DNA of 64,000 bases from an uncultured delta proteobacterium (lineage in GTDB: Bacteria; Desulfobacterota; Syntrophia; Syntrophales; UBA2185), in NCBI GenBank assembly GCA_963729715.1, contig CAVSPA010000005.1, positions 416,001 to 480,000 on the forward strand, read 5' to 3'. The translations under genes were made by a program, and so were the position numbers. The notes beneath the pieces are model-generated. The model was given only the letters and a program-made list of their open reading frames with translations. It did no database searches and had not been told where the DNA came from. This document shows, piece by piece, positions 1-64,000 of the stretch (its first letter is position 1; every line of letters starts with the position of its first letter).

Positions 1-1
1 A

Positions 2-1072
2 CTGCTGCAGGTAAGCGGGAAAGCGTTTCAGGTACTGGTCGTAAGGCAGGACGGCAACTGTCTCCGCACCGAAGAAATTATTGTACCAGACAGAGAGGAG
101 CGCCATGAGCACCGGCAGGTTCTTCTCGAATGGCGCAGTGCGGAAGTGCTCGTCCATCGCACGGAAGCCGGCTAACATGGCCCAGAAGTTCTCCGGACCG
201 ATGGCTGTCATGGTCGAAAGGCCGATGGCCGAGTCCATGGAGTAGCGGCCGCCCACCCAGTCCCAGAACCCGAACATGTTCGCCGTGTCGATGCCGAACT
301 TCGCCACCCCTTCGGCGTTTGTCGAAACAGCCACGAAGTGACGGGCCACAGCTGCTTGATGATGCAGGGCCGAGAGTGCCCACGCCCGCGCCGTGTGCGC
401 ATTGGCCATGGTCTCCAGGGTCGTGAAGGTCTTTGAAGAGATGATAAAGAGTGTCTCTTCCGGGTTGAGATCGCGGGTGGCCTCCTCGAAGTCCGTCCCA
501 TCCACGTTCGATACGAAGCGGAAGGTCAATGCCCTTTTGCTGTAATGCTTGAGCGCCTCGTAGGCCATGACAGGGCCGAGATCTGAGCCTCCAATGCCGA
601 TATTGACGATACAGTGGACAGGCTTCCCGGTGTATCCCAACCACTCGCCGTTTTGCACCCGCTCTGAAAAGATAGCCATCTTGTCAAGAACCGTGTGCAC
701 CTGCGGCACAACATCGACGCCGTCTACCATAATCTCTTCGCTGCTGGGCGCCCTTAAGGCAATGTGAAGAACTGCCCTGTTCTCCGTAACGTTGATCTTC
801 CGTCCCTCGAACATGGAGTCTATGCACTCGCGGAGGCCGCACTCACGGGCGAGATCTACGAGGAGCTTTATCGTCTCACCGGTAATGCGGTTCTTTGAGT
901 AGTCTAAGTAAAGGCCGGCGCCTTCGGCAGCGAGGCGCTCGCCGCGGCGGGGATCATCGGCAAATAGCGACCGCAGATGCACATTGCCAATCTTTTTGTA
1001 ATGCTCCGCGAGAGCCTTCCATGCCGGGCGTCTCGTTAAGGTTTTTGCAGCCGGTGTTCTTTTCTTAGCCAT
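2..1072 (-). CDS. pgi: Glucose-6-phosphate isomerase, 5' part (runs off the left edge; not in ORF track)
   Basis: Manual translation from ATG at 1072 (GAGG RBS): [21 protein letters not shown]...LDYSKNRI...[14 protein letters not shown]...[10 protein letters not shown]...SKTFTT...[10 protein letters not shown]. Confidence 0.95.
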
Positions 1073-1459
1073 CGTTGTTTTCCTCACAATTAGATGCTAT
1101 CCAGTTTGAGAATTACCAAAATACTGGGATGCCACGCACGAAATATAATTTACCGAAAACGCGAAGCAGCTCAGGAGACGTGAGTATTTTCGAAAGCATT
1201 AATAAATCTTATTATTATCTACCAAATATTTTTTATTAAAAATAGAAAAATCCTTCAATCGGGAAACATCTGATTTGTCTCTTCATAATGCCTTAATTGA
1301 TGTTTTAGTAAAATATGTATTGATAAAATACAAAACTACTTTACATTAGTTATAAGAGATGAGGATATACCGAGCACGTCTAGTTGCGTTGGTGGAAATA
1401 TTTTCTCTCCTCATCGTAGACAACTACGACAACGTCCCTGCTCTTGGAGGTCGCCTGCA

Positions 1460-2419
1460 ATGCCACTCAACATGAAATTGGTACGGAAAGATGGGAAGCC
1501 CTTGGGCAGCATCGGCACATGGATTCAGGCATTCCGCCTTCACTACGTCCCCACGAGCATCTTCCCTGCCCTGTTGGGAAGTGTCATTGCGTGGGCGGCG
1601 CTCGGGAAATTCAATTTATTGTATTTTGTAATGGTCATCATCGGCGTGACGGTGCATCACATAGGCCTCAACATGATCGATGATGTATTTGATTATCTTC
1701 ACGCTGTGGATCGTTCACACGCTGAAGAGAAGAATCCCTATACAGGGGGGAGCGGCGTTCTGACGGGTGGACTCCTTCCCGCCGAATACGTGCTCGCGGC
1801 AGCGATTGTTTGTTACCTCATCGGGGTCGCCATAGCAATCTGCCTGACTATCATGGTCGGCTGGCCAGTGCTCTTATTCGCCGCCATCGGCGTTTTCTCC
1901 TCCGTTTTTTACACCATGCCGCCCATCAGGTACGGCTACCGGGGCTTCGGAGAATTGAGCCTGCTTATTAATTTCGGCCCCGTCATCTGCCTCGGTGCAT
2001 TCTATGTGCAGACGCAGTCGATTGCCTGGGAACCTTTTATCATTTCCTTTGTCCCCGGATTCCTCATGTGGTCTATGATCGTCATAAACGAGATACCTGA
2101 TTACGAGGAGGATTGCGAGGCAGGTAAGCTGAACCTCGTTGCCCGTCTGGGAAAAAGGCAGGGTGTTATATTATATGTGGCGGGGCTGGTTTGCGCTTAC
2201 GCGACCGTGTTCCTGTCCGCTTCCTTTGGGGTCACCACATTCGGTGTCCTCCTGGGACTTCTCACACTGCCGGTTGCATACGATTCATTTCGCATACTGA
2301 ACAAGAATTACATGGATAAAATGAAAATGGCCCCCGCGAACCTCGCCACAATAAAAGTCCACGCACTCACAGTCTCCTGTCTCATCATGGGATATCTCGT
2401 AACGGGAGTTATCTCGTAG
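1460..2419 (+). CDS. UbiA-family prenyltransferase, MenA-like (DHNA polyprenyltransferase)
   Basis: Multi-TM protein with NMIDDVFDY..VD, GGSGVL, YTMPPIRYGYRGFGE and NEIPDYEED..GK motifs; GGAGG RBS. Confidence 0.85.
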   Translation: MPLNMKLVRKDGKPLGSIGTWIQAFRLHYVPTSIFPALLGSVIAWAALGKFNLLYFVMVIIGVTVHHIGLNMIDDVFDYLHAVDRSHAEEKNPYTGGSGVLTGGLLPAEYVLAAAIVCYLIGVAIAICLTIMVGWPVLLFAAIGVFSSVFYTMPPIRYGYRGFGELSLLINFGPVICLGAFYVQTQSIAWEPFIISFVPGFLMWSMIVINEIPDYEEDCEAGKLNLVARLGKRQGVILYVAGLVCAYATVFLSASFGVTTFGVLLGLLTLPVAYDSFRILNKNYMDKMKMAPANLATIKVHALTVSCLIMGYLVTGVIS

Positions 2420-2605
2420 CAGGTTCTTGCCGTAGAGCTCTCACGCCACTGATTCCCCTATATGTTACGCATTCGATCCCGTCGTTTGCGCTCACATATA
2501 CTCACTCCACCCTGACTCACAAAATTGCAGATTAACGAAAGAACGGTATAGGGCTTTACCCTGCGCCCGGAAGAAAATGATCAAAGAACCAAATGACCCA
2601 ATAAC

Positions 2606-2897
2606 CTATTTGTCGGAACGCACCGGGAGCGCGCGGCTGTATTTCTGGATCCCCTGCGGATTGTCCTCGTCGCCGTAGTACTGAAGATATCTGGAATTAG
2701 AAGACCAAACCCACCAACAAGTAAGATGAATCAATTCCGCTAAATGGACATTATAACCACAGTTTCATCTGTTCAATTTTTGCCTTCATTTTGGGTGAGT
2801 AACTGCTCTTATCCGAGCTTGCCGCAAATGTTGAGGAGATCAAGAAGCTCAAGATTATTACCGCTACTAAACTTACGCTACGAGCCATTTTTTTCAT
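2606..2897 (-). pseudogene. Broken exported-protein gene: signal-peptide N-terminus joined out of frame to a DUF1566/Lcl-like C-terminus
   Basis: Strong RBS (AAGGAG) then MKKMARSVSLVAVIILSFLISSTFA..., stop at 2751. Another frame continues CGYNVHLAELIHLTCWWVWSS...SRALPVRSDK* to 2606, resembling DUF1566 C-termini. Confidence 0.4.
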
Positions 2898-2941
2898 CTT
2901 GGATTCTCCTTTCCTTTGATGCGTTTTTACTTGCACGTCAT

Positions 2942-3508
2942 TCATGGGTTCTTAGAAGAGTTTTTCGCAACCCATGCCGAAACCGCGTCCATGAATCTTT
3001 TGAGGAACTCGCGAGTTGCCTCATTAGTAATATTGCCATTAGCGTCAAACAGTTGCGCGGCACCCCCGATATACGCCTCGGGCTGCTGCATTGTGGGAAC
3101 ATCCAAGAATACGAGCGATTGCCTAAGATGATGATTTGCGCCGAAGCCACCTATTGCGCCAGGTGAAACGCTTATCACCGCACCGGGCTTTCCTCCCCAG
3201 ACGCTCTGGCCGTATGGTCGCGATCCCACGTCGAGAGCGTTCTTCAGCACGCCGGGAACTGAGCGGTTGTATTCAGGTGTCACGAACAGGAAACCGTCAA
3301 ACGACTTCACACGCTCCCTGAACGTAATCCACGCTGGAGGTGGCTTTCCCCCATCATCATAATCTTGGTCGTAGAGTGGAAGTCCTCCGATCTCGATGAT
3401 TTCAAGCATCAGTGAATCGGGTGCAAGTGTTTTGAGCACCTTTGCCATCCTCCGATTAAAAGATTCTTTGCGAAGGCTTCCTACAAAAACAGCAATCTTT
3501 TTAGTCAT
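2942..3508 (-). CDS. NAD(P)H-dependent FMN reductase (ChrR/SsuE flavodoxin-like family)
   Basis: GSLRKESFN, FVTPEYNRSVPGVLKNALD, SPGAIGG motifs. Confidence 0.93.
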   Translation of the reverse strand: MTKKIAVFVGSLRKESFNRRMAKVLKTLAPDSLMLEIIEIGGLPLYDQDYDDGGKPPPAWITFRERVKSFDGFLFVTPEYNRSVPGVLKNALDVGSRPYGQSVWGGKPGAVISVSPGAIGGFGANHHLRQSLVFLDVPTMQQPEAYIGGAAQLFDANGNITNEATREFLKRFMDAVSAWVAKNSSKNP

Positions 3509-3767
3509 TCCTTATCCTCTCGGTTTGGTTCTGGATGCAAGAAAATAAATACATTATAAAGCGCTACAAGTGAAATCACAACATGTTCACGTCGAAGGCG
3601 GTCTAGTGCCGCTTTTTCGCAACATTATCTTATACGTATATGTGGGCCTCATATGGATAATCGGAGGCTTGATATAGGTATTGATTAGCAAGAGGAAATC
3701 TGAATGATTATGATCACCTCCAAAATATGGATTTTAGGAAGTTAGAAACAGATGTCATCTGTTTCGT

Positions 3768-4562
3768 TCACCTGCGCGTCCCGGTTCGTTGAAATCCTGT
3801 GGCCTGGAACGTCGCTCGTCCAGAGGGTGAGCCTATAAAAGTCACGAATGCTCGCGCGACATCAGGTATCTTACTTGACTTGAGCACGACGGCAGCATAG
3901 GCAATCGCGTTCTGAATGCTCGCCGGTAAAGGGCCAACCAAGTCCGCGCCGGGAACAGCGACGATCTCGCTCGACTGGACAATTACGATCTCCGATTCCC
4001 CGTTGGCCACGCGGCGGACTGCATCCTCACCGACGGCCGTCAAAACGGTCTTGCCCCGCATCTGCTCTGCGATGCCGAGACGTGGGAGCACTACCGTCGC
4101 GAAATATGTGCCCGACGTCCCGCCGCGAGCCGGATCTGCATAGGTAATCGATTTTGCCGCGAGGAGTGTTTCTCGAAAGTCTTCCAGTGTGCCGATCTTG
4201 GGTCGAGGCGTTCCCGCCTTGATGCCCACGCCCACCCCGACGCTGCCCACTTCCAGCCGCGAGTTCGGTGCTACCAACCCAGCTTTCTCAAGCTCGGAAA
4301 TTCCTTTGGACGGAAGCACGGTAACGTCGGCAGGCACTCCGGCGGCAATCTGTTTCTGGATTCCTCCACCCGTGCCGAACGTGAATCTGATTGCGTGGCC
4401 GGTCTGGCGTTCGAACGCAGCAGCAGCGCCCTGAACAGCAGACCTGACTCCGCCCGGTGCGTACACGCTAAGTTCGGCAGCGGTTGCCCCAATCGGCAAG
4501 GAACTGAGGATGCCCGCAAACAACGGCACTCCCCAGAATGAGATTACTGGTTTTTTTGTCAT
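3768..4562 (-). CDS. Periplasmic substrate-binding protein, ModA-like superfamily (no permease or ATPase adjacent)
   Basis: Signal peptide; FGTGG, YADPARGGTSG, GPLPASIQ motifs of class II PBP. Confidence 0.8.
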   Translation of the reverse strand: MTKKPVISFWGVPLFAGILSSLPIGATAAELSVYAPGGVRSAVQGAAAAFERQTGHAIRFTFGTGGGIQKQIAAGVPADVTVLPSKGISELEKAGLVAPNSRLEVGSVGVGVGIKAGTPRPKIGTLEDFRETLLAAKSITYADPARGGTSGTYFATVVLPRLGIAEQMRGKTVLTAVGEDAVRRVANGESEIVIVQSSEIVAVPGADLVGPLPASIQNAIAYAAVVLKSSKIPDVARAFVTFIGSPSGRATFQATGFQRTGTRR

Positions 4563-4699
4563 CGTTCTTCCCCCTGTCGGCTATTGCCAAGACAAAATAG
4601 ATATTCTTCATGCTTTCTATTTATTTCAATTCTTAATATAATACATGTGTGTCACGTTCTTCTGTCTGTCTTGCACTGTTTCAAAAAAGAGGTCTATCA

Positions 4700-5302
4700 A
4701 TGCGGAAAAAGGATATCGTGCTGCTAATTCTACTGATTGTTGCTATATTCGCCACATTGGCTGCTTGCCTCTATGCATACTTCCCCGGAGATGTGGAGGC
4801 GGAAAAATTTGTACAATCCCTGGCGCCAAAATTCATGAATTGGGCTTTATGGATCACAAAGTCGGCGACTTTCCCCTGGAATCTAATTCTCTTGGCAATC
4901 ACTTTTTTTATTTCCTGGGGCATCGCCGGATGGCGCGTTGCTCTATTCTCCGTCCTCAGCCTTGCGGGGATGTTGATCCTGGGCACATTGCTCAGTCCCA
5001 TAATCGCCCGACCTCGGCCATCGCCCGCGCTGGTGCACGTCATTGGGTCGCCGTCCGGTTATTCATTCCCATCCGTGTTTGCCTTAACCTATGGCTCGAC
5101 CTTAGGATATCTGGCAATCCAGGCTGCCCGGAAGAAGTCCGGCGTGCTGTGGGCAATCTTGCTGTTTCTATGCTGTGCATTCCTTATAACCGGCGGGCTT
5201 GCCCGCATAGTTTTGGGAGCTCACTGGCCGAGTGATATTATCATATCATATCTTATTGCCTTGCTGTGGGCATTTTTCCTTTTACGCGTGGCCTCAAAGT
5301 AA
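4700..5302 (+). CDS. PAP2-family membrane phosphatase-like protein (variant catalytic motif)
   Basis: RPRP, SFPSVF and ARIVLGAHWPSD motifs; multi-TM; ATG at 4700 after GAGG. Confidence 0.8.
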   Translation: MRKKDIVLLILLIVAIFATLAACLYAYFPGDVEAEKFVQSLAPKFMNWALWITKSATFPWNLILLAITFFISWGIAGWRVALFSVLSLAGMLILGTLLSPIIARPRPSPALVHVIGSPSGYSFPSVFALTYGSTLGYLAIQAARKKSGVLWAILLFLCCAFLITGGLARIVLGAHWPSDIIISYLIALLWAFFLLRVASK

Positions 5303-5347
5303 TTCGTCTCGATTCCAAATACGGCCTTCCTCTTCATTTGAAGCAAC

Positions 5348-6733
5348 TTATTCCGTGAAAGAACATTCTTCGGAAATGGGTTTTTCCGATTTCCGGGAGT
5401 CCCTACGACGAAGAACGTATATCAGCCACAGGAACAAGACCCATGCGGGGGCGATGACCAGGGATGGGCGCATGTCCGGGATAAAGGCCATGAGAACCAT
5501 CGTCATGATGAGAAAGACTGCCGCAAAGTAAATGCTGTATGGATAAAGCGGCATCGGAAAAGCAGGCGTCTGTCCCTCACGGGACATGCGGCGCCGGAAG
5601 AAGATCAGCGTGAAGAGGATCATGAGCCAGCTTATCAGCACCGAAATGGAAGCGATAGACATCATGATGAAGAAGACCTTCTCAGGAATCAAAAAATTCA
5701 GGGCCACGATGATCAGGGTTATGAGCGACGAAAAGATGAGACCGTTTCTCGGAATACCCGAAGCGCTAAGGCGGGCAAAAATCTCCGGGGCGTCCCCCTG
5801 GCAGGCGAGGTTGTACAACATCCGGCCGTTGCTGAAGAGCATACTGTTGTAAACGGACAGAGCCGCGGTTATGACGACGAGGTTTATGACTGACGCCGCT
5901 TCAGGGATACCCGACTTGGCAAATATCTGGACGAAGGGACTTGCCTCTAGGCCGATCGCGCGCCACGGGAAGAATATGAGCATCACGGTAAAGGAGCCGA
6001 CGTAAAATAGGAGAATGCGCCAGACCAACTGCCGGATGGCGCGGGGGATCACCTGCTTCGGCTTCTCCACTTCTCCGGCAGCCATTCCTATAAGCTCCAC
6101 TCCGCCGAAGGAAAAGATCACGAGAGCGAAAGAGAGAAACAGGCCCTTGATGCCGTAGGGGAGCCAGTCACCTATGGTATTGAGGCTGGCCAGTCCCGCA
6201 GCAGGATGATCATGAATATAGCCGGAGACGATGAGAAACGTTCCCATGATGATCATGAGGCAGATGGCCGTTACTTTTATTAGAGCAGCCCAGAACTCAA
6301 ATTCCCCGAAGACCCTTACACGGAACAGATTGACGAAGGTGATCACCCCCCAGCATACCAATGCGCTCGTCCACGAAGGAACGGCTGGCCACCAGAAAGA
6401 GACGTAGATGCCCACCACGGCAAGCTCGGCCATGCTGACGCTGACGTAACAGAACCAGTAATTCCATCCAGAGAAGAATCCGGCAAAGTCGCCCCAGTAT
6501 CGGTAGGCGTAATGGCTGAAAGAGCCAGTCACCGATTCATGCACGCACATCTCTCCTAGGGCGCGCATGATCAGGTAAATGACGACACCGACGATGCCAT
6601 AGGAGACAACGATTGCAGGGCCTGCAACCTGGATGACGTGCGCGGAGCCATAGAACAGGCCTGTACCCACGGCCCCGCCGATGGCGATCATCTGGAGGTG
6701 GCGGTTCTTCAGGGAGCGATGCAGATGTTTCAT
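5348..6733 (-). CDS. Amino acid permease (APC superfamily, AroP/PheP-like)
   Basis: LKNRHLQMIAIGGAVGTGLF, GEFEFW, FSFGGVEL motifs; about 12 TM. Start could be 6781. Confidence 0.93.
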   Translation of the reverse strand: MKHLHRSLKNRHLQMIAIGGAVGTGLFYGSAHVIQVAGPAIVVSYGIVGVVIYLIMRALGEMCVHESVTGSFSHYAYRYWGDFAGFFSGWNYWFCYVSVSMAELAVVGIYVSFWWPAVPSWTSALVCWGVITFVNLFRVRVFGEFEFWAALIKVTAICLMIIMGTFLIVSGYIHDHPAAGLASLNTIGDWLPYGIKGLFLSFALVIFSFGGVELIGMAAGEVEKPKQVIPRAIRQLVWRILLFYVGSFTVMLIFFPWRAIGLEASPFVQIFAKSGIPEAASVINLVVITAALSVYNSMLFSNGRMLYNLACQGDAPEIFARLSASGIPRNGLIFSSLITLIIVALNFLIPEKVFFIMMSIASISVLISWLMILFTLIFFRRRMSREGQTPAFPMPLYPYSIYFAAVFLIMTMVLMAFIPDMRPSLVIAPAWVLFLWLIYVLRRRDSRKSEKPISEECSFTE

Positions 6734-6818
6734 AGGCTGCTCTTCATGTAGTTGGTCGGGCACCGATACGATTCTTTGCATCTACTCTTGCGATATTTTT
6801 AGCGGAATGATCTGTCGG

Positions 6819-8069
6819 TCAATCCTTATACTTTTTGGCCCGGCAGTCGATAGGATCGTTCCCTATGGGCAGGCAGGCATTGCAGGAAATGCATTCCGCC
6901 TTGTCCGGCCCCTGTCCTGAGAGCCATAAATTGGGCAAATCGGGTTGCCGGATGAGCGGCCTGCTCATGGACACGAAATCTGCGGCCCCCGATTCCAGCA
7001 CTTCTTTGATTCTGCTCAATGACCTGAGGCCACCTACGAGGATGATAGTTGCATTCGTCTCTTTCTTGAGGGCTGCCGCGCCCGGGAGGAAGTAGGCCTC
7101 CTGATCTTTGGTCTTGATGCCAGTCCGCGCCTCAGCCATGAACACAGGCGGCCAGCCGAGTTCTTCCTGCTTCCTAGTCAACGACTCATACATACCGCCG
7201 CTCGTCTCAATCGCGCTGAAACCGGTTTCGGTTATTATCTTTCCTATCCGCAACGCCTCATCGAGGTCGATGCCACCGGGAAGGAAGTCAGAGACGTTCA
7301 TCTTGATGAGTATGGGAAAGCGATCACCAACCTTCGCTCTGGCACGCCGGTAAATCTCCCTGATTATCCTGGTCCGATTCTCCGTCGAACCTCCGTATTC
7401 ATCATCCCTCCGGTTGGTCCGCGGTGACAGAAAGGAACTCAGAAGATAGCCGTGCGCGGCATGAATCTGAATTCCGTCGAAACCGGCTTCCTGGGCCCGT
7501 CTTGCGCCTTCGGCAAAGGCATCGATGATTTCTTCGATTTCTTTTAGGGTCAATGTCCGCGGAGTCCGAGTGAAGAAGGCGTCGTAGACTGCAGACGGAG
7601 CGGTTGGCTCCACCAGTTGCGGCGCTCCTTCGTGGGGAGCGAGTACCTCGGGGTGCTTTCTAACGTAGGCTACAAATGCCGGCGGAGCGACCGGCCTAAA
7701 CTTCGCAGCATCCTCTCGATTGACGACCTGTCTTCCGGGGTGGTGCAACTGCAGCATCACCTTGCAGTCCGGGGCAGCTTCCCGGACCGTCCGCGGTATC
7801 TTTGCCAGACCCGGTATGGAGGAATCGTCATCAACTCTCATGATCAAACGAGGCGACAACGCCCTCCCGAATACGCCGGTAATGCTTGTGATGATCAGAC
7901 CTGAGCCTCCTTCGGCCAGGGTTCGATAAATCCCGACCAGAGAGTCCGATACCTCACCTTTACTTGTAGCGCCATTCTCGTAGGTGGCCGAACGCACCAA
8001 ACGGTTTTTGATTTCGAGGTGGCCAATGCGTCCCGGAGTGAAGACCACTGACTTCTCTCTTGCAGACAT
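6819..8069 (-). CDS. NADH:flavin oxidoreductase (old yellow enzyme family) with C-terminal Fe-S Cys cluster
   Basis: KNRLVRSAT, AGFDGIQIHAAHGYLLSSFLSP.TN.R.DEYGGS.ENR, CISCNAC; AAGGAG RBS before ATG 8069. Confidence 0.92.
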   Translation of the reverse strand: MSAREKSVVFTPGRIGHLEIKNRLVRSATYENGATSKGEVSDSLVGIYRTLAEGGSGLIITSITGVFGRALSPRLIMRVDDDSSIPGLAKIPRTVREAAPDCKVMLQLHHPGRQVVNREDAAKFRPVAPPAFVAYVRKHPEVLAPHEGAPQLVEPTAPSAVYDAFFTRTPRTLTLKEIEEIIDAFAEGARRAQEAGFDGIQIHAAHGYLLSSFLSPRTNRRDDEYGGSTENRTRIIREIYRRARAKVGDRFPILIKMNVSDFLPGGIDLDEALRIGKIITETGFSAIETSGGMYESLTRKQEELGWPPVFMAEARTGIKTKDQEAYFLPGAAALKKETNATIILVGGLRSLSRIKEVLESGAADFVSMSRPLIRQPDLPNLWLSGQGPDKAECISCNACLPIGNDPIDCRAKKYKD

Positions 8070-8093
8070 GGCTTTCTCCTTGCTCAATAGACA

Positions 8094-8516
8094 TTAAGCA
8101 GGTCCCGCTGACAGCTTGACCCTTTGCCCGTCAATCTCAAGCGTAGTTTTAGAAAAGGTATTCTTACTGATTATCTTGCCATCCTTGAAATGCATCAAGT
8201 CTACGCCGCGCCTTCGCTCAGGCTTCCCCCGGTATCCTTTCTCACCTGAAGGCCAGTCCAGGGTCCATTGGAAAAGAACTTTTTGATTGCCCTCATCGAT
8301 GAAGGTGTCTTCCTCAGTGAAGCGGAAACCTCCGTGATTCTTGAACCAGGGATCCCAGGCTTGGTGGATGGCCTTCTTTCCCTTTGCTTTGCCGCCTGTC
8401 CAGTTTTCGAAGACAGCGTCCTCATGAAAGAGTTCCATGACCCCGTCGAGATCATGGGCATTCCAGGCCGCATACCACCGGGCCAGGGCATTTCTAATTT
8501 CCTTTGCGGTAAGCAT
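8094..8516 (-). CDS. SnoaL/NTF2-like family protein
   Basis: WYAAWNAHDLDGVMELFHEDAVF...GVDLMHFKDGKI. Confidence 0.85.
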   Translation of the reverse strand: MLTAKEIRNALARWYAAWNAHDLDGVMELFHEDAVFENWTGGKAKGKKAIHQAWDPWFKNHGGFRFTEEDTFIDEGNQKVLFQWTLDWPSGEKGYRGKPERRRGVDLMHFKDGKIISKNTFSKTTLEIDGQRVKLSAGPA

Positions 8517-8549
8517 AGACCTCTTCCTCCCCGTTATCTGCCGAATCGA

Positions 8550-8981
8550 TTATTTTCTTTCCAGCGTCATTTTTAGACCGTCACTGTCATCAATTACAAT
8601 CTTATTGCAGTCCTTGCTCATCTCCACTTTACCATCTGACCAATCCTTATCGGGTCGGGTTATCTGAACTTTTTTAATCCCGTCCTTATCTAATTCACCA
8701 CGTATCTTTTCTGTGCCTGCTGGTGTAAATCCGGTGGATATCAACGATTTCCCGACGAACTTATCACCTCGCTGCGTTATCTTTATCAGACTCTTGATAC
8801 TTCCAAAATGCTGCATCGATCCGTAAGGTTCATATAATGTGTTCCACTCGCCATTGAGATTACAAACCAACTCACCACTTGGAAGTCTTGCAGTATTCTT
8901 CTCCGTTTGGGAATAAGCGATGGATGTAAAAGCCAACAGGACAACAAGAATAAATAGAAATGAAAAGATTTTTCTTGCCAT
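8550..8981 (-). CDS. Hypothetical exported protein (predicted beta-rich)
   Basis: Signal peptide, LNGEW motif, two Cys; AGAGG RBS. Confidence 0.7.
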   Translation of the reverse strand: MARKIFSFLFILVVLLAFTSIAYSQTEKNTARLPSGELVCNLNGEWNTLYEPYGSMQHFGSIKSLIKITQRGDKFVGKSLISTGFTPAGTEKIRGELDKDGIKKVQITRPDKDWSDGKVEMSKDCNKIVIDDSDGLKMTLERK

Positions 8982-9103
8982 TGTGCATGCACCCTCTTTC
9001 TTAGATATGGCGATACTTTAAAATATCTGTTTTGATTCGATGGCTTTGGGAAGAAGCCATTCCTTAGAGGCTTAAAAGGGTTCTTTAGATTATGCGTATT
9101 TTC

Positions 9104-9916
9104 TTATCTCTTAAGATTGTAAACCGCTGTGGTCTCTGTCCAGTCCGTAAGTTCGATCTGGTTCAACCTCCGGACAAGGTCGCTGACCATTCCCGTCGAC
9201 TTTGCATCATAGACCTCAAAAATCCCTTCTCTGAAACCGATGGAAAGTAGCTCCTGTTTCTGCCGGGTCGCGATGAGCTTGATTCTTTCTTCAGCAGAGG
9301 CGTCCTTGTAGTTAGGCAGGAACATGGCTTTCAGATGAATAGGGTTGTCTGCCGGAGGGAATTGGTATGCCCTTCCCGCTCTCGTAAAATTATCCGGCAT
9401 ATTCGAATTGGGGAGAAGGAGAGTAACGGAGCCGTCTAGAGCAATGGAAAAAATATAGACATAAGAGTCTCCGCTTACCTGATAGAATACCTTTACTTCA
9501 TCTCCTTCCTTCAGGTCTGTCTTCGAGAGCGACAGTCTTGCGGAGAGGCCTTCCCCTTTCTCAGGATACACGGGTTCGATCAGGGCTTTGATTTTTATTC
9601 TGTAGAGGTTTCTCTCTTTTGCATCCCAATCCGATGCGATGATTACTTCCTTCGTGATCTTTCCCCTGACAGCGGCGTAGATCAGGTCTTCGGCAATCTG
9701 GCTGTTGGAGACTAATGTGTGGGCTCTAATGAATGTACCGACCGCACTTTCTATCGCCTTGCTCTCGGCATCCCGCTTGGCTCTGTCCTTTACCTCCTTC
9801 AGTGTATCCATCTCCGATTGATACGATGTGCCGTCAGCCGTAAACCAAAGGGGCTTATCAGCAGAAGCCTCAAGAGGGATCAGGAGGAAGGCCATGACAA
9901 AGAGTATTTTTTTCAT
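9104..9916 (-). CDS. Exported DUF4384-domain protein with FlgT_N/LPP20-like N-terminal domain
   Basis: Signal peptide MKKILFVMAFLLIPLEASA; KEGDEVKVFYQVSGDSYVYIFSIALDGSVTLLLPN and ERIKLIAT are DUF4384-like; ATG 9916 with GAGG RBS. Confidence 0.75.
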   Translation of the reverse strand: MKKILFVMAFLLIPLEASADKPLWFTADGTSYQSEMDTLKEVKDRAKRDAESKAIESAVGTFIRAHTLVSNSQIAEDLIYAAVRGKITKEVIIASDWDAKERNLYRIKIKALIEPVYPEKGEGLSARLSLSKTDLKEGDEVKVFYQVSGDSYVYIFSIALDGSVTLLLPNSNMPDNFTRAGRAYQFPPADNPIHLKAMFLPNYKDASAEERIKLIATRQKQELLSIGFREGIFEVYDAKSTGMVSDLVRRLNQIELTDWTETTAVYNLKR

Positions 9917-9924
9917 AAAACCCC

Positions 9925-11322
9925 TCAATTCTTCTTCGCCCCAATCAACTGCGGTGTCTGTTCGTTGTTGTACTGCTTCCGAGCAATGCGCTCAACTTGA
10001 GGCTTCAGGTAGCTGAACAAGTCTGTAAGTGCAATCGAACCATCTTTTTTCACTACCTCTTCATTCTTGATTCCCTTGAGCATGAAATAAGTGAAAAGCC
10101 CGTGGCCCTTCTCCTCGTAGGTGGAGCTGATCTGGTCTCCGGACGCGGCGCTCAGAACAGCCACTTTCTTCGGAATTGATTCGCTGCTCATCGTCATAAC
10201 CAAAGGCCTCGCGCCCTTGGCAATCACGCTGCGTCCACCGGCTCCGGAGAAGCACGAATCAAGCGCCACGATAATCTCCTTCGCGGGAAGTTTTCCGAGT
10301 GCATCATAGAGCCTTCTCAGAGAATATCCGGTTTCCCCGATAAATGCCGGATCTCCGTCATACGGAACGAGATAGGCGTCACCCGTCTTGGGATTCGGCG
10401 CACCGTGCCCGGAATAATAAACAAACACCGTACCGCCTTTTTCGACATTGTTAGGCAGCCATTTTTCGAAATATTTTACGAAGTCTCCCAGGGCGGCAAG
10501 GTCATTCGTAAGGGTTACAACGTTCTCTTCCGGATAGCCCATCGCCTTTGTGAGATATTCCGTCACCGTCTTGGCATCGGCTGCCGCGAAGTCGGCCTTG
10601 GGCAGCTTTTGGCGGTATTGCTCGATGCCGATGACTATCGCATATGCTTTGCTGTTCTGCCGTGCCTGTGCATTAGAGGGAAGAGAGATATCCGTTTGAT
10701 CCGGAGCGGGAACAGTCTTCTGCGGCTGCGCCGTGACAATCGGCTTGCCATCGAAGTACGCCATTATTGCATCCGCGGGAGCATATCCCATCCGTCTCCG
10801 TCCGTCAGGAAAAATGACGGTCGGAACGCCAGTGATACTCAAAGACTGTGCGAGCGCGATAGTTTTATCGACAGCATCGCTGTTGCAGTCCCGGGCAGGG
10901 ATCGGCTTGTTTTCAAAATTATCTTCAAGCATCTGCAGAGAAGAGCTGCAAAGGATGCTTTTTGATTTCCAGTAAGCGTCTTTGTGCATTGCCAAAGGAA
11001 AGAGTCTTATATAGAAGGCAACGTCATTCCGCTCTGCCACAATTTTCTTGAGCTCTGTGTGAAGTTTCACGCAGTAAGGACAATCAGGGTCGGTAAAAAC
11101 CACGGCCTTCTTCTGTGCCGCAGGGTTCCCCATAACAAGAGCGTGTTCCATCGTAAGGTCGCTGAAAGATGCATTCGGCTGCTTGACTATGAAATCGCTC
11201 CCATAAGCGGATTGTCCATACAAAAGAACCAAGAAAGCAATCAGACAAAATGGCGCATACTTCACTGACGTAAACATGTGAACTATGTTTTTTCCTCTTG
11301 TTTTCATGCCGGCACCTCTCAT
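9925..11322 (-). CDS. Exported DsbC-like thioredoxin domain fused to a caspase-family (peptidase C14) domain
   Basis: Hydrophobic leader; VFTDPDCPYC, second Cys pair and GVPT cis-Pro loop; then AIVIGIEQY, YYSGHG (His) and LDSCFSG (Cys), GHGLFTYF, QTPQL. Confidence 0.88.
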   Translation of the reverse strand: MRGAGMKTRGKNIVHMFTSVKYAPFCLIAFLVLLYGQSAYGSDFIVKQPNASFSDLTMEHALVMGNPAAQKKAVVFTDPDCPYCVKLHTELKKIVAERNDVAFYIRLFPLAMHKDAYWKSKSILCSSSLQMLEDNFENKPIPARDCNSDAVDKTIALAQSLSITGVPTVIFPDGRRRMGYAPADAIMAYFDGKPIVTAQPQKTVPAPDQTDISLPSNAQARQNSKAYAIVIGIEQYRQKLPKADFAAADAKTVTEYLTKAMGYPEENVVTLTNDLAALGDFVKYFEKWLPNNVEKGGTVFVYYSGHGAPNPKTGDAYLVPYDGDPAFIGETGYSLRRLYDALGKLPAKEIIVALDSCFSGAGGRSVIAKGARPLVMTMSSESIPKKVAVLSAASGDQISSTYEEKGHGLFTYFMLKGIKNEEVVKKDGSIALTDLFSYLKPQVERIARKQYNNEQTPQLIGAKKN

Positions 11323-11338
11323 GCAGATTTATCCTCAA
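11271..11338. repeat. Direct repeat copy 1 (68 bp; RBS and first codons of the DsbC-caspase gene)
   Basis: taaacatgtgaactatgttttttcctcttgttttcatgccggcacctctcatgcagatttatcctcaa; matches 14767-14835 with 7 mismatches and 1 gap. Confidence 0.9.
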
Positions 11339-11493
11339 ATTGTCACGGACGCTTCCGTCCGTATCGAATTGCTTTTAGAGCTTCTACCACATATTAAGAT
11401 TTTGTAAAAATCAAAATAACTACAGAACTCTATATAAAAATATGGTAACAATATCAGCCGTGGGTCAATTAACTTTTTTAGAGGGAGTTAATT

Positions 11494-12966
11494 ATGAAAG
11501 CAGAACAGGATTCCTTCAGCAAGCGCTATGGCCTTATTATCAGTGTTGTTGTGTTATTGGGGATCATTGCAATGCCGACGCCGGAAGGACTAACGGTAGC
11601 GGGTCAGAGAATGATCGCCATGCTTATCTTTTCGATAATAATCTGGATGACCGAGGCTGTTTCCTACCCGATCAGCGCCGCCATAATCCTGGCGATTATG
11701 GTCTTCCTGCTCGGCACATCACCCGATGTTGCCAATCCCAAGGGCGTCATGGGAACTTCCAAGGGTCTCTCCCTGGCATTGGGCGGATTCAGCAACCCCG
11801 CGACTGCCTTAGTGGGCGGGGCGCTGTTTATCGCCGCCGCGATGATGCAGACCGGCCTCGACAAGCGGATCGCCTTATCCATCCTGTCTAAAATAGGGAC
11901 GAAGACTAACCGTATTCTGATTGGAGTAATTTTTGTGGGTTTCGTTCTCAGTTTCTTCATTCCCAGCACAACCGCAAGGGTCGCTTGTCTGGTTCCTATT
12001 GTAATGGGGATTATCCTGGCTCTTAATGTGGATAAAAAGAGCAAATTTGCCGGCGTCCTGATGATCGCCACCGCCCAGGCTGATAGTATTTGGAATGTCG
12101 GTATCAAAACGGCAGCCGCACAAAATATGGTTGCCATCGGCTTTATTGATAAACTTCTTAACAAACAGATTACCTGGTTCGAATGGTTTATTGCCGCCGC
12201 TCCCTTCGCCGTGATTATGTCTGTGGTCTTGTATTACGTCTTGATGAAGGTCATGCCGCCTGACACCGAGGAAATCCCAGGCAGCCGGGAAACTATCGCT
12301 AAAGCCTTGGCTGACCTTGGTCCTATGAAACTGAACGAGAAGAAGCTGTTCGCTGTATCGCTTACACTGCTATTCTTCTGGTCTACCGAAATGGTCCTCC
12401 ACAATTTCGATACCGCCTCTACGACCCTCGCTGCCGTGGCCATCATGCTGATGCCTGTTGTAGGTGTAATGACATGGAAAGAAGCACAGGCAAAAATCCC
12501 TTGGGGTACTCTGATGTTGTTCGGGATAGGCATAAGCCTTGGATCGGCTCTTCTTTCCACGAAAGCCGCTGCCTGGCTGGCTAAAATGATTGTCACCTGG
12601 TTTGGCTTACAGACCATGCCTGCCTTGACAATTCTGGCTGTCCTTGCCGCTTTCCTCATTATCATCCACCTTGGGTTTGCCAGTGCCACCGCTTTGGCGT
12701 CAGCTATGATACCGATTGTGATTTCGGTATTGCAGGAGGTAAAGATGGCGGGCATGAACGTATGGGGCATGACAATGATTTTACAGTACGTGGTGAGCTT
12801 CGGGTTTATCTTGCCGGTAAATGCGCCACAAAATATGGTGGCATACAGCACAGAAACATTTGAAGTTAAAGATTTCATGCGGACAGGCATTCCTTTAACA
12901 ATCATCGCCTATCTCGTCATTCTTCTCTTAGGGGCCACATACTGGAAGTGGCTTGGATACGTATAA
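11494..12966 (+). CDS. DASS/SLC13-family di-/tricarboxylate or anion transporter
   Basis: WMTEA, TGLDKRIAL, IPSTTAR, TAAAQN, IPWGTLMLFG, FILPVNAPQN motifs. Confidence 0.92.
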   Translation: MKAEQDSFSKRYGLIISVVVLLGIIAMPTPEGLTVAGQRMIAMLIFSIIIWMTEAVSYPISAAIILAIMVFLLGTSPDVANPKGVMGTSKGLSLALGGFSNPATALVGGALFIAAAMMQTGLDKRIALSILSKIGTKTNRILIGVIFVGFVLSFFIPSTTARVACLVPIVMGIILALNVDKKSKFAGVLMIATAQADSIWNVGIKTAAAQNMVAIGFIDKLLNKQITWFEWFIAAAPFAVIMSVVLYYVLMKVMPPDTEEIPGSRETIAKALADLGPMKLNEKKLFAVSLTLLFFWSTEMVLHNFDTASTTLAAVAIMLMPVVGVMTWKEAQAKIPWGTLMLFGIGISLGSALLSTKAAAWLAKMIVTWFGLQTMPALTILAVLAAFLIIIHLGFASATALASAMIPIVISVLQEVKMAGMNVWGMTMILQYVVSFGFILPVNAPQNMVAYSTETFEVKDFMRTGIPLTIIAYLVILLLGATYWKWLGYV

Positions 12967-13012
12967 GCCTCAGGAAGCCTGTATAGAAAATTTCTATAAA
13001 GGATTGAAGAAA

Positions 13013-14620
13013 ATGCAATATGACCCTTTGTATCATCCTTATCCGTCCCGGCGAAGCATGGTTTTCGCCAGGAAAGGCATGGTTGCAACTTCGCAGCCGC
13101 TTGCAGCCCAGGCGGGGCTGGAGATTCTCAAAAAAGGAGGCAATGCCATTGACGCGGCAATCGCAACTGCAGCTTGTCTGACCGTAGTTGAACCAACTTC
13201 CAACGGTATAGGCGGTGATGCTTTCGCCCTTGTGTGGAGCAAAAATAAACTTCACGGTTTGAATGCAAGCGGACCTTCGCCTAAAACTATTTCCATCGAG
13301 GCGCTAAAAAAAGCGGGACATCAGGAAATCCCGAAATACGGAATGATCCCGGTGACCGTGCCGGGAGCCCCTTCAGCTTGGGCCGAGTTGTCGAAGCGTT
13401 TTGGCAAGCTTCCCTTTGTCGAAGTATTAAGGCCCGCAATCGAGTATGCAGAGGAGGGCTTCCCGGTGTCGCCGATCATCAGCAAGCTTTGGAAAGCCGA
13501 CTTTGACAATTATAAGAAGGAACGAGCTGAAGAGTTCAAGTACTGGTTTGAAGTATTTGCTCCACAGGGAAAACCGCCAGCGGCCGGCGGGATCTGGCGG
13601 TCACCGAGACATGCGGCCACACTCAAGTCGATTGCGGAAACCAACGCCGAGGCGTTTTACCGTGGTGAACTAACCGAGAGGATCGATGTCTTCTTTAAGC
13701 AGTACAGGGGATATTTGCGCAAGGAAGACTTGGAAGCTTTTCGGCCGGAATGGGTGGAGCCGATAAAAATAAATTATCGAGGCTACGACGTCTGGGAAAT
13801 TCCACCCAACGGGCATGGCCTGGTGGCATTGATGGCCCTTAATATTTTGAAAGGGTTTGATTTCTCGGCAAAGGAAACAGTCGACACTTACCATAAACAA
13901 ATTGAGGCTATAAAACTTGCATTCGTTGATTGCCGGAAATATGTTACTGACCCGCGGCACATGACCATCAAAGTGGACGACCTGTTGTCTGATTCTTTCG
14001 CGGCAAAGCGGCGCGGCCTTATTGGTAAGCAGGCGCTCCAGCCTGCGCCCGGCCGCCCCACTGGCGGCAGTACGGTCTATCTGGCGACGGCCGACTCAGA
14101 GGGAAACATGGTGTCCTTCATTCAGAGCAATTATATGGGCTTTGGCTCGGGTCTGATCGTTCCCGGAACCGGTATCAGCCTTCATAACCGCGGGCATAAT
14201 TTCTCATTCAATGAAACGCATGACAATCGTCTTGAACCGGGAAAGAAATCTTACCATACTATCATGCCGGGCTTCTTGACCAAGGATAACGAAGCAGTGG
14301 GCCCATTTGGCGTCATGGGTGCATTCATCCAACCGCAAGGCCACCTGATGGTAGTGATGAACACAGTCGATTTTCATCTTAATCCGCAAGCGGCCCTCGA
14401 CGCGCCCCGGTGGCAGTGGGTGGAAGACAAGATAGTGGATATCGAGCACCTATTCCCGGAACATATTGCCGAAGCTTTAAATAGGCGAGGCCACGTCATC
14501 AGACGCGGTGTGGTGGGAGCAACAACCTTTGGCCGCGGTCAGATTATCTGGCGAAACAGTGAAGGTGTACTCGCCGGTGCGACAGAACCGCGAACGGATG
14601 GCGTTGTTGCAGTTTGGTAG
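13013..14620 (+). CDS. Gamma-glutamyltransferase-family Ntn-hydrolase (YwrD-like, no signal peptide)
   Basis: GMVATSQPLA, GGNAIDAAIA, GIGGDAF, nucleophile Thr in GSTVYLATAD, IQSNY.GFGSG, YHTIMPG. ATG 13013 preferred to 12953. Confidence 0.92.
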   Translation: MQYDPLYHPYPSRRSMVFARKGMVATSQPLAAQAGLEILKKGGNAIDAAIATAACLTVVEPTSNGIGGDAFALVWSKNKLHGLNASGPSPKTISIEALKKAGHQEIPKYGMIPVTVPGAPSAWAELSKRFGKLPFVEVLRPAIEYAEEGFPVSPIISKLWKADFDNYKKERAEEFKYWFEVFAPQGKPPAAGGIWRSPRHAATLKSIAETNAEAFYRGELTERIDVFFKQYRGYLRKEDLEAFRPEWVEPIKINYRGYDVWEIPPNGHGLVALMALNILKGFDFSAKETVDTYHKQIEAIKLAFVDCRKYVTDPRHMTIKVDDLLSDSFAAKRRGLIGKQALQPAPGRPTGGSTVYLATADSEGNMVSFIQSNYMGFGSGLIVPGTGISLHNRGHNFSFNETHDNRLEPGKKSYHTIMPGFLTKDNEAVGPFGVMGAFIQPQGHLMVVMNTVDFHLNPQAALDAPRWQWVEDKIVDIEHLFPEHIAEALNRRGHVIRRGVVGATTFGRGQIIWRNSEGVLAGATEPRTDGVVAVW

Positions 14621-14766
14621 GAGCCCGCACCGGTCCCGGCAGACATATACCTGCGAGAATTTTTCATCAATGATACTGTTTCGATTGAAACAGGCGCTAA
14701 GATCTATTTGAACGGCTCAGCGCGTGTTAAATCTCAGGTCACCACGATATTTGACGTATCAGCCCC

Positions 14767-14835
14767 TAAACACGTGAACTAAATTTTTTCCTCTTGCTTT
14801 TATGATGGCACCTCTCATGCAGATTTTATCCTCAA
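14767..14835. repeat. Direct repeat copy 2 (69 bp; decayed copy of the DsbC-caspase gene start)
   Basis: taaacacgtgaactaaattttttcctcttgcttttatgatggcacctctcatgcagattttatcctcaa, ending 3 bp beyond the acd stop codon. Confidence 0.9.
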
Positions 14836-14838
14836 TGG

Positions 14839-15999
14839 TCATCTGTTTGCCTTCTTTATCCCAAGCTGATCTTGAGCCATTATGAATTTGCAAATGTTCG
14901 CCGATCCCTCGACCATGGCATAAGTAGGGGCGTCCCGGAAATAGCGGGCCACCGGATATTCATTGGAATAGCCGTATGCCCCCAGGATTCGCATCGCAAA
15001 CTGTGAGCACTTGTAGGCCAATTCGCCGGCCAAGTATTTGGAGGCGGCCACTTCCAGGTTGTTACCGAGATTGCCCTGGTCCTTCTGCCAGGCCGCCTTG
15101 TAGACCATCAGCCTTCCCGCCTCGATCTCGGCCACCATCTGCCCGATCATGTCCTGGTTCATTTGGAAGGCGCCGATCGGTTTGCCGAACTGCTCGCGCT
15201 CCATGGCGTATTTCGTCACGCAATCAAGGCAGGCCTGAGCCAGCCCAATGCCTCCTGCGGCCGCGGAAAGCCTGGTCTGCGCCAGGGAACTGAAAACGAT
15301 CTTCGCGCCGTCGCCGGGGTTCCCCAGGATGTTTCCTTTGGGGACCTTGGTGTCTTCCAGGATGACCTCACCGGTCGGTGAAGACCTAGATCCCAGCTTG
15401 TCCAGGTCGGTAACGGTGATGCCGTTGAAATTCTTGAGCTCAACGACAAAAGCAGACAGAAGCTTCTTTCCACCGATTTCTGTGTAGGCATAAAAGATGG
15501 TCAGGTCGCCCAAGGTGGCATTCGATATCCAGGTCTTGGTGCCATTGATGAGCCAATGATCTTCTTTGTCCTCTGCAAATGACCTGATCGCCATTACGTC
15601 CGACCCGGCCTGCGGTTCGGTGATCGCAAACGATCCGAGCAATTCAGCATTGACGAGCTTCTGCACGTATTTCTTCTTGAGCTCTTCCGTGCCGTAGCGG
15701 TAGATAGTGTAGGCGCAGCCAAGTTCCTGCATGTTGACCTGCACCCGCAGCGAACTCGATGCACGGGCAATCTCCTCCGTGATGATCATCGCTGCGAGCC
15801 AGCCCATGTTGCTCCCGCCGTATTCCTCCGGAATGACAGTTCCGAAGAAACCAAGCTCACCCATGGGCCTCACCACTTCCTTGTAGGGAAAATAGTGCTT
15901 CGCGTCCCATTCATCCGCATAAGGGGCTATTCTCCCGGCGGCAAAACTGCGCACCGTCTCCTGAAGCATTTTCACTTCTGCTGACAATTCGAAGTTCAT
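14839..15999 (-). CDS. acd: Glutaryl-CoA dehydrogenase, non-decarboxylating (glutaconyl-CoA forming)
   Basis: Close resemblance to Desulfococcus multivorans Acd as recalled (RPMGELGFFGTVIPEEYGG, WLAAMI.TEEIAR, LRVQ.N, RDAPTY.MVEGSANICK, KANR end). Confidence 0.9.
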   Translation of the reverse strand: MNFELSAEVKMLQETVRSFAAGRIAPYADEWDAKHYFPYKEVVRPMGELGFFGTVIPEEYGGSNMGWLAAMIITEEIARASSSLRVQVNMQELGCAYTIYRYGTEELKKKYVQKLVNAELLGSFAITEPQAGSDVMAIRSFAEDKEDHWLINGTKTWISNATLGDLTIFYAYTEIGGKKLLSAFVVELKNFNGITVTDLDKLGSRSSPTGEVILEDTKVPKGNILGNPGDGAKIVFSSLAQTRLSAAAGGIGLAQACLDCVTKYAMEREQFGKPIGAFQMNQDMIGQMVAEIEAGRLMVYKAAWQKDQGNLGNNLEVAASKYLAGELAYKCSQFAMRILGAYGYSNEYPVARYFRDAPTYAMVEGSANICKFIMAQDQLGIKKANR

Positions 16000-16065
16000 A
16001 AGTTCCTCTTCGCTTCTTTTTTTTCTCTGCCCTGGCTTCTTACAGCGACGAATACGGCAGTTTTA

Positions 16066-16149
16066 TTGAAGCTCTCCGCAGCAAGCTGCGGAGAATCTTC
16101 GATTCTTATGGAATATTATCGTTCGTCATTCGCTCACTACCGAATTCAA
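16066..16149 (+). mobile_element. Palindromic miniature element, copy 1 (one hairpin), IS200/IS605-end-like
   Basis: ttgaagctctccgcagcaagctgcggagaatcttcgattctt...cattcgctcactaccgaattcaa; homologous to 37363-37480. Confidence 0.75.
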
Positions 16150-16243
16150 CAGCATTTTTTGACCGGCTTAAGATAGTCTGTTTTCATCATGACAGTAGTC
16201 GTTCTCCTACTGGTGGGAGGCCTGCGATTAACTGCTACAGCGG

Positions 16244-17656
16244 CTACGATGCCACTTCGGTTTGCGTCTGTTTGATCCGACGGGGAAAAATCATGCTTAC
16301 CAATACCAATGCCACAAAACTAACGATGAGACCCGGGTACAGGGGATCGAGGCCCTTAGGATAAAGCACGTGCCAAACCAGATTGGCCAATGGTCCCAGG
16401 AATGCCGCCACGATGCCCGCCATAGGGGAGACGAGGCGTGGGAAGAACATTGCGCCCAGCAGGGGAAAGAGAATCGTGCAGCCCCTCAGTCCCATAGACA
16501 GGAAGCTCCATCCGAGGATCAGGGATTTGAGGTTTCCAGTAACAAAGAACACGCAGAGAACGCAGACCAAAAATATAAGCAGGCGCTGAACGAAAAGTAT
16601 TTCCTTGTCGCCCGCCAGCTTACGGAAAAACCGTTTGTAAATATCCTTCGTGACCATCGTTGAAACCCCCAAGGCAAGCCCGGCCCAGGTGCCGATTACT
16701 GCGACCAGCAATGTCGCAAGGACCACGCCCCCCGCCCACGGAGGCAGAAATTGCATTATAAAAACCGGCAGGACTTCAATCGAAGGAGTGGCCGGAAAAT
16801 ACGCTCTCATGTAAAGTCCCACCAGGATACCCCCGATACCGATGGGCGGAATCATGAAAGCGGATATCATTGCACCCCTGCGGGACGTTTTCGCGTCTTT
16901 CCCGGAATAGATAGCCTGGATATAGGTCTGGGTAGAAAGGACACCGACAATCAGCGAGAAGCCGGCAGCAGCGTCAAGATTGAAACTCCGGCCGAAAAGG
17001 GAAAACCAGGGGAAATAAGTAAATTTCTCTGCGAGACCCGTATAGCCGCCGACCATGTAATAGGCCATTACACCGCAGACTATCGTGGCGACATAGAGCA
17101 ATCCGAGTTTCGCAACCCCGACCAGGCCAGTGCCCCACACTCCGCCATAGAAAACATATCCCAAAACAAGCAATATGCTTATTATGGTCGCAGTGAGCGG
17201 TTCGATGTTGAACATGGCGGTCAGAAGCGCAACTGCCGCAAGTCCTTGACTAACGATACTCAGGAAAATGCCTATCGAAGAAAAAATACTGGAGATGGGG
17301 CCGATGTTACTGCCGTAAGTCACGACCAAATATTGGGGCACTGTTTCCAGGCGGCTATCATGGAGCCGCTTGGACAGACCCAGTCCCAGCACAGCACAGG
17401 CGATACCGGCACCGAGTGTAAACCACCACGCGCATACGCCGAATCGAAAAGCCAGCTGGGCTGTGCCGATTGTCGACGCACCGCCAACCAACGTGCCCAT
17501 GATTGTTCCGGCAACAACAGCAGCACTTGCTTTGCGCCCGCCGACGGTAAAGTCCGCGGCGTTTTTTACTTTCCGCCCGGCATAGATTCCCACCACCGTA
17601 ATGGCGATGAGGGTTACCACAATTCCTATGATGTGACCGGTGCTAAGTGACAGCAT
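16244..17656 (-). CDS. Sodium:solute symporter family protein
   Basis: DFTVGGR, GTLVGGASTIGTAQLAF, multi-TM; AGGAGGAGG RBS. Confidence 0.92.
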   Translation of the reverse strand: MLSLSTGHIIGIVVTLIAITVVGIYAGRKVKNAADFTVGGRKASAAVVAGTIMGTLVGGASTIGTAQLAFRFGVCAWWFTLGAGIACAVLGLGLSKRLHDSRLETVPQYLVVTYGSNIGPISSIFSSIGIFLSIVSQGLAAVALLTAMFNIEPLTATIISILLVLGYVFYGGVWGTGLVGVAKLGLLYVATIVCGVMAYYMVGGYTGLAEKFTYFPWFSLFGRSFNLDAAAGFSLIVGVLSTQTYIQAIYSGKDAKTSRRGAMISAFMIPPIGIGGILVGLYMRAYFPATPSIEVLPVFIMQFLPPWAGGVVLATLLVAVIGTWAGLALGVSTMVTKDIYKRFFRKLAGDKEILFVQRLLIFLVCVLCVFFVTGNLKSLILGWSFLSMGLRGCTILFPLLGAMFFPRLVSPMAGIVAAFLGPLANLVWHVLYPKGLDPLYPGLIVSFVALVLVSMIFPRRIKQTQTEVAS

Positions 17657-17812
17657 TATTTCTTACCTCCTCCTTTAACGATCCTATTTCCCGCTTACTA
17701 TTCCAGCCCAGTAAAGACGGCCAAAATTTTGCCGCTGGAAGCATGACCCGGACAAGATCTGATGTCGGCGGTGGCCGGCCATCAGCTGCTTCCACCCGGA
17801 CATAATGATCTT

Positions 17813-18574
17813 TCAAAGAATCAGCTTATGAGGGTCGACCTTTTCCCTCAGAATTTTTAAATCGTTCTCTGTCGGCGGTGTCGCCTCCGTTGCCCGGGAG
17901 ATATCCACCTCAAATTCCATGCTCTCGAGGATCTTCTGCGGTGCAGTGCCAGGGTAATAATGGGCCATGTACATTTCCTTCGTCTTTTCATCGAAGCGCA
18001 TCAGTCCGAGATTTGTTATTACGGCAGTTGGCCCGCCGGGCATCAGCCCTGCCTTCTCCCTGGCTCCGGGTCCATCAAGGTAACCCGGGCTGGTGAGATA
18101 ATCAACCTTCTTGGGGAATTTCCTTTTTTCGTGCTGCATGAAAATCAGGTATCGTGGGACAAAGGAGGCGACGTCGCAAGCGCCGCCGCTGCCGGAAAAT
18201 CTTGTGACCGGCCTGAAGTAGTCGCCGATCGCCGTCGAGTTCAAGTTTCCGTATTTGTCAATCTGTGCTGCGCCGAGTATCCCGATTACCCGGTCGCCTG
18301 TGATACGGTTCTGCATTGTAGCGAAGGCCTCGAGAAGACCCCCGTTTGATGCCGCTGAGTACATAACGCGCGGGTCCGCAACAGACATGGGGATTTCCTC
18401 GAGCTCCGAGTCTATCGCGCCGGTCTCAAAAAAAATGATGCTGTTGGGCGCCGTAATGTACTTTGCCGCCATCGCCGCAACTAACGAAATCCCGGTTCCG
18501 CAAAAGACGATATCGCCGTCGCAGATTTCCCTGGCCGCCATTATCGTCATCATTTCTCTCAACGTGTAGTTCAT
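17813..18574 (-). CDS. CoA-transferase subunit B (glutaconate CoA-transferase GctB-like)
   Basis: FCGTG, IFFETGAID (catalytic Glu), LGAAQIDKYGNLNST, GSGGACD, ITNLG. Confidence 0.88.
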   Translation of the reverse strand: MNYTLREMMTIMAAREICDGDIVFCGTGISLVAAMAAKYITAPNSIIFFETGAIDSELEEIPMSVADPRVMYSAASNGGLLEAFATMQNRITGDRVIGILGAAQIDKYGNLNSTAIGDYFRPVTRFSGSGGACDVASFVPRYLIFMQHEKRKFPKKVDYLTSPGYLDGPGAREKAGLMPGGPTAVITNLGLMRFDEKTKEMYMAHYYPGTAPQKILESMEFEVDISRATEATPPTENDLKILREKVDPHKLIL

Positions 18575-18594
18575 GGTTTCATCTCCTGATTCTG

Positions 18595-19572
18595 CTACTT
18601 TCTGTCGAGCCCGGTTGCATATCCGGTCCTCGGGTCGGCCTTAATCTTCTCCAACTGGACTTTTCCAACCAGTTCCAGTAGGCCCTGATGGTCCTTGACG
18701 CCAAAAATGAACTTATCAAGGTATTCCCGGTAGAGCTTATCATTCTTCGCGAAACCGCTGTGCTGGCTGAGATACTGGGGATCATAGTCGTAATAACGAT
18801 AGCAGGCGGTGGGATACGCGCCGAAGGGGATGGGTACGACGGCCGATACATGGATAAAAGGGATCTGGTTGTATTCCGGTTCTGCACGCAGCTCCTTCGA
18901 ATCGACAAGCTCCTCACAGGTAACAATGACGTTGCGGGCCGCCTTTGCCTGGTCCACGTCTGCGTAAGTGAGTCCCATCATGCGGCATGTTCCGAATTTG
19001 TCAGCTTTCTGCACGTGGATGATCGTGACATCGGGAATGATTGCGGGCACCAGGATGACCTTAGACGTGTTGCCCCAATTGCCGAAGGGACTATCAAGAA
19101 CAACGAGCTTGTTATCCGGAATTTTGGGGTCTTTTTTGCGCATGTCCCTTGAGAAGCCCCATTTGTTGACGATATCCGTACCAAAGGACGATTTAGTGGC
19201 AATAAAGGGAACGCCCATAGCGCCGGCATGAAAGCGCAGCGCCATCTGGTAGTTGGTATAATCCTCGAACTGGATTTCACCCCTCTGGATCGCGGCCTTG
19301 AACCGGATACAGGTAGGGGCGGATTTCGCGTTACCGCCGTAGGCGATTTCCAGCTTTGATATGCATCCCCCGCCCACGAGCTCGTCGACGCCGGTTCCGT
19401 TGGAATGGGCATAGCAATGAATGCCCCTGATTCTCTGGCGTATGATTTCGTAAACGGCGGCCATGGGGTTGCGGCTCACAGTAAATCCGCCGATGGATAT
19501 ATGGCAACCGTCCTTGACATAGTTCCTGATCGCCTCATCCAGGGCCATCACTTTTCCTTGATCTGCGCTCAT
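18595..19572 (-). CDS. CoA-transferase subunit A (GctA-like)
   Basis: IGGFTVSRNPMA, RFHAGAMGVPF, PDVTIIHVQKAD, VPIPFGAYPT; AAGGAG RBS before ATG 19572. Confidence 0.88.
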   Translation of the reverse strand: MSADQGKVMALDEAIRNYVKDGCHISIGGFTVSRNPMAAVYEIIRQRIRGIHCYAHSNGTGVDELVGGGCISKLEIAYGGNAKSAPTCIRFKAAIQRGEIQFEDYTNYQMALRFHAGAMGVPFIATKSSFGTDIVNKWGFSRDMRKKDPKIPDNKLVVLDSPFGNWGNTSKVILVPAIIPDVTIIHVQKADKFGTCRMMGLTYADVDQAKAARNVIVTCEELVDSKELRAEPEYNQIPFIHVSAVVPIPFGAYPTACYRYYDYDPQYLSQHSGFAKNDKLYREYLDKFIFGVKDHQGLLELVGKVQLEKIKADPRTGYATGLDRK

Positions 19573-19749
19573 TGATAACTCCTTGCAAAAAAAATCCAAG
19601 CCGTCCTGCGGCATATAGCGCTATGCCCAGGGTATTGTATGTTTCCCCACCAAGTTACTGAGGCAAGGCTTCTCGATATCCATCTGAAACACTGCATGCA
19701 GTTGTCGATCCATTAAAGCAACATTTCAGGAAATTAACAGCGGCCAAAG

Positions 19750-19778
19750 TTTATACCGTCTATCACAATATATGTCAA
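19750..19778 (-). promoter_or_regulatory. Sigma70 promoter for the CoA-transferase/symporter/acd operon
   Basis: Minus strand TTGACA-17 bp-TATAAA, about 180 bp upstream of the subunit A start. Confidence 0.7.
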
Positions 19779-20024
19779 CAATGATATACGTTACCATGGT
19801 GGTGTTATCTAATAATTTCCAATCGAAAGATTCTATGGAGGGGCAGAATCAAAAAAATAACTTAACAGAAAGTAGGCATCAATCTGATGAGAAACAATTA
19901 TTAATACTATCCAATCTTATGCCCATTGCTTTTTACATGGATATAAAATATTTTTACCAGTAATATCTCATCAGAGCCAGGTAAATGACAAATGCATTGA
20001 AAACATCATAGGAGACAACAGCAG

Positions 20025-20417
20025 ATGTTTAAAAAAATCATTACACCGAGAATATCAGAAACGAATATAACAGGACATATCGGCCACACCGAAATTCCGG
20101 TGTGGCTGGAAGAGGGCTATGAGGAAATCATTCAACTGTTTAGCCGGAATCTCGCGGAACCGAGTTTGATCACAGTCAACATGAATATGGATTTTCTTCA
20201 TGAGATATTCTTTGGCAAAGATGTGGAAATCCTTACCAGTGTGAAAAGGATTGGTACCTCAAGTTTCGTCTTGCACCAGGAGGGATATCAGGCCGGGAAG
20301 TTGTGCGTGCGAGCTTCGACCACCTTGGTCCACTTTGATTATTCGACCCATAAACCGGGCCCGATTCCGAAAACTTTTCTCGATATCCTCAAAGAGCATG
20401 TGTCGGTGAGCTCATGA
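20025..20417 (+). CDS. Hotdog-fold acyl-CoA thioesterase (4HBT/YbgC-like)
   Basis: PRISET..GH....W.E and RIGTSSF motifs; AGGAG RBS. Confidence 0.82.
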   Translation: MFKKIITPRISETNITGHIGHTEIPVWLEEGYEEIIQLFSRNLAEPSLITVNMNMDFLHEIFFGKDVEILTSVKRIGTSSFVLHQEGYQAGKLCVRASTTLVHFDYSTHKPGPIPKTFLDILKEHVSVSS

Positions 20418-20432
20418 ACTGTCACGGGTGAT

Positions 20433-20735
20433 TCAGAATTCTGAAGGAGGCCGGTTGATTTTAGCCGGCATAGATTTCCACCTGGATTCCCCTCTTGTGT
20501 GCTTTACCGATAGCTGAGGCGTTCTCTTCGCATGTAAAGGAATAATCTTCGATGAGGCTTTCTGCTTTTGCCTTGACAAATTATTGCCCGCGGGTATCTG
20601 TGCAAAGTTCTTGGGGAGAGAAATCGTTTTGCCTGTTGCATTGTTGGATGTCAGGTCAGCGGCATTGGAAATGGGGCAGAACGTGAATGCGAAGAAGGCA
20701 ATAAAAATTAACACCTGTGCAGAAAGTCTTCTCAT
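20433..20735 (-). CDS. Hypothetical small exported basic protein
   Basis: Signal-peptide-like MRRLSAQVLIFIAFFAFTFCPISNA; AAGG RBS; no recognised domain. Confidence 0.45.
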   Translation of the reverse strand: MRRLSAQVLIFIAFFAFTFCPISNAADLTSNNATGKTISLPKNFAQIPAGNNLSRQKQKASSKIIPLHAKRTPQLSVKHTRGESRWKSMPAKINRPPSEF

Positions 20736-20925
20736 ATTGAATGCACCTTTCAGAAGAATTGTTATAATCATTTACTCTGGTTAAGATCCAAGACAATTAT
20801 GGAAAGGCTTATCATGTTCGACTTGATGCTTATGAACTCTGCTGTATTTTAAAGCGTCAACCGAGGTTCAGCCTTTCGCTCGCTGGATCCATCATTCAGT
20901 CCGCTTGAGTGTAATTCTCTCCGGA

Positions 20926-21363
20926 TTATGTCGTTACATCTACAGTATTAGTAACAGTGCCATCCGAAATAGAACTGTTATTAGAGCTTGATGTAGAATC
21001 CTGTGAGGCATCCAATTTGTGATGGTGATGTCTCTTGTGGGCGGTCTGCATATCCTGTTGCAGCTTTGTTAACGCATCCTGTGCCTTTGTCAGATCGCCT
21101 GATTGAAGCGCTTGGCCAAGGGCACTAAAATCGCCTGCAAGCTGGCTCTGACTATTGCCTTGCTGCCCGGTTTGTGTTTGACTACCCGCCGATAAATTGG
21201 GCATCAATTGCTGCAGTGCCGCAAAGGCTTGTTGGGCCGCATTAAGATCGCCGGACTGCAAAGCCTGCCCGAGCTGTTGAAAGTAATCTCGTATTTGCTG
21301 AAAGTTAGTCTTTGCGCTGTTCGTCTGATAAAGATTGGTATTGGATACGCCGGAAACTGACAT
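20926..21363 (-). CDS. Gln/Ser-rich protein with two LGQALQSGDL repeats and a His tract
   Basis: GAGGAGG RBS before ATG 21363 (MSVSGVSNT); internal duplication; HKRHHHHK. Confidence 0.75.
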   Translation of the reverse strand: MSVSGVSNTNLYQTNSAKTNFQQIRDYFQQLGQALQSGDLNAAQQAFAALQQLMPNLSAGSQTQTGQQGNSQSQLAGDFSALGQALQSGDLTKAQDALTKLQQDMQTAHKRHHHHKLDASQDSTSSSNNSSISDGTVTNTVDVTT

Positions 21364-21459
21364 GATAAGCCTCCTCATAAGTTTCAATGTTGTTTTTATG
21401 TGTAAAAGCTTTCGGCTGCAATTATTGCACAATATTCTCCACAACCTGATGACAATTGC

Positions 21460-21476
21460 TGCAAACCATATACCAA
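21460..21476 (-). promoter_or_regulatory. Sigma54 (-24/-12) promoter for the Gln-rich gene
   Basis: Minus strand TTGGTATATGGTTTGCA, i.e. GG-N10-GC, about 100 bp upstream of the ATG. Confidence 0.6.
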
Positions 21477-21776
21477 TATCGCTTTCCTCATGCATCACAG
21501 CCAATCGGCAGATTTATCAATAATTTAGACTGATACTATAGTTGGGCGCCTTGAGGTACATACTGCCCTTTAGGGTCTGTACTCGGCAAAATGTTCCACT
21601 CGTTGCAACTAAAGGAATGTGGCCGGAAAGCCGATAGACACAAGTGAAGCCGGCAAAATTGTTGGACAAGAGAAGCGGCTCAGCTTATTTCTGCGTTCTT
21701 TTCCGGGGATATATAGTCAAAAGCAATTAGATCGTATTCCTGAGGGATGAACGATGACAATAATTAACAAGGATCA

Positions 21777-22127
21777 GTGGGCAATATGGGCTTTCCCAAG
21801 TGGTTGGCAGGATCAAGAAAGGGTCATGTCAGTGGAACAGCGAGAACTGTTGCACAAGGCTGGAAGACCATCAAAGAAAGAAATCCCGGGATGAGCCCGA
21901 TGGATATTGCACATACTTATGTCAGGAAACGTTACACGGCAAGAGACGATATGCATTTGGCAAAAGAAGTCCTGCGTATGCTGCGCAAGGTCAATCCCTT
22001 GAACCTCTCGTGGGCGATTTTGATGGTTGAGAACAAAGATCAATCAGTCAATCTATATGACCGCATGTCCGAGTGGCAGCACGTAATGATACAGGAAATA
22101 AGAAAACACGGGATAGACCCGGAATAA
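21777..22127 (+). CDS. Hypothetical protein
   Basis: 116-aa ORF filling the gap before the HDOD gene; start may be ATG 21786. Confidence 0.55.
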   Translation: MGNMGFPKWLAGSRKGHVSGTARTVAQGWKTIKERNPGMSPMDIAHTYVRKRYTARDDMHLAKEVLRMLRKVNPLNLSWAILMVENKDQSVNLYDRMSEWQHVMIQEIRKHGIDPE

Positions 22128-22203
22128 GAGTTTCTTCTCCTCGTCGAGCAGCTAAGTGTGGGGCGCAGGCCTCATACCTCTCAGAAAATCGCAGGAGGCT
22201 AAC

Positions 22204-23061
22204 ATGGTGAAACGCAAAAAACCGGAAGCCCTCCTCAAGGGTTGGGTGGAATTGTCGTCCCTGCCCTTCATCTACATCAAAATTAATAATGCAATTAACG
22301 ACCGCCATTCTTCCATAAGAGATATCAGCGATATAATAAGCGGTGACCCGAGCCTTACGACCCGCCTGCTCAGGCTCGTCAACAGCGCGTTTTATGGTTT
22401 TCCATCGAAAATCGACACGGTCAGCCGCGCCCTTCTGGCAGTGGGTACGAACCAGTTACGCGATCTTGCCCTGGCAACTTCGGTAATGAGTCTCTTTAAA
22501 GGGATACCGGCAGGCCTTGTCAGCATGGAGTCACTCTGGAGGCACAGTGTAGCCTGTGGCCTCGCCGCAAAGATGCTCTCAACAGCCAGACGGCGTGAGG
22601 CGAACATGGAGCGTTTCTTTACGGCAGGTATCATTCATGACATAGGCAGGCTCGTTATATACAAGATGATGCCGGACGCAGCACAGGAAATGATTCTTCG
22701 CTGCAGGGTCAATAATGAGCCGTTATATCTGGTTGAAAAAGAAGTGATCGGTTTTGACCATGCGGATTTGGGGCGTGCGCTCGTGCAATTATGGAATCTG
22801 CCGGCGAGTTTAGAGGAGATGATAGCCTGCCATCACTCTCCCTCGGAAGCGCGGCTATATCCTGTCGAGGCATGCGTGGTCCACATAGCCGATTACATAG
22901 CCCATGAAATGCAGTTGGGAGAGAGCGGAGAACAGTATATCCCGCCCTTGGACAAGAAGGTATGGAAGCTCGTGGGAATTCCCGAAAGCGCCCTGTCTTT
23001 CATATCGGATCCATTGAGGGCGGAGTTTGAAGATGTCGTGCAGTCGCTATGGGAATTGTAA
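22204..23061 (+). CDS. Stand-alone HDOD-domain signalling protein
   Basis: LSSLP, DPSLTTRLLRLVNSAFYG, WRHSVACG, IHDIGRL, GFDHA..G..L...WNLP; AGGAGG RBS. Confidence 0.92.
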   Translation: MVKRKKPEALLKGWVELSSLPFIYIKINNAINDRHSSIRDISDIISGDPSLTTRLLRLVNSAFYGFPSKIDTVSRALLAVGTNQLRDLALATSVMSLFKGIPAGLVSMESLWRHSVACGLAAKMLSTARRREANMERFFTAGIIHDIGRLVIYKMMPDAAQEMILRCRVNNEPLYLVEKEVIGFDHADLGRALVQLWNLPASLEEMIACHHSPSEARLYPVEACVVHIADYIAHEMQLGESGEQYIPPLDKKVWKLVGIPESALSFISDPLRAEFEDVVQSLWEL

Positions 23062-23390
23062 GTGCAAGGGCTGCCTTGCCCACATCCAACAACCGGAGTG
23101 GAGCTGATGGAGGGAAGGGCAGCTGCGCGCCCGCAAGCCGCGACACGGCTTGTCCTCAATGATTGAATATAATCATACCAAGTAACATATTTAAATAACC
23201 AGCGAGTTTAATCCACTGGACGGTCTTAACTCTCTTTGAATCGCTGATAAATTTTCTTTGTCGACCACTCTTTTACATCTTGTTTAAATTCAGAATTAAC
23301 CATAATCTTATCAGATATTTCCTGGTTAGCGTCCGGCCCTGTCGCTTGCGAGAAGCAGAGAGAGCCGCTGACAAAAAAAGGGGAGAGCAC

Positions 23391-23795
23391 CTAAAGCAGC
23401 GGTATCTTCTTCGGGGCCTCTGAGAAGGAGTACAACGTCGCCACGGCTTCTGTAAAGTAAAAGGTTACAAATGTTTCGTCATTTGCCCCTTTCGGATAGA
23501 TCTTGAGAAGAGTGGCGGATTCTTTGAATGCCTGGGCCTTTGCGTCAAGCGTATCGTCAAATGCGATCCGACCTCTTATCCTCATCCACGTCGAGTCGTT
23601 TCCCATATCCGAAATCTCGATTTCAGGATTCTGAGACAACTGCCTGTATACGTCTTTGGTTTTGTTGGTACAGAAATACAGCGCGCCGTTCTTCTTCATG
23701 ACGAAACCGAAGGGGCGAACCCGCGCCTTCGTGCCGTCAACAGTGGCGATGTGAAAAACAGGATTAGCCTTCAGATACTCAAGAGCGGTAGTCAT
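23391..23795 (-). CDS. Pyridoxamine 5'-phosphate oxidase-like FMN-binding protein
   Basis: IATVDG...RVRPF, LYFCTNKTKDVYRQL..NP. Confidence 0.88.
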   Translation of the reverse strand: MTTALEYLKANPVFHIATVDGTKARVRPFGFVMKKNGALYFCTNKTKDVYRQLSQNPEIEISDMGNDSTWMRIRGRIAFDDTLDAKAQAFKESATLLKIYPKGANDETFVTFYFTEAVATLYSFSEAPKKIPLL

Positions 23796-23874
23796 AGGAA
23801 CCTCCCAGAATGCAGTATTTTTGTTGGTGTGCTCGTATATAGGAAATAATACCCAATTGTCGGATTAATTGGAA

Positions 23875-24020
23875 TCAAATATTGATCCCTGTTCCGAAGG
23901 CAAGAGAAAATAAGATAGTGATCAAGGCGAGCTTCTTCAGTTCCTTGTCAAATGAAAGCAGGCTTTGAAAATGAAATATATGCAGCAGATGTTTTGTAAG
24001 GGGAACGAGTATGAGAACGT
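23875..24020 (-). pseudogene. Possible C-terminal remnant of a MenA-type prenyltransferase
   Basis: LVPLTKHLLHIF....FDKELKKLALITILFSLAFGTG resembles the last two helices of MenA proteins (recognition only). Confidence 0.3.
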
Positions 24021-24304
24021 GATGTCTTACCCCTGAAGAGAGTTCTTTTCCCCTTTCATAGCGCATCCTCCCACGTCATTGATATGATCCAGCAGCCTGC
24101 AATCGTTTTATATGCCTTGGTGCAGGCCTGACACTTTCCGTATTGCCGACATACGAATAGGATTCCCTAAAAATCGTCGATAAAAGATTGCCTTTTCACG
24201 GTGGGAGTACATGAACAAGGATTTTGTGTGTCAATGGAATTATGACCAGAAGATGTCGCGGGATCGGCGTAAATCCTTACGCATTGAAACCTTGTATTCC
24301 AGCA

Positions 24305-24348
24305 TAAAAAACGGGAAAGGTAAGGATTACTGCTGCCCTTCCCCGTTA
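24305..24348 (-). terminator. Rho-independent terminator after the Cache-domain gene
   Basis: Minus strand aacggggaagggcag...cctttcccgtt followed by a T run. Confidence 0.6.
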
Positions 24349-24368
24349 AAAAGATATAATCACATTGT

Positions 24369-24854
24369 TTACTTGTAGTAGCCGCAGATAATTATCACGT
24401 TACCGATTCTTTCAAAAAAAGTCGACTTCTGCTCGATCTTCTTGGTCTGCGGGTTCATCCACTTGTAGTCCATGACCCCCTTATTATTCATCTTTGTATC
24501 ATCGATTATGGCCTTGATGAACTTTTTCCCGACGGCGTCTTCGCGATCTATCAAATTCGCTCCGATAAGCTTTGCGTCTGCGCCGTGTGCCAGGACGTTG
24601 CCATCGGGATCAATCACATAGATATAGAGATCGCTGTGAACGAACCTCCCGGTGGTCTTGTTGAATTGGGCAAAGGCCCTGTCCCTGCCGTTTGCCTGAT
24701 AGTAGACAACGGCCCTCGAGAGCAGGGCCTTGGCTTCACTTGCCGTTCCTTTTTCCTGTGCATAGGCACCGCCCACGCAGAGAAGCCCGATCAGAATCCC
24801 TGCCAAAATAATTTTCACAATTCCTAATTCTTTAACTGCTTTTATGGTCTCCAT
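24369..24854 (-). CDS. Stand-alone exported single Cache (sCache_2) domain protein
   Basis: DLYIYVID..G..LAHG, D..GK.FI, YKW.NP.TKKIE.K, CGYYK; AGGAGG RBS. Confidence 0.88.
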   Translation of the reverse strand: METIKAVKELGIVKIILAGILIGLLCVGGAYAQEKGTASEAKALLSRAVVYYQANGRDRAFAQFNKTTGRFVHSDLYIYVIDPDGNVLAHGADAKLIGANLIDREDAVGKKFIKAIIDDTKMNNKGVMDYKWMNPQTKKIEQKSTFFERIGNVIIICGYYK

Positions 24855-25082
24855 TTTCCGTCCTCCTAAACATGATGCCGAGTCTGTCAACTATTTTTCC
24901 GTCTCTGTTAATGACATAGTGTTCTTTTTTGATATTTGCAAGAAGATTTGAAAATGCCTTCTTCATCTAGGGAGTCTTGCATACACTTCTCTTTTCTTAT
25001 CATCAAGTCCGGAATTGCAGAAGTATCCGCGATCAGGGACATCCTTATTTATCGGTTCGAACTCTCTGATTGATAGCTCCGA

Positions 25083-25646
25083 TTAGATTTTGATCTCCTG
25101 GAGAAGGATCTCCATGCGGTCGGCAATGTCAAGAATGGACGGTTCGTAACTGACAGGATATCCGAGGGAAGCAAAAATGCGCTTCATCCCTTCGTTCCGG
25201 TAATCGAGAAGTATTTCGATACTGGCGAGTCCTTTGGACCGGGCGATATTGACGACTCTTGTCACCATGAGCTTCCCCAGGCCTTTCCTTTGCCAGTTGT
25301 CTCTCAAGACAACGGTAAGCTCCGCGTGATCTGAATTCTGTTTGACGATGTAACGGCAGGTACCGACGATGGATTCCTTTGTGTCCTCCGTGATAATGGC
25401 AGCGAGGGCGAAATGGGTTTCGTAATCAATCTCCACAAGCTGCTTCAGCATCTCCGGCTGCAGCTTTTCCAAATGGTTTAAGAAGCGAAAGTAGATGGTC
25501 TCCCGGGATAAACTCTTGAAAAAATCCAGAAGGAGCGGACCATCGGTCGGCTTGATCGGTCTCACGAAGACGGCCGAACCGTCCGAGAGGGTGATCCATT
25601 CCTCATAATAGTAGGGATATTGCCGATAGATTCTGAAGGCTTCCAT
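25083..25646 (-). CDS. GNAT acetyltransferase (like the Pat/acyl-CoA synthetase acetylase GNAT domain)
   Basis: VRPIKPTD, LSRETIYFRF, IDYETHFAL, WQRKGLG. Confidence 0.88.
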   Translation of the reverse strand: MEAFRIYRQYPYYYEEWITLSDGSAVFVRPIKPTDGPLLLDFFKSLSRETIYFRFLNHLEKLQPEMLKQLVEIDYETHFALAAIITEDTKESIVGTCRYIVKQNSDHAELTVVLRDNWQRKGLGKLMVTRVVNIARSKGLASIEILLDYRNEGMKRIFASLGYPVSYEPSILDIADRMEILLQEIKI

Positions 25647-25855
25647 TTTTTAGAGGCGGACCCTCCTTAACCTGGCGGACAAAAGCCCTGCTTCCCTTTA
25701 TGGTCTTTCCAATCGAAGTCCGATCCAAAAAAGATGCGGGCATATTTTCTTGACAAGGCCATGGCGCCTATATATCGTGTACATAAGGCCCGTGTACAAG
25801 CAATTTTGACGGGTGTCAAATGGAAACTTAATGAACAAGCACTGGGAGGTAAAGT

Positions 25856-26509
25856 ATGAGCACACCGATAGAACAATACTGGCAGTTGAGACTCGCTGAC
25901 CTCAAGAAGGCGCTGGAAGCAAACAACTTCGAGGTCTTCCTGGCGAACGATGCGGATGAGGTAAAAAAGATTGTCTTCAAAGAAATCATACCTGCGGTGA
26001 AGCCTGCTGTCGTTTCCTGGGGCACGTCTATGACGTCCATGGAGACAGGCCTTCACTCCGCTCTCAAAGCCGATACATCATTTAAGACAATAGAGACATC
26101 GGACAAGACCATCTCCTGGGATGAAAACGTTGAGCGTCGAAGACAGTCGCTCCTCGCTGATTTATTCATCCTGGCAACCAACGCCGTAACGGAGAACGGC
26201 GAGCTAGTCAACCTGGACGGGACGGGAAACCGCGTTGCGGGTTTAACGTTCGGCCCCAAGAACGTAATTGTCCTGGCAAGCCGGAACAAAGTCGTTTCGG
26301 ATTTGGACGAGGCCTTTAGACGCATCAAGAATTACGCGGCGCCGGTCAATGCGATACGCCTGAACAGAAAAACACCCTGCGTCAAGACGTCCTACTGCGA
26401 AGAGTGCAAGAGCGCGGAGCGCATCTGCAACACCTGGACGATCACCGAAAAATCGGCTCCTAAAGGAAGGGTGAAAGTCATACTGATTAACCAGAACTTT
26501 GGCCTTTAG
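25856..26509 (+). CDS. LUD-domain (LutC/YkgG-like) protein
   Basis: TNAVTENGELVNLDGTGNRVA, FGPKNV, TPC....C..C....RIC. Confidence 0.88.
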   Translation: MSTPIEQYWQLRLADLKKALEANNFEVFLANDADEVKKIVFKEIIPAVKPAVVSWGTSMTSMETGLHSALKADTSFKTIETSDKTISWDENVERRRQSLLADLFILATNAVTENGELVNLDGTGNRVAGLTFGPKNVIVLASRNKVVSDLDEAFRRIKNYAAPVNAIRLNRKTPCVKTSYCEECKSAERICNTWTITEKSAPKGRVKVILINQNFGL

Positions 26510-26573
26510 CAGGACTTTGCTTGATGTGGAGAATATACCAACGTCGGGCATAAAGAGGGAGCGAAGAATATCC

Positions 26574-27446
26574 ATGAAAGAACCGTCTGATTTGGCAAAC
26601 TGGGTGGAGAGTATCATCCGCGATTATATAAACACATCTCCGGAGAATACCCTCAAGAACGAGGCCAACGAAAAGGCATGGAGTGACCCCCTCGTGGGAT
26701 TCTCACGGGGAGATGATCCTCTATACGAAGACTACAAGAAGCATGTAGGGTCTTTTCACTGGACGCCGTTGGAGATCTTTAAGCAGACATTCCCAGAGGC
26801 CAAGGTGAGTGCGGAAGACCTAACCGTCATAAGCTGGATCCTCCCGCAGACGGAAGCGACCAAGGCGGATACCCGGAAAGAAAAGGAATTCCCGCCGGAG
26901 CGATGGGCCAGGTCCCGCCTCTATGGCGAAGAGGTAAATAAAAAGCTTCGCAAGCACGTTGTAGCCGCCCTGCAAGAAAAAGGATACAGGGCCGTTGCGC
27001 CTGTGCTGTCATCTCTGTGGTCGCGGCAGATGTCCAAAGCGTACGGTTTTGCCTCGAACTGGTCGGAAAGGCATGCAGCCTATGCAGCGGGCCTGGGCAC
27101 ATTCGGCCTTTGTGACGGCTTGATTACGCCGCACGGAAAGGCCGTGCGCGTGGGCTCCGTGGTGGCGCAAATCCGGATCCCCGCGACCGCCCGACCTTAT
27201 GACGATCACCACGCATACTGCCTGTTCTATTCGCAGGGCGCCTGCAAGAGCTGCATTTCCCGCTGTCCCGTGGGGGCGCTGAGCGAGGCCGGCCATGACA
27301 AGATGAAGTGCTACAGCCACGCATACGGCAGTTCATTAAATCATATAAGAGCACTGCATGGTTTTGAAGTCGGGTCCTGCGGCCTTTGCCAGACAAAGGT
27401 GCCTTGCGAGTCCAGTATTCCCAAGAAGGCTTGGGGAAAGAAGTAG
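26574..27446 (+). CDS. QueG/reductive-dehalogenase-superfamily 4Fe-4S protein
   Basis: WSERHAAYAAGLGTFGL, G.AVR.GSV, C......CxxCxxxCP...CGLCQ..VPC. Confidence 0.85.
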   Translation: MKEPSDLANWVESIIRDYINTSPENTLKNEANEKAWSDPLVGFSRGDDPLYEDYKKHVGSFHWTPLEIFKQTFPEAKVSAEDLTVISWILPQTEATKADTRKEKEFPPERWARSRLYGEEVNKKLRKHVVAALQEKGYRAVAPVLSSLWSRQMSKAYGFASNWSERHAAYAAGLGTFGLCDGLITPHGKAVRVGSVVAQIRIPATARPYDDHHAYCLFYSQGACKSCISRCPVGALSEAGHDKMKCYSHAYGSSLNHIRALHGFEVGSCGLCQTKVPCESSIPKKAWGKK

Positions 27447-27448
27447 AA

Positions 27449-27473
27449 AGATTTCTCGCTGCGCTGAAATGAC
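27449..27473 (-). repeat. Short REP-like GTCATT...GAGAAATCT repeat
   Basis: Reverse complement gtcatttcagcgcagcgagaaatct; related to 29226-29259. Confidence 0.55.
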
Positions 27474-27492
27474 AATACGAAGGGAAGTGAAA

Positions 27493-28098
27493 ATGATTAT
27501 TGAGATGCGGATCTTTTCCGACTACGTCTGACCCTTCTGCTACATAGGCAAGGGCATTGTCGACTCATTAAAAAAAGAATTTGATATCAAGGACGACTGG
27601 CAGAGCTTTGAACTGCATCCCGAGACGCCGCCTGAGGGGATATCTTATGCGAAGAGGTTCCCGGGGGCGGATGTCGAGGCGATGTATGAAAACATCAGGA
27701 AAAGGGGCGACGAATTCGGCATCAAATTCGGCCCCCGGGTGCTGCTCGCCAATTCACGCATGTCTCTCGAAGCAAGCGAATATGCCCGCGACGTGGGCAA
27801 GTATGAGCTTTTTCATGAACGGATGTTTTATACATATTTCACGGAATCGAAAGACATCGGCAGCCCAAAAGTGCTCACGGAGAGCGCCAGCGTGTGCGGG
27901 CTTGATACGGATGAACTCCTGAAGGCTCTGAAGGAACGTCGCTATGCCCATCGGCTCGAGGAATCGAGAAAGGAAGCCGGACAGATCCATCTGACGGGCG
28001 TTCCGACCTTCATCATCAACGGGAAAACGAAATTCGTCGGTGCGCAGCAGATTGCGGTCTTCGAAGACTTGCTAAGAAAAATGGCCGATAAGCAATGA
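27493..28098 (+). CDS. DsbA/FrnE-family thiol oxidoreductase selenoprotein (UxxC, Sec at TGA 27529-27531)
   Basis: MIIEMRIFSDYV-U-PFCYIGKG...FELHPETP continues in frame into ORF 27682..28098 (TGVPTFII, GAQ). TGA occupies the first Cys position of the CPFC motif. Confidence 0.88.
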
Positions 28099-28181
28099 TA
28101 GCTGTTATAAAGCTCCGTGTGGAAAATAATCAATGAATTGTTGGCAAAGATGAAGATTTGAAAGAGGTAAGGGTGAGGGTT

Positions 28182-29207
28182 ATGCGTTACGTAAAATTGG
28201 GAAAGACAGGTTTGAAGATTTCGGAGGTGGGATTCGGTGGAATTCCCATTATCCGCCTCGACATGGACACAGCGGTAGCGGTGCTTCGCCGCGCCTACGA
28301 GCGGGGGATCACCTTTTACGATACGGCCAATATTTACCGTGACAGCGAGGAGAAAATCGGGCGAGCTTTTGACGGCAGGCGAAAAAAAATTGTGCTCGCG
28401 ACCAAGACGTTTCAGAGAAACGCCGCCAACGTGACGAAGCACATCGAAAATAGTTTGCGCATGCTGAAGACGGATTATCTCGACCTATACCAACTCCACC
28501 AGGTAGCCCAGGAGAGGGATCTCCTTGCGATCAGCGCGCCCGGCGGGGCGCTGGAAGCCGTGATGAAGGCCCATAAACAGGGAAAGGTGCGGTTTATAGG
28601 CGTCACTTCGCATAACTTTGCAATGGCCGTAAAACTGGTAAAGACCGGCCTCTTTGCCACCGTTCAGTTCCCATTCAATTTTATCGAGGATGAACCAAAG
28701 AATGAACTGCACCCCGAGGCGCGCAAGCAGGACATGGGCATTCTGGCGATGAAACCCTTTGCCGGCGGCGTGATTGACAATGCAAGGATCGCCATTAAAT
28801 TCCTGCGCCAGCATCATGACGTTATTCCCCTTGTGGGCTTCGATTCAGTCGCATCTGTGGACGAAGTCGCCTCCTTTTACGAGCGCGCGAACAGGGTAAC
28901 CAAGAAAGACCGGGAACTTATGGACAAATATCGCATTGAACTTGGCAAGCAGTTTTGCCACAGGTGTGAATATTGCCAGCCATGTCCTCACGGCGTCATG
29001 ATTACACCGGCTATGGCTTACAAGGTCGTTGCCTCCAGGATGTCGCCGGCTGTCGCCGTTGACTTTTCCCGGGTGATGATGGAGAGCGTGAAGCTGTGTG
29101 AGGAATGCGGGGAGTGCGAGGAACGCTGTCCGTATGAACTGCCCGTCCAGGAAATGCTCAAGGCCAATTACGATCTGTACGAGCGGCACCGCGCCGGGCT
29201 TAAGTAA
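28182..29207 (+). CDS. Aldo/keto reductase with C-terminal 4Fe-4S dicluster
   Basis: LGKTGLKISEVGFGGIP, YDTANIY, LATK, DLYQLH, CHRCEYCQPCP, CEECGECEERCP. Confidence 0.92.
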   Translation: MRYVKLGKTGLKISEVGFGGIPIIRLDMDTAVAVLRRAYERGITFYDTANIYRDSEEKIGRAFDGRRKKIVLATKTFQRNAANVTKHIENSLRMLKTDYLDLYQLHQVAQERDLLAISAPGGALEAVMKAHKQGKVRFIGVTSHNFAMAVKLVKTGLFATVQFPFNFIEDEPKNELHPEARKQDMGILAMKPFAGGVIDNARIAIKFLRQHHDVIPLVGFDSVASVDEVASFYERANRVTKKDRELMDKYRIELGKQFCHRCEYCQPCPHGVMITPAMAYKVVASRMSPAVAVDFSRVMMESVKLCEECGECEERCPYELPVQEMLKANYDLYERHRAGLK

Positions 29208-29225
29208 ATTGAACATACCGTTCTT

Positions 29226-29259
29226 GTCATTTCGAAGGAGCAGTGCGACTGAGAAATCT
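29226..29259 (+). repeat. Short REP-like GTCATT...GAGAAATCT repeat
   Basis: gtcatttcgaaggagcagtgcgactgagaaatct. Confidence 0.55.
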
Positions 29260-29314
29260 GTGGTGCAAAAAAAATGGGAACATGGCAACTAACTTCCTTA
29301 CGGGAGATACTATT

Positions 29315-29923
29315 ATGAAAACTCGATTGAGCCGCATGGGCATAGCCCTCATCATTGGCCTTTTTTTTCTTTCATCCTGTGGAGGGACAAAATTAAGCAG
29401 CCCCTGGGTTGACAGCGCCTACGAAGGGCGTTATCTGAAAAGCGTTTTGATTGTGGCAATTTCGGATCAAGTCGAAAAAAAGAAATTGGAAGACGCCTTC
29501 GCGAAACATTTTCAGGAGCGTGGTGTAAAGGCAGTCTCTCTTGCATCGATAACCGAGAAGAAGGAACTGACGAGCGCCGAAGTAAGGGCTGAGGCGGCAC
29601 GGTTGAGTATGGATGCAATATTTACTGTCCGCGTGGTCAGCATCGGAGAAAAGGAGGTTATAGACAGCTTCGCTCCGCCACCCGAGGCCTCGCCCGGTTG
29701 GAGTTATTCCTGGCCTATATACACTCTGCAGACACCACCTGCCACGTACAATATTGAAGAGAAGGACATTGTTGTGGAAAGCAATCTCTACGACGCTGCG
29801 ACGGGAAAATTAATGTGGAGAGTCCGTTCCGAGATCATCAAGCCCGGTTCCACGGCCAAACTTATCGATGAGATGTCCAGGAAGGTCATGAAAAATATCA
29901 GAGGCGACAGATTGATCAGATAA
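29315..29923 (+). CDS. Lipoprotein of unknown function
   Basis: Lipobox FLSS-C after hydrophobic stretch; ESNLYDAATGKLMW; GGAG RBS. Confidence 0.75.
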   Translation: MKTRLSRMGIALIIGLFFLSSCGGTKLSSPWVDSAYEGRYLKSVLIVAISDQVEKKKLEDAFAKHFQERGVKAVSLASITEKKELTSAEVRAEAARLSMDAIFTVRVVSIGEKEVIDSFAPPPEASPGWSYSWPIYTLQTPPATYNIEEKDIVVESNLYDAATGKLMWRVRSEIIKPGSTAKLIDEMSRKVMKNIRGDRLIR

Positions 29924-30001
29924 GGATCCGGCCTGAAAGATCTGGAAACCCATAAGCGGACAGGCAGCCGGGTCGAGCCCTGAATAAGAGATAGAGGTTT
30001 T

Positions 30002-30775
30002 ATGGCCTTTTTAGTAGGTTTGCTTGCAGGCGCCTTCGGAGGATTCGTAGGCCTCGGCGGCGGCGCCATTACGATCCCCTTCATGGTGGACATCCTCAAG
30101 GTAGACCAGCACAAGGCACATGGGACAAACCTCGTAACCATAGTATTCACGGGAATTGCAGGCGCCATCATGTATAGCCTTGAGGGCAATATCGATCTCA
30201 CCGCTGCCGTTCTCTTGGCCGCACCTGCCATCCTCACCACCCGCGCGGGCTGCCGTTTTGCTCACTCCCTTCCCGAGTGGAAGCTCAAACGTTCCTTCGG
30301 CTATTTTGTGATATTCATGTCACTCCTCCTCCTTGCCAAGCCCTATCTGCCCGGGATTCAGGGCATGGAGAAGGGATGGCAGGCCGCTGCCGTCCTCCTT
30401 TCCACGGGCGTCTTCCTCGGATTTCTCTCCGGTATGCTGGGCGTCGGCGGTGGAATCATCATGGTGCCCGCCATGGTGTTGCTTACGGGTTTTACACAGC
30501 ACACCGCACAGGGCACCTCGCTCCTTGCCATGGTCCCGATAGGCAGCGTTGGCGCCTACACCCACTGGAAACTCGGCAATGTGAAGACAGATATTCTGGC
30601 AGGTATGATTTTCGGGATACTGATAGGGGCCTGCATCGGGGGTACTCTTGCCCATTATTTCTCAGAAGGAGGCCTGCGGATCGCCTTTGCGGTTGTTCTC
30701 ATATGGACAGGTGCTCGCTACGTGCGGGCAAAGGAGCCGATTGATGACACCGACGGCGCAACGTGTCTGCCATGA
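30002..30775 (+). CDS. TauE/SafE (TSUP) family exporter
   Basis: Duplicated G..G.GGG...P and AxGTxL motifs. Confidence 0.92.
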   Translation: MAFLVGLLAGAFGGFVGLGGGAITIPFMVDILKVDQHKAHGTNLVTIVFTGIAGAIMYSLEGNIDLTAAVLLAAPAILTTRAGCRFAHSLPEWKLKRSFGYFVIFMSLLLLAKPYLPGIQGMEKGWQAAAVLLSTGVFLGFLSGMLGVGGGIIMVPAMVLLTGFTQHTAQGTSLLAMVPIGSVGAYTHWKLGNVKTDILAGMIFGILIGACIGGTLAHYFSEGGLRIAFAVVLIWTGARYVRAKEPIDDTDGATCLP

Positions 30776-30893
30776 CGCTTGCACTTTTCTTCTTCATGGC
30801 ACTTTTCTTTTTTCATCTGGCGCATATATTTCGCACATCAGCTGAAAGCTCAAACACGACCGAAATGCACCTGCCTCCGATATAGGCCAAGAC

Positions 30894-31262
30894 CTACGAT
30901 GATTGCTGATCTCCGGGTTTATCCGCGATATTTATGTCTTCAGATTTCTTGCTCGCCTTAACGTTCCTGTAATCCTCAAAGGCCAGGTAGATCATCAACG
31001 AGTCGACGACGACCGCGCCGATCCGGCTTGCTCCCTCCGTGTACATCAGCGTAGTTGCAATATCTGTGACGCCGATGACGGCGCAAAGAACATCACCCCA
31101 CGGCTTCCTTCCGTATATGCCGATAATCGCCGCCAGATAAATACAGAACATGACGAGCGGGCCGGGATTCAAGGAAGTCATGAGCGATTCGATCTGGCCG
31201 AAGATTCGCAGCCCGAGGAGCATGAGCATAGCTATAGCTGTTGGACTAAACTTTTTTTTCAC
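30894..31262 (-). CDS. Hypothetical membrane protein (about 4 TM)
   Basis: 122-aa hydrophobic ORF, GTG start. Confidence 0.6.
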   Translation of the reverse strand: MKKKFSPTAIAMLMLLGLRIFGQIESLMTSLNPGPLVMFCIYLAAIIGIYGRKPWGDVLCAVIGVTDIATTLMYTEGASRIGAVVVDSLMIYLAFEDYRNVKASKKSEDINIADKPGDQQSS

Positions 31263-31458
31263 GGATTCGTCTTCATAATGACATGCTTAACGTGCAGGCT
31301 TGTCTTCCCGACAGGAAGCGCTTTTTTCGTTGACGAAGTATTAGGGCAAAAGGAGTTCTTTGTCAACAAGAAAGGGCCTCAAAGGATTGTGAATGCCTTC
31401 GGTTGGTTTAAAAGTACAAAGTCCTGGGCGATATTTCGTTGCTCATGAGACGGATGAT

Positions 31459-31602
31459 TTATAATGATGCCGCAGCGTCAAATCTGGGCAGCGTCGAGAG
31501 AAGTCGATTCTCAACTGCTTCCTCCACTTTGCCTATGCTGAAGGGCTTGGAGAAACAAATATCGGCGCCTGCATCCTTAAATGCCTTCAGCGCAGGGATG
31601 AT
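31459..31602 (-). pseudogene. C-terminal remnant of a response-regulator receiver domain
   Basis: Manual translation ...ALKAFKDAGADICFSKPFSIGKVEEAVENRL...*; in-frame stop immediately upstream, no ATG in the fragment. Confidence 0.55.
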
Positions 31603-31670
31603 TTATTCGATTCAAAAATTTGCATGCGAAATTTTTCAACCACCATCAGAAGTATTATGTGGATGATTGC

Positions 31671-31686
31671 AGCAAGAGGCATACCA
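31671..31686 (-). promoter_or_regulatory. Sigma54 (-24/-12) promoter upstream of the receiver remnant
   Basis: Minus strand TGGTATGCCTCTTGCT, i.e. GG-N10-GC. Confidence 0.55.
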
Positions 31687-31931
31687 GATGATGGCGATGC
31701 CATACAAGCAATTAATATCAAAACGTAATTGTTTATCTGATGCTCTGAAAAAGATCCCGTGTGCATCCCAAAAGTGTAGGGATTATCATACGGGAAGAAG
31801 CTTCAATTCCGGTAAAGTGCCTTGATTGCTGCAATGACCGAGTGAAGGGTTTTTCCCTCAATCCTCTTTTCTTGACACAAGGATATTTAAAAGGTTACTA
31901 ATATTGCAAGAAACAACCTGAAGGCAGATCA

Positions 31932-33296
31932 ATGCAGAAGAAAGGCTTTTGGCAGGGCCTTTATCAAAAACTTGCGTCCCGGAAACTTACGGTCGCCATA
32001 TTTCTCGTCCTTGCCGCCGCATCCGTCATAGGAACCCTGCTGCCACAAGGGCTCGGCGAAGCGGAGCTCCAGAGACACTATAGCGAGCGTGCCATCTGGT
32101 TTATCACGACCTTCGGCTTGAATGACCTCTACCATACCGGATGGTTTCGACTCCTCCTTCTTATCCTGTGTGCCAACCTCGTCGTCTGCACCATCGAGCG
32201 ACTGCCTAAGACACTGAAGATCTTCCGGCGCCGTGAAGAGCAGGTGGACCCCGAGAAGCTCGCCAAGTGCAGCCTCAACTGTCAGTTCACCTCAACATTT
32301 TCCCGGGATGAAACCGAAGCGCGGCTCACCAGAATTATTTCAGAAGAGTTCGGCGTCTTGCATAGGCTCGATGAAACCGATCACTTGGCGGGAGTGGCCG
32401 AGAAAGGCCGCTGGAGTCCTCTCATGGTCTATGTCGTCCATCTGAGTGTCCTGCTGGTGCTCTGCGGCGCTCTCGTCGGTTCCATATTCGGCTTCAAGGG
32501 TTTCATGAACATCCCCGAAGGGGAAGCCACAAACGAAGTCATGCTCGATGGCAGCGATCGCGGAATGAATCTTCCTTTTCAGATTCGGTGCGACAGATTC
32601 GACGTGTCTTATTATGACAACGGCATGCCGCGGGAATTCCGCTCGGATCTGACGCTGATCCGCGATGGGAAGGAGGTCCTCAAGCGGGAGCTGCGGGTGA
32701 ACGATCCTCTCACGTATGAAGGCATCACCTTCTATCAGGCATCCTACGGCGCCATACTCAAGGATGCGGATGTGGAACTCACGGACAGAGAATCGGGAGC
32801 CGTTCGCAGGCTCGTCATTCCCTTCCGGGAATGGGTGGATATTCCCGGCACGCGGGACAGGGCGCAGATACTCCGGTTCGACGCGGACTTCCGGGGACTC
32901 GGCCCCGTAATGGTTCTGATCACTTCGAGGGCCGGCGGAGAGCCCTCAGGTTCGCGGATCCTCATCGAGAGGGATTTTCATGGCAACAGGGTTGAGAACT
33001 ACAATGTGAGAGTCTTACACGCCACCCGGATACCTTACACCGGTCTGCAGGTGAAGCAGGACCCGGGCGTATGGCTTGTCTGGCTGGGCTTTGCGGCGAT
33101 GCTGGTGGGAATAGGTCTCACCTATTATGTAAGCCATCGCAGATTGTGGGTATGGGCAGCGGGCGAGGCGGGGACAAAGATTGTCATCGCCGGAAGAACC
33201 AACAGGAATGAAATATCTTTCGAACAGGAATTCAACAGACTGTGCGACCGCCTACAGGCTGAGCTGGGACAAGGGGGAGGAGGAAGCAGGCCATGA
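31932..33296 (+). CDS. resB: Cytochrome c biogenesis system II protein ResB/Ccs1
   Basis: SVIGTLLPQ, VHLS, VNDPL.YEGITFYQASY, TGLQV.QDPG. Confidence 0.92.
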   Translation: MQKKGFWQGLYQKLASRKLTVAIFLVLAAASVIGTLLPQGLGEAELQRHYSERAIWFITTFGLNDLYHTGWFRLLLLILCANLVVCTIERLPKTLKIFRRREEQVDPEKLAKCSLNCQFTSTFSRDETEARLTRIISEEFGVLHRLDETDHLAGVAEKGRWSPLMVYVVHLSVLLVLCGALVGSIFGFKGFMNIPEGEATNEVMLDGSDRGMNLPFQIRCDRFDVSYYDNGMPREFRSDLTLIRDGKEVLKRELRVNDPLTYEGITFYQASYGAILKDADVELTDRESGAVRRLVIPFREWVDIPGTRDRAQILRFDADFRGLGPVMVLITSRAGGEPSGSRILIERDFHGNRVENYNVRVLHATRIPYTGLQVKQDPGVWLVWLGFAAMLVGIGLTYYVSHRRLWVWAAGEAGTKIVIAGRTNRNEISFEQEFNRLCDRLQAELGQGGGGSRP

Positions 33297-34141
33297 TTAC
33301 GAGCTCGATCCTTCTTGCCATAACCACCTTTGCCTATCTCCTCTGTGCGCTTCTCTATCTTGCGGGAGTCATTTTTCGCCGCCGTACGATTATGCTCTGG
33401 GGCAGTGTCACTGGTGCGGCTACGCTTATCATACAAATGGCGGGAATGATTCTCCGCTGGCGGGAATCCTACCAGATAGGTTACGGGCATGCGCCTCTTT
33501 CCAATCTTTATGAATCATTGGTATTCGCAGCCTGGGCGATCATACTCATTTATCTCGTCATGGAATACCGGACCAAGCAGCGGGCTCTCGGTGTGTTCCC
33601 CGCTCTCTTCGCCTTCCTGGCAATGGCATACGCCTCATTCTCCATGGGTGTAAGCTCGAAGATTCAACCGCTTCTCCCCGCCCTGAAGAGCAATTGGCTC
33701 ATCGCCCATGTCGTCACCTGCTTCATTGGCTATGCTGCCTTTGCGCTTTCGTTCGGCATCAGCATCCTCTATATCGCAAGGGAATCGAAAAAGGAGACCT
33801 CCGGCACTTCACGCTCCCTGCTTCCCGATCTCAGGCAACTCGACGAGCTCAACTATCAGATGGTGCTCTTCGGGTTTCTCTGGCTGTCGCTGGGGATCAT
33901 CACAGGTTCCGTCTGGGCGGATCTGGCGTGGGGCGCTTATTGGAGTTGGGACCCCAAGGAGACGTGGTCTCTGATTACCTGGCTGATATACGCGGCACTC
34001 CTCCACGCCCGTACCATGAAGGGATGGCGCGGCAACCGTGCGGCGTGGCTCTCCATCATCGGGTTCGGTTGCGTGCTCTTCACCTATTTCGGCGTCAACT
34101 TTCTTTTGGGCGGTTTGCATTCCTACGCTACTACAAAATAG
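33293..34141 (+). CDS. ccsB: Cytochrome c biogenesis system II heme-handling protein (ResC/CcsA-type)
   Basis: WWD motif WG.YWSWDPKETWS, PALKSNWL..HV, GLHSYA; ATGA overlap with resB. Confidence 0.93.
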   Translation: MITSSILLAITTFAYLLCALLYLAGVIFRRRTIMLWGSVTGAATLIIQMAGMILRWRESYQIGYGHAPLSNLYESLVFAAWAIILIYLVMEYRTKQRALGVFPALFAFLAMAYASFSMGVSSKIQPLLPALKSNWLIAHVVTCFIGYAAFALSFGISILYIARESKKETSGTSRSLLPDLRQLDELNYQMVLFGFLWLSLGIITGSVWADLAWGAYWSWDPKETWSLITWLIYAALLHARTMKGWRGNRAAWLSIIGFGCVLFTYFGVNFLLGGLHSYATTK

Positions 34142-34162
34142 GTTTCCGTACCCGGCTAAGAT

Positions 34163-35626
34163 TTATTGTTCAGTCTTTGCCTCCCGGAGAGCCGCCTCCA
34201 TGTACCGGTAGATTTCTTCAACATTTGGAGACACAACCTCCGGGTTCCCTCCCGTATATCGCCCGTACGAATCATTGAACCGCGCGGGTATGCGGCCGCA
34301 TAAAAACTCATCGAGGTAGCCCAGCTCAAAGTAGGCCTTCTTATGCGCAAGGTATTTATCTTCCGCATGTATATAGCCTGCGACGGCCCTGGCCACATTG
34401 CAAAGGCGAAGAAACCATTCCATGTCTATGTCATGGTAGGATTTGAAATAATATATCCCCTGCTCCTCCCGAAATTTGCCGTCCCTCACCAATGCCTCTT
34501 GGATTGGCGTCCCCGGGTAAGGAATCAGGGTCTCTGCATAGACAATCTCGGCCCCCATTTCAAAAATCCGTTTGGCAAGTAGAATGGTCTCGCGCATCGT
34601 GGCGATGGTATCACTGGGCCCGAACAAAATGAAATTGACGACCGGAGTCAAGTTCTGCTCTATGCAGTAAACCACACCGCGGATGATATCCTCCGGACCT
34701 GCACCTTTCCGGTAATAGTCAAGGACTTCGACAGAGCCCGACTCCGCGCCGACATACAATCCCCGAAAGCCGGCATCAGCTAATACGGAGGCCATAATAG
34801 GGTTTTGGCAGATATCGTCGATCCGGCCCTCCGCATAAAATTCCACCCCGCCGGCCAATCCCAGGCGCTGAATACAACGGCAGATCTCCCGGACCCGTTT
34901 CAGGCTGAAGGTGAAATTATCATCGGTGAACATGATCCTTTTGGCGCCGCCGGCGACTAAATCTTTGATCTCTTCCGCCAACGTGACGGCATCTCTCGTC
35001 CGGACTGTCCGCCGATACTGAGCTTGAATTGAACAGAAGGTGCAGTTGTGGTGGCAACCCCTGCTTGATGATATGCTCCTTGTCTTGTATTTTTCATTGC
35101 GAACGAGATGGTGGGCAGGCTTTGAGAGATCGTTCAGATTCTTTTGTAGGGCCCTGTCTGCATTGTGGATGATCTTGCCGTCGTCTCGGTAGCTAATCCC
35201 TTCAATGCCGGAAAATGCCTTTCCAGCGGTGAAGCTAAGGATCAACTCCCGGAATGACAGTTCTCCTTCACCTCTGACACAGACATCAATGTCGTCTTGC
35301 TTTCTCAAGATATCATCGAACATGACCGTCGCATGCATGCCGCCCATGACGGTCAGCACGGCTGGATTGAGATTTTTGGAGATCTCGCAGATCTCCTGTG
35401 CGGAGCGAAAGCTGTGGGACATAGCTGTCACGCCGACGACCTGTGGCGATGATCGACGGATCATATCCCTGAGGGCATCATGGCCTTCTTCAGGAGAGTA
35501 TATGTCGAGATCCAGGATCGATACATCGATGCCTTCCCAGAGGAGAGGTGCCGCCAGGCACTCCAGTCCCAATGGCGGAATTTCCGAGCACCCATTGTAT
35601 CTTGGATTGACGAGAAGCACTTTCAT
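34163..35626 (-). CDS. B12-binding-domain radical SAM protein
   Basis: PPLGL, GGMHAT, GEGE, SRGCHHNCTFC, FTDDNF, GAESGS, PYPGTP. Confidence 0.9.
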   Translation of the reverse strand: MKVLLVNPRYNGCSEIPPLGLECLAAPLLWEGIDVSILDLDIYSPEEGHDALRDMIRRSSPQVVGVTAMSHSFRSAQEICEISKNLNPAVLTVMGGMHATVMFDDILRKQDDIDVCVRGEGELSFRELILSFTAGKAFSGIEGISYRDDGKIIHNADRALQKNLNDLSKPAHHLVRNEKYKTRSISSSRGCHHNCTFCSIQAQYRRTVRTRDAVTLAEEIKDLVAGGAKRIMFTDDNFTFSLKRVREICRCIQRLGLAGGVEFYAEGRIDDICQNPIMASVLADAGFRGLYVGAESGSVEVLDYYRKGAGPEDIIRGVVYCIEQNLTPVVNFILFGPSDTIATMRETILLAKRIFEMGAEIVYAETLIPYPGTPIQEALVRDGKFREEQGIYYFKSYHDIDMEWFLRLCNVARAVAGYIHAEDKYLAHKKAYFELGYLDEFLCGRIPARFNDSYGRYTGGNPEVVSPNVEEIYRYMEAALREAKTEQ

Positions 35627-35837
35627 TTTGATCGACGAGTGTCCTTTATATTAGTTGTCCTGCCGACCTGCCTTTAGCGCTTGTGCCATAGATTAAGTGA
35701 GAGTCTTGCTTCTTTGTGAGGGTTGAATTAATGATGACTGCTCCAGGTATCGAGCGTCCTGTCCAAATTAGGCACGTGAAACTACGGAAGCAATGTCCGA
35801 GCCGCGTTATAATTCGAGGATATACCGAAAGCTGAAT

Positions 35838-35859
35838 ATAAATCTTCGGTGATTTATAA
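35838..35859 (-). terminator. Hairpin just 3' of tRNA-Sec (possible terminator)
   Basis: tataaatc-ttcggt-gatttata inverted repeat; AT-rich and weak. Confidence 0.4.
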
Positions 35860-35863
35860 AGAT

Positions 35864-35961
35864 TGGCGGAAGTGCATGGGAATCGAACCCACCTGGGACG
35901 GTTCTAGCGCCCCACACTGGATTTGAAGTCCAGGAGGCCCACCAGTGACCTTGGCACTTCC
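35864..35961 (-). tRNA. selC: tRNA-Sec (anticodon UCA)
   Basis: Reverse complement GGAAGTGC...CTGGA-CTTCAAA-TCCAG, long variable arm, GGTTCGATTCC, GCACTTCC-GCCA; 8-bp acceptor stem, encoded CCA. Confidence 0.96.
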
Positions 35962-35967
35962 GCACGA

Positions 35968-37209
35968 TTACGGATACTGAGGCTTAAGCATTTGTTCGAG
36001 AGACGCGTCGAGCAACTGAACGGCTACCTCTTCACCTTTTTTCACAGAGGTCGTATTTTCCGGCAGGATAATAAGGCCATTGGCTCTGACCATTGACTTC
36101 AGTATGCCGGATCCTTGATTTCCCGTAGATGTTACAGTGTAATTCCCGTTCTTGTAATCGACGCGGGCCCTGATAAAATGCCTCGCCCCTTTCTTTTTTA
36201 TGATGTCTTCCCGAACTGTCGCTTTGACAGTCCTCCTGAACAGATTCTTATGGCCCATCATCTTAAGAATTGACGGTCTGACAAACTGTTCAAAGGCGAT
36301 CATCGACGATACGGGATTGCCCGGCAGTCCGAAAAGAGGAACACCGCCCATGGAGCCGAAGGCAAGGGGCCTGCCGGGCCTCATGGCAACCCGCCAGAAC
36401 TGCATTTTGTTCCCCACTTCCTTCATCACATCCTTGACGAGATCGTAATCTCCCACCGATACGCCGCCAGATGAAACTATAATATCAGCGCGCAGGGCGG
36501 CTTTGAATTTTGAGACAAGGTCCTCTCTCGTATCTTTCGCGATGCCTATCTGAAGGGGAATACCGCCGCAGTCAATAATCTGGGCAGCGAGGGAGTAGCT
36601 GTTGCTGCTCACTATCTGCCACGGGCTTGGATGTTCATCAATATCGACCAGTTCATCTCCTGTGGCCACGACGGCAACTACGGCCCTCTGGTATGCACTT
36701 ATAGAGGAACGGCCCAGCGACGCGAGCATTCCTGTTTCCGCCGGTCTGATGATATGGCCCCGGGGAATGACGAGCTCCCCGTCTTTGATATCTTCGCCTG
36801 CAAATCTTATATCCTGGCCCTCTTCAGCCTCTGCGAATATTTTGACCTTCCGTTCCTGCTTCGCCGTGTCTTCCACTCTCACGACGGCGTCGGCGCCGTC
36901 CGGAACAGGAGCGCCGGTCATGATCCTCGATGACTCGCCTTTGCCGACAGCCTTTTGAGGAATAGCCCCGGCGGGCAGATTTTCGATGACATTGAGAACG
37001 ACGGGCTTCTCTCTCGAAGCACCCCGGGTATCTTCCCAGCGCAAGGCATAGCCGTCCATAGCCGAGTTATTTTTTGGCGGAATGTTCCTGGCTGCGTATA
37101 TATCCTCGCCGATGACCCTTCCCAGGGAATTTAGGATGTTAACCTTCTCCTGCCCTAATGGAACAAATACATCGAGAATCTTATGCAAAGCATCTTCAAC
37201 GCTGATCAT
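35968..37209 (-). CDS. moeA: Molybdopterin molybdotransferase MoeA
   Basis: SAMDGYA, RIMTGAP, TGDEL, SGGVSVGDYD, GLPGNPVS. Confidence 0.95.
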   Translation of the reverse strand: MISVEDALHKILDVFVPLGQEKVNILNSLGRVIGEDIYAARNIPPKNNSAMDGYALRWEDTRGASREKPVVLNVIENLPAGAIPQKAVGKGESSRIMTGAPVPDGADAVVRVEDTAKQERKVKIFAEAEEGQDIRFAGEDIKDGELVIPRGHIIRPAETGMLASLGRSSISAYQRAVVAVVATGDELVDIDEHPSPWQIVSSNSYSLAAQIIDCGGIPLQIGIAKDTREDLVSKFKAALRADIIVSSGGVSVGDYDLVKDVMKEVGNKMQFWRVAMRPGRPLAFGSMGGVPLFGLPGNPVSSMIAFEQFVRPSILKMMGHKNLFRRTVKATVREDIIKKKGARHFIRARVDYKNGNYTVTSTGNQGSGILKSMVRANGLIILPENTTSVKKGEEVAVQLLDASLEQMLKPQYP

Positions 37210-37362
37210 CGTCTGATATCTAAAAAACCTGACACCCGAGAAGTTAAGCCGCAAAGTCAAGCAATGCGGGGGCCCGCGCATGAGCAATACTGATATTTTT
37301 CATCGGCTTATAATATTTCTCCCTTCCGTCTAATGACAGAGGGGAGATTTTCAAAGCCCTCA

Positions 37363-37480
37363 TTGAAGCTCTCCGCAGCAGGCTGCGGAGAATCTTCGAT
37401 TCTTAAGGAAAAGTGCCGTTCGGCATTCGCTCGCTTACCCCGCAGCAAGCCGCGGGGAATGCACTCGCTACCGAATTCAA
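37363..37480 (+). mobile_element. Palindromic miniature element, copy 2 (longest; two hairpins), IS200/IS605-end-like
   Basis: TTGAA...ctccgcagcaggctgcggag...ccccgcagcaagccgcgggg...accgaaTTCAA. Confidence 0.75.
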
Positions 37481-37703
37481 CACTGGTTCTTTAAAATAGC
37501 TATCCCAAATGCCCCCCCTTGTCAATAACTAAGGTGGGCATGTTTATCCTTGAATAAAATATGTGTATGATATAGGTGAAGTTTCCTGGCTGGCAAGCCC
37601 CCGGGACGATGCTTGCCATTTAGCAAATGAGTGCATATTAATATAAGAGATTTCCGATCCGGTAGTTTCTCTCCTCGTTGAACGGGATCGCAGAGCTTTT
37701 TAC

Positions 37704-40700
37704 GTGAGAAAAATTATTAATAAAGAAAAAAAATTGGACGGCCCTCCCTTTACAGCCCTGTTTGACGGGATAAGGGAGAGAGAGAAAGAACTGACTGTCA
37801 GCGGCCTTCGGGGTTCAGCAAGATCCTTCCTCCTTTCGTTAATCTCCAAACATACTGACAGGACGCTGATCGTAATCGCCCCCACGGAGAGGGAAGCCAG
37901 GGACATCCACCAGGATATTTCCTTTTTTCTCGATAGCGAAAATAGCGTCTTCCTGTATCCTTCGTGGGATTTTTTTTCCACAGACATGCTGGCTTTTCAA
38001 CAGGATGTGGAATTGTCCCGCATGGAGATCCTCTGCAGATTCATCATGGGAAGGCAGGGCGTAGTCGTAGTACCGCTCAAGGCCCTGATGCAAAAAATCA
38101 TGCCCCGAAAAATCCTCGAGGCCTATATCGAAACAATTTCCATCGGGGACACGATAGACAGGGATAATCTCGTGCAGAAATTATCACAGGGGGGCTACAA
38201 GAGGGTAACACTTGTGGATGAAAAGGGCCAGTTCAGCTTGCGGGGCCATGTCATAGATATCTTTCCTCCGACGGCTCTCCGGCCGGTCAGGATGGAGTTC
38301 ATCGGGGATGAACTGGAATCAATCAGGGAGTATGACCCCACGGCCCAGCGGTCCACCGGTGAATTGGTAGATTTTACGCTGACCCCCGCGAGAGAAGTGA
38401 TCCTCTCCGATGAGAGAAGACAGCAGGCCATAGAAAATATCAAGTACAGGTCTCTTGAATTGGAGCTTCCCCGGATGGTGAAGACCAATCTTGTCGGGAT
38501 GCTGGAAAATGGTCTTATCTCTTCCGTGAATCCCATGTACCTGCCTCTGTTCTACGAATCTTTGGAAAAGGCAGCAGGGAAGAGCGTTCCCGATCCTACG
38601 GCAGAAGCAGGAAGACAATATCTCTCGGGCGCACCCGGGACATTATTTGATTTCCTACCTGAGAGCTCCATTCTTGTTTTTGACGATTTACCCGCAATTG
38701 AAAAGGCACGGGAGGACATTGAAAACGCAATCGACCGCTTCTTGCTTAAGGCCCGCGGCGGGGAGAAATTTTATTTAGAAAAGGGTGCTTTTTATCTCAC
38801 GGAAGCGGCTGTTCTTGTGCAATCGGATAATTTTCAAAAAGTATTTCTCGAAGGTCTGCATATTATGGATTCGCGTCATGATGAAAAGGGCGCCGCTTCT
38901 TCAAATATAGAAATTCATGCAGACACAGATTGGCGGCCGCCTCCCGCGTCACCGAGACCGCACGAGGGAGACGGATTGCTTAAGCCTCTCGCGGAGAAGA
39001 TAACGGAGTGGCTTCATGAAGGGTATCTGGTGCAATTCTTAGGAACGGGCCAGGAAGAGGTGGAACGCTTGGATCATCTCTTCGAACAGTACAGCCTGCC
39101 CGTGACCAGGTCAAAGGCGTCTTTCGCATCCGACGTCGAAACGCACACAGGGAACGGACTTCTCGTCATCAGAGAAGGCAAACTGACGGGAGGATTCCGT
39201 CTTCCCGATCTGAAACTCATTGTCATTACGGAAGAGGAAATATTCGGCAAGAAGATACCGCGAAGGCGGGCGCGACATGTTAGGGAAGGGTACTTCCTGA
39301 AGTCATTCGGCGATCTGAAAGAGGGGGATTATGCAGTCCACACGGACCACGGCATCGGAGTGTACCGGGGGCTTCAGAAGCTCGTTGTCAGTGAAATAGA
39401 GAACGACTTCCTCCTTCTTGAATATCTGGATTGCGACAAACTCTACATACCGATAGACCGGCTCGATCAAATCCAGAGGTACATCGGTCCCGAAGGCGCC
39501 ACACCAAGAATCGACAAGCTTGGCGGCTCTTCTTGGGAAGCGGTAAAAGAAAAGGTCAAAAAGTCTGTCCGCGAGGTCGCGGAAGAACTGGTTTCCATAT
39601 ATGCCGCGAGGGAAGTAATGGACGGCCATGCCTTTTCCGCCCCTGACAGGATTTACGATGAATTCTGTTCCACTTTTGAATATGAGGAAACACCCGATCA
39701 GTCGAGATCCATTGAGGACGTCCTTCTTGACATGGGCCATGAAAAGCCCATGGACAGGCTGGTTTGTGGCGACGCGGGATTCGGAAAGACCGAGGTTGCC
39801 CTGAGGGCGTCATTCCGTGCGGCCATGGAAGGAAAACAGGTAGCCATCCTGGTCCCTACGACGATACTCGCGGAACAGCACTTCCAGACATTTTCCCGGA
39901 GATTGAAAGACTATCCCGTCCGCGTGGAAGTCCTGAATCGTTTGAAGACGAAGAAGGAGCAGCAGGAAATCGTGCAGGGAGTAAACAAGGGTATCGTGGA
40001 TATCGTCATCGGGACCCATCGTCTGTTGCAGAAAGATATCGTGTTTAAGGATCTGGGACTGGTGATTATAGATGAGGAACAGCGTTTTGGCGTAACCCAT
40101 AAAGAGAAGCTCAAGAAGCTCAGAACCCTTGTAGACGTCCTTACCCTGACCGCGACGCCCATACCGAGGACTTTGCATCTTTCACTCGTCGGCATCCGCG
40201 ATTTGTCCATCATCAATACGGCTCCGGAAGACAGGCTTCCCATAAAGACCTCTGTATTTGAATTCAGCGAGGACATAATAAGAGACGCCATCTGGCAGGA
40301 AATCAACAGAAACGGCCAGGTCTTTTTTCTCCATGACAGGGTGCAATCCATATACACTATGGCCAGGCTGGTTGAAAAACTTGTTCCGGAAGTGAGGATC
40401 GGCGTTGTACACGGGCGAATGAAGGGCGCCGATATTGAGGATACGATGGCAAGATTCGTCCGGGGAGACTATAATTGCCTGGTCTGCACGTCCATAATAG
40501 CATCCGGCGTAGATATTCCCACGGCAAATACGATAATCATCAACCGAGCCGACCGGTTCGGACTCGCGCAACTGTATCAGATCAGGGGAAGGGTCGGGCG
40601 GTCCAAAGAAGAGGCTTATGCCTGCCTCCTCGTGCCCAAGGGGGCAATGTTATCGCGGGACACTCAGAGGCGGCTTCGTGTTATAATGGACTTTACCGAA

Positions 40701-41309
40701 CCCGGTTCCGGCTTCCGCCTTGCCTCCAATGACCTGGAAATAAGAGGGGCCGGAAATATTCTCGGGACATCCCAATCAGGACAGATTGCGGCCGTAGGGT
40801 ATGAATTGTATACGGAATTAATGGAGCGGACCATCAGGGAAATCAAGGGAGAAGAAAGACCCGTCGAAGAGGCGAAACCGGAAATACATTTAGGGTTGCC
40901 CGCATTCATACCCGAGGACTACATGCCCGACGTCCACCGCAGGCTTGTCACTTACAAGAGATTATCCATGGCTTCGACAGATGAAGACATAGAAAAGATC
41001 AGAGAGGAGATTGTCGACTGCTATGGGTTTGTACCGCCTGAGTTGGAAAATCTTTTCGAGGCTATAGGCATCAGGAATCTCCTGGCAGTTGTCAAAGGGA
41101 AGAAGATGATATACGATGGGAGAACCATGCAGATCGAATTTAGTCTGGAAAGCCCCGTGAATCCTGTGCGTATCGTCGACCTCGCGCGGAAGAAAATGGA
41201 AGGGATGAAGTTGACGCCTGATTTAAAACTCAGCGTCTTCATGCCGGATCTCAGGGCGAGCGATGTTACAAGACAGACAAAGGAACTGCTGAAGCTGCTG
41301 GTCAATTGA
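37704..41309 (+). CDS. mfd: Transcription-repair coupling factor
   Basis: CarD/TRCF RID (VHTDHGIG), GDAGFGKT, DEEQRFG, TATPIPRT, QIRGRVGR, TRCF C-terminus. Confidence 0.97.
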   Translation: MRKIINKEKKLDGPPFTALFDGIREREKELTVSGLRGSARSFLLSLISKHTDRTLIVIAPTEREARDIHQDISFFLDSENSVFLYPSWDFFSTDMLAFQQDVELSRMEILCRFIMGRQGVVVVPLKALMQKIMPRKILEAYIETISIGDTIDRDNLVQKLSQGGYKRVTLVDEKGQFSLRGHVIDIFPPTALRPVRMEFIGDELESIREYDPTAQRSTGELVDFTLTPAREVILSDERRQQAIENIKYRSLELELPRMVKTNLVGMLENGLISSVNPMYLPLFYESLEKAAGKSVPDPTAEAGRQYLSGAPGTLFDFLPESSILVFDDLPAIEKAREDIENAIDRFLLKARGGEKFYLEKGAFYLTEAAVLVQSDNFQKVFLEGLHIMDSRHDEKGAASSNIEIHADTDWRPPPASPRPHEGDGLLKPLAEKITEWLHEGYLVQFLGTGQEEVERLDHLFEQYSLPVTRSKASFASDVETHTGNGLLVIREGKLTGGFRLPDLKLIVITEEEIFGKKIPRRRARHVREGYFLKSFGDLKEGDYAVHTDHGIGVYRGLQKLVVSEIENDFLLLEYLDCDKLYIPIDRLDQIQRYIGPEGATPRIDKLGGSSWEAVKEKVKKSVREVAEELVSIYAAREVMDGHAFSAPDRIYDEFCSTFEYEETPDQSRSIEDVLLDMGHEKPMDRLVCGDAGFGKTEVALRASFRAAMEGKQVAILVPTTILAEQHFQTFSRRLKDYPVRVEVLNRLKTKKEQQEIVQGVNKGIVDIVIGTHRLLQKDIVFKDLGLVIIDEEQRFGVTHKEKLKKLRTLVDVLTLTATPIPRTLHLSLVGIRDLSIINTAPEDRLPIKTSVFEFSEDIIRDAIWQEINRNGQVFFLHDRVQSIYTMARLVEKLVPEVRIGVVHGRMKGADIEDTMARFVRGDYNCLVCTSIIASGVDIPTANTIIINRADRFGLAQLYQIRGRVGRSKEEAYACLLVPKGAMLSRDTQRRLRVIMDFTEPGSGFRLASNDLEIRGAGNILGTSQSGQIAAVGYELYTELMERTIREIKGEERPVEEAKPEIHLGLPAFIPEDYMPDVHRRLVTYKRLSMASTDEDIEKIREEIVDCYGFVPPELENLFEAIGIRNLLAVVKGKKMIYDGRTMQIEFSLESPVNPVRIVDLARKKMEGMKLTPDLKLSVFMPDLRASDVTRQTKELLKLLVN

Positions 41310-42364
41310 TGAATCTCTTATTGAAAATTATATTCGCCGGAAATGGCGTCTTTGCACTGCTTCCCTTCACCACACTTACGGGGGGCGGCAGGCATTACGC
41401 ACCTACGATCGGCAGAATCATGCTTTGCCTTCTTGCGGCCGTTCTGATCTGCACCGCATGCGGTTGCGGGGAAACTGGTACGTCAAGACCACTCGCAACT
41501 GTGAACGGCATGACTATCACGGTTGCCGAGTTTAATGAGAGATTTGTCAGAGATGTGAATTCATTACTGGACAAATCATCCCTGACCCCGGACGACTATG
41601 ACCGCCTCAAAGAGGAGGTTCTGAATATTTTAATTGATGAAAAGGTCATGCTGTTCCGTGCCAAGGAGTTATCCATATCCGTCAGCGATGCTGAATTGGC
41701 AAAGAAGATTGAAGATATTAAAGAAAGCTATTCGTTAGAAGGCGGTTTTGACAAGTCCCTGGCAACGCGAGAAGTCGATTATGGCCAATGGAAGGAGGAA
41801 CTGAGAAAACGAACAACCCTCGAAAAGCTGATTTCCGCGGAGGTGAATGCGACGATTCAAGTGAAAGAAGATGAGAGAAAGGCATATCGGAGAAAGCACA
41901 AGGGTGTGTATGCTGCGGAAAAAAGAGTGCACGTGGCCCAGATAGTTGTAAGGGAGCGGGAGAAAGCAGATGCCATCCTGAAAAGGTTGATGAAAGGCGA
42001 GGATTTTGCTAAGGTTGCCCGGGAAGAATCCATTGGTCCCGAGGCGAGGACAGGCGGTGACCTTGGTTTTGTAAGTCAGGGCTTCATGCCGGAAGAAATC
42101 GATGCCGCTATCTTCTCGCAGCGACCTGGAGAAATTGGTCCGGTCGTAAGGAGTCCCTTTGGATATCACATTTTTAAGATCATAGAAAGGGACAAGAAAG
42201 GGAGGGACGTTATCAAAGGCCAGGTCCTGAACGATCTGAGGAAGCAGAAAGAGGACGAGGAGTATGCGCTGTGGCTGGGCGCCCTAAGGTCCAAGGCGGA
42301 AATAAAAATCAACAGGGACCTTCTGAAAGAAGAACCGGTTCCCCCGATTAATAAAGCAGAATGA
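41306..42364 (+). CDS. SurA/PrsA-like parvulin peptidyl-prolyl isomerase
   Basis: LATVNG..IT, HVAQIVV, GEDFAKVA.EES, GGDLG, SPFGYHI; true start may be downstream. Confidence 0.88.
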   Translation: MMNLLLKIIFAGNGVFALLPFTTLTGGGRHYAPTIGRIMLCLLAAVLICTACGCGETGTSRPLATVNGMTITVAEFNERFVRDVNSLLDKSSLTPDDYDRLKEEVLNILIDEKVMLFRAKELSISVSDAELAKKIEDIKESYSLEGGFDKSLATREVDYGQWKEELRKRTTLEKLISAEVNATIQVKEDERKAYRRKHKGVYAAEKRVHVAQIVVREREKADAILKRLMKGEDFAKVAREESIGPEARTGGDLGFVSQGFMPEEIDAAIFSQRPGEIGPVVRSPFGYHIFKIIERDKKGRDVIKGQVLNDLRKQKEDEEYALWLGALRSKAEIKINRDLLKEEPVPPINKAE

Positions 42365-42370
42365 CGAGGT

Positions 42371-43354
42371 ATGACAGTGAAAATATCGGCTACATGGAAA
42401 TATATTATCATCGCGGCAGGGCTATTCATATCTGTTCCCGCCATGGCGGAAATTATGGAAAGAATCGTTGCTGTTGTAAATGGCGACGTTATAACCTTGT
42501 CAGAACTTAATTCCGCTTTTGAACCTTTCCAGAAAAGGATAGAGGAAGGATATAAGGGTCCGGACAAGGAGAAGGTCATAGCAGAAAACAGACTGGCAAT
42601 GTTGAACAAGATGATCGATAACATCATTATTGATCAGGAGGCGAAGAAATCGCAAATGATAATCAAGGACGAGGAAGTCACCGACACCATCAACGACTTC
42701 CTTTCCCGGAGAAAGATGAAGATGGAGGACCTGATAAATGAGCTTGCGAAAGAGAACTCCTCCCTCGAGGCGCACAGGAAAGAAGTCAAAGCACACCTTC
42801 TCCGCATGAGACTGCTCAGGCGTGAAATAAAATCTAAGGTTGCAGTCACTGAAGACGAGATAGGTGAATATTACCGCAATAACCGTGATGCCTATGAGGG
42901 CAAAGAAGCCGTACGGATCAAGCAGATCCTGATCTTATTTCCCAAAGGCGCCGATGCAAAAACCAAGACCAAGCTCCGGGAAGAAATGGATGCAATCCAT
43001 AAGCGCCTGCTGAACGGGGAGCAATTTGACCTGGTTGCTGCACAATATTTCCAGGGATCATCTGCCGTTACCGCCAGCGATCTCGGCTTTCTTGAAAAGG
43101 GATCAATGCTTCCTGCTGTAGAAGGTGTTGCTTTTGGCTTGAAAAAGGATGAGGTCAGCAAGGTCATTGAATCCCCCATAGGTTTACACATAATCCAGGC
43201 GGTGGACAGAAGAGGCGCGGGAATAAAGCCCATTGAATCCGTCCGCGAAGAAATCAAGGCAAAGCTTGAAGAGGAAAAGATCGACAAGAAGTATGACGAC
43301 TGGATTAAAGAGCTGAAAAGAAAGTCCCTCATTGAAATAAAGCTGCAGGGATAA
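42371..43354 (+). CDS. SurA-family periplasmic chaperone/PPIase
   Basis: Signal peptide; RIVAVVNGDVITLSEL, DLGF, SPIGLHII. Confidence 0.9.
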   Translation: MTVKISATWKYIIIAAGLFISVPAMAEIMERIVAVVNGDVITLSELNSAFEPFQKRIEEGYKGPDKEKVIAENRLAMLNKMIDNIIIDQEAKKSQMIIKDEEVTDTINDFLSRRKMKMEDLINELAKENSSLEAHRKEVKAHLLRMRLLRREIKSKVAVTEDEIGEYYRNNRDAYEGKEAVRIKQILILFPKGADAKTKTKLREEMDAIHKRLLNGEQFDLVAAQYFQGSSAVTASDLGFLEKGSMLPAVEGVAFGLKKDEVSKVIESPIGLHIIQAVDRRGAGIKPIESVREEIKAKLEEEKIDKKYDDWIKELKRKSLIEIKLQG

Positions 43355-43381
43355 CGTTCTCATAAGAGAGAGCCCAGGCCG

Positions 43382-43478
43382 GTCATTGCGCGGCGCGGCG
43401 GCAATCTTTTTGCAGCGAAAAGCGCCCCAAGACGATTCGCTGGTTTTGTCCTGAACAGAGATGAACGGCGCCAATGAC
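43382..43478. repeat. Decayed palindromic intergenic element (GTCATTG...CAATGAC ends)
   Basis: gtcattgcg...gcaatct at left and caatgac at right; same GTCATT end type as 27449 and 29226. Confidence 0.45.
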
Positions 43479-43525
43479 TGGAAGAGGCAGGTTTTTTAAC
43501 CTTTGAAGAGTTAATGAAGGAATGA

Positions 43526-46336
43526 ATGAGCCACATAAGAATAAAAGGAGCTTCACAGCACAATCTTAAAAATATAAACATCGATATCCCTCGCGATAAG
43601 CTGGTTATTATAACCGGGGTCAGCGGATCAGGTAAATCATCACTTGCATTCGACACCATCTATGCGGAAGGACAGAGACGCTACGTGGAATCCCTGTCCA
43701 CCTACGCTAGGCAATTTATCGGTCAGATGGACAAACCTGATGTCGAATCTATCGAGGGATTGTCTCCCGCCATAGCCATTGAGCAGAGGACAGCAAGCCA
43801 TAATCCCCGTTCGACCGTAGGGACAGTCACCGAGATATACGACTATCTCCGCCTGCTTTACGCCAGGATAGGGGTTCCGCACTGCTATAAATGCGAAAAA
43901 GAGATTAGATCCCAGACTATCGACATGATGCTTGATAGCATACTGGCCTTTCCTGAAAAGACCAAGATCAGTATCCTTGCCCCGGTCGCCAGAGGTAAAA
44001 AGGGGGAATTTCAAAAAGAATTAAAGAAGCTGCAGAAAGATGGGTTTGTCCGAGTGCGCATCGACGGGGAACTCCGCGAACTCGGCGATGACATTTCGCT
44101 CGACAAAAATAAGCGCCACAACATCGATGTCGTAGTTGACAGGCTATTCGTCAAGGAAGGGATCAGAAGGCGCCTCAGAGATTCCCTCGAGATTGCCGCC
44201 CGCCTTTCTGATGGGCTCGTTCGCGTCGATGTTCCGGGAAGCGACGATATTCTTTTCAGCGAGAAGTATGCTTGCCCCGAATGCGGCATCAGCATGCCGG
44301 AGCTGGCGCCCCGGAATTTTTCCTTCAACAGCCCCTATGGCGCATGTCCAGATTGCGACGGACTCGGCACCAGAATGTATTTCGATGAGAACCTGGTAGT
44401 TCCCGATCGGGAACTCTCCGTGCGGGAGGGCGCAATCGCTCCCTGGTCAGGCCGGAGTTCGGTTTACCATTACCAAATGCTGGATGCCCTGTCGCAGCAC
44501 TATGGTTTCGATTTGAATACACCCTTCACGCAACTGCCGAAGGAGATCCAGACTGTTCTTCTGTATGGCTCGGGGAAGGAGGTAATCAGGTTCTATCTTG
44601 ACAGGGATGGCAGGCGCTTTTTTTACAGCAGGCCTTTTGAGGGGATACTTAAGCAGCTTGACCGGCGCTATAAGGAAACCAACTCCAACACCGTAAGGAT
44701 GGACCTCTCGCGCTATATCAACTTACAGGAATGTCCGACCTGCCATGGCTCACGTTTGAAGAAAGAGAGCATGGCTGTCACCGTGGAAGGCAAGAATATC
44801 TATGATCTGTGCAGGCTCTGCATAAAAGACTGCCTAGCTTTTTTCGAAAAGCTGTCTCTGTCAAGCCAGGAGGCCCTCATCTCCGAAAGGATTCTCAAAG
44901 AAATTAAAGAGAGGCTGAAATTCTTAGCCGATGTGGGCATTGACTACCTCAGCCTCGAACGTTCGTCCGGCAGTCTTTCCGGCGGCGAGGGCCAGCGCAT
45001 CAGGCTGGCCACCCAAATCGGTTCGGGACTTGTCGGCGTTCTTTATGTTCTTGATGAACCGACGATAGGTCTTCACCAGAGGGATAATGCAAGACTCATT
45101 TCCACTCTTAAACGACTGAGGGATATGGGTAATACGGTTTTGGTTGTGGAGCATGACCCGGCCATGATGATGTCTTCCGATTATATTCTCGACATGGGGC
45201 CCGGCGCCGGTTCCGAAGGCGGCGACGTTGTCTTCCATGGTACGCCGGAGGAGATATATCAATCCGATAAATCTTTGACAGGGCTGTATCTCTCGGGGAA
45301 ACTTGCCATCCCTGTTCCTGAAAAGAGAAGATCCATGCCCGACAGGTTTATTGTCCTGGAGGGGGCACGTGAGCATAACCTCAAAAATATAGATATCAGG
45401 ATTCCCGTAGGACTCTTTACAGCCGTAACGGGTGTCTCCGGTTCCGGGAAAAGCACCATGGTCATTGAGACATTATACAAGGCCATGGCCAGGAGACTCG
45501 ATAATTATCAGGGCGGCATGGGAAAGATCAAGAGGATCGCGGACCTCGGGGGAATTGAAAGGGTCATCATCATGAACCAGCAGCCTATAGGACGCACCCC
45601 CCGTTCCAATCCCGTGACGTATACAGGAATCTTTTCTCATATCCGAGATCTTTTCACAGGCCTTCCCGAATCCAGGATCAGGGGCTATAAGCCGGGCCGT
45701 TTCAGTTTCAATGTCAAGGGAGGCCGATGCGAGGCCTGCGAGGGAAACGGCCTTATCAAGATCGAAATGCATTTTCTCCCTGATGTCTATGTGACGTGCG
45801 ATGTCTGTCGCGGAAAAAGATTTAATCGCGACACACTGGAAATCAAATACAAAGACAAAAACATTGCCGATGTCCTCGACATGTCCGTAAATCAGGCCCT
45901 TGCATTTTTCGATAATATTCCGGCCGTACGGTCCAAACTCCAACTCCTTTTCGATGTCGGTCTTAGCTACATCAGATTAGGTCAGTCGGCGACGACCCTC
46001 TCCGGAGGAGAGGCCCAGCGCATCAAATTATCGAGGGAGCTGGGGAAGCGCATGAACAGCAACACCCTCTATATCCTCGATGAGCCGACTATCGGTCTTC
46101 ATTCCGCAGATATTCAGAAACTTCTCGATGTCCTCGTAAGGCTGGTAGACATGGGCAACACGGTCCTGGTCATAGAACATAATCTTGATGTAATTAAGTG
46201 TGCCGATCATGTCATTGATCTCGGACCCGAAGGCGGACCCGGCGGAGGCCGAATCGTCTCTTCCGGCACACCCGAGGAGGTGGCCAGTGCGGAAGAATCT
46301 TTTACCGGTCAGTTCCTGAAAAAAGTTTTGCATTAA
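43526..46336 (+). CDS. uvrA: Excinuclease ABC subunit A
   Basis: Two GVSGSGKS P-loops, LSGGE signatures, Zn fingers. Confidence 0.98.
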   Translation: MSHIRIKGASQHNLKNINIDIPRDKLVIITGVSGSGKSSLAFDTIYAEGQRRYVESLSTYARQFIGQMDKPDVESIEGLSPAIAIEQRTASHNPRSTVGTVTEIYDYLRLLYARIGVPHCYKCEKEIRSQTIDMMLDSILAFPEKTKISILAPVARGKKGEFQKELKKLQKDGFVRVRIDGELRELGDDISLDKNKRHNIDVVVDRLFVKEGIRRRLRDSLEIAARLSDGLVRVDVPGSDDILFSEKYACPECGISMPELAPRNFSFNSPYGACPDCDGLGTRMYFDENLVVPDRELSVREGAIAPWSGRSSVYHYQMLDALSQHYGFDLNTPFTQLPKEIQTVLLYGSGKEVIRFYLDRDGRRFFYSRPFEGILKQLDRRYKETNSNTVRMDLSRYINLQECPTCHGSRLKKESMAVTVEGKNIYDLCRLCIKDCLAFFEKLSLSSQEALISERILKEIKERLKFLADVGIDYLSLERSSGSLSGGEGQRIRLATQIGSGLVGVLYVLDEPTIGLHQRDNARLISTLKRLRDMGNTVLVVEHDPAMMMSSDYILDMGPGAGSEGGDVVFHGTPEEIYQSDKSLTGLYLSGKLAIPVPEKRRSMPDRFIVLEGAREHNLKNIDIRIPVGLFTAVTGVSGSGKSTMVIETLYKAMARRLDNYQGGMGKIKRIADLGGIERVIIMNQQPIGRTPRSNPVTYTGIFSHIRDLFTGLPESRIRGYKPGRFSFNVKGGRCEACEGNGLIKIEMHFLPDVYVTCDVCRGKRFNRDTLEIKYKDKNIADVLDMSVNQALAFFDNIPAVRSKLQLLFDVGLSYIRLGQSATTLSGGEAQRIKLSRELGKRMNSNTLYILDEPTIGLHSADIQKLLDVLVRLVDMGNTVLVIEHNLDVIKCADHVIDLGPEGGPGGGRIVSSGTPEEVASAEESFTGQFLKKVLH

Positions 46337-46374
46337 CGTTCGCACAAATACTGCCCACATAGAACTTACCCGCC

Positions 46375-46668
46375 GTGATAAAATCATTTTTCAAAAGGTT
46401 CATTTCAAAAAACAGGGATATGATACTTGAGGAAGGCCGGCATATCTGGGGTTTCATGCGCCTCCTGATGAAACACAGAAACACCGGAATCGTTTGGACA
46501 TGGGAGGAAACTAATGCTCTTAAGTTATACGTAAAGCGGTTATCCCTGCACGTCCCGATCTTGATTATAATAGTCTTACCCTTCGGATTAGTTCTCCTTC
46601 CTATTCTTGCCGAAATCCTCGACAGGCGAAAAAAGCCGCAATCAATGAGAGCACCCGTCGTAACCTGA
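46375..46668 (+). CDS. Hypothetical small membrane-associated protein
   Basis: 97-aa ORF with LP.G..LLP motif directly after uvrA. Confidence 0.6.
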   Translation: MIKSFFKRFISKNRDMILEEGRHIWGFMRLLMKHRNTGIVWTWEETNALKLYVKRLSLHVPILIIIVLPFGLVLLPILAEILDRRKKPQSMRAPVVT

Positions 46669-46856
46669 CTTCCACAGGCGCTGTTGATGGAGTCGGTGTT
46701 TTCCGGATCGGCAAGGTTGTGCAGCATTTATCTTCTTTATGAGTCACTGCCGGCCCGCGTCAATTTTGTTGACGTCCTGCTTCAAATTTAATAGACTCCC
46801 ATTCAAGTTAGCGATTGCGCGCAACGTAAAAAACAATCACCGGATGCGGGGGGATT

Positions 46857-47168
46857 ATGAAAATCAGGGTAAGGGATGAGAAAATCACCAAGGCCATCAA
46901 AAACCTGGAGGGGATTGATATTGTTCTTAAGACCGTCGAAGATGCGAAGAAGGCCATGCTCCTCATCCTCCGCAAAACGGAAATATCCCGTACAAAAGAC
47001 TACGAAGGCTTAAGAGACATCGCCCTCAGCCTGATTGTCGAGCATACCACCAGCGCGGTGGAGTATCAGACTTATTACGAAGTCGAATTCATTCTCACCG
47101 ACGAACACTTCATCGATATGGAGATCGCCTTGATTAAGGAGCTCCAGGTCATGTTTGAAAAATTATAG
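46857..47168 (+). CDS. Hypothetical protein
   Basis: 103-aa ORF, GGGGA RBS, TTGACG-like promoter upstream. Confidence 0.7.
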   Translation: MKIRVRDEKITKAIKNLEGIDIVLKTVEDAKKAMLLILRKTEISRTKDYEGLRDIALSLIVEHTTSAVEYQTYYEVEFILTDEHFIDMEIALIKELQVMFEKL

Positions 47169-47291
47169 CCTCAAAAAAGCCAAGTGCCATTAATGAGGGA
47201 CGAAAGAGGATGAGCTTCGCCTCAGTGACATAACACATGTCCCCGATCCTAAAATGGTCACTCTTATGCCCAGGCCTTCTCCCTGCAGATG

Positions 47292-47699
47292 CTATTTAGG
47301 TGCTTGAAGCGCCGTTAACATGACAATAACCCGCCGCGACCGCGGACCGTCAAATTCACAGAAGAAGATAGACTGCCATGTACCCAGGACCAGCTCGCCG
47401 TTTTCTATAAATACCGTTTCTGAAGCCCCGAGAATAGAGGCCTTGATGTGGGCCGCAGAATTTCCTTCTACGTGTAGGTAGTGATCATTATGAGGTACAA
47501 TTTTCCCCAGCTCCCTCAGTATGTCCCGCGGCACATCAGGATCGGCATTTTCGTTTATAGTAACGGCTGCCGTGGTATGCGGAACGAAGACACGGCACAT
47601 GCCGCTTTTGATCCCGCTTTCCTTGAGGAGAATTCTGATGCGGTCGGTGATGTCGATCATCTCGGACCTGGCATTGGTTCGCACGGAAAACTGTTTCAT
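47292..47699 (-). CDS. yjbQ: YjbQ/UPF0047 family protein
   Basis: PHTTAAVTINENADPDV, H.EGNS.AHIKAS, LGTWQ.IFFCEFDGPR; real start MKQFSVRT at 47699. Confidence 0.92.
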   Translation of the reverse strand: MKQFSVRTNARSEMIDITDRIRILLKESGIKSGMCRVFVPHTTAAVTINENADPDVPRDILRELGKIVPHNDHYLHVEGNSAAHIKASILGASETVFIENGELVLGTWQSIFFCEFDGPRSRRVIVMLTALQAPK

Positions 47700-47755
47700 A
47701 ATTTCAGCCCATCTCTCAGTCTTTGAAGACGCTGTAAAAGGACTTACGCGATAAC

Positions 47756-47806
47756 TTGAACTCGGCAGCGAACGTATTCCCCGCAGCCTGCTGGGGAGAG
47801 CTTCAA
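47756..47806 (-). mobile_element. Palindromic miniature element, copy 3 (minimal, inverted)
   Basis: Reverse complement ttgaagctctccccagcaggctgcggggaatacgttcgctgccgagttcaa. Confidence 0.7.
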
Positions 47807-47826
47807 ATCCTCCAGTGCCCCGTCTT

Positions 47827-48503
47827 TTAAAGGGAGGACTTCTGAAAGGCCGCGAGCGCCTCTCTGACAAATTCCCTAACGAGCGCGGCATCTTTTCTCC
47901 CGTCGGGTCCTTCGACACTCGTATGCGCATCAACGCCGGCAAACCGCACATGGGCTATGGCTTTGCGGACATTCTCCGGATTGAGGCCGCCGGCCAGCAT
48001 GACCGGTCTGGGAGAAATATCAACAAGCGGGGACTGATATCCCAGTCATGGGTCTTGCCGGTTGCGCCGCACGCGCCGGTTGCCGGATCGTATGTATCTG
48101 TTATAAATGCGTCGCAATGAGGACTAAACGCGGCAACGGATGATTTTAGCTCCGTAAGATTATTATCTTCCACGATAAGACTCTTGATAATAGTGAGATA
48201 GGGGGCGAACGATTTGAGTCTCACAATCTCCGCCAAAGATATGACGCCATGAAGCTGCACCTTGCGGACTCCGATTCTTTTGCAAAGGTCAAGAATTTCT
48301 TCCGCCATGTTCAAATAGGTAATCAGTACGGCAAATGCAGGCGGCTTCAAGAGGCGGATGATTTTGGCCGCATCCTGTGCGGAGATGTCCTCCCTATGAA
48401 CTGTAAGTCCAATCGGGAATCCGATCTGCTGGACACCTGCCTCCACAAGCATCATGGCTTCCGCTCTATCGACAACACCGGCTATCTGAACGATTCCTTG
48501 CAT
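47827..48503 (-). pseudogene. trpF: Phosphoribosylanthranilate isomerase-like gene with a frameshift near 48027-48032
   Basis: N-part VQLHG...DT...GATGKTHDW; after the shift a second frame gives [24 protein letters not shown]...[16 protein letters not shown]...* (stop 47827). Confidence 0.8.
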
Positions 48504-48532
48504 GGAAATGTCTGCCAGTAGGATGCAGCAGC

Positions 48533-48916
48533 TTACGCACCCTGTAACGTTTCAATTATTATTTCGGCGGCACCTCTTGCCTTCTTAAGGAGGGTTGCGT
48601 AATCGATGATTTTTCCGACGAGGTTGACCGCGCTTGCGGGAACCGGGTCAGGCCCAGTACTCATCGGCGTCCGTCCGAAGAATATGGCCATCGCCCTTCC
48701 CGGCGGCCAGTAGCCGATATCGCCGACTTTCACCTTTGTTGTTGCCGTTTCATCGAGAGACGCCTTTACGGGTATCTCAAAGTAATATTCATCGCCCCAT
48801 TCATTGGGCTTTGCCTTGATGGGAAGCCTTGCCGCTATTGCTTTGGCGCATGCTGTGTCGAAGAGCTCTGCCCTTAACGTTGCATTGCCTATGGTTATTT
48901 TCACCTGCTCCGGCAT
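48533..48916 (-). CDS. Cyclophilin-like fold protein (DUF369/TM1367-like)
   Basis: WGDEYYF, GDIGYWPPG.A.AIFFG.TP. Confidence 0.85.
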   Translation of the reverse strand: MPEQVKITIGNATLRAELFDTACAKAIAARLPIKAKPNEWGDEYYFEIPVKASLDETATTKVKVGDIGYWPPGRAMAIFFGRTPMSTGPDPVPASAVNLVGKIIDYATLLKKARGAAEIIIETLQGA

Positions 48917-48982
48917 GACGCAAAATCCCCTCCTTATTCAATATTCGCCGCTATGGCTGCGGCGAATGACTCTTTCGTTTTT

Positions 48983-49753
48983 CTATATGCCGTACATTTC
49001 CATGAATCTGTCTATGATATCAAGGAACTCATCCGGCAATCTCTCTCGCGTGTTCGCGACGATATTCTCGGGTATTTCCCTGTAAAATGCATGGGCAATG
49101 CCTCCTGCAATACATGCCATCGTGTCACTGTCACCGCCGAGAGATACTGCCTTTCTTACGGCTTCTTCGAAATCTTCGGATTCGAGGAAGGCTATTATGG
49201 ACTCCGGTACGGACCCCTGAGACGACACATCAAAGCGGTATCCGGACCTTATATCGTCGAGACTGCGGTTAAGGTCATAAACGAAGCGTTTCTCTATTTC
49301 TCTTCTTATGAAATCCTTATTTTCCCCTTTGCGGGCAAGGAAAATCGAGAGGGCCGTTGCCTGAGCTCCTTTTATACCTTCGGGGTGATTGTGAGTAACA
49401 GCGGCGCTTCTTGCCGCGTCTTCGAGAACAGCTTCAATGGAATCGAAGGCAAAGCCTGTGGGGCTCACTCTCATGGCGGAGCCATTACCCCAGCTGTTGT
49501 ACGGCCCGTTCTGCAAAGAAAATAGCCAGTGATAGAATGCCCCACCATATCCCGCGCGAGGGTACCTTCGCCCGAAGGTTCGGAAAGCTTCTGCGTAATC
49601 GCATTTTTCTAAGATTGAATAGGCCGCTGCTACTGTCAGGACCGTATCGTCCGTAAAATGCGAATGCCGGCCAAAGAGAGGAAAGGCCATAGACTTTATG
49701 GGATGGGCCTCGTACGCGGAGCCGATAACGTCACCTACAATTGCCCCTAACAT
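48983..49753 (-). CDS. ADP-ribosylglycohydrolase family protein
   Basis: GAIVGD..G, FTDDT, SWGNGSAMR, TH.HP, GGDSDT. Confidence 0.92.
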   Translation of the reverse strand: MLGAIVGDVIGSAYEAHPIKSMAFPLFGRHSHFTDDTVLTVAAAYSILEKCDYAEAFRTFGRRYPRAGYGGAFYHWLFSLQNGPYNSWGNGSAMRVSPTGFAFDSIEAVLEDAARSAAVTHNHPEGIKGAQATALSIFLARKGENKDFIRREIEKRFVYDLNRSLDDIRSGYRFDVSSQGSVPESIIAFLESEDFEEAVRKAVSLGGDSDTMACIAGGIAHAFYREIPENIVANTRERLPDEFLDIIDRFMEMYGI

Positions 49754-49833
49754 ATTCACACTGAAGAGAAAAGCTAAGCTGAAAGATCAGAAATTATTGA
49801 AAAGAAGCTATCCGTGACGCAAGGAACTTTTGG

Positions 49834-50673
49834 CTACAGTTTTATTTCCATCCCCTGGTAAACGGCAAAACACTCCAGTTCTTTATTGCTGCCGCCCGCA
49901 ATCTTCCGGCAATCCGCCACTATCTCGTCGATGCGCTCGTCGGACCTTTCCTGATTGTGGTGGAACAATCCGAATTTCCCCACCCGCGCTTCCAGAGCTA
50001 ACCTTAAAGCATCCCGATAAACAGAATGTCCCCAGGTTTTTGTCTTCTTATACTCCTCATCTGTGAATTCGGCGTCATGCACAAGAAGATCTGCGCCTGC
50101 GGAAAAGTCGCGATAAGCCTGGAAGTCGACGCCGCCGGGATGTTTATAAGTCAATTCATTATCCGTGAGGAAGACGAAACTCTTGCCGTCCTCCGTAAAT
50201 CTATACCCCACGCCTTGATTGGGATGGCTGAGCGGGATCGGGGCAATAGACATTGAGTTTATGCTAAAAGTATCCTCGCAGGCCTCATGGTAGATGATAT
50301 CGGCTCTTATGTCTTCAAATTTTACGGGGAAGTTGGGAGGCGACATGATCTTTGAAATCATCTCTTTTACGGATGCCTGCGCAAACGGGCATCCGTACAT
50401 GGCAATCTCCGTCTTTGTGGAATATATGGGCTGGAAGAAAGGGAATCCCATGATATGGTCCCAATGGGCATGGGTGAAGATCATTGTATACCGGAAGCGA
50501 TTTTCGGAAATGAGCCTGTGGCCGAGAGTCCTGATACCCGAACCGGCGTCAATGATGATTATTTCATCATCTTTCGTCCTTATTTCGAGGCAGGTGGTAT
50601 TGCCGCCGTACTTCAGATATTCCTTTCCCGAAACCGGTATGGAACCTCTTGCGCCATAGAATCTGACAATCAT
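49834..50673 (-). CDS. Metallo-beta-lactamase-fold hydrolase
   Basis: GARGSIP, YGGNTTC, DAGSG, THAHWDH, TDNE, WGHS, FHH. Confidence 0.9.
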   Translation of the reverse strand: MIVRFYGARGSIPVSGKEYLKYGGNTTCLEIRTKDDEIIIIDAGSGIRTLGHRLISENRFRYTMIFTHAHWDHIMGFPFFQPIYSTKTEIAMYGCPFAQASVKEMISKIMSPPNFPVKFEDIRADIIYHEACEDTFSINSMSIAPIPLSHPNQGVGYRFTEDGKSFVFLTDNELTYKHPGGVDFQAYRDFSAGADLLVHDAEFTDEEYKKTKTWGHSVYRDALRLALEARVGKFGLFHHNQERSDERIDEIVADCRKIAGGSNKELECFAVYQGMEIKL

Positions 50674-50734
50674 TATATAAGACTCTCCTGATCTTGTTGT
50701 CTGCTTCCCTTATATCATCTGAGAAGTGAAATGC

Positions 50735-51607
50735 CTACCGTGGATTCTTTCCCGTTACCGTGGGATTTTCAGGATAGGAGGTCCATTCGGTGAATGACCC
50801 TTCATAGATCTTGACGCTCGGATAATTAAAGTACCACTTGAATAAAATGAATTCATTCGTCGCTTCACGGCCCGTACCGCACATGCAGATGATGGTCTTC
50901 TCCGGCCGCACGTCATTTGCCTTAAGAATGGCGGATATCTCTTCATCGGATTTCAGAAGACTCCTGTTTGCATCAGTCATTAAAGACGCCCACGGGACAT
51001 TGACAGCGCCAGGGATATGGCCGGGCTTGATCCAGTATGACTGGCCTTCGTAGACATCGGGGGGCCGTGCATCGAGAACCATGACATCTTTGCGATCTTT
51101 TGCCGCCTTGAATTCTTCATATTGTATGTAGAAATCCGCTTGGACCCAGACGGTGAAATCGGATGTAGATGATTCGGGAAACTCTTTCGTCAGCGGCTTC
51201 CCCTCTCTTTTCCATTTATCGAGACCGCCGTCCAAGACATAAACGCAGTCATGACCGAAACGCGCCAGGCTGTACGCCATCATTGTCTGCTCCAGTCCGT
51301 CGCCCCAACCTTTCGCCGCGCCTGTCCCCGTATAAACCACGGCAGGAACACCCGGCTTCAGGCCGGCATAGCGGAGGACAGGCTGTATTGTATCAGGAGG
51401 AACATATCTGGCAGGCATCCCGTCAATATATGTGCGAAACAAACCCTCATTGAGATAAATGGCGCTGGGAATGTGCTGCTCTATATAGTCATGAATATTC
51501 GGCTGCACATCCAGTATAACCATCTCCCGCTTTTTCAGACTTTCACTGAGCCAATCTGTAGAGATCCATTTAACTGTTCCGCTGCCGTAGGGATAGTCCT
51601 TCTTCAT
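50735..51607 (-). CDS. Two-domain rhodanese sulfurtransferase
   Basis: HIP.A, LDGG...W, LDARP, GHIPGA, active-site CGTGRE, YEGSFTEW. Confidence 0.92.
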   Translation of the reverse strand: MKKDYPYGSGTVKWISTDWLSESLKKREMVILDVQPNIHDYIEQHIPSAIYLNEGLFRTYIDGMPARYVPPDTIQPVLRYAGLKPGVPAVVYTGTGAAKGWGDGLEQTMMAYSLARFGHDCVYVLDGGLDKWKREGKPLTKEFPESSTSDFTVWVQADFYIQYEEFKAAKDRKDVMVLDARPPDVYEGQSYWIKPGHIPGAVNVPWASLMTDANRSLLKSDEEISAILKANDVRPEKTIICMCGTGREATNEFILFKWYFNYPSVKIYEGSFTEWTSYPENPTVTGKNPR

Positions 51608-51823
51608 AGTCCACCTCTCAAGACGGTCCGATAAAAATGGATTTGAGCAATGATGCATTAGGAAAATATCGTCATCAAGTGAAAAAATAGCCGCTCGTCC
51701 ATTCATTGTCAAGAATTTATATGTCCAGCAGGTCCGTAATAGGCTGCAAAAAAAGTTTTGCTTTACATGACAATAAACTGTAAATTTTTACTATACGCAT
51801 GAAAATTAGGAGAGGTGGACATT

Positions 51824-52021
51824 ATGAAGACCATTAAGATCAAAGGCATGACATGCAATCACTGTGTCATGGCCGTTACCAAGGCTTTGGAAAAGATCGA
51901 TGGCGTCAAGAATGTGAAGGTAGACCTGGCAAAAGCCGAGGCAACATTCGATGAGGTCAAGCCGGTGGATATGGAAGTCATAAAGGAACGCATCCGGAAG
52001 GCAGGATATGACGTCACCTGA
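51824..52021 (+). CDS. copZ: Copper chaperone (HMA domain)
   Basis: GMTCNHCV motif, 65 aa. Confidence 0.9.
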
Positions 52022-54278
52022 TAAGACCGACAAAACGACGATCTCCGTTGGTGGCATGACCTGCGCAGCCTGTGTGCGCCGCGTGGAGCAGGCGCTGAAA
52101 TCCGTCGACGGTGTGACGGATGTGGCGGTCAACCTCGCCACTGCCCGGGCGACAATCTCGCATGGCGAAACATGGGGAGGGATCGAGGCGGTTAGGGATG
52201 TAGTCTCCGATCAAGGATATGATTTTCTCGGCATCCTCGACGAGGCCAGGGAAGACCCTATAGCTGTGGCGAGGACAAGGGAGGTCAAAGATCTCCAGAT
52301 TCGATTCGCCGTTGGCGCCTTCCTCAGCGTGATTATTTTTCTCGGCTCCATGCAGCACTGGTTTCCCTTTTTTGCAAATGTGCCGAGGCAGGTAGTGCTG
52401 GTTAGCCTTTTTTTCCTTACGACCCCTGTCGTCTTCTGGGTAGGGAGCAGATTTTATATCGGCGCCATAAAGGCGGCCCGGCAAAAAACAACGGATATGA
52501 ATACGCTCGTGGCGGTCGGGGCGCTTTCGGCATATTTATACTCCGCTCTGGCCACTTTTTTCCCCCGGATTTTTTCAAGCGCCGATATGGCTCCACATGT
52601 TTACTATGACGGCGCCGCCATGATCGTCACTCTGATAATCCTCGGCCGCCTCCTCGAAGCAAGAGCGAAAGGCAGGACGTCCGCAGCCATCAAGAAGCTG
52701 ATGGGGCTCAGGCCGAAGACCGCTCGCGTAATCAGGGGTGATAAAGAAGAAGACGTTCCCATTGACGCGGTCGCGAAAGGAGATCTGATCCTCGTCCGGC
52801 CGGGAGAAAAGGTCCCCACGGACGGTGTCGTCGTTTCCGGCAGCTCTTCCGTCGATGAATCCATGCTGACCGGTGAAAGTATGCCTGTCGTTAAAGAGGC
52901 CGGCGAGCATGTGTTCGGCGCCACGCTGAACAAGACCGGCAGCTTCACCTTCAGGGCAACAAAAGTGGGATCAGAGACTGCCCTGGCCCAGGTCATTCGT
53001 CTCGTCGAACAGGCGCAGGGCTCCAAGGCCCCCATCCAGAGACTGGCCGACAAGGTCGCGTCCATCTTTGTGCCTGTTGTTTTCGCCATTGGCATAATTA
53101 CATTTATAGTCTGGTACTTCTTCGTTCCCGATCACATTTTCAGCAGGGCTTTGTTGAATTTTGCATCCGTCCTGGTTATTGCCTGCCCCTGCGCCCTCGG
53201 TCTCGCGACGCCGACGGCGATCATGGTGGGAACCGGCCTCGGCGCCGAACACGGCATTCTGATCAAGGGTGGTGAAAGTCTGGAAAACGCCTACAAGCTC
53301 ACGACGGTGGTCTTCGACAAGACCGGTACGCTGACCAAGGGAGAACCGGAAGTGACTGATATAGCAACTTCTCCCGGCTATGAGCAGAACGGCATCCTTG
53401 AGATTGCCATATCCATCGAGGCCGTCTCGGAACATCCCGTTGCCGCGGCCATCGTGGAGAGCGGACGCCATGCCAGTGTTGCTGCTCTTTCCGTGGAAAA
53501 ATTTGAGGCTTTCGCCGGTCTCGGAGCCGGAGCGTTTATAAGAGGACGGTACTGCCTTCTCGGAAATCAGAGGCTCATGGAAATGAAAGAGATCAGGCTC
53601 GAAAGTCTCGCAGAAATAGCGGGGACGCTCGCCGCGGAAGGAAAGACATGCGTATTCATCGCCGAGGGAAATAAGGCGATCGGTCTTATCGGCCTTGCCG
53701 ACGTGCCGAGGGAATCGGCAAAAGAAACTGTCGCCACGCTGAAGGCCATGGGCTTAAAGGTCGCCCTCATTACGGGAGACAATATGAATACCGGAAGGGC
53801 CGTCGGCGGCGCCCTCGGCATAGATCATGTCATGGCGGAGGTTTTGCCGGCAGATAAGGCAGCAGAAATAAAACGACTTCACGAACAGGGCGAGGTCGTT
53901 GCCATGGTGGGCGACGGCATCAACGATGCGCCCGCATTGGCAGCGGCGGATATAGGGATTGCCATCGGCGCCGGCACGGACGTGGCGATAGAAGCAAGCG
54001 ATATAACCCTTATCAAGGATGACCTGCTCTCCGTGCCGATGGCGATCAGGCTTTCCCGGGAGACAGTAAAGGTGATCAGGCAGAACCTCTTTTGGGCCTT
54101 CATCTATAACATACTTGGCATACCCATTGCTGCGGGCGCATTGTATCCGCTTTTCGGAATTCTCCTCAACCCGCAGTTTGCCGCAGCCGCCATGGCGCTG
54201 AGCTCTGTATCCGTAGTGAGCAACTCCCTGCGCCTCCGGAGGGCAAATTTTTTCGGTCCGTTGGTTTCTTCAAAGTGA
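52008..54278 (+). CDS. copA: Cu(I)-translocating P1B-type ATPase
   Basis: [33 protein letters not shown] and MALSS. Confidence 0.95.
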
Positions 54279-54287
54279 CGCCGTCAA

Positions 54288-55031
54288 TTATTCCCTGATC
54301 TCCGGCGAGGCATTCGGGTCGAAGGGATTCGTTCTCATGGCGAAGGAAAAGAGATACGGATAATTTTCCCGCAGGTGCTTCATGTAGCTCAGCCATTCCG
54401 AGATCAACAGGCTGTAAGCCCTCTGCATGTCTCCCGCTATGTGCCTCAAGTCCAGCTCCGATAGGTTGCTTAGATCCGGCCGTGATTCAAGCTCTTCGGC
54501 CAGGTGGAATACTGACATGAGGAGGCTGGTGAACGCGTCATGCTCGAGGAGGTTCTGATTCTCGAGGAGCCTCATCATGAACTCCCTTTCCTTTACAAGC
54601 TTCTGTTTCAGGCTACCCAGATCTCCCCTGCGGATGCTGATTGCATAATCATATTTCTTCAGTCGCTTGCTCATATCGAGGAATTCCCCGGCAGACCATT
54701 GATTAGTAATGATGAGGTCCCGTCTGATCCTATCCGCGTTGGGGTCAAATTCAGAAAAGAATTTCAACAGGTCTTTACCGACTACGCTGAAGAAAGATCC
54801 GATGACCATGTTCAATCTTTCGAGAATGATTTTTCTTTCTCTGACGGCGAGGACTTCATGGATGATCAGTGTGACCAACAAGACTTCGATAAAGACGAAT
54901 GCGATATCGCCGATGAGACGATAGAATATGTGGTAGGCATCCCGGAAAAGGGCATAGTGGATGAGATAAAAAATCGCTGAAAGTGTAACCAATGATATTC
55001 CGAGAAGGAGCTGCCATTTGATATTTTTCAT
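54288..55031 (-). CDS. Hypothetical membrane-anchored protein (2 N-terminal TM)
   Basis: ORF with LNMVIG.FFS, NLLEH, YPYLFS...RTNPFD. Confidence 0.75.
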   Translation of the reverse strand: MKNIKWQLLLGISLVTLSAIFYLIHYALFRDAYHIFYRLIGDIAFVFIEVLLVTLIIHEVLAVRERKIILERLNMVIGSFFSVVGKDLLKFFSEFDPNADRIRRDLIITNQWSAGEFLDMSKRLKKYDYAISIRRGDLGSLKQKLVKEREFMMRLLENQNLLEHDAFTSLLMSVFHLAEELESRPDLSNLSELDLRHIAGDMQRAYSLLISEWLSYMKHLRENYPYLFSFAMRTNPFDPNASPEIRE

Positions 55032-55047
55032 AATTAAGTCTCGCAAG

Positions 55048-55749
55048 TTACTTCGCAATCGGTCTCTCTCCGAAGATGCTCCTCCCTACCCTTACGATCG
55101 TCGCCCCTTCCTCAACGGCAACCTCGTAATCTCCGGACATGCCCATGGAGAGTTCCCGCATTTCAACGCGATTGATATTTTCATCACTAATCCCGCCTCT
55201 CAACTCCCGCAGTGCCGCAAAATAGGGTCTCGCGTCTTCGGGGTTATCAAACCACGGGGCCATGGTCATGAGACCCTGTATGGAAAGATTATTGAGGGCT
55301 GATATGTCCTTGACGAGTTGCATGGCCTCTTCGTGTGGGACGCCACTTTTCGTTTTCTCGCTGCTGATATTAACTTCGATCAGTATTTTCGTTACAAGAT
55401 CTGCAGCACAGGCTCTCCTGTCAAGCTCAACGGCCAGATCCATTCTGCCCACGGAATGGATCATATCAAAGAGCTTCACTGCATATTTGGCCTTGTTGCT
55501 CTGAAGGTAGCCGATCATATGCCACTCGATTGTCCTCCCCATCTTCTCAATCTTTCTCTTCGCCTCCTGAACATAGCTTTCCCCGATGATATCGACGCCG
55601 GCCTCGATAGCTTCCATGATCCTTTCGTCATCCACCGTCTTGGTCACGGCCATGAGCCTGACATCGGAAGCCTTCCGGCCCGCGCGCGAAGCGGCGCCGG
55701 CAATGTCGCTCCTGATCCTTTCGATATTAGCCTTCACCGTCGATTCCAT
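55048..55749 (-). CDS. yggS: PLP homeostasis protein
   Basis: AVTK, WHMIG.LQSNK, GLMTM, LSMGMSGD, VRVG..IFG. Confidence 0.95.
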   Translation of the reverse strand: MESTVKANIERIRSDIAGAASRAGRKASDVRLMAVTKTVDDERIMEAIEAGVDIIGESYVQEAKRKIEKMGRTIEWHMIGYLQSNKAKYAVKLFDMIHSVGRMDLAVELDRRACAADLVTKILIEVNISSEKTKSGVPHEEAMQLVKDISALNNLSIQGLMTMAPWFDNPEDARPYFAALRELRGGISDENINRVEMRELSMGMSGDYEVAVEEGATIVRVGRSIFGERPIAK

Positions 55750-56347
55750 CGCTTACTCCGGCAAAGCCTATGGCCCCGATCCTTTTCAGTGCATCCACAA
55801 CCTCGCACAGGGGAAGGCCCATGACATTTGTGTATGAACCGTGTATCTCTTTTATGAAGAAGGCGCCCATTCCCTGCACGGCGTATCCCCCGGCCTTGTC
55901 GTATGGTTCCTGCGATTTTATGTACCACGCCGCTTCATCTTCCGGAATTTCCCGGAAGCGGACAGAAGATAGAACGGCGTCTCTGATCAGGATATCGGCG
56001 CTCTTCCTCACTACCGTGAAACCCGTGAAGACTGTATGGATTTGCCCGCTCAGCTTGCCCAGCATCTCTTTTGCCTCATCAGGTGTCTGGGGCTTGCCGA
56101 GTACGTCGCCATTGATAATGACGATGGTGTCCGCACCCATTACCCAAGCCTCAGGATGGAGCATGGAGGCAATCCGCGCTTTTTCTTCCGAGAGTCTCAG
56201 GACATGATCCCGCGGTGCTTCCCCTTTGATGAACTTCTCATCGACGTTACTCGGCATTATCTCAAAGCGTAATCCGAGGATACTCAAAAGCTCAATCCGG
56301 CGGGGAGATGCGGACGCGAGGATAAACCTTCCGAACGTGGTCACCAC
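55727..56347 (-). CDS. maf: Maf nucleoside triphosphate pyrophosphatase
   Basis: LASASPRR, GADT, GKP, DKAGGY..QG, NVMGLP. Confidence 0.95.
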   Translation of the reverse strand: MVTTFGRFILASASPRRIELLSILGLRFEIMPSNVDEKFIKGEAPRDHVLRLSEEKARIASMLHPEAWVMGADTIVIINGDVLGKPQTPDEAKEMLGKLSGQIHTVFTGFTVVRKSADILIRDAVLSSVRFREIPEDEAAWYIKSQEPYDKAGGYAVQGMGAFFIKEIHGSYTNVMGLPLCEVVDALKRIGAIGFAGVSDGIDGEG

Positions 56348-57423
56348 TATAGATATTCCTTCTTTTTCTTATCTTCCAGGATGTCCACGACCTTTTTTAC
56401 ATCCTGGGAACTGCCCCGCTTACAGATCAGCAGAGAATCTTCCGTGTCCACAACTATCAGGTCTTCCACACCAAGCAGGACGACAAGCTTCCGCGGACCG
56501 TGGATGAGTGAATTCCTGGCATCGACGCCAACGAAGAGATCGCGGCATGTTGCGGCATTTCCATTTTCGTCCTTGTCTGACACTTCCCACAGTGCATCCC
56601 AGGACCCCATGTCGGACCAGCCGAAGTCTCCTTCAATGAGAAGCACATTATCGGCCCTTTCCATGACACCGTAATCAATGGAAATGGATGGAATCGTTTG
56701 GTACACACGCCGGACGGCTTCACCTTCTCTCTCCGTCCCTGCGGCATCTTCTATGCTTATGAGACCTTCATGGATCCGGGGAAGCCATTTTTCGATTGCC
56801 CCCAGTATTGCGTCGACATTCCACACGAACATCCCGCTATTCCAGTAAAAGCCTCCTCTTTTCAAGAACGCCTTCGCTTGTTTGAGTGGAGGTTTTTCCC
56901 TGATGGATTTCACCTTGTAGATGCTTTCGCCGTCGATGGCAGCTTTGAGATCGCCCTTTTCAATATAGCCGTAGCCGATCTCGGGACTGGTTGGTGTTAT
57001 GCCGATTGTGACAAGGTAATTGCTGCGGCCGGCCATGTCGGCGGCAATGGAAAGGAGGTGACGAAATCGCAGCGCGTCATGAATCAGATGGTCCGCAGGG
57101 AGTACGACCATAATATCGCCAGGAGACTTCCGCCTGATGTGGAGAGCGGCAAGACCTATGCAGGGAGCGGTGTTTCGGCCGAGAGGTTCGATGATGATGT
57201 TCTCCTTGGGAATATACGGCACCTGCCTCATCAGCTCATCGGCATGGCTCTCTCCTGTAACGATCAGGATATTCTCCTCGGGGATAAGAGGCGCTATTCT
57301 CTCTATCGTCTCCTGGATAATCGTCCTGGGAGAGACCATATCGAGGAGATGCTTGGGCAGCCTTTCCCTGCTCTTCGGCCAGAAACGGGTGCCCTTGCCC
57401 CCCGCCATGATCACCGCGTACAT
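56347..57423 (-). CDS. manC: Mannose-1-phosphate guanylyltransferase
   Basis: MAGGKGTRFWP.SR..PK, EP.GRNTAP, PADH, EKP, WNSGMF, SIDYGVME, WSD.GSW. Confidence 0.92.
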   Translation of the reverse strand: MYAVIMAGGKGTRFWPKSRERLPKHLLDMVSPRTIIQETIERIAPLIPEENILIVTGESHADELMRQVPYIPKENIIIEPLGRNTAPCIGLAALHIRRKSPGDIMVVLPADHLIHDALRFRHLLSIAADMAGRSNYLVTIGITPTSPEIGYGYIEKGDLKAAIDGESIYKVKSIREKPPLKQAKAFLKRGGFYWNSGMFVWNVDAILGAIEKWLPRIHEGLISIEDAAGTEREGEAVRRVYQTIPSISIDYGVMERADNVLLIEGDFGWSDMGSWDALWEVSDKDENGNAATCRDLFVGVDARNSLIHGPRKLVVLLGVEDLIVVDTEDSLLICKRGSSQDVKKVVDILEDKKKKEYL

Positions 57424-57750
57424 CGGCTCAGTTTTCCTCCTTCATAAATTTTCAGCAGCATGCATTTGAGAATAAGATCTGCAGTAAATCCCTACGAATC
57501 GTTTCACCTGTTCAGGTCTGATTCGACAGAGTCCCTTTTCCGCGACTCTGCCTTGAAGCGGACCCAGTTTCACTCAGCTACCGTAACAAAAGAAAGGGTG
57601 ATTATCAATGTAAATAATAGATTACGGATATCAGCATCCGATGCGCCGGACAGCAGTATAATAGGCATTCGACTGAAAAGACTGCATCTTAAATTACGTT
57701 TCATCGCGAGAAGATATCATACAGATTGTCCTTGACAGTTACGCACGAAT

Positions 57751-57777
57751 GTATCACTAATATCGCAAATGTGCCAC
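57751..57777. promoter_or_regulatory. Putative NikR operator overlapping the nikR promoter
   Basis: GTATCAC-N13-GTGCCAC; TTGACA at 57732. Confidence 0.6.
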
Positions 57778-57786
57778 AGGTGAGCC

Positions 57787-58191
57787 ATGTCTAAGATAAT
57801 CAGATTCGGCGTTTCCTTAGAAGAAGCATTGCTTCATAATTTTGACAGCTTGATCAAGAAACGCAAATACACAAATCGCTCCGAAGCGATTCGTGATCTG
57901 ATCCGTCAGGAATTGCTGAAGCAAGACTTGGAAGAGGACCGGGACGTTGCCGGCGCAATAACCTTCATCTATGACCATCATCAGCGTGACCTCTTGAACA
58001 AGATTATCGACATCCAGCATGATCATCAGTATATCATCCAGTCATCGCAACACATCCATCTGGACCACCATAACTGCCTAGAGATCGTGGCTGTAAAAGG
58101 GAATGCCGGGAAGGTAAAAAAACTCGCCGACACCTTAAGAGCCCTCAAGGGAGTCAAGCACGGATCATTGAGCGTATCGGGCACCGGGTGA
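57787..58191 (+). CDS. nikR: Nickel-responsive regulator
   Basis: RFGVS RHH strand, NRSEAIRDLIR, YDHH, H.HLDHHNCLE. Confidence 0.96.
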   Translation: MSKIIRFGVSLEEALLHNFDSLIKKRKYTNRSEAIRDLIRQELLKQDLEEDRDVAGAITFIYDHHQRDLLNKIIDIQHDHQYIIQSSQHIHLDHHNCLEIVAVKGNAGKVKKLADTLRALKGVKHGSLSVSGTG

Positions 58192-58229
58192 ATCACACAG
58201 AAAGGAAGACATTATTTTTTTGCTGATTG

Positions 58230-58256
58230 GTGGCACTATTATAAAGATAATAACAC
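58230..58256. promoter_or_regulatory. Second putative NikR operator, downstream of nikR
   Basis: GTGGCAC-N13-ATAACAC; same half-site type and spacing as 57751-57777. Confidence 0.55.
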
Positions 58257-58380
58257 GTGACAATGTCGCCGGGAAAATGCAGGTCAGGCTGGATGAAGAA
58301 GTTTCTTATAGCCGCGCAAAGCTCATTGCATTTTAATCTTTAAGCCGGTACATTACCGGAAACAAGAGGTGTTTTTTGCC

Positions 58381-59571
58381 ATGACGGATAAATATCCCAG
58401 AATATTCCTCAAGCCAGGCCGCGACGCCTCGCTCTTGCGCGGGCATCCGTGGGTCTTTTCCGGAGCAGTTGCCGGAACAGAGGGCGAACTCGAACTTGGC
58501 GACATTGCCGTTGCCGTAACACATGAGCGTCAGCCCATGGCTCTGGGCTTCTACAATCCCACGTCTGACATCGCCTTCCGATTACTGACTGCGGAGACAA
58601 CGGCAGCAGTTGATTATACGTTCTGGCAGAAACGAATTCGCGAGGCCATGTCCTTAAGGGAGAAAGTGTTGCCCGAGGGAACGACGGCCTATCGCCTGAT
58701 TAACGCGGAGGGAGACTGGATGCCCGGGCTCATTGTCGACAGATATGCAGATTACATGGCTCTATCGATAGAGACGGCAGGAATGGAGAAGCATCGTGAT
58801 GCTGTTGTGAAAATACTCTCCGAAGAGATGCGGCCACTCGGTATTTACGAGCGGAGCGAAGGCCGGGCACGGCAGTTGGAAAGTTTAGATGATCATACCG
58901 GCATAGTCTACGGCGAGAGCCCGCCCCCGACAATCGAGATCACGGAAGATCATCTGTACTTCAAGGTGGATATAATCTCAGGGCAGAAGACTGGTTTTTT
59001 CCTGGATCAGCGGACGAACAGGAAGATTGCCGAACGATTAAGCAATCAGGCAAACGTCCTAAATTGTTTTTCATACACCGGCGCTTTTTCCGTCTACTGC
59101 GCCCGGGGAGGTGCCCGGCGTGTGATTTCCGTCGAGTCTTCGGAAGCAGCAAATGAAATAGCCAGAGGGAATCTAGAAAGAAACGGTTTTTCATCGGAGC
59201 AACACCCTGTAGTAAGGGCCGATGTCTTTAAATATCTGCGCGAGACGAAGGAACTCTTCGATCTGATTATCTTAGACCCGCCGGCATTTGCGAGAGCGAA
59301 GAAAGACGTAACGAAGGCCTCACGGGGCTATAAAGATATCAATCTGCAGGCCGCAAGAGCCCTCACGGAGGGCGGTTTGCTCGCTACCTTTTCCTGCTCC
59401 AATTATATTGGAGGGACGCTTTTTGAAAAGATTGTTCTCGGCGCCATGCGTGATGCCGGCAAATCGGCCCGGCTGCTTCACGCAATGGGTCCCGGACCGG
59501 ATCATCCTATAAATCTCGGACATCCAGAGGGACACTACCTCACCGGATTATTGCTGAATGTAACAAGATAA
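58381..59571 (+). CDS. rlmI: 23S rRNA m5C1962 methyltransferase-like protein
   Basis: PUA domain GHPWVFSG, EGD..PGLIVDRY, GQKTGFFLDQR, FSYTG, LDPPAF, SCS. Confidence 0.88.
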   Translation: MTDKYPRIFLKPGRDASLLRGHPWVFSGAVAGTEGELELGDIAVAVTHERQPMALGFYNPTSDIAFRLLTAETTAAVDYTFWQKRIREAMSLREKVLPEGTTAYRLINAEGDWMPGLIVDRYADYMALSIETAGMEKHRDAVVKILSEEMRPLGIYERSEGRARQLESLDDHTGIVYGESPPPTIEITEDHLYFKVDIISGQKTGFFLDQRTNRKIAERLSNQANVLNCFSYTGAFSVYCARGGARRVISVESSEAANEIARGNLERNGFSSEQHPVVRADVFKYLRETKELFDLIILDPPAFARAKKDVTKASRGYKDINLQAARALTEGGLLATFSCSNYIGGTLFEKIVLGAMRDAGKSARLLHAMGPGPDHPINLGHPEGHYLTGLLLNVTR

Positions 59572-59591
59572 GAGGACAGAAAAGAGTACCC

Positions 59592-62219
59592 TCAGGGGAC
59601 CGGCTCCGGCGCATGTCTTTCATTCATGATGCTTGCAGGCTCGTACCTTTGCTTAGGAAGACCAACCACTCTGTAGATCCTAATTTTTCCCATATCGTGT
59701 TCCGTTTCGTCATCGCCGATTTCGTCGACTGCCGGCGGGAACTGCGAGGCAAAATATGTCTTCTCGCTAATGATGATTCCATTGGGCCAAGACTTGCAAA
59801 GGTCCTGCAGTTTGAAAACGAAATTAGCGGCATCTCCGATTACGGTGTAGTCCATTTTCTTGTCAAAGCCGATATTGCCAACCACCACTTCCCCCGTGTG
59901 GATACTGATCCCCATTGTCAGCATTGTGCCATACTGTTTCATAAAATAGTCATTGATGTGCACCATCGCCTTCTGCATTTCGAGGGCCGCGGAAACAGCG
60001 TTATCCGCATCCATGGGCGTGGAAACAGGGGCGCCGAAAACAGCCAGAAATCCGTCTCCGAGATACTTATCGACGATCCCATGATGCTTGAAGACAATTT
60101 CTCCCATGGTTGAGAAAAAGTAATTAAGGATAGACACTGTCTTCTGGGGACCGATTTTTTTGGACAGTCTGGAATAACCTCGGATATCAATATTCAGCAG
60201 AGTCACGGTTTTGAACTCGTCGACTACCGGTCTTGCTGAGGCGCTGCCCAGCACAATTCTGTCTACGATTTCTTTGGGTACAAACTTTTGAAATACGTTT
60301 CTGATGCTCCGTTCGTTTTCGGCCATGGCCAGTGTTTCTTTGTAAAGCCGCGCGTTTTCCATGGCAATGCAGACCGAAGTCGATATGGCCTGGAGAAGAT
60401 GCTCGTCGTCGTTATTGAAGACGCTGTTAATTTTATTGAGCACCTCAATGACCCCGATTACTTTGCCCTGGGAAATGAGGGGCGCGCAGAGAACCGACTT
60501 GGTCTCAAACCCGGTCAAATCGTCAAATTCCGGAGAAAAGTGGGGATGCTTTTGAGCATTTTGGGCGATGACCGTTCTGCCACGGGTCGCGGCATACCCG
60601 GCAATACCCTGGCCAAGCTTGAGCCTGAAATCCCGCAGGGGTTCCATATTAATGTTAAATGCGATCTCCCATCTCAACTCGTTGTCCTCGAGGAGCATCA
60701 GAGAGCCGGCTTCCACATTCATGATCACACGAATCATATCCATTGTATAAGTCAGAACCTTCTCCGTATCGAAAGTGGAGGATGACAGTGCGTTGCCAAT
60801 CTGCCTGAGGGTCTCGAGTTCGTGGGTCCTTCTCACGAATGCCAGGGAAAGCTTTTCCTTTTCAATGGCGCGGGAGAGATCGCCTGCCATGCATTCGATG
60901 GCATCGTGCATATCGGCCAGTAATTCCATCGACACATTGCACAGTACGAGCACTCCCGTCGTGCGGCCATCTACTTTCAGAGGGGTCAAAATAGCGGTCT
61001 TGAAACCATGATCCAGAAAAATCTCCTTTTCGACAGGGTGCGATAGCCCTATCGTATCTTCGAGGATCAGCTGGCTCTGCCGCTTGATTACCTTATCGAT
61101 GACTGTTCCGTAGCAGCTGTATGAATTACCTCTCGAGATATTTGTGGAGACGAGCGCCAGGAATTCGGTGATGATTACATGCATCGAATTGTCTTCGTCG
61201 AGTTCGACAATGACGGCCATGTCATAAGGCATTGTTTCTCTGATTTCCTGGAGAATGGTATGGAGGAGTTCACTGCTCCTTAAGCTCGAATTGATGACTG
61301 AAGTGATTTTTTCTATGGCCTGGAGCTGCTTCGACTTGATTTCAGCTTCCTTGAGAAGACGCAGATTGTCATAGGTGAAAGCCGCATTGGAGAGCAGCGG
61401 TGAAAGGACATTTACGTCCTCCTGCGTAAAAAGATCATCAGATTTTCTCCTGGAAATGGTCAGGACGCCGATAACATCGTTAATGGTCTTGAGCGGCATG
61501 CATATGAATGATTTTGTCGCGTATTGAGGTCGCGATTTACGACCGAAGCGGATGTCTGTCTCTATATCTTCCACCAGAAGAGGGGTTTTGTTGAGCACGG
61601 CGTACTGGGCAATTCTATCCGCAAAACTAACCCGATCGCCTTTCTTGACGAAATCTCCCAATCCAATGCATGCTTCGATAACGAAAGCATCCCGCTTGGG
61701 TTTCTCCAGCATCATGATGGACCCGATGTCTGCATTCGTCAGCTTCAAGGCCCGCTCAAGGGTGATATAAAGCAGATCTTCCGGATTAAACGTCATGTAA
61801 CACAGGTCGGAGAGCTCCTTTAATATGGAAATTTCCGAGGTCTTCTTTTCCAAACGGTAGAAATTCGCCCGGAGTTCGTGCTCGAGGACTTGGAAGGAGT
61901 CCACTATCCCCTTCAATTCGCTGGCTGTCGATATCTGGGGCTGCGCGAATTCCTCTACGACCGTTCTTGAAATATTGCCCGATATGGAGACAATCTCGTC
62001 AAATAATTTGCGCAGTATCACGAATCCGAAGAGCGAGAAAAAGAGAAGCACGATGAAAAAAGGGGGGATATAATGATCGTTGAGGAATTCGTATTTTAAT
62101 GCGAAATACAGAAATCCGAAAACGGGGACAAGAAAGAAAAGTCCAAAAATGATTAATAATTTGTAATAGATGCCATAGCTTTCGATGGAGAATCTGTCAA
62201 ACCACTTCTTGAGATCCAT
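59592..62219 (-). CDS. Membrane-anchored class III adenylate/guanylate cyclase with three GAF domains
   Basis: 2 TM; GAF motifs (CMPL..IGVL, TPLK..GVL, CAPL..IGVIEVLNK); DIRG, DKYLGDG, FGAP, IHTGEV.VG, YTVIGD. Confidence 0.9.
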   Translation of the reverse strand: MDLKKWFDRFSIESYGIYYKLLIIFGLFFLVPVFGFLYFALKYEFLNDHYIPPFFIVLLFFSLFGFVILRKLFDEIVSISGNISRTVVEEFAQPQISTASELKGIVDSFQVLEHELRANFYRLEKKTSEISILKELSDLCYMTFNPEDLLYITLERALKLTNADIGSIMMLEKPKRDAFVIEACIGLGDFVKKGDRVSFADRIAQYAVLNKTPLLVEDIETDIRFGRKSRPQYATKSFICMPLKTINDVIGVLTISRRKSDDLFTQEDVNVLSPLLSNAAFTYDNLRLLKEAEIKSKQLQAIEKITSVINSSLRSSELLHTILQEIRETMPYDMAVIVELDEDNSMHVIITEFLALVSTNISRGNSYSCYGTVIDKVIKRQSQLILEDTIGLSHPVEKEIFLDHGFKTAILTPLKVDGRTTGVLVLCNVSMELLADMHDAIECMAGDLSRAIEKEKLSLAFVRRTHELETLRQIGNALSSSTFDTEKVLTYTMDMIRVIMNVEAGSLMLLEDNELRWEIAFNINMEPLRDFRLKLGQGIAGYAATRGRTVIAQNAQKHPHFSPEFDDLTGFETKSVLCAPLISQGKVIGVIEVLNKINSVFNNDDEHLLQAISTSVCIAMENARLYKETLAMAENERSIRNVFQKFVPKEIVDRIVLGSASARPVVDEFKTVTLLNIDIRGYSRLSKKIGPQKTVSILNYFFSTMGEIVFKHHGIVDKYLGDGFLAVFGAPVSTPMDADNAVSAALEMQKAMVHINDYFMKQYGTMLTMGISIHTGEVVVGNIGFDKKMDYTVIGDAANFVFKLQDLCKSWPNGIIISEKTYFASQFPPAVDEIGDDETEHDMGKIRIYRVVGLPKQRYEPASIMNERHAPEPVP

Positions 62220-62371
62220 GGCGCCTCATGTATACTTGAATAAATGCACGGCCGTATCAATGACTATTTCGGCTAACCCACAGAAATTCTTTAATTCTAA
62301 GTCTTACAAATCGTCGGCCTGGTGAGCGATAACAAGGAAGAAATTACTTCGGGGAAATGTCTGATGGTCCG

Positions 62372-63517
62372 TCACTTTTCCTTAACGAACATCAGCAATA
62401 TGGTGGCAACGAGGGTGAGAGCGAAGGAAAGATAAAGGGGCGCAAATATGTTGATCTGGTCCCAGAGCAGTCCGGCAACCAAGGAGGCTGGGAGGGCGCA
62501 AAGACCTATGGCCATTTGAAAGACACCCAAGCCTGTGGCTCGATAGCGCTCCGGAGAGAGCTCCGAGACGAATGTTGTCTGGACCGTGTCCAGGATACCT
62601 TTGTGCAGACCATAGAGAACAAATGCCAAAACAATCACCACGTGACTGCTCGACAATATAAGACTGAGACAGACGGCTCCCCATGAGATAAATGCAAGTA
62701 TCATCAATGCCTTTCTCCCTATTCTGTCGGAAAGCTTGCCTGAGGGAATCGAAAAAATGGCAGCAGTGACAGTGAAAATCAGATAGAGGACAGGAACGAA
62801 GGCGGTCGTAAATCCAAGATGGGTCGCATAGATCAGGAGAAATGAGTAGCTAAACGAACCCAGAGCAAAAATACAGCTTAGTGTAAGGAACAGGTTAAAA
62901 TTTGCATTTAGGTCGCGGAGTACAAAGCCGTGGAAGATCTTCGCTTCAGATGGTTCTGTCTCTTTTATATGATAAAAAATCAGGAGAGCACCCACAGCGG
63001 AAGGGATCGCTGCCAGGAGAAAAAGATTTCTGTAACCGAGCAATTGGTAAAATGCGATGCAAAATACAATGCCGCATACGGCGCCGAGGTTATCCATCGC
63101 TCTCAGCAGCCCGAAATGCCTGCCCCTGTTTTGATCCGTGGAGATATCTGCGACAATGGCGTCTCTGGGTGCTCCCCGCATCTTGCCCATCCTGTCGAAG
63201 ATCTTGAAGGGAATGATCTGCTGCCAGACTGTCGAAAATGCATAGCCGACTCTCGATATGGCGCCGAACAGATATCCTGTCCAGATAAATACCTTCCGCC
63301 TGTGTACGCGGTCGGAGACATAACCGGAGGCTGCCTTGGATATGGATACAAAGGCCTCGCCGAGCCCGTCGATGAGGCCGAGGACGGCCATATTGGCGCC
63401 GAGAACGGTTGTAATAAACATCGGCCAGATTGGATAAATAACGTCCGAACCGAAGTCATTGAGAAAAGACGCTATCGCAAATGTTCGGACGGTCTTTCTG
63501 GTTTCTTTTTGTTCCAT
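62372..63517 (-). CDS. MFS transporter
   Basis: SG.VSDRVHRRK, DR.GK..RGAPRDA, GKLSDRIGRK; about 12 TM. Confidence 0.92.
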   Translation of the reverse strand: MEQKETRKTVRTFAIASFLNDFGSDVIYPIWPMFITTVLGANMAVLGLIDGLGEAFVSISKAASGYVSDRVHRRKVFIWTGYLFGAISRVGYAFSTVWQQIIPFKIFDRMGKMRGAPRDAIVADISTDQNRGRHFGLLRAMDNLGAVCGIVFCIAFYQLLGYRNLFLLAAIPSAVGALLIFYHIKETEPSEAKIFHGFVLRDLNANFNLFLTLSCIFALGSFSYSFLLIYATHLGFTTAFVPVLYLIFTVTAAIFSIPSGKLSDRIGRKALMILAFISWGAVCLSLILSSSHVVIVLAFVLYGLHKGILDTVQTTFVSELSPERYRATGLGVFQMAIGLCALPASLVAGLLWDQINIFAPLYLSFALTLVATILLMFVKEK

Positions 63518-63733
63518 AAGATAATCCAGCAATACGGACGACCACTGACGCCTCTGCACCCTTCCGCGCGCCTTTACGGCGGGATTAATGACATAAACTC
63601 TGCGCCAATAAAAAATCCCTGTTCACCCCACGCGTGTGTATAGGGATGCAACGGGATTTGTTAAGATGATTCTGTTCATGCCATAAAGGATGGAAGAGGC
63701 AACGTAATCTCACGTGTCACACCCGGGCAGGTA

Positions 63734-64000
63734 TTATGGTTCTTCCGCCCGGTGGGATTTCAGGATATTATTCGCTATCTTTTCGTGGATAAGCTGCGAT
63801 GCCATGTTATTGCCTGACATACCGACGCGAATAGATACAGATGTCTGGCTTTTCGATAAGTATTCAACCATAATTTGTAATTTCTCCTCCTGCGCGACGG
63901 CGCTCATTGAACCCGAGGCTATCTTCAGATTCTTCTCCACGGAGGTTGCTTTCATATCCGCGAGCGTCTGCTCGCACGCCTTCCACACCTCGTCAAAAGG
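63734..64000 (-). CDS. 3' part of a DUF3568-like protein (starts beyond the window)
   Basis: Frame open to the window edge: PFDEVWKACEQTL...SIRVG..GN..ASQLIH.KI. Confidence 0.6.
   Translation of the reverse strand, partial: PFDEVWKACEQTLADMKATSVEKNLKIASGSMSAVAQEEKLQIMVEYLSKSQTSVSIRVGMSGNNMASQLIHEKIANNILKSHRAEEP

Follow-up and report, generated by a model that had tools for sequence, protein, structure and literature searches.

A DsbC-type thioredoxin domain as a lineage-restricted front end of a predicted exported caspase-like protease

The 64,000-nt stretch of DNA analysed here, referred to as the window (contig CAVSPA010000005.1, positions 416,001 to 480,000), carries on its minus strand an uninterrupted open reading frame at 9925-11322, encoding 465 aa from ATG 11322. 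As the first-pass annotation had claimed, Pfam and motif analysis divide its product into a leader, a DsbC-type domain, a Pro/Gln linker and a C14 protease domain. Thioredoxin_2 matches aa 70-189 (E 1.9e-17), and Peptidase_C14 matches aa 227-459 (E 3.7e-13) over profile positions 3-223 of 233. Motifs of the thioredoxin (Trx) half are FTDPDCPYC (C81/C84), a second cysteine pair (C125/C146) and GVP (V166-P167), and those of the protease half are SGHG (H306) and DSCFSG (C357). The locus is laid out as follows.

9925..11322, minus strand: fusion gene with leader, DsbC-type catalytic domain, linker and peptidase C14 (ORF and Pfam)
11296..11420, minus strand: upstream region, ribosome binding site GAGAGG (11320-11315) and first four codons, common to the ankyrin allele of G004 (alignment)
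about 11296, minus strand: front-module swap point (comparison with the G004 allele)
11200..11307, minus strand: probable Sec signal peptide, aa 6-41, cleavage after A-Y-G (from hydropathy and motif)
10747..11145, minus strand: DsbC-type Trx catalytic domain, aa 60-192, lacking the dimerisation domain (Pfam, structure matches, alignments)
11082-11071, minus strand: CPYC, in the Trx domain together with C125 and C146
10827-10822, minus strand: V166-cis-P167, in the Trx domain
10651..10746, minus strand: Pro/Gln-rich flexible linker, aa 193-224 (sequence, low pLDDT, dN/dS 0.46)
9928..10650, minus strand: peptidase C14 domain, aa 225-465 (Pfam, structure matches)
10407-10405, minus strand: protease histidine H306
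10254-10252, minus strand: protease cysteine C357, sole cysteine of the protease domain
within the peptidase C14 domain, minus strand: acidic S1-type residues D249 and D355 (alignment)
9104..9928, minus strand: cysteine-free DUF4384 partner gene, predicted exported, with a 4-nt overlap with the fusion stop codon (Pfam, loci compared)

Translation probably starts at ATG 11307, giving a 460-aa protein, rather than at ATG 11322, because GAGAGG sits 7 nt before ATG 11307 and this codon is common to all three aligned alleles, with ATG 11322 absent in L011. The leader has a hydrophobic core at aa 22-35 (11-residue Kyte-Doolittle values up to 2.95) and ends in A-Y-G, features suggesting that the protein is exported via a probable Sec signal peptide. 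Promoter and terminator scans at the locus gave hits at chance level only. The stretch 11271-11400, which holds the fusion gene's promoter, ribosome binding site and initial codons, recurs elsewhere in the genome: at C2:11891-11998, at C3:32109-32228, where it precedes another exported-protein gene, and within the window at 14767-14835, an orphan copy just upstream of an acyl-CoA dehydrogenase gene. Window 11401-13118, comprising the DASS transporter gene plus the beginning of the following gene, has a 99.8% identical copy on C3 near 266 kb (L252), which is either a recent duplication or an assembly artefact.

The Trx-caspase fusion is a genuine gene. An assembly chimera, the danger flagged by the first-pass annotation, was rejected by 31 sequences and by independent contigs that span the domain junction. 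Contig 30 of run X7 covers the whole gene in one piece (9558-11416, about 91% identity), and contigs free of differences cover the junction in X3 (10569-10723 and 10706-10856) and X2 (10703-10971). The exact 465-aa protein is also encoded on a separate Logan contig, and both domains occur together, at 88-94% identity, in six other clusters recovered from the 5.8 billion proteins searched. All 31 full fusion sequences (84-100% identity; the set includes members of four listed clusters, and two are start variants of the window's own gene) keep CPYC, SGHG and DSCFSG.

The fusion belongs to a few anaerobic sediment and peat bacteria. Intact copies occur in 3 of 22 family genomes (G000, G002 and G006) or 3 of 11 genus genomes, G008 retains a remnant, and all of these fusion-bearing genomes are of one genus. 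The G008 remnant has lost the resolving cysteine C84 along with about 2.2 kb that include the protease and partner. One other assembly carries the gene in two pieces (P0236, P0513), representing a pseudogene or an error. With proteins of up to 814 aa searched, a caspase was also present at 8 of 180 loci fetched with the Trx domain; all eight, some of them duplicated loci, fall in the fusion clade. L143 was set aside as unreliable owing to its many frameshifts. No independent Trx-caspase fusion was found among 265 family proteins or in the 180 Trx-found loci.

Phylogenies indicate a single origin, in which the catalytic half of a DsbC filled the slot once. In the Trx tree (44 of 102 rows kept) the fusions nest among DsbC relatives and form one side of a branch with support of 100/100 and a stem of 0.4 changes per site; a protease tree built by a quick method likewise places them on one side of a branch (support 99). 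The next Trx-domain matches outside the fusion clade, at 50-60% identity, are ordinary DsbC proteins with PF10411, and 113 shorter matches included no intact stand-alone copy of the fusion's Trx lineage, the close ones being broken fragments. The Trx half falls outside the dsbC clade of the host family. A horizontal donor is nevertheless not established, because the AU test (p 0.076) leaves a shared dsbC clade possible.

Both halves are under purifying selection. In pooled Nei-Gojobori estimates from five fusion orthologues, which are rough because the pairs are not independent, dN/dS was 0.18 for the Trx domain and 0.04 for protease aa 225-415, with higher values in the linker (0.46) and the leader (0.48). 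The range across four genes nearby was 0.08-0.19 (three orthologues), and the catalytic domain of the genus's ordinary dsbC gave 0.10 (seven sequences), suggesting that the fused Trx is kept slightly less tightly than a normal dsbC. Given these dN/dS values and the retained motifs, the Trx domain is not in general a decaying passenger, the G008 remnant notwithstanding.

Structural comparisons place the two halves in known classes. A search of solved structures matched the first half to DsbC proteins (E 1.7e-14) and the second to metacaspases, and Foldseek matches of the AlphaFold2 (AF2) model comprised MALT1, Geobacter GSU0716 (3BIJ), Yca1 and DsbC catalytic domains. The Trx half superimposes on the Neisseria catalytic domain (3GV1 chain B) with a TM score of 0.81. 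It shares with DsbC and DsbG (E. coli DsbC 1EEJ; Neisseria 3GV1) the catalytic fold, CxxC and second structural cysteine pair, and its nearest stand-alone relatives, 50-60% identical DsbC proteins, possess PF10411; the fusion differs in lacking the dimerisation domain, in having Val for Thr before the cis-proline and in its attached protease. Absence of the dimerisation domain, as first claimed, is borne out by the lack of a DsbC_N (PF10411) match at E<=0.1 and by a gap of ~20 aa between the leader and the first Trx strand of the model; the NCBIfam DsbC model scores 47 against a cut-off of 215.

In the AF2 model, for which the alignment was a shallow one of 23 rows, each domain is folded with high local confidence and the linker between them is disordered (5 Pro and 5 Gln in the 32 residues of aa 193-224; pLDDT under 50 in part). 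With a pTM of 0.60, this arrangement weakly suggests that there is no fixed contact between Trx and protease. A protease homodimer prediction scored 0.08, below the 0.42 mark, and hence has no bearing on dimer state either way.

The protease half has a caspase fold, with His after beta3 and Cys after beta4 (PF00656, model strands and Foldseek), and shares the His-Cys dyad and acidic S1-type residues of prokaryotic caspase homologues such as MaOC1 and GSU0716 (3BIJ). Type I metacaspases are defined as monomers with two extra strands, beta7 and beta8, between beta4 and beta5 (PMC4357240); these strands are absent from the model, yet the loop at aa 358-379 has pLDDT under 50. Orthocaspases are defined by a p20 domain without p10 (PMC6426788), from which the fusion differs in that its model contains a p10-like C-terminal part of beta5, two helices and beta6. 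The EACC1-associated caspase model NF047832 gave 85.6 bits, below its cut-off of 140; PADLOC returned only a generic caspase match for the fusion and none for the DUF4384 partner; and the whole protein fell in caspase clusters only of the ESM Atlas, at 0.76. D249 aligns with the Asp of the metacaspase 'GCIND' motif, and D249 and D355 are invariant in 29 aligned protease domains. Such residues accommodate basic P1 residues (PMC6426788, PMC4357240), and cleavage after Arg/Lys is accordingly predicted for the fusion protease.

Listings from full-text searches of open literature yielded no relevant description of a Trx-C14 fusion, in agreement with the initial impression that the architecture lacked an earlier account. 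In a 2012 survey (PMC3501461), prokaryotic caspase homologues carry varied accessory domains and N-terminal export signals, much as the fusion has a Trx domain and a predicted export signal; 'thioredoxin' is absent from the main text and metacaspase file, appearing only in the operon-neighbour file. A DsbA-like gene lies near a cyanobacterial metacaspase (PMC4933709).

The fusion is probably one rare allele of a larger, uncharacterised exported protease family with an interchangeable front module, and is not likely to be a stand-alone new system. The best 114 non-fusion matches to the protease half are 59-83% identical, with front ends that, by hand count from the Pfam column, comprise ankyrin (49), PDZ (4), DUF2846 (3), Skp/OmpH (2), cytochrome c7 (1) and none named (55). 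Among 60 scanned of the best 150 cluster representatives, 16 had a named extra domain, including TPR-PDZ, trypsin-PDZ and SecDF head front ends, and none had thioredoxin, a count to be read knowing that 50% representatives hide fused members, the fusion being absent from the 150 listed. Crude rules detect a hydrophobic N-terminus in 123 of the 144 representatives that begin with Met, and in 82 something resembling a lipobox. The fusion profile matched 3742 cluster representatives at E<=1e-30, a number that may include DsbC matches. The SD(V/I)DxLP motif usual before the protease (91 of 108 family members) is altered in the fusion. Unusual front ends on the same protease module among P0364, P0462, P0350 and P0092 are trypsin-PDZ, a second caspase domain, a SecDF head domain and a tri-haem cytochrome c7.

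Cassettes of this kind share a protease module 70-83% identical to the fusion's, the same partner, tandem paralogues and interchangeable front ends; the fusion, with its C-terminal protease, exchangeable N-terminus, adjacent DUF4384 gene and export signal predicted from hydropathy, has the same layout and differs in carrying a redox enzyme at its front. In the congener G004 the site of the fusion, again beside the DASS transporter gene, is occupied by a lipoprotein-ankyrin front end on the protease and then a DUF4384 gene, with DNA identity of 94-95% up to the fourth codon. That allele has a lipobox, whereas the fusion has a predicted soluble-type signal peptide. Other genes occupy the fusion position in G003, G009 and G010, and the site was not found in three congeners. 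Every intact fusion locus of sufficient length has the DUF4384 gene next to the fusion on its downstream side, including L142, where fusion and partner lie in a different genomic neighbourhood. Proposals that the fusion is self-contained and represents a new system are therefore unsupported, given this constant partner, a caspase half that is widespread with many front ends, and the same-site ankyrin allele.

Six further copies of the protease module (75-83% identity), three with ankyrins, lie in two arrays of the genome. These arrays, C4:693873-698570 and C6:18797-23363 (L004-L009), each hold three exported caspase paralogues with differing front ends. The C4 array lies among IS elements and an integrase; the array situated among insertion sequences comes with a DUF4384 gene, which is 89% identical to that of the window. 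The protease halves of the three C6 copies are nearly identical, suggesting gene conversion. C-terminal parts of some fusions (P0005, L141) resemble other paralogues, as expected from recombination between copies.

Chemistry of the Trx half is best read against its stand-alone relatives. CPYC is found at 121 of 142 loci of the fusion's DsbC group and, being normal there, is uninformative about the fusion. Stand-alone relatives have 55 positions with conservation of 85% or more; the fusions depart from them at seven, the most conserved of the seven being the residue before the cis-proline, which is Val in 31 of 31 fusions versus Thr in 219 of 222 relatives. According to Ren et al. 2009 (PMC2665069), the cis-Pro loop of E. 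coli DsbC contacts substrates and upstream partners, and T182V shifts the potential from -143 to -195 mV with slightly higher reductase and greatly lower isomerase activity, values measured in a dimeric enzyme with CGYC rather than a CPYC monomer. The first-pass description of GVP as 'DsbA-like' consequently holds for the letters and not for the likely effect.

Oxidising and reducing routes both exist in the host, as the genome encodes a VKOR-thioredoxin fusion and CcdA with a TlpA-like neighbour. The former (C5:732335 region; L223:805-1830) joins a VKOR-like domain to a thioredoxin with CEHC and is a probable disulfide-forming route of an anaerobe whose genome gave no DsbB match; CcdA and the TlpA-like gene are found about 6 kb from it. 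Two complete DsbC-type genes are also retained. The complete dsbC of the genus (C5:291117-292007) directly precedes what is presumably a type IV minor pilin/PilY1-like cluster, gene names being taken from motifs.

We favour, with confidence just short of an even balance, a reading in which the Trx half is a reduce-and-cut targeting module that acts in trans on disulfide-bonded targets. A role in trans is preferred because Trx stands where binding modules stand in other alleles. The constant parts of the cassette are the highly conserved C14 (clan CD) protease module and the DUF4384 partner, with the N-terminal module exchanged by recombination, as the ankyrin allele shows. Exported and tethered, the monomeric Trx would act in trans like the binding modules it replaces, engaging disulfide-bonded or mis-oxidised envelope or incoming proteins through CPYC and the cis-Pro loop. 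It would reduce rather than reshuffle target bonds, so holding or loosening targets that the neighbouring protease domain could then cut after Arg/Lys, with electrons supplied by the host CcdA/TlpA route. The same anatomy would also suit an alternative in which target binding clusters and activates the protease. Reduction of substrate disulfides was one of two functions proposed at the outset, and it gains support from the Thr-to-Val change. Several points weigh against the reduce-and-cut reading: the T182V effect comes from a dimeric CGYC enzyme, the Trx evolves faster than the genus's ordinary dsbC (0.18 versus 0.10), the cassette is broken in G008, and loss of the dimerisation domain has a price. 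DsbC without that domain has no substrate-binding cleft, and monomeric DsbC reportedly acts as an oxidase, exposed to an oxidising partner; a VKOR-thioredoxin gene is present in this genome.

That last point leads to the reading we consider very unlikely, namely that the monomerised Trx works as an oxidase or senses oxidation, with the VKOR pathway recharging it, and oxidises targets or the protease cysteine, so switching proteolysis off or on. A monomer with Val-cis-Pro is the DsbA pattern, and the genome has the VKOR-like gene. According to PMC4597128, monomeric forms of such enzymes, HP0231m among them, are accessible to DsbB, and a truncated DsbG-derived oxidase with VcP works through DsbB; in DsbA, Val favours reoxidation by DsbB (PMC2665069). 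On a DsbC scaffold, however, Val lowers the potential by about 50 mV (same source, T182V), a more reducing shift that lowers the standing of this explanation; moreover, the genome has no DsbB match and the DUF4384 partner no cysteine to oxidise. The other function proposed at the outset, that Trx acts in cis to repair or gate the lone catalytic Cys357 (a sulfenic acid or mixed disulfide) so that activity tracks envelope redox, is weakened, and we regard it as fairly unlikely. C357 is indeed the protease domain's only cysteine, protection of single cysteines is a role of DsbG and DsbC (PMC4624244), CPYC is also the DsbG motif (PMC4597128), the Val change predicts a stronger reductant (PMC2665069) and the 32-residue flexible linker may allow transient contact. 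A single cysteine is, however, found in 112 of 114 protease domains of the family (six fusions included; 6 of 120 proteins had no anchor-motif match) and in 141 of 150 members, and no Trx domain was detected in 259 non-fusion members (best E 0.023). Since other family caspases nearly all share the lone cysteine and do without Trx, including the six paralogous proteases of the same genome, Trx is not generally needed for protease protection; the two complete DsbC-type genes are also kept, and the model suggests no fixed contact, weak evidence given its shallow alignment and pTM of 0.60. Somewhat more doubtful still is loose coupling, whereby a DsbC fragment recombined into the slot as an extra envelope thiol-disulfide enzyme and soluble carrier, unlinked to proteolysis and perhaps self-processed off. 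The single origin in one genus with intact copies in 3 of 11 genomes, the decay in G008 (C84 lost, 2.2-kb deletion), the lack of independent fusions among 265 family proteins or 180 loci and the family's uptake of many unrelated domains would all suit such an arrangement. Against it, the two halves have stayed joined over a dS of 0.2-0.7 and also in another genomic neighbourhood (L142), and no intact stand-alone copy of the Trx lineage was seen among the 113 shorter matches.

Thousands of bacterial proteins share the exported caspase-like module, and our searches turned up no functional work on the family. The fusion is a real, selected, lineage-restricted variant of a known protease class, and its chief use is as an experimental handle on the wider family; its general importance is limited by narrow range and by loss in one congener. 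A CxxS mutant would allow a Trx front end to be captured together with its partners, and the role of a front end in substrate choice, signal sensing or mere anchoring is therefore directly testable. The fusion is also a natural case in which DsbC loses its dimer domain and fixes Val before the cis-proline. It is a tentative idea, one we lean against, that the gene encodes a natural single-chain reduce-and-cut or redox-sensing envelope protease, with a DsbC fragment retuned by a T182V-type change so that it acts as a reductase and directly controls or feeds the attached caspase-like protease. If so, it would be the one front end in the family with chemistry understood well enough to reveal the function of the swappable modules.

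The genes downstream of the fusion offer some further detail. The N-terminal half of the DUF4384 partner (9104-9928) is possibly FlgT_N-like: one Atlas cluster matched at 0.94, with PF16548 in 28% of its members. Window positions 8550-8981 encode a predicted exported 143-aa protein with two cysteines and no Pfam family, and its gene follows the partner in L011 and L012 and is absent in L114, L141 and L142.
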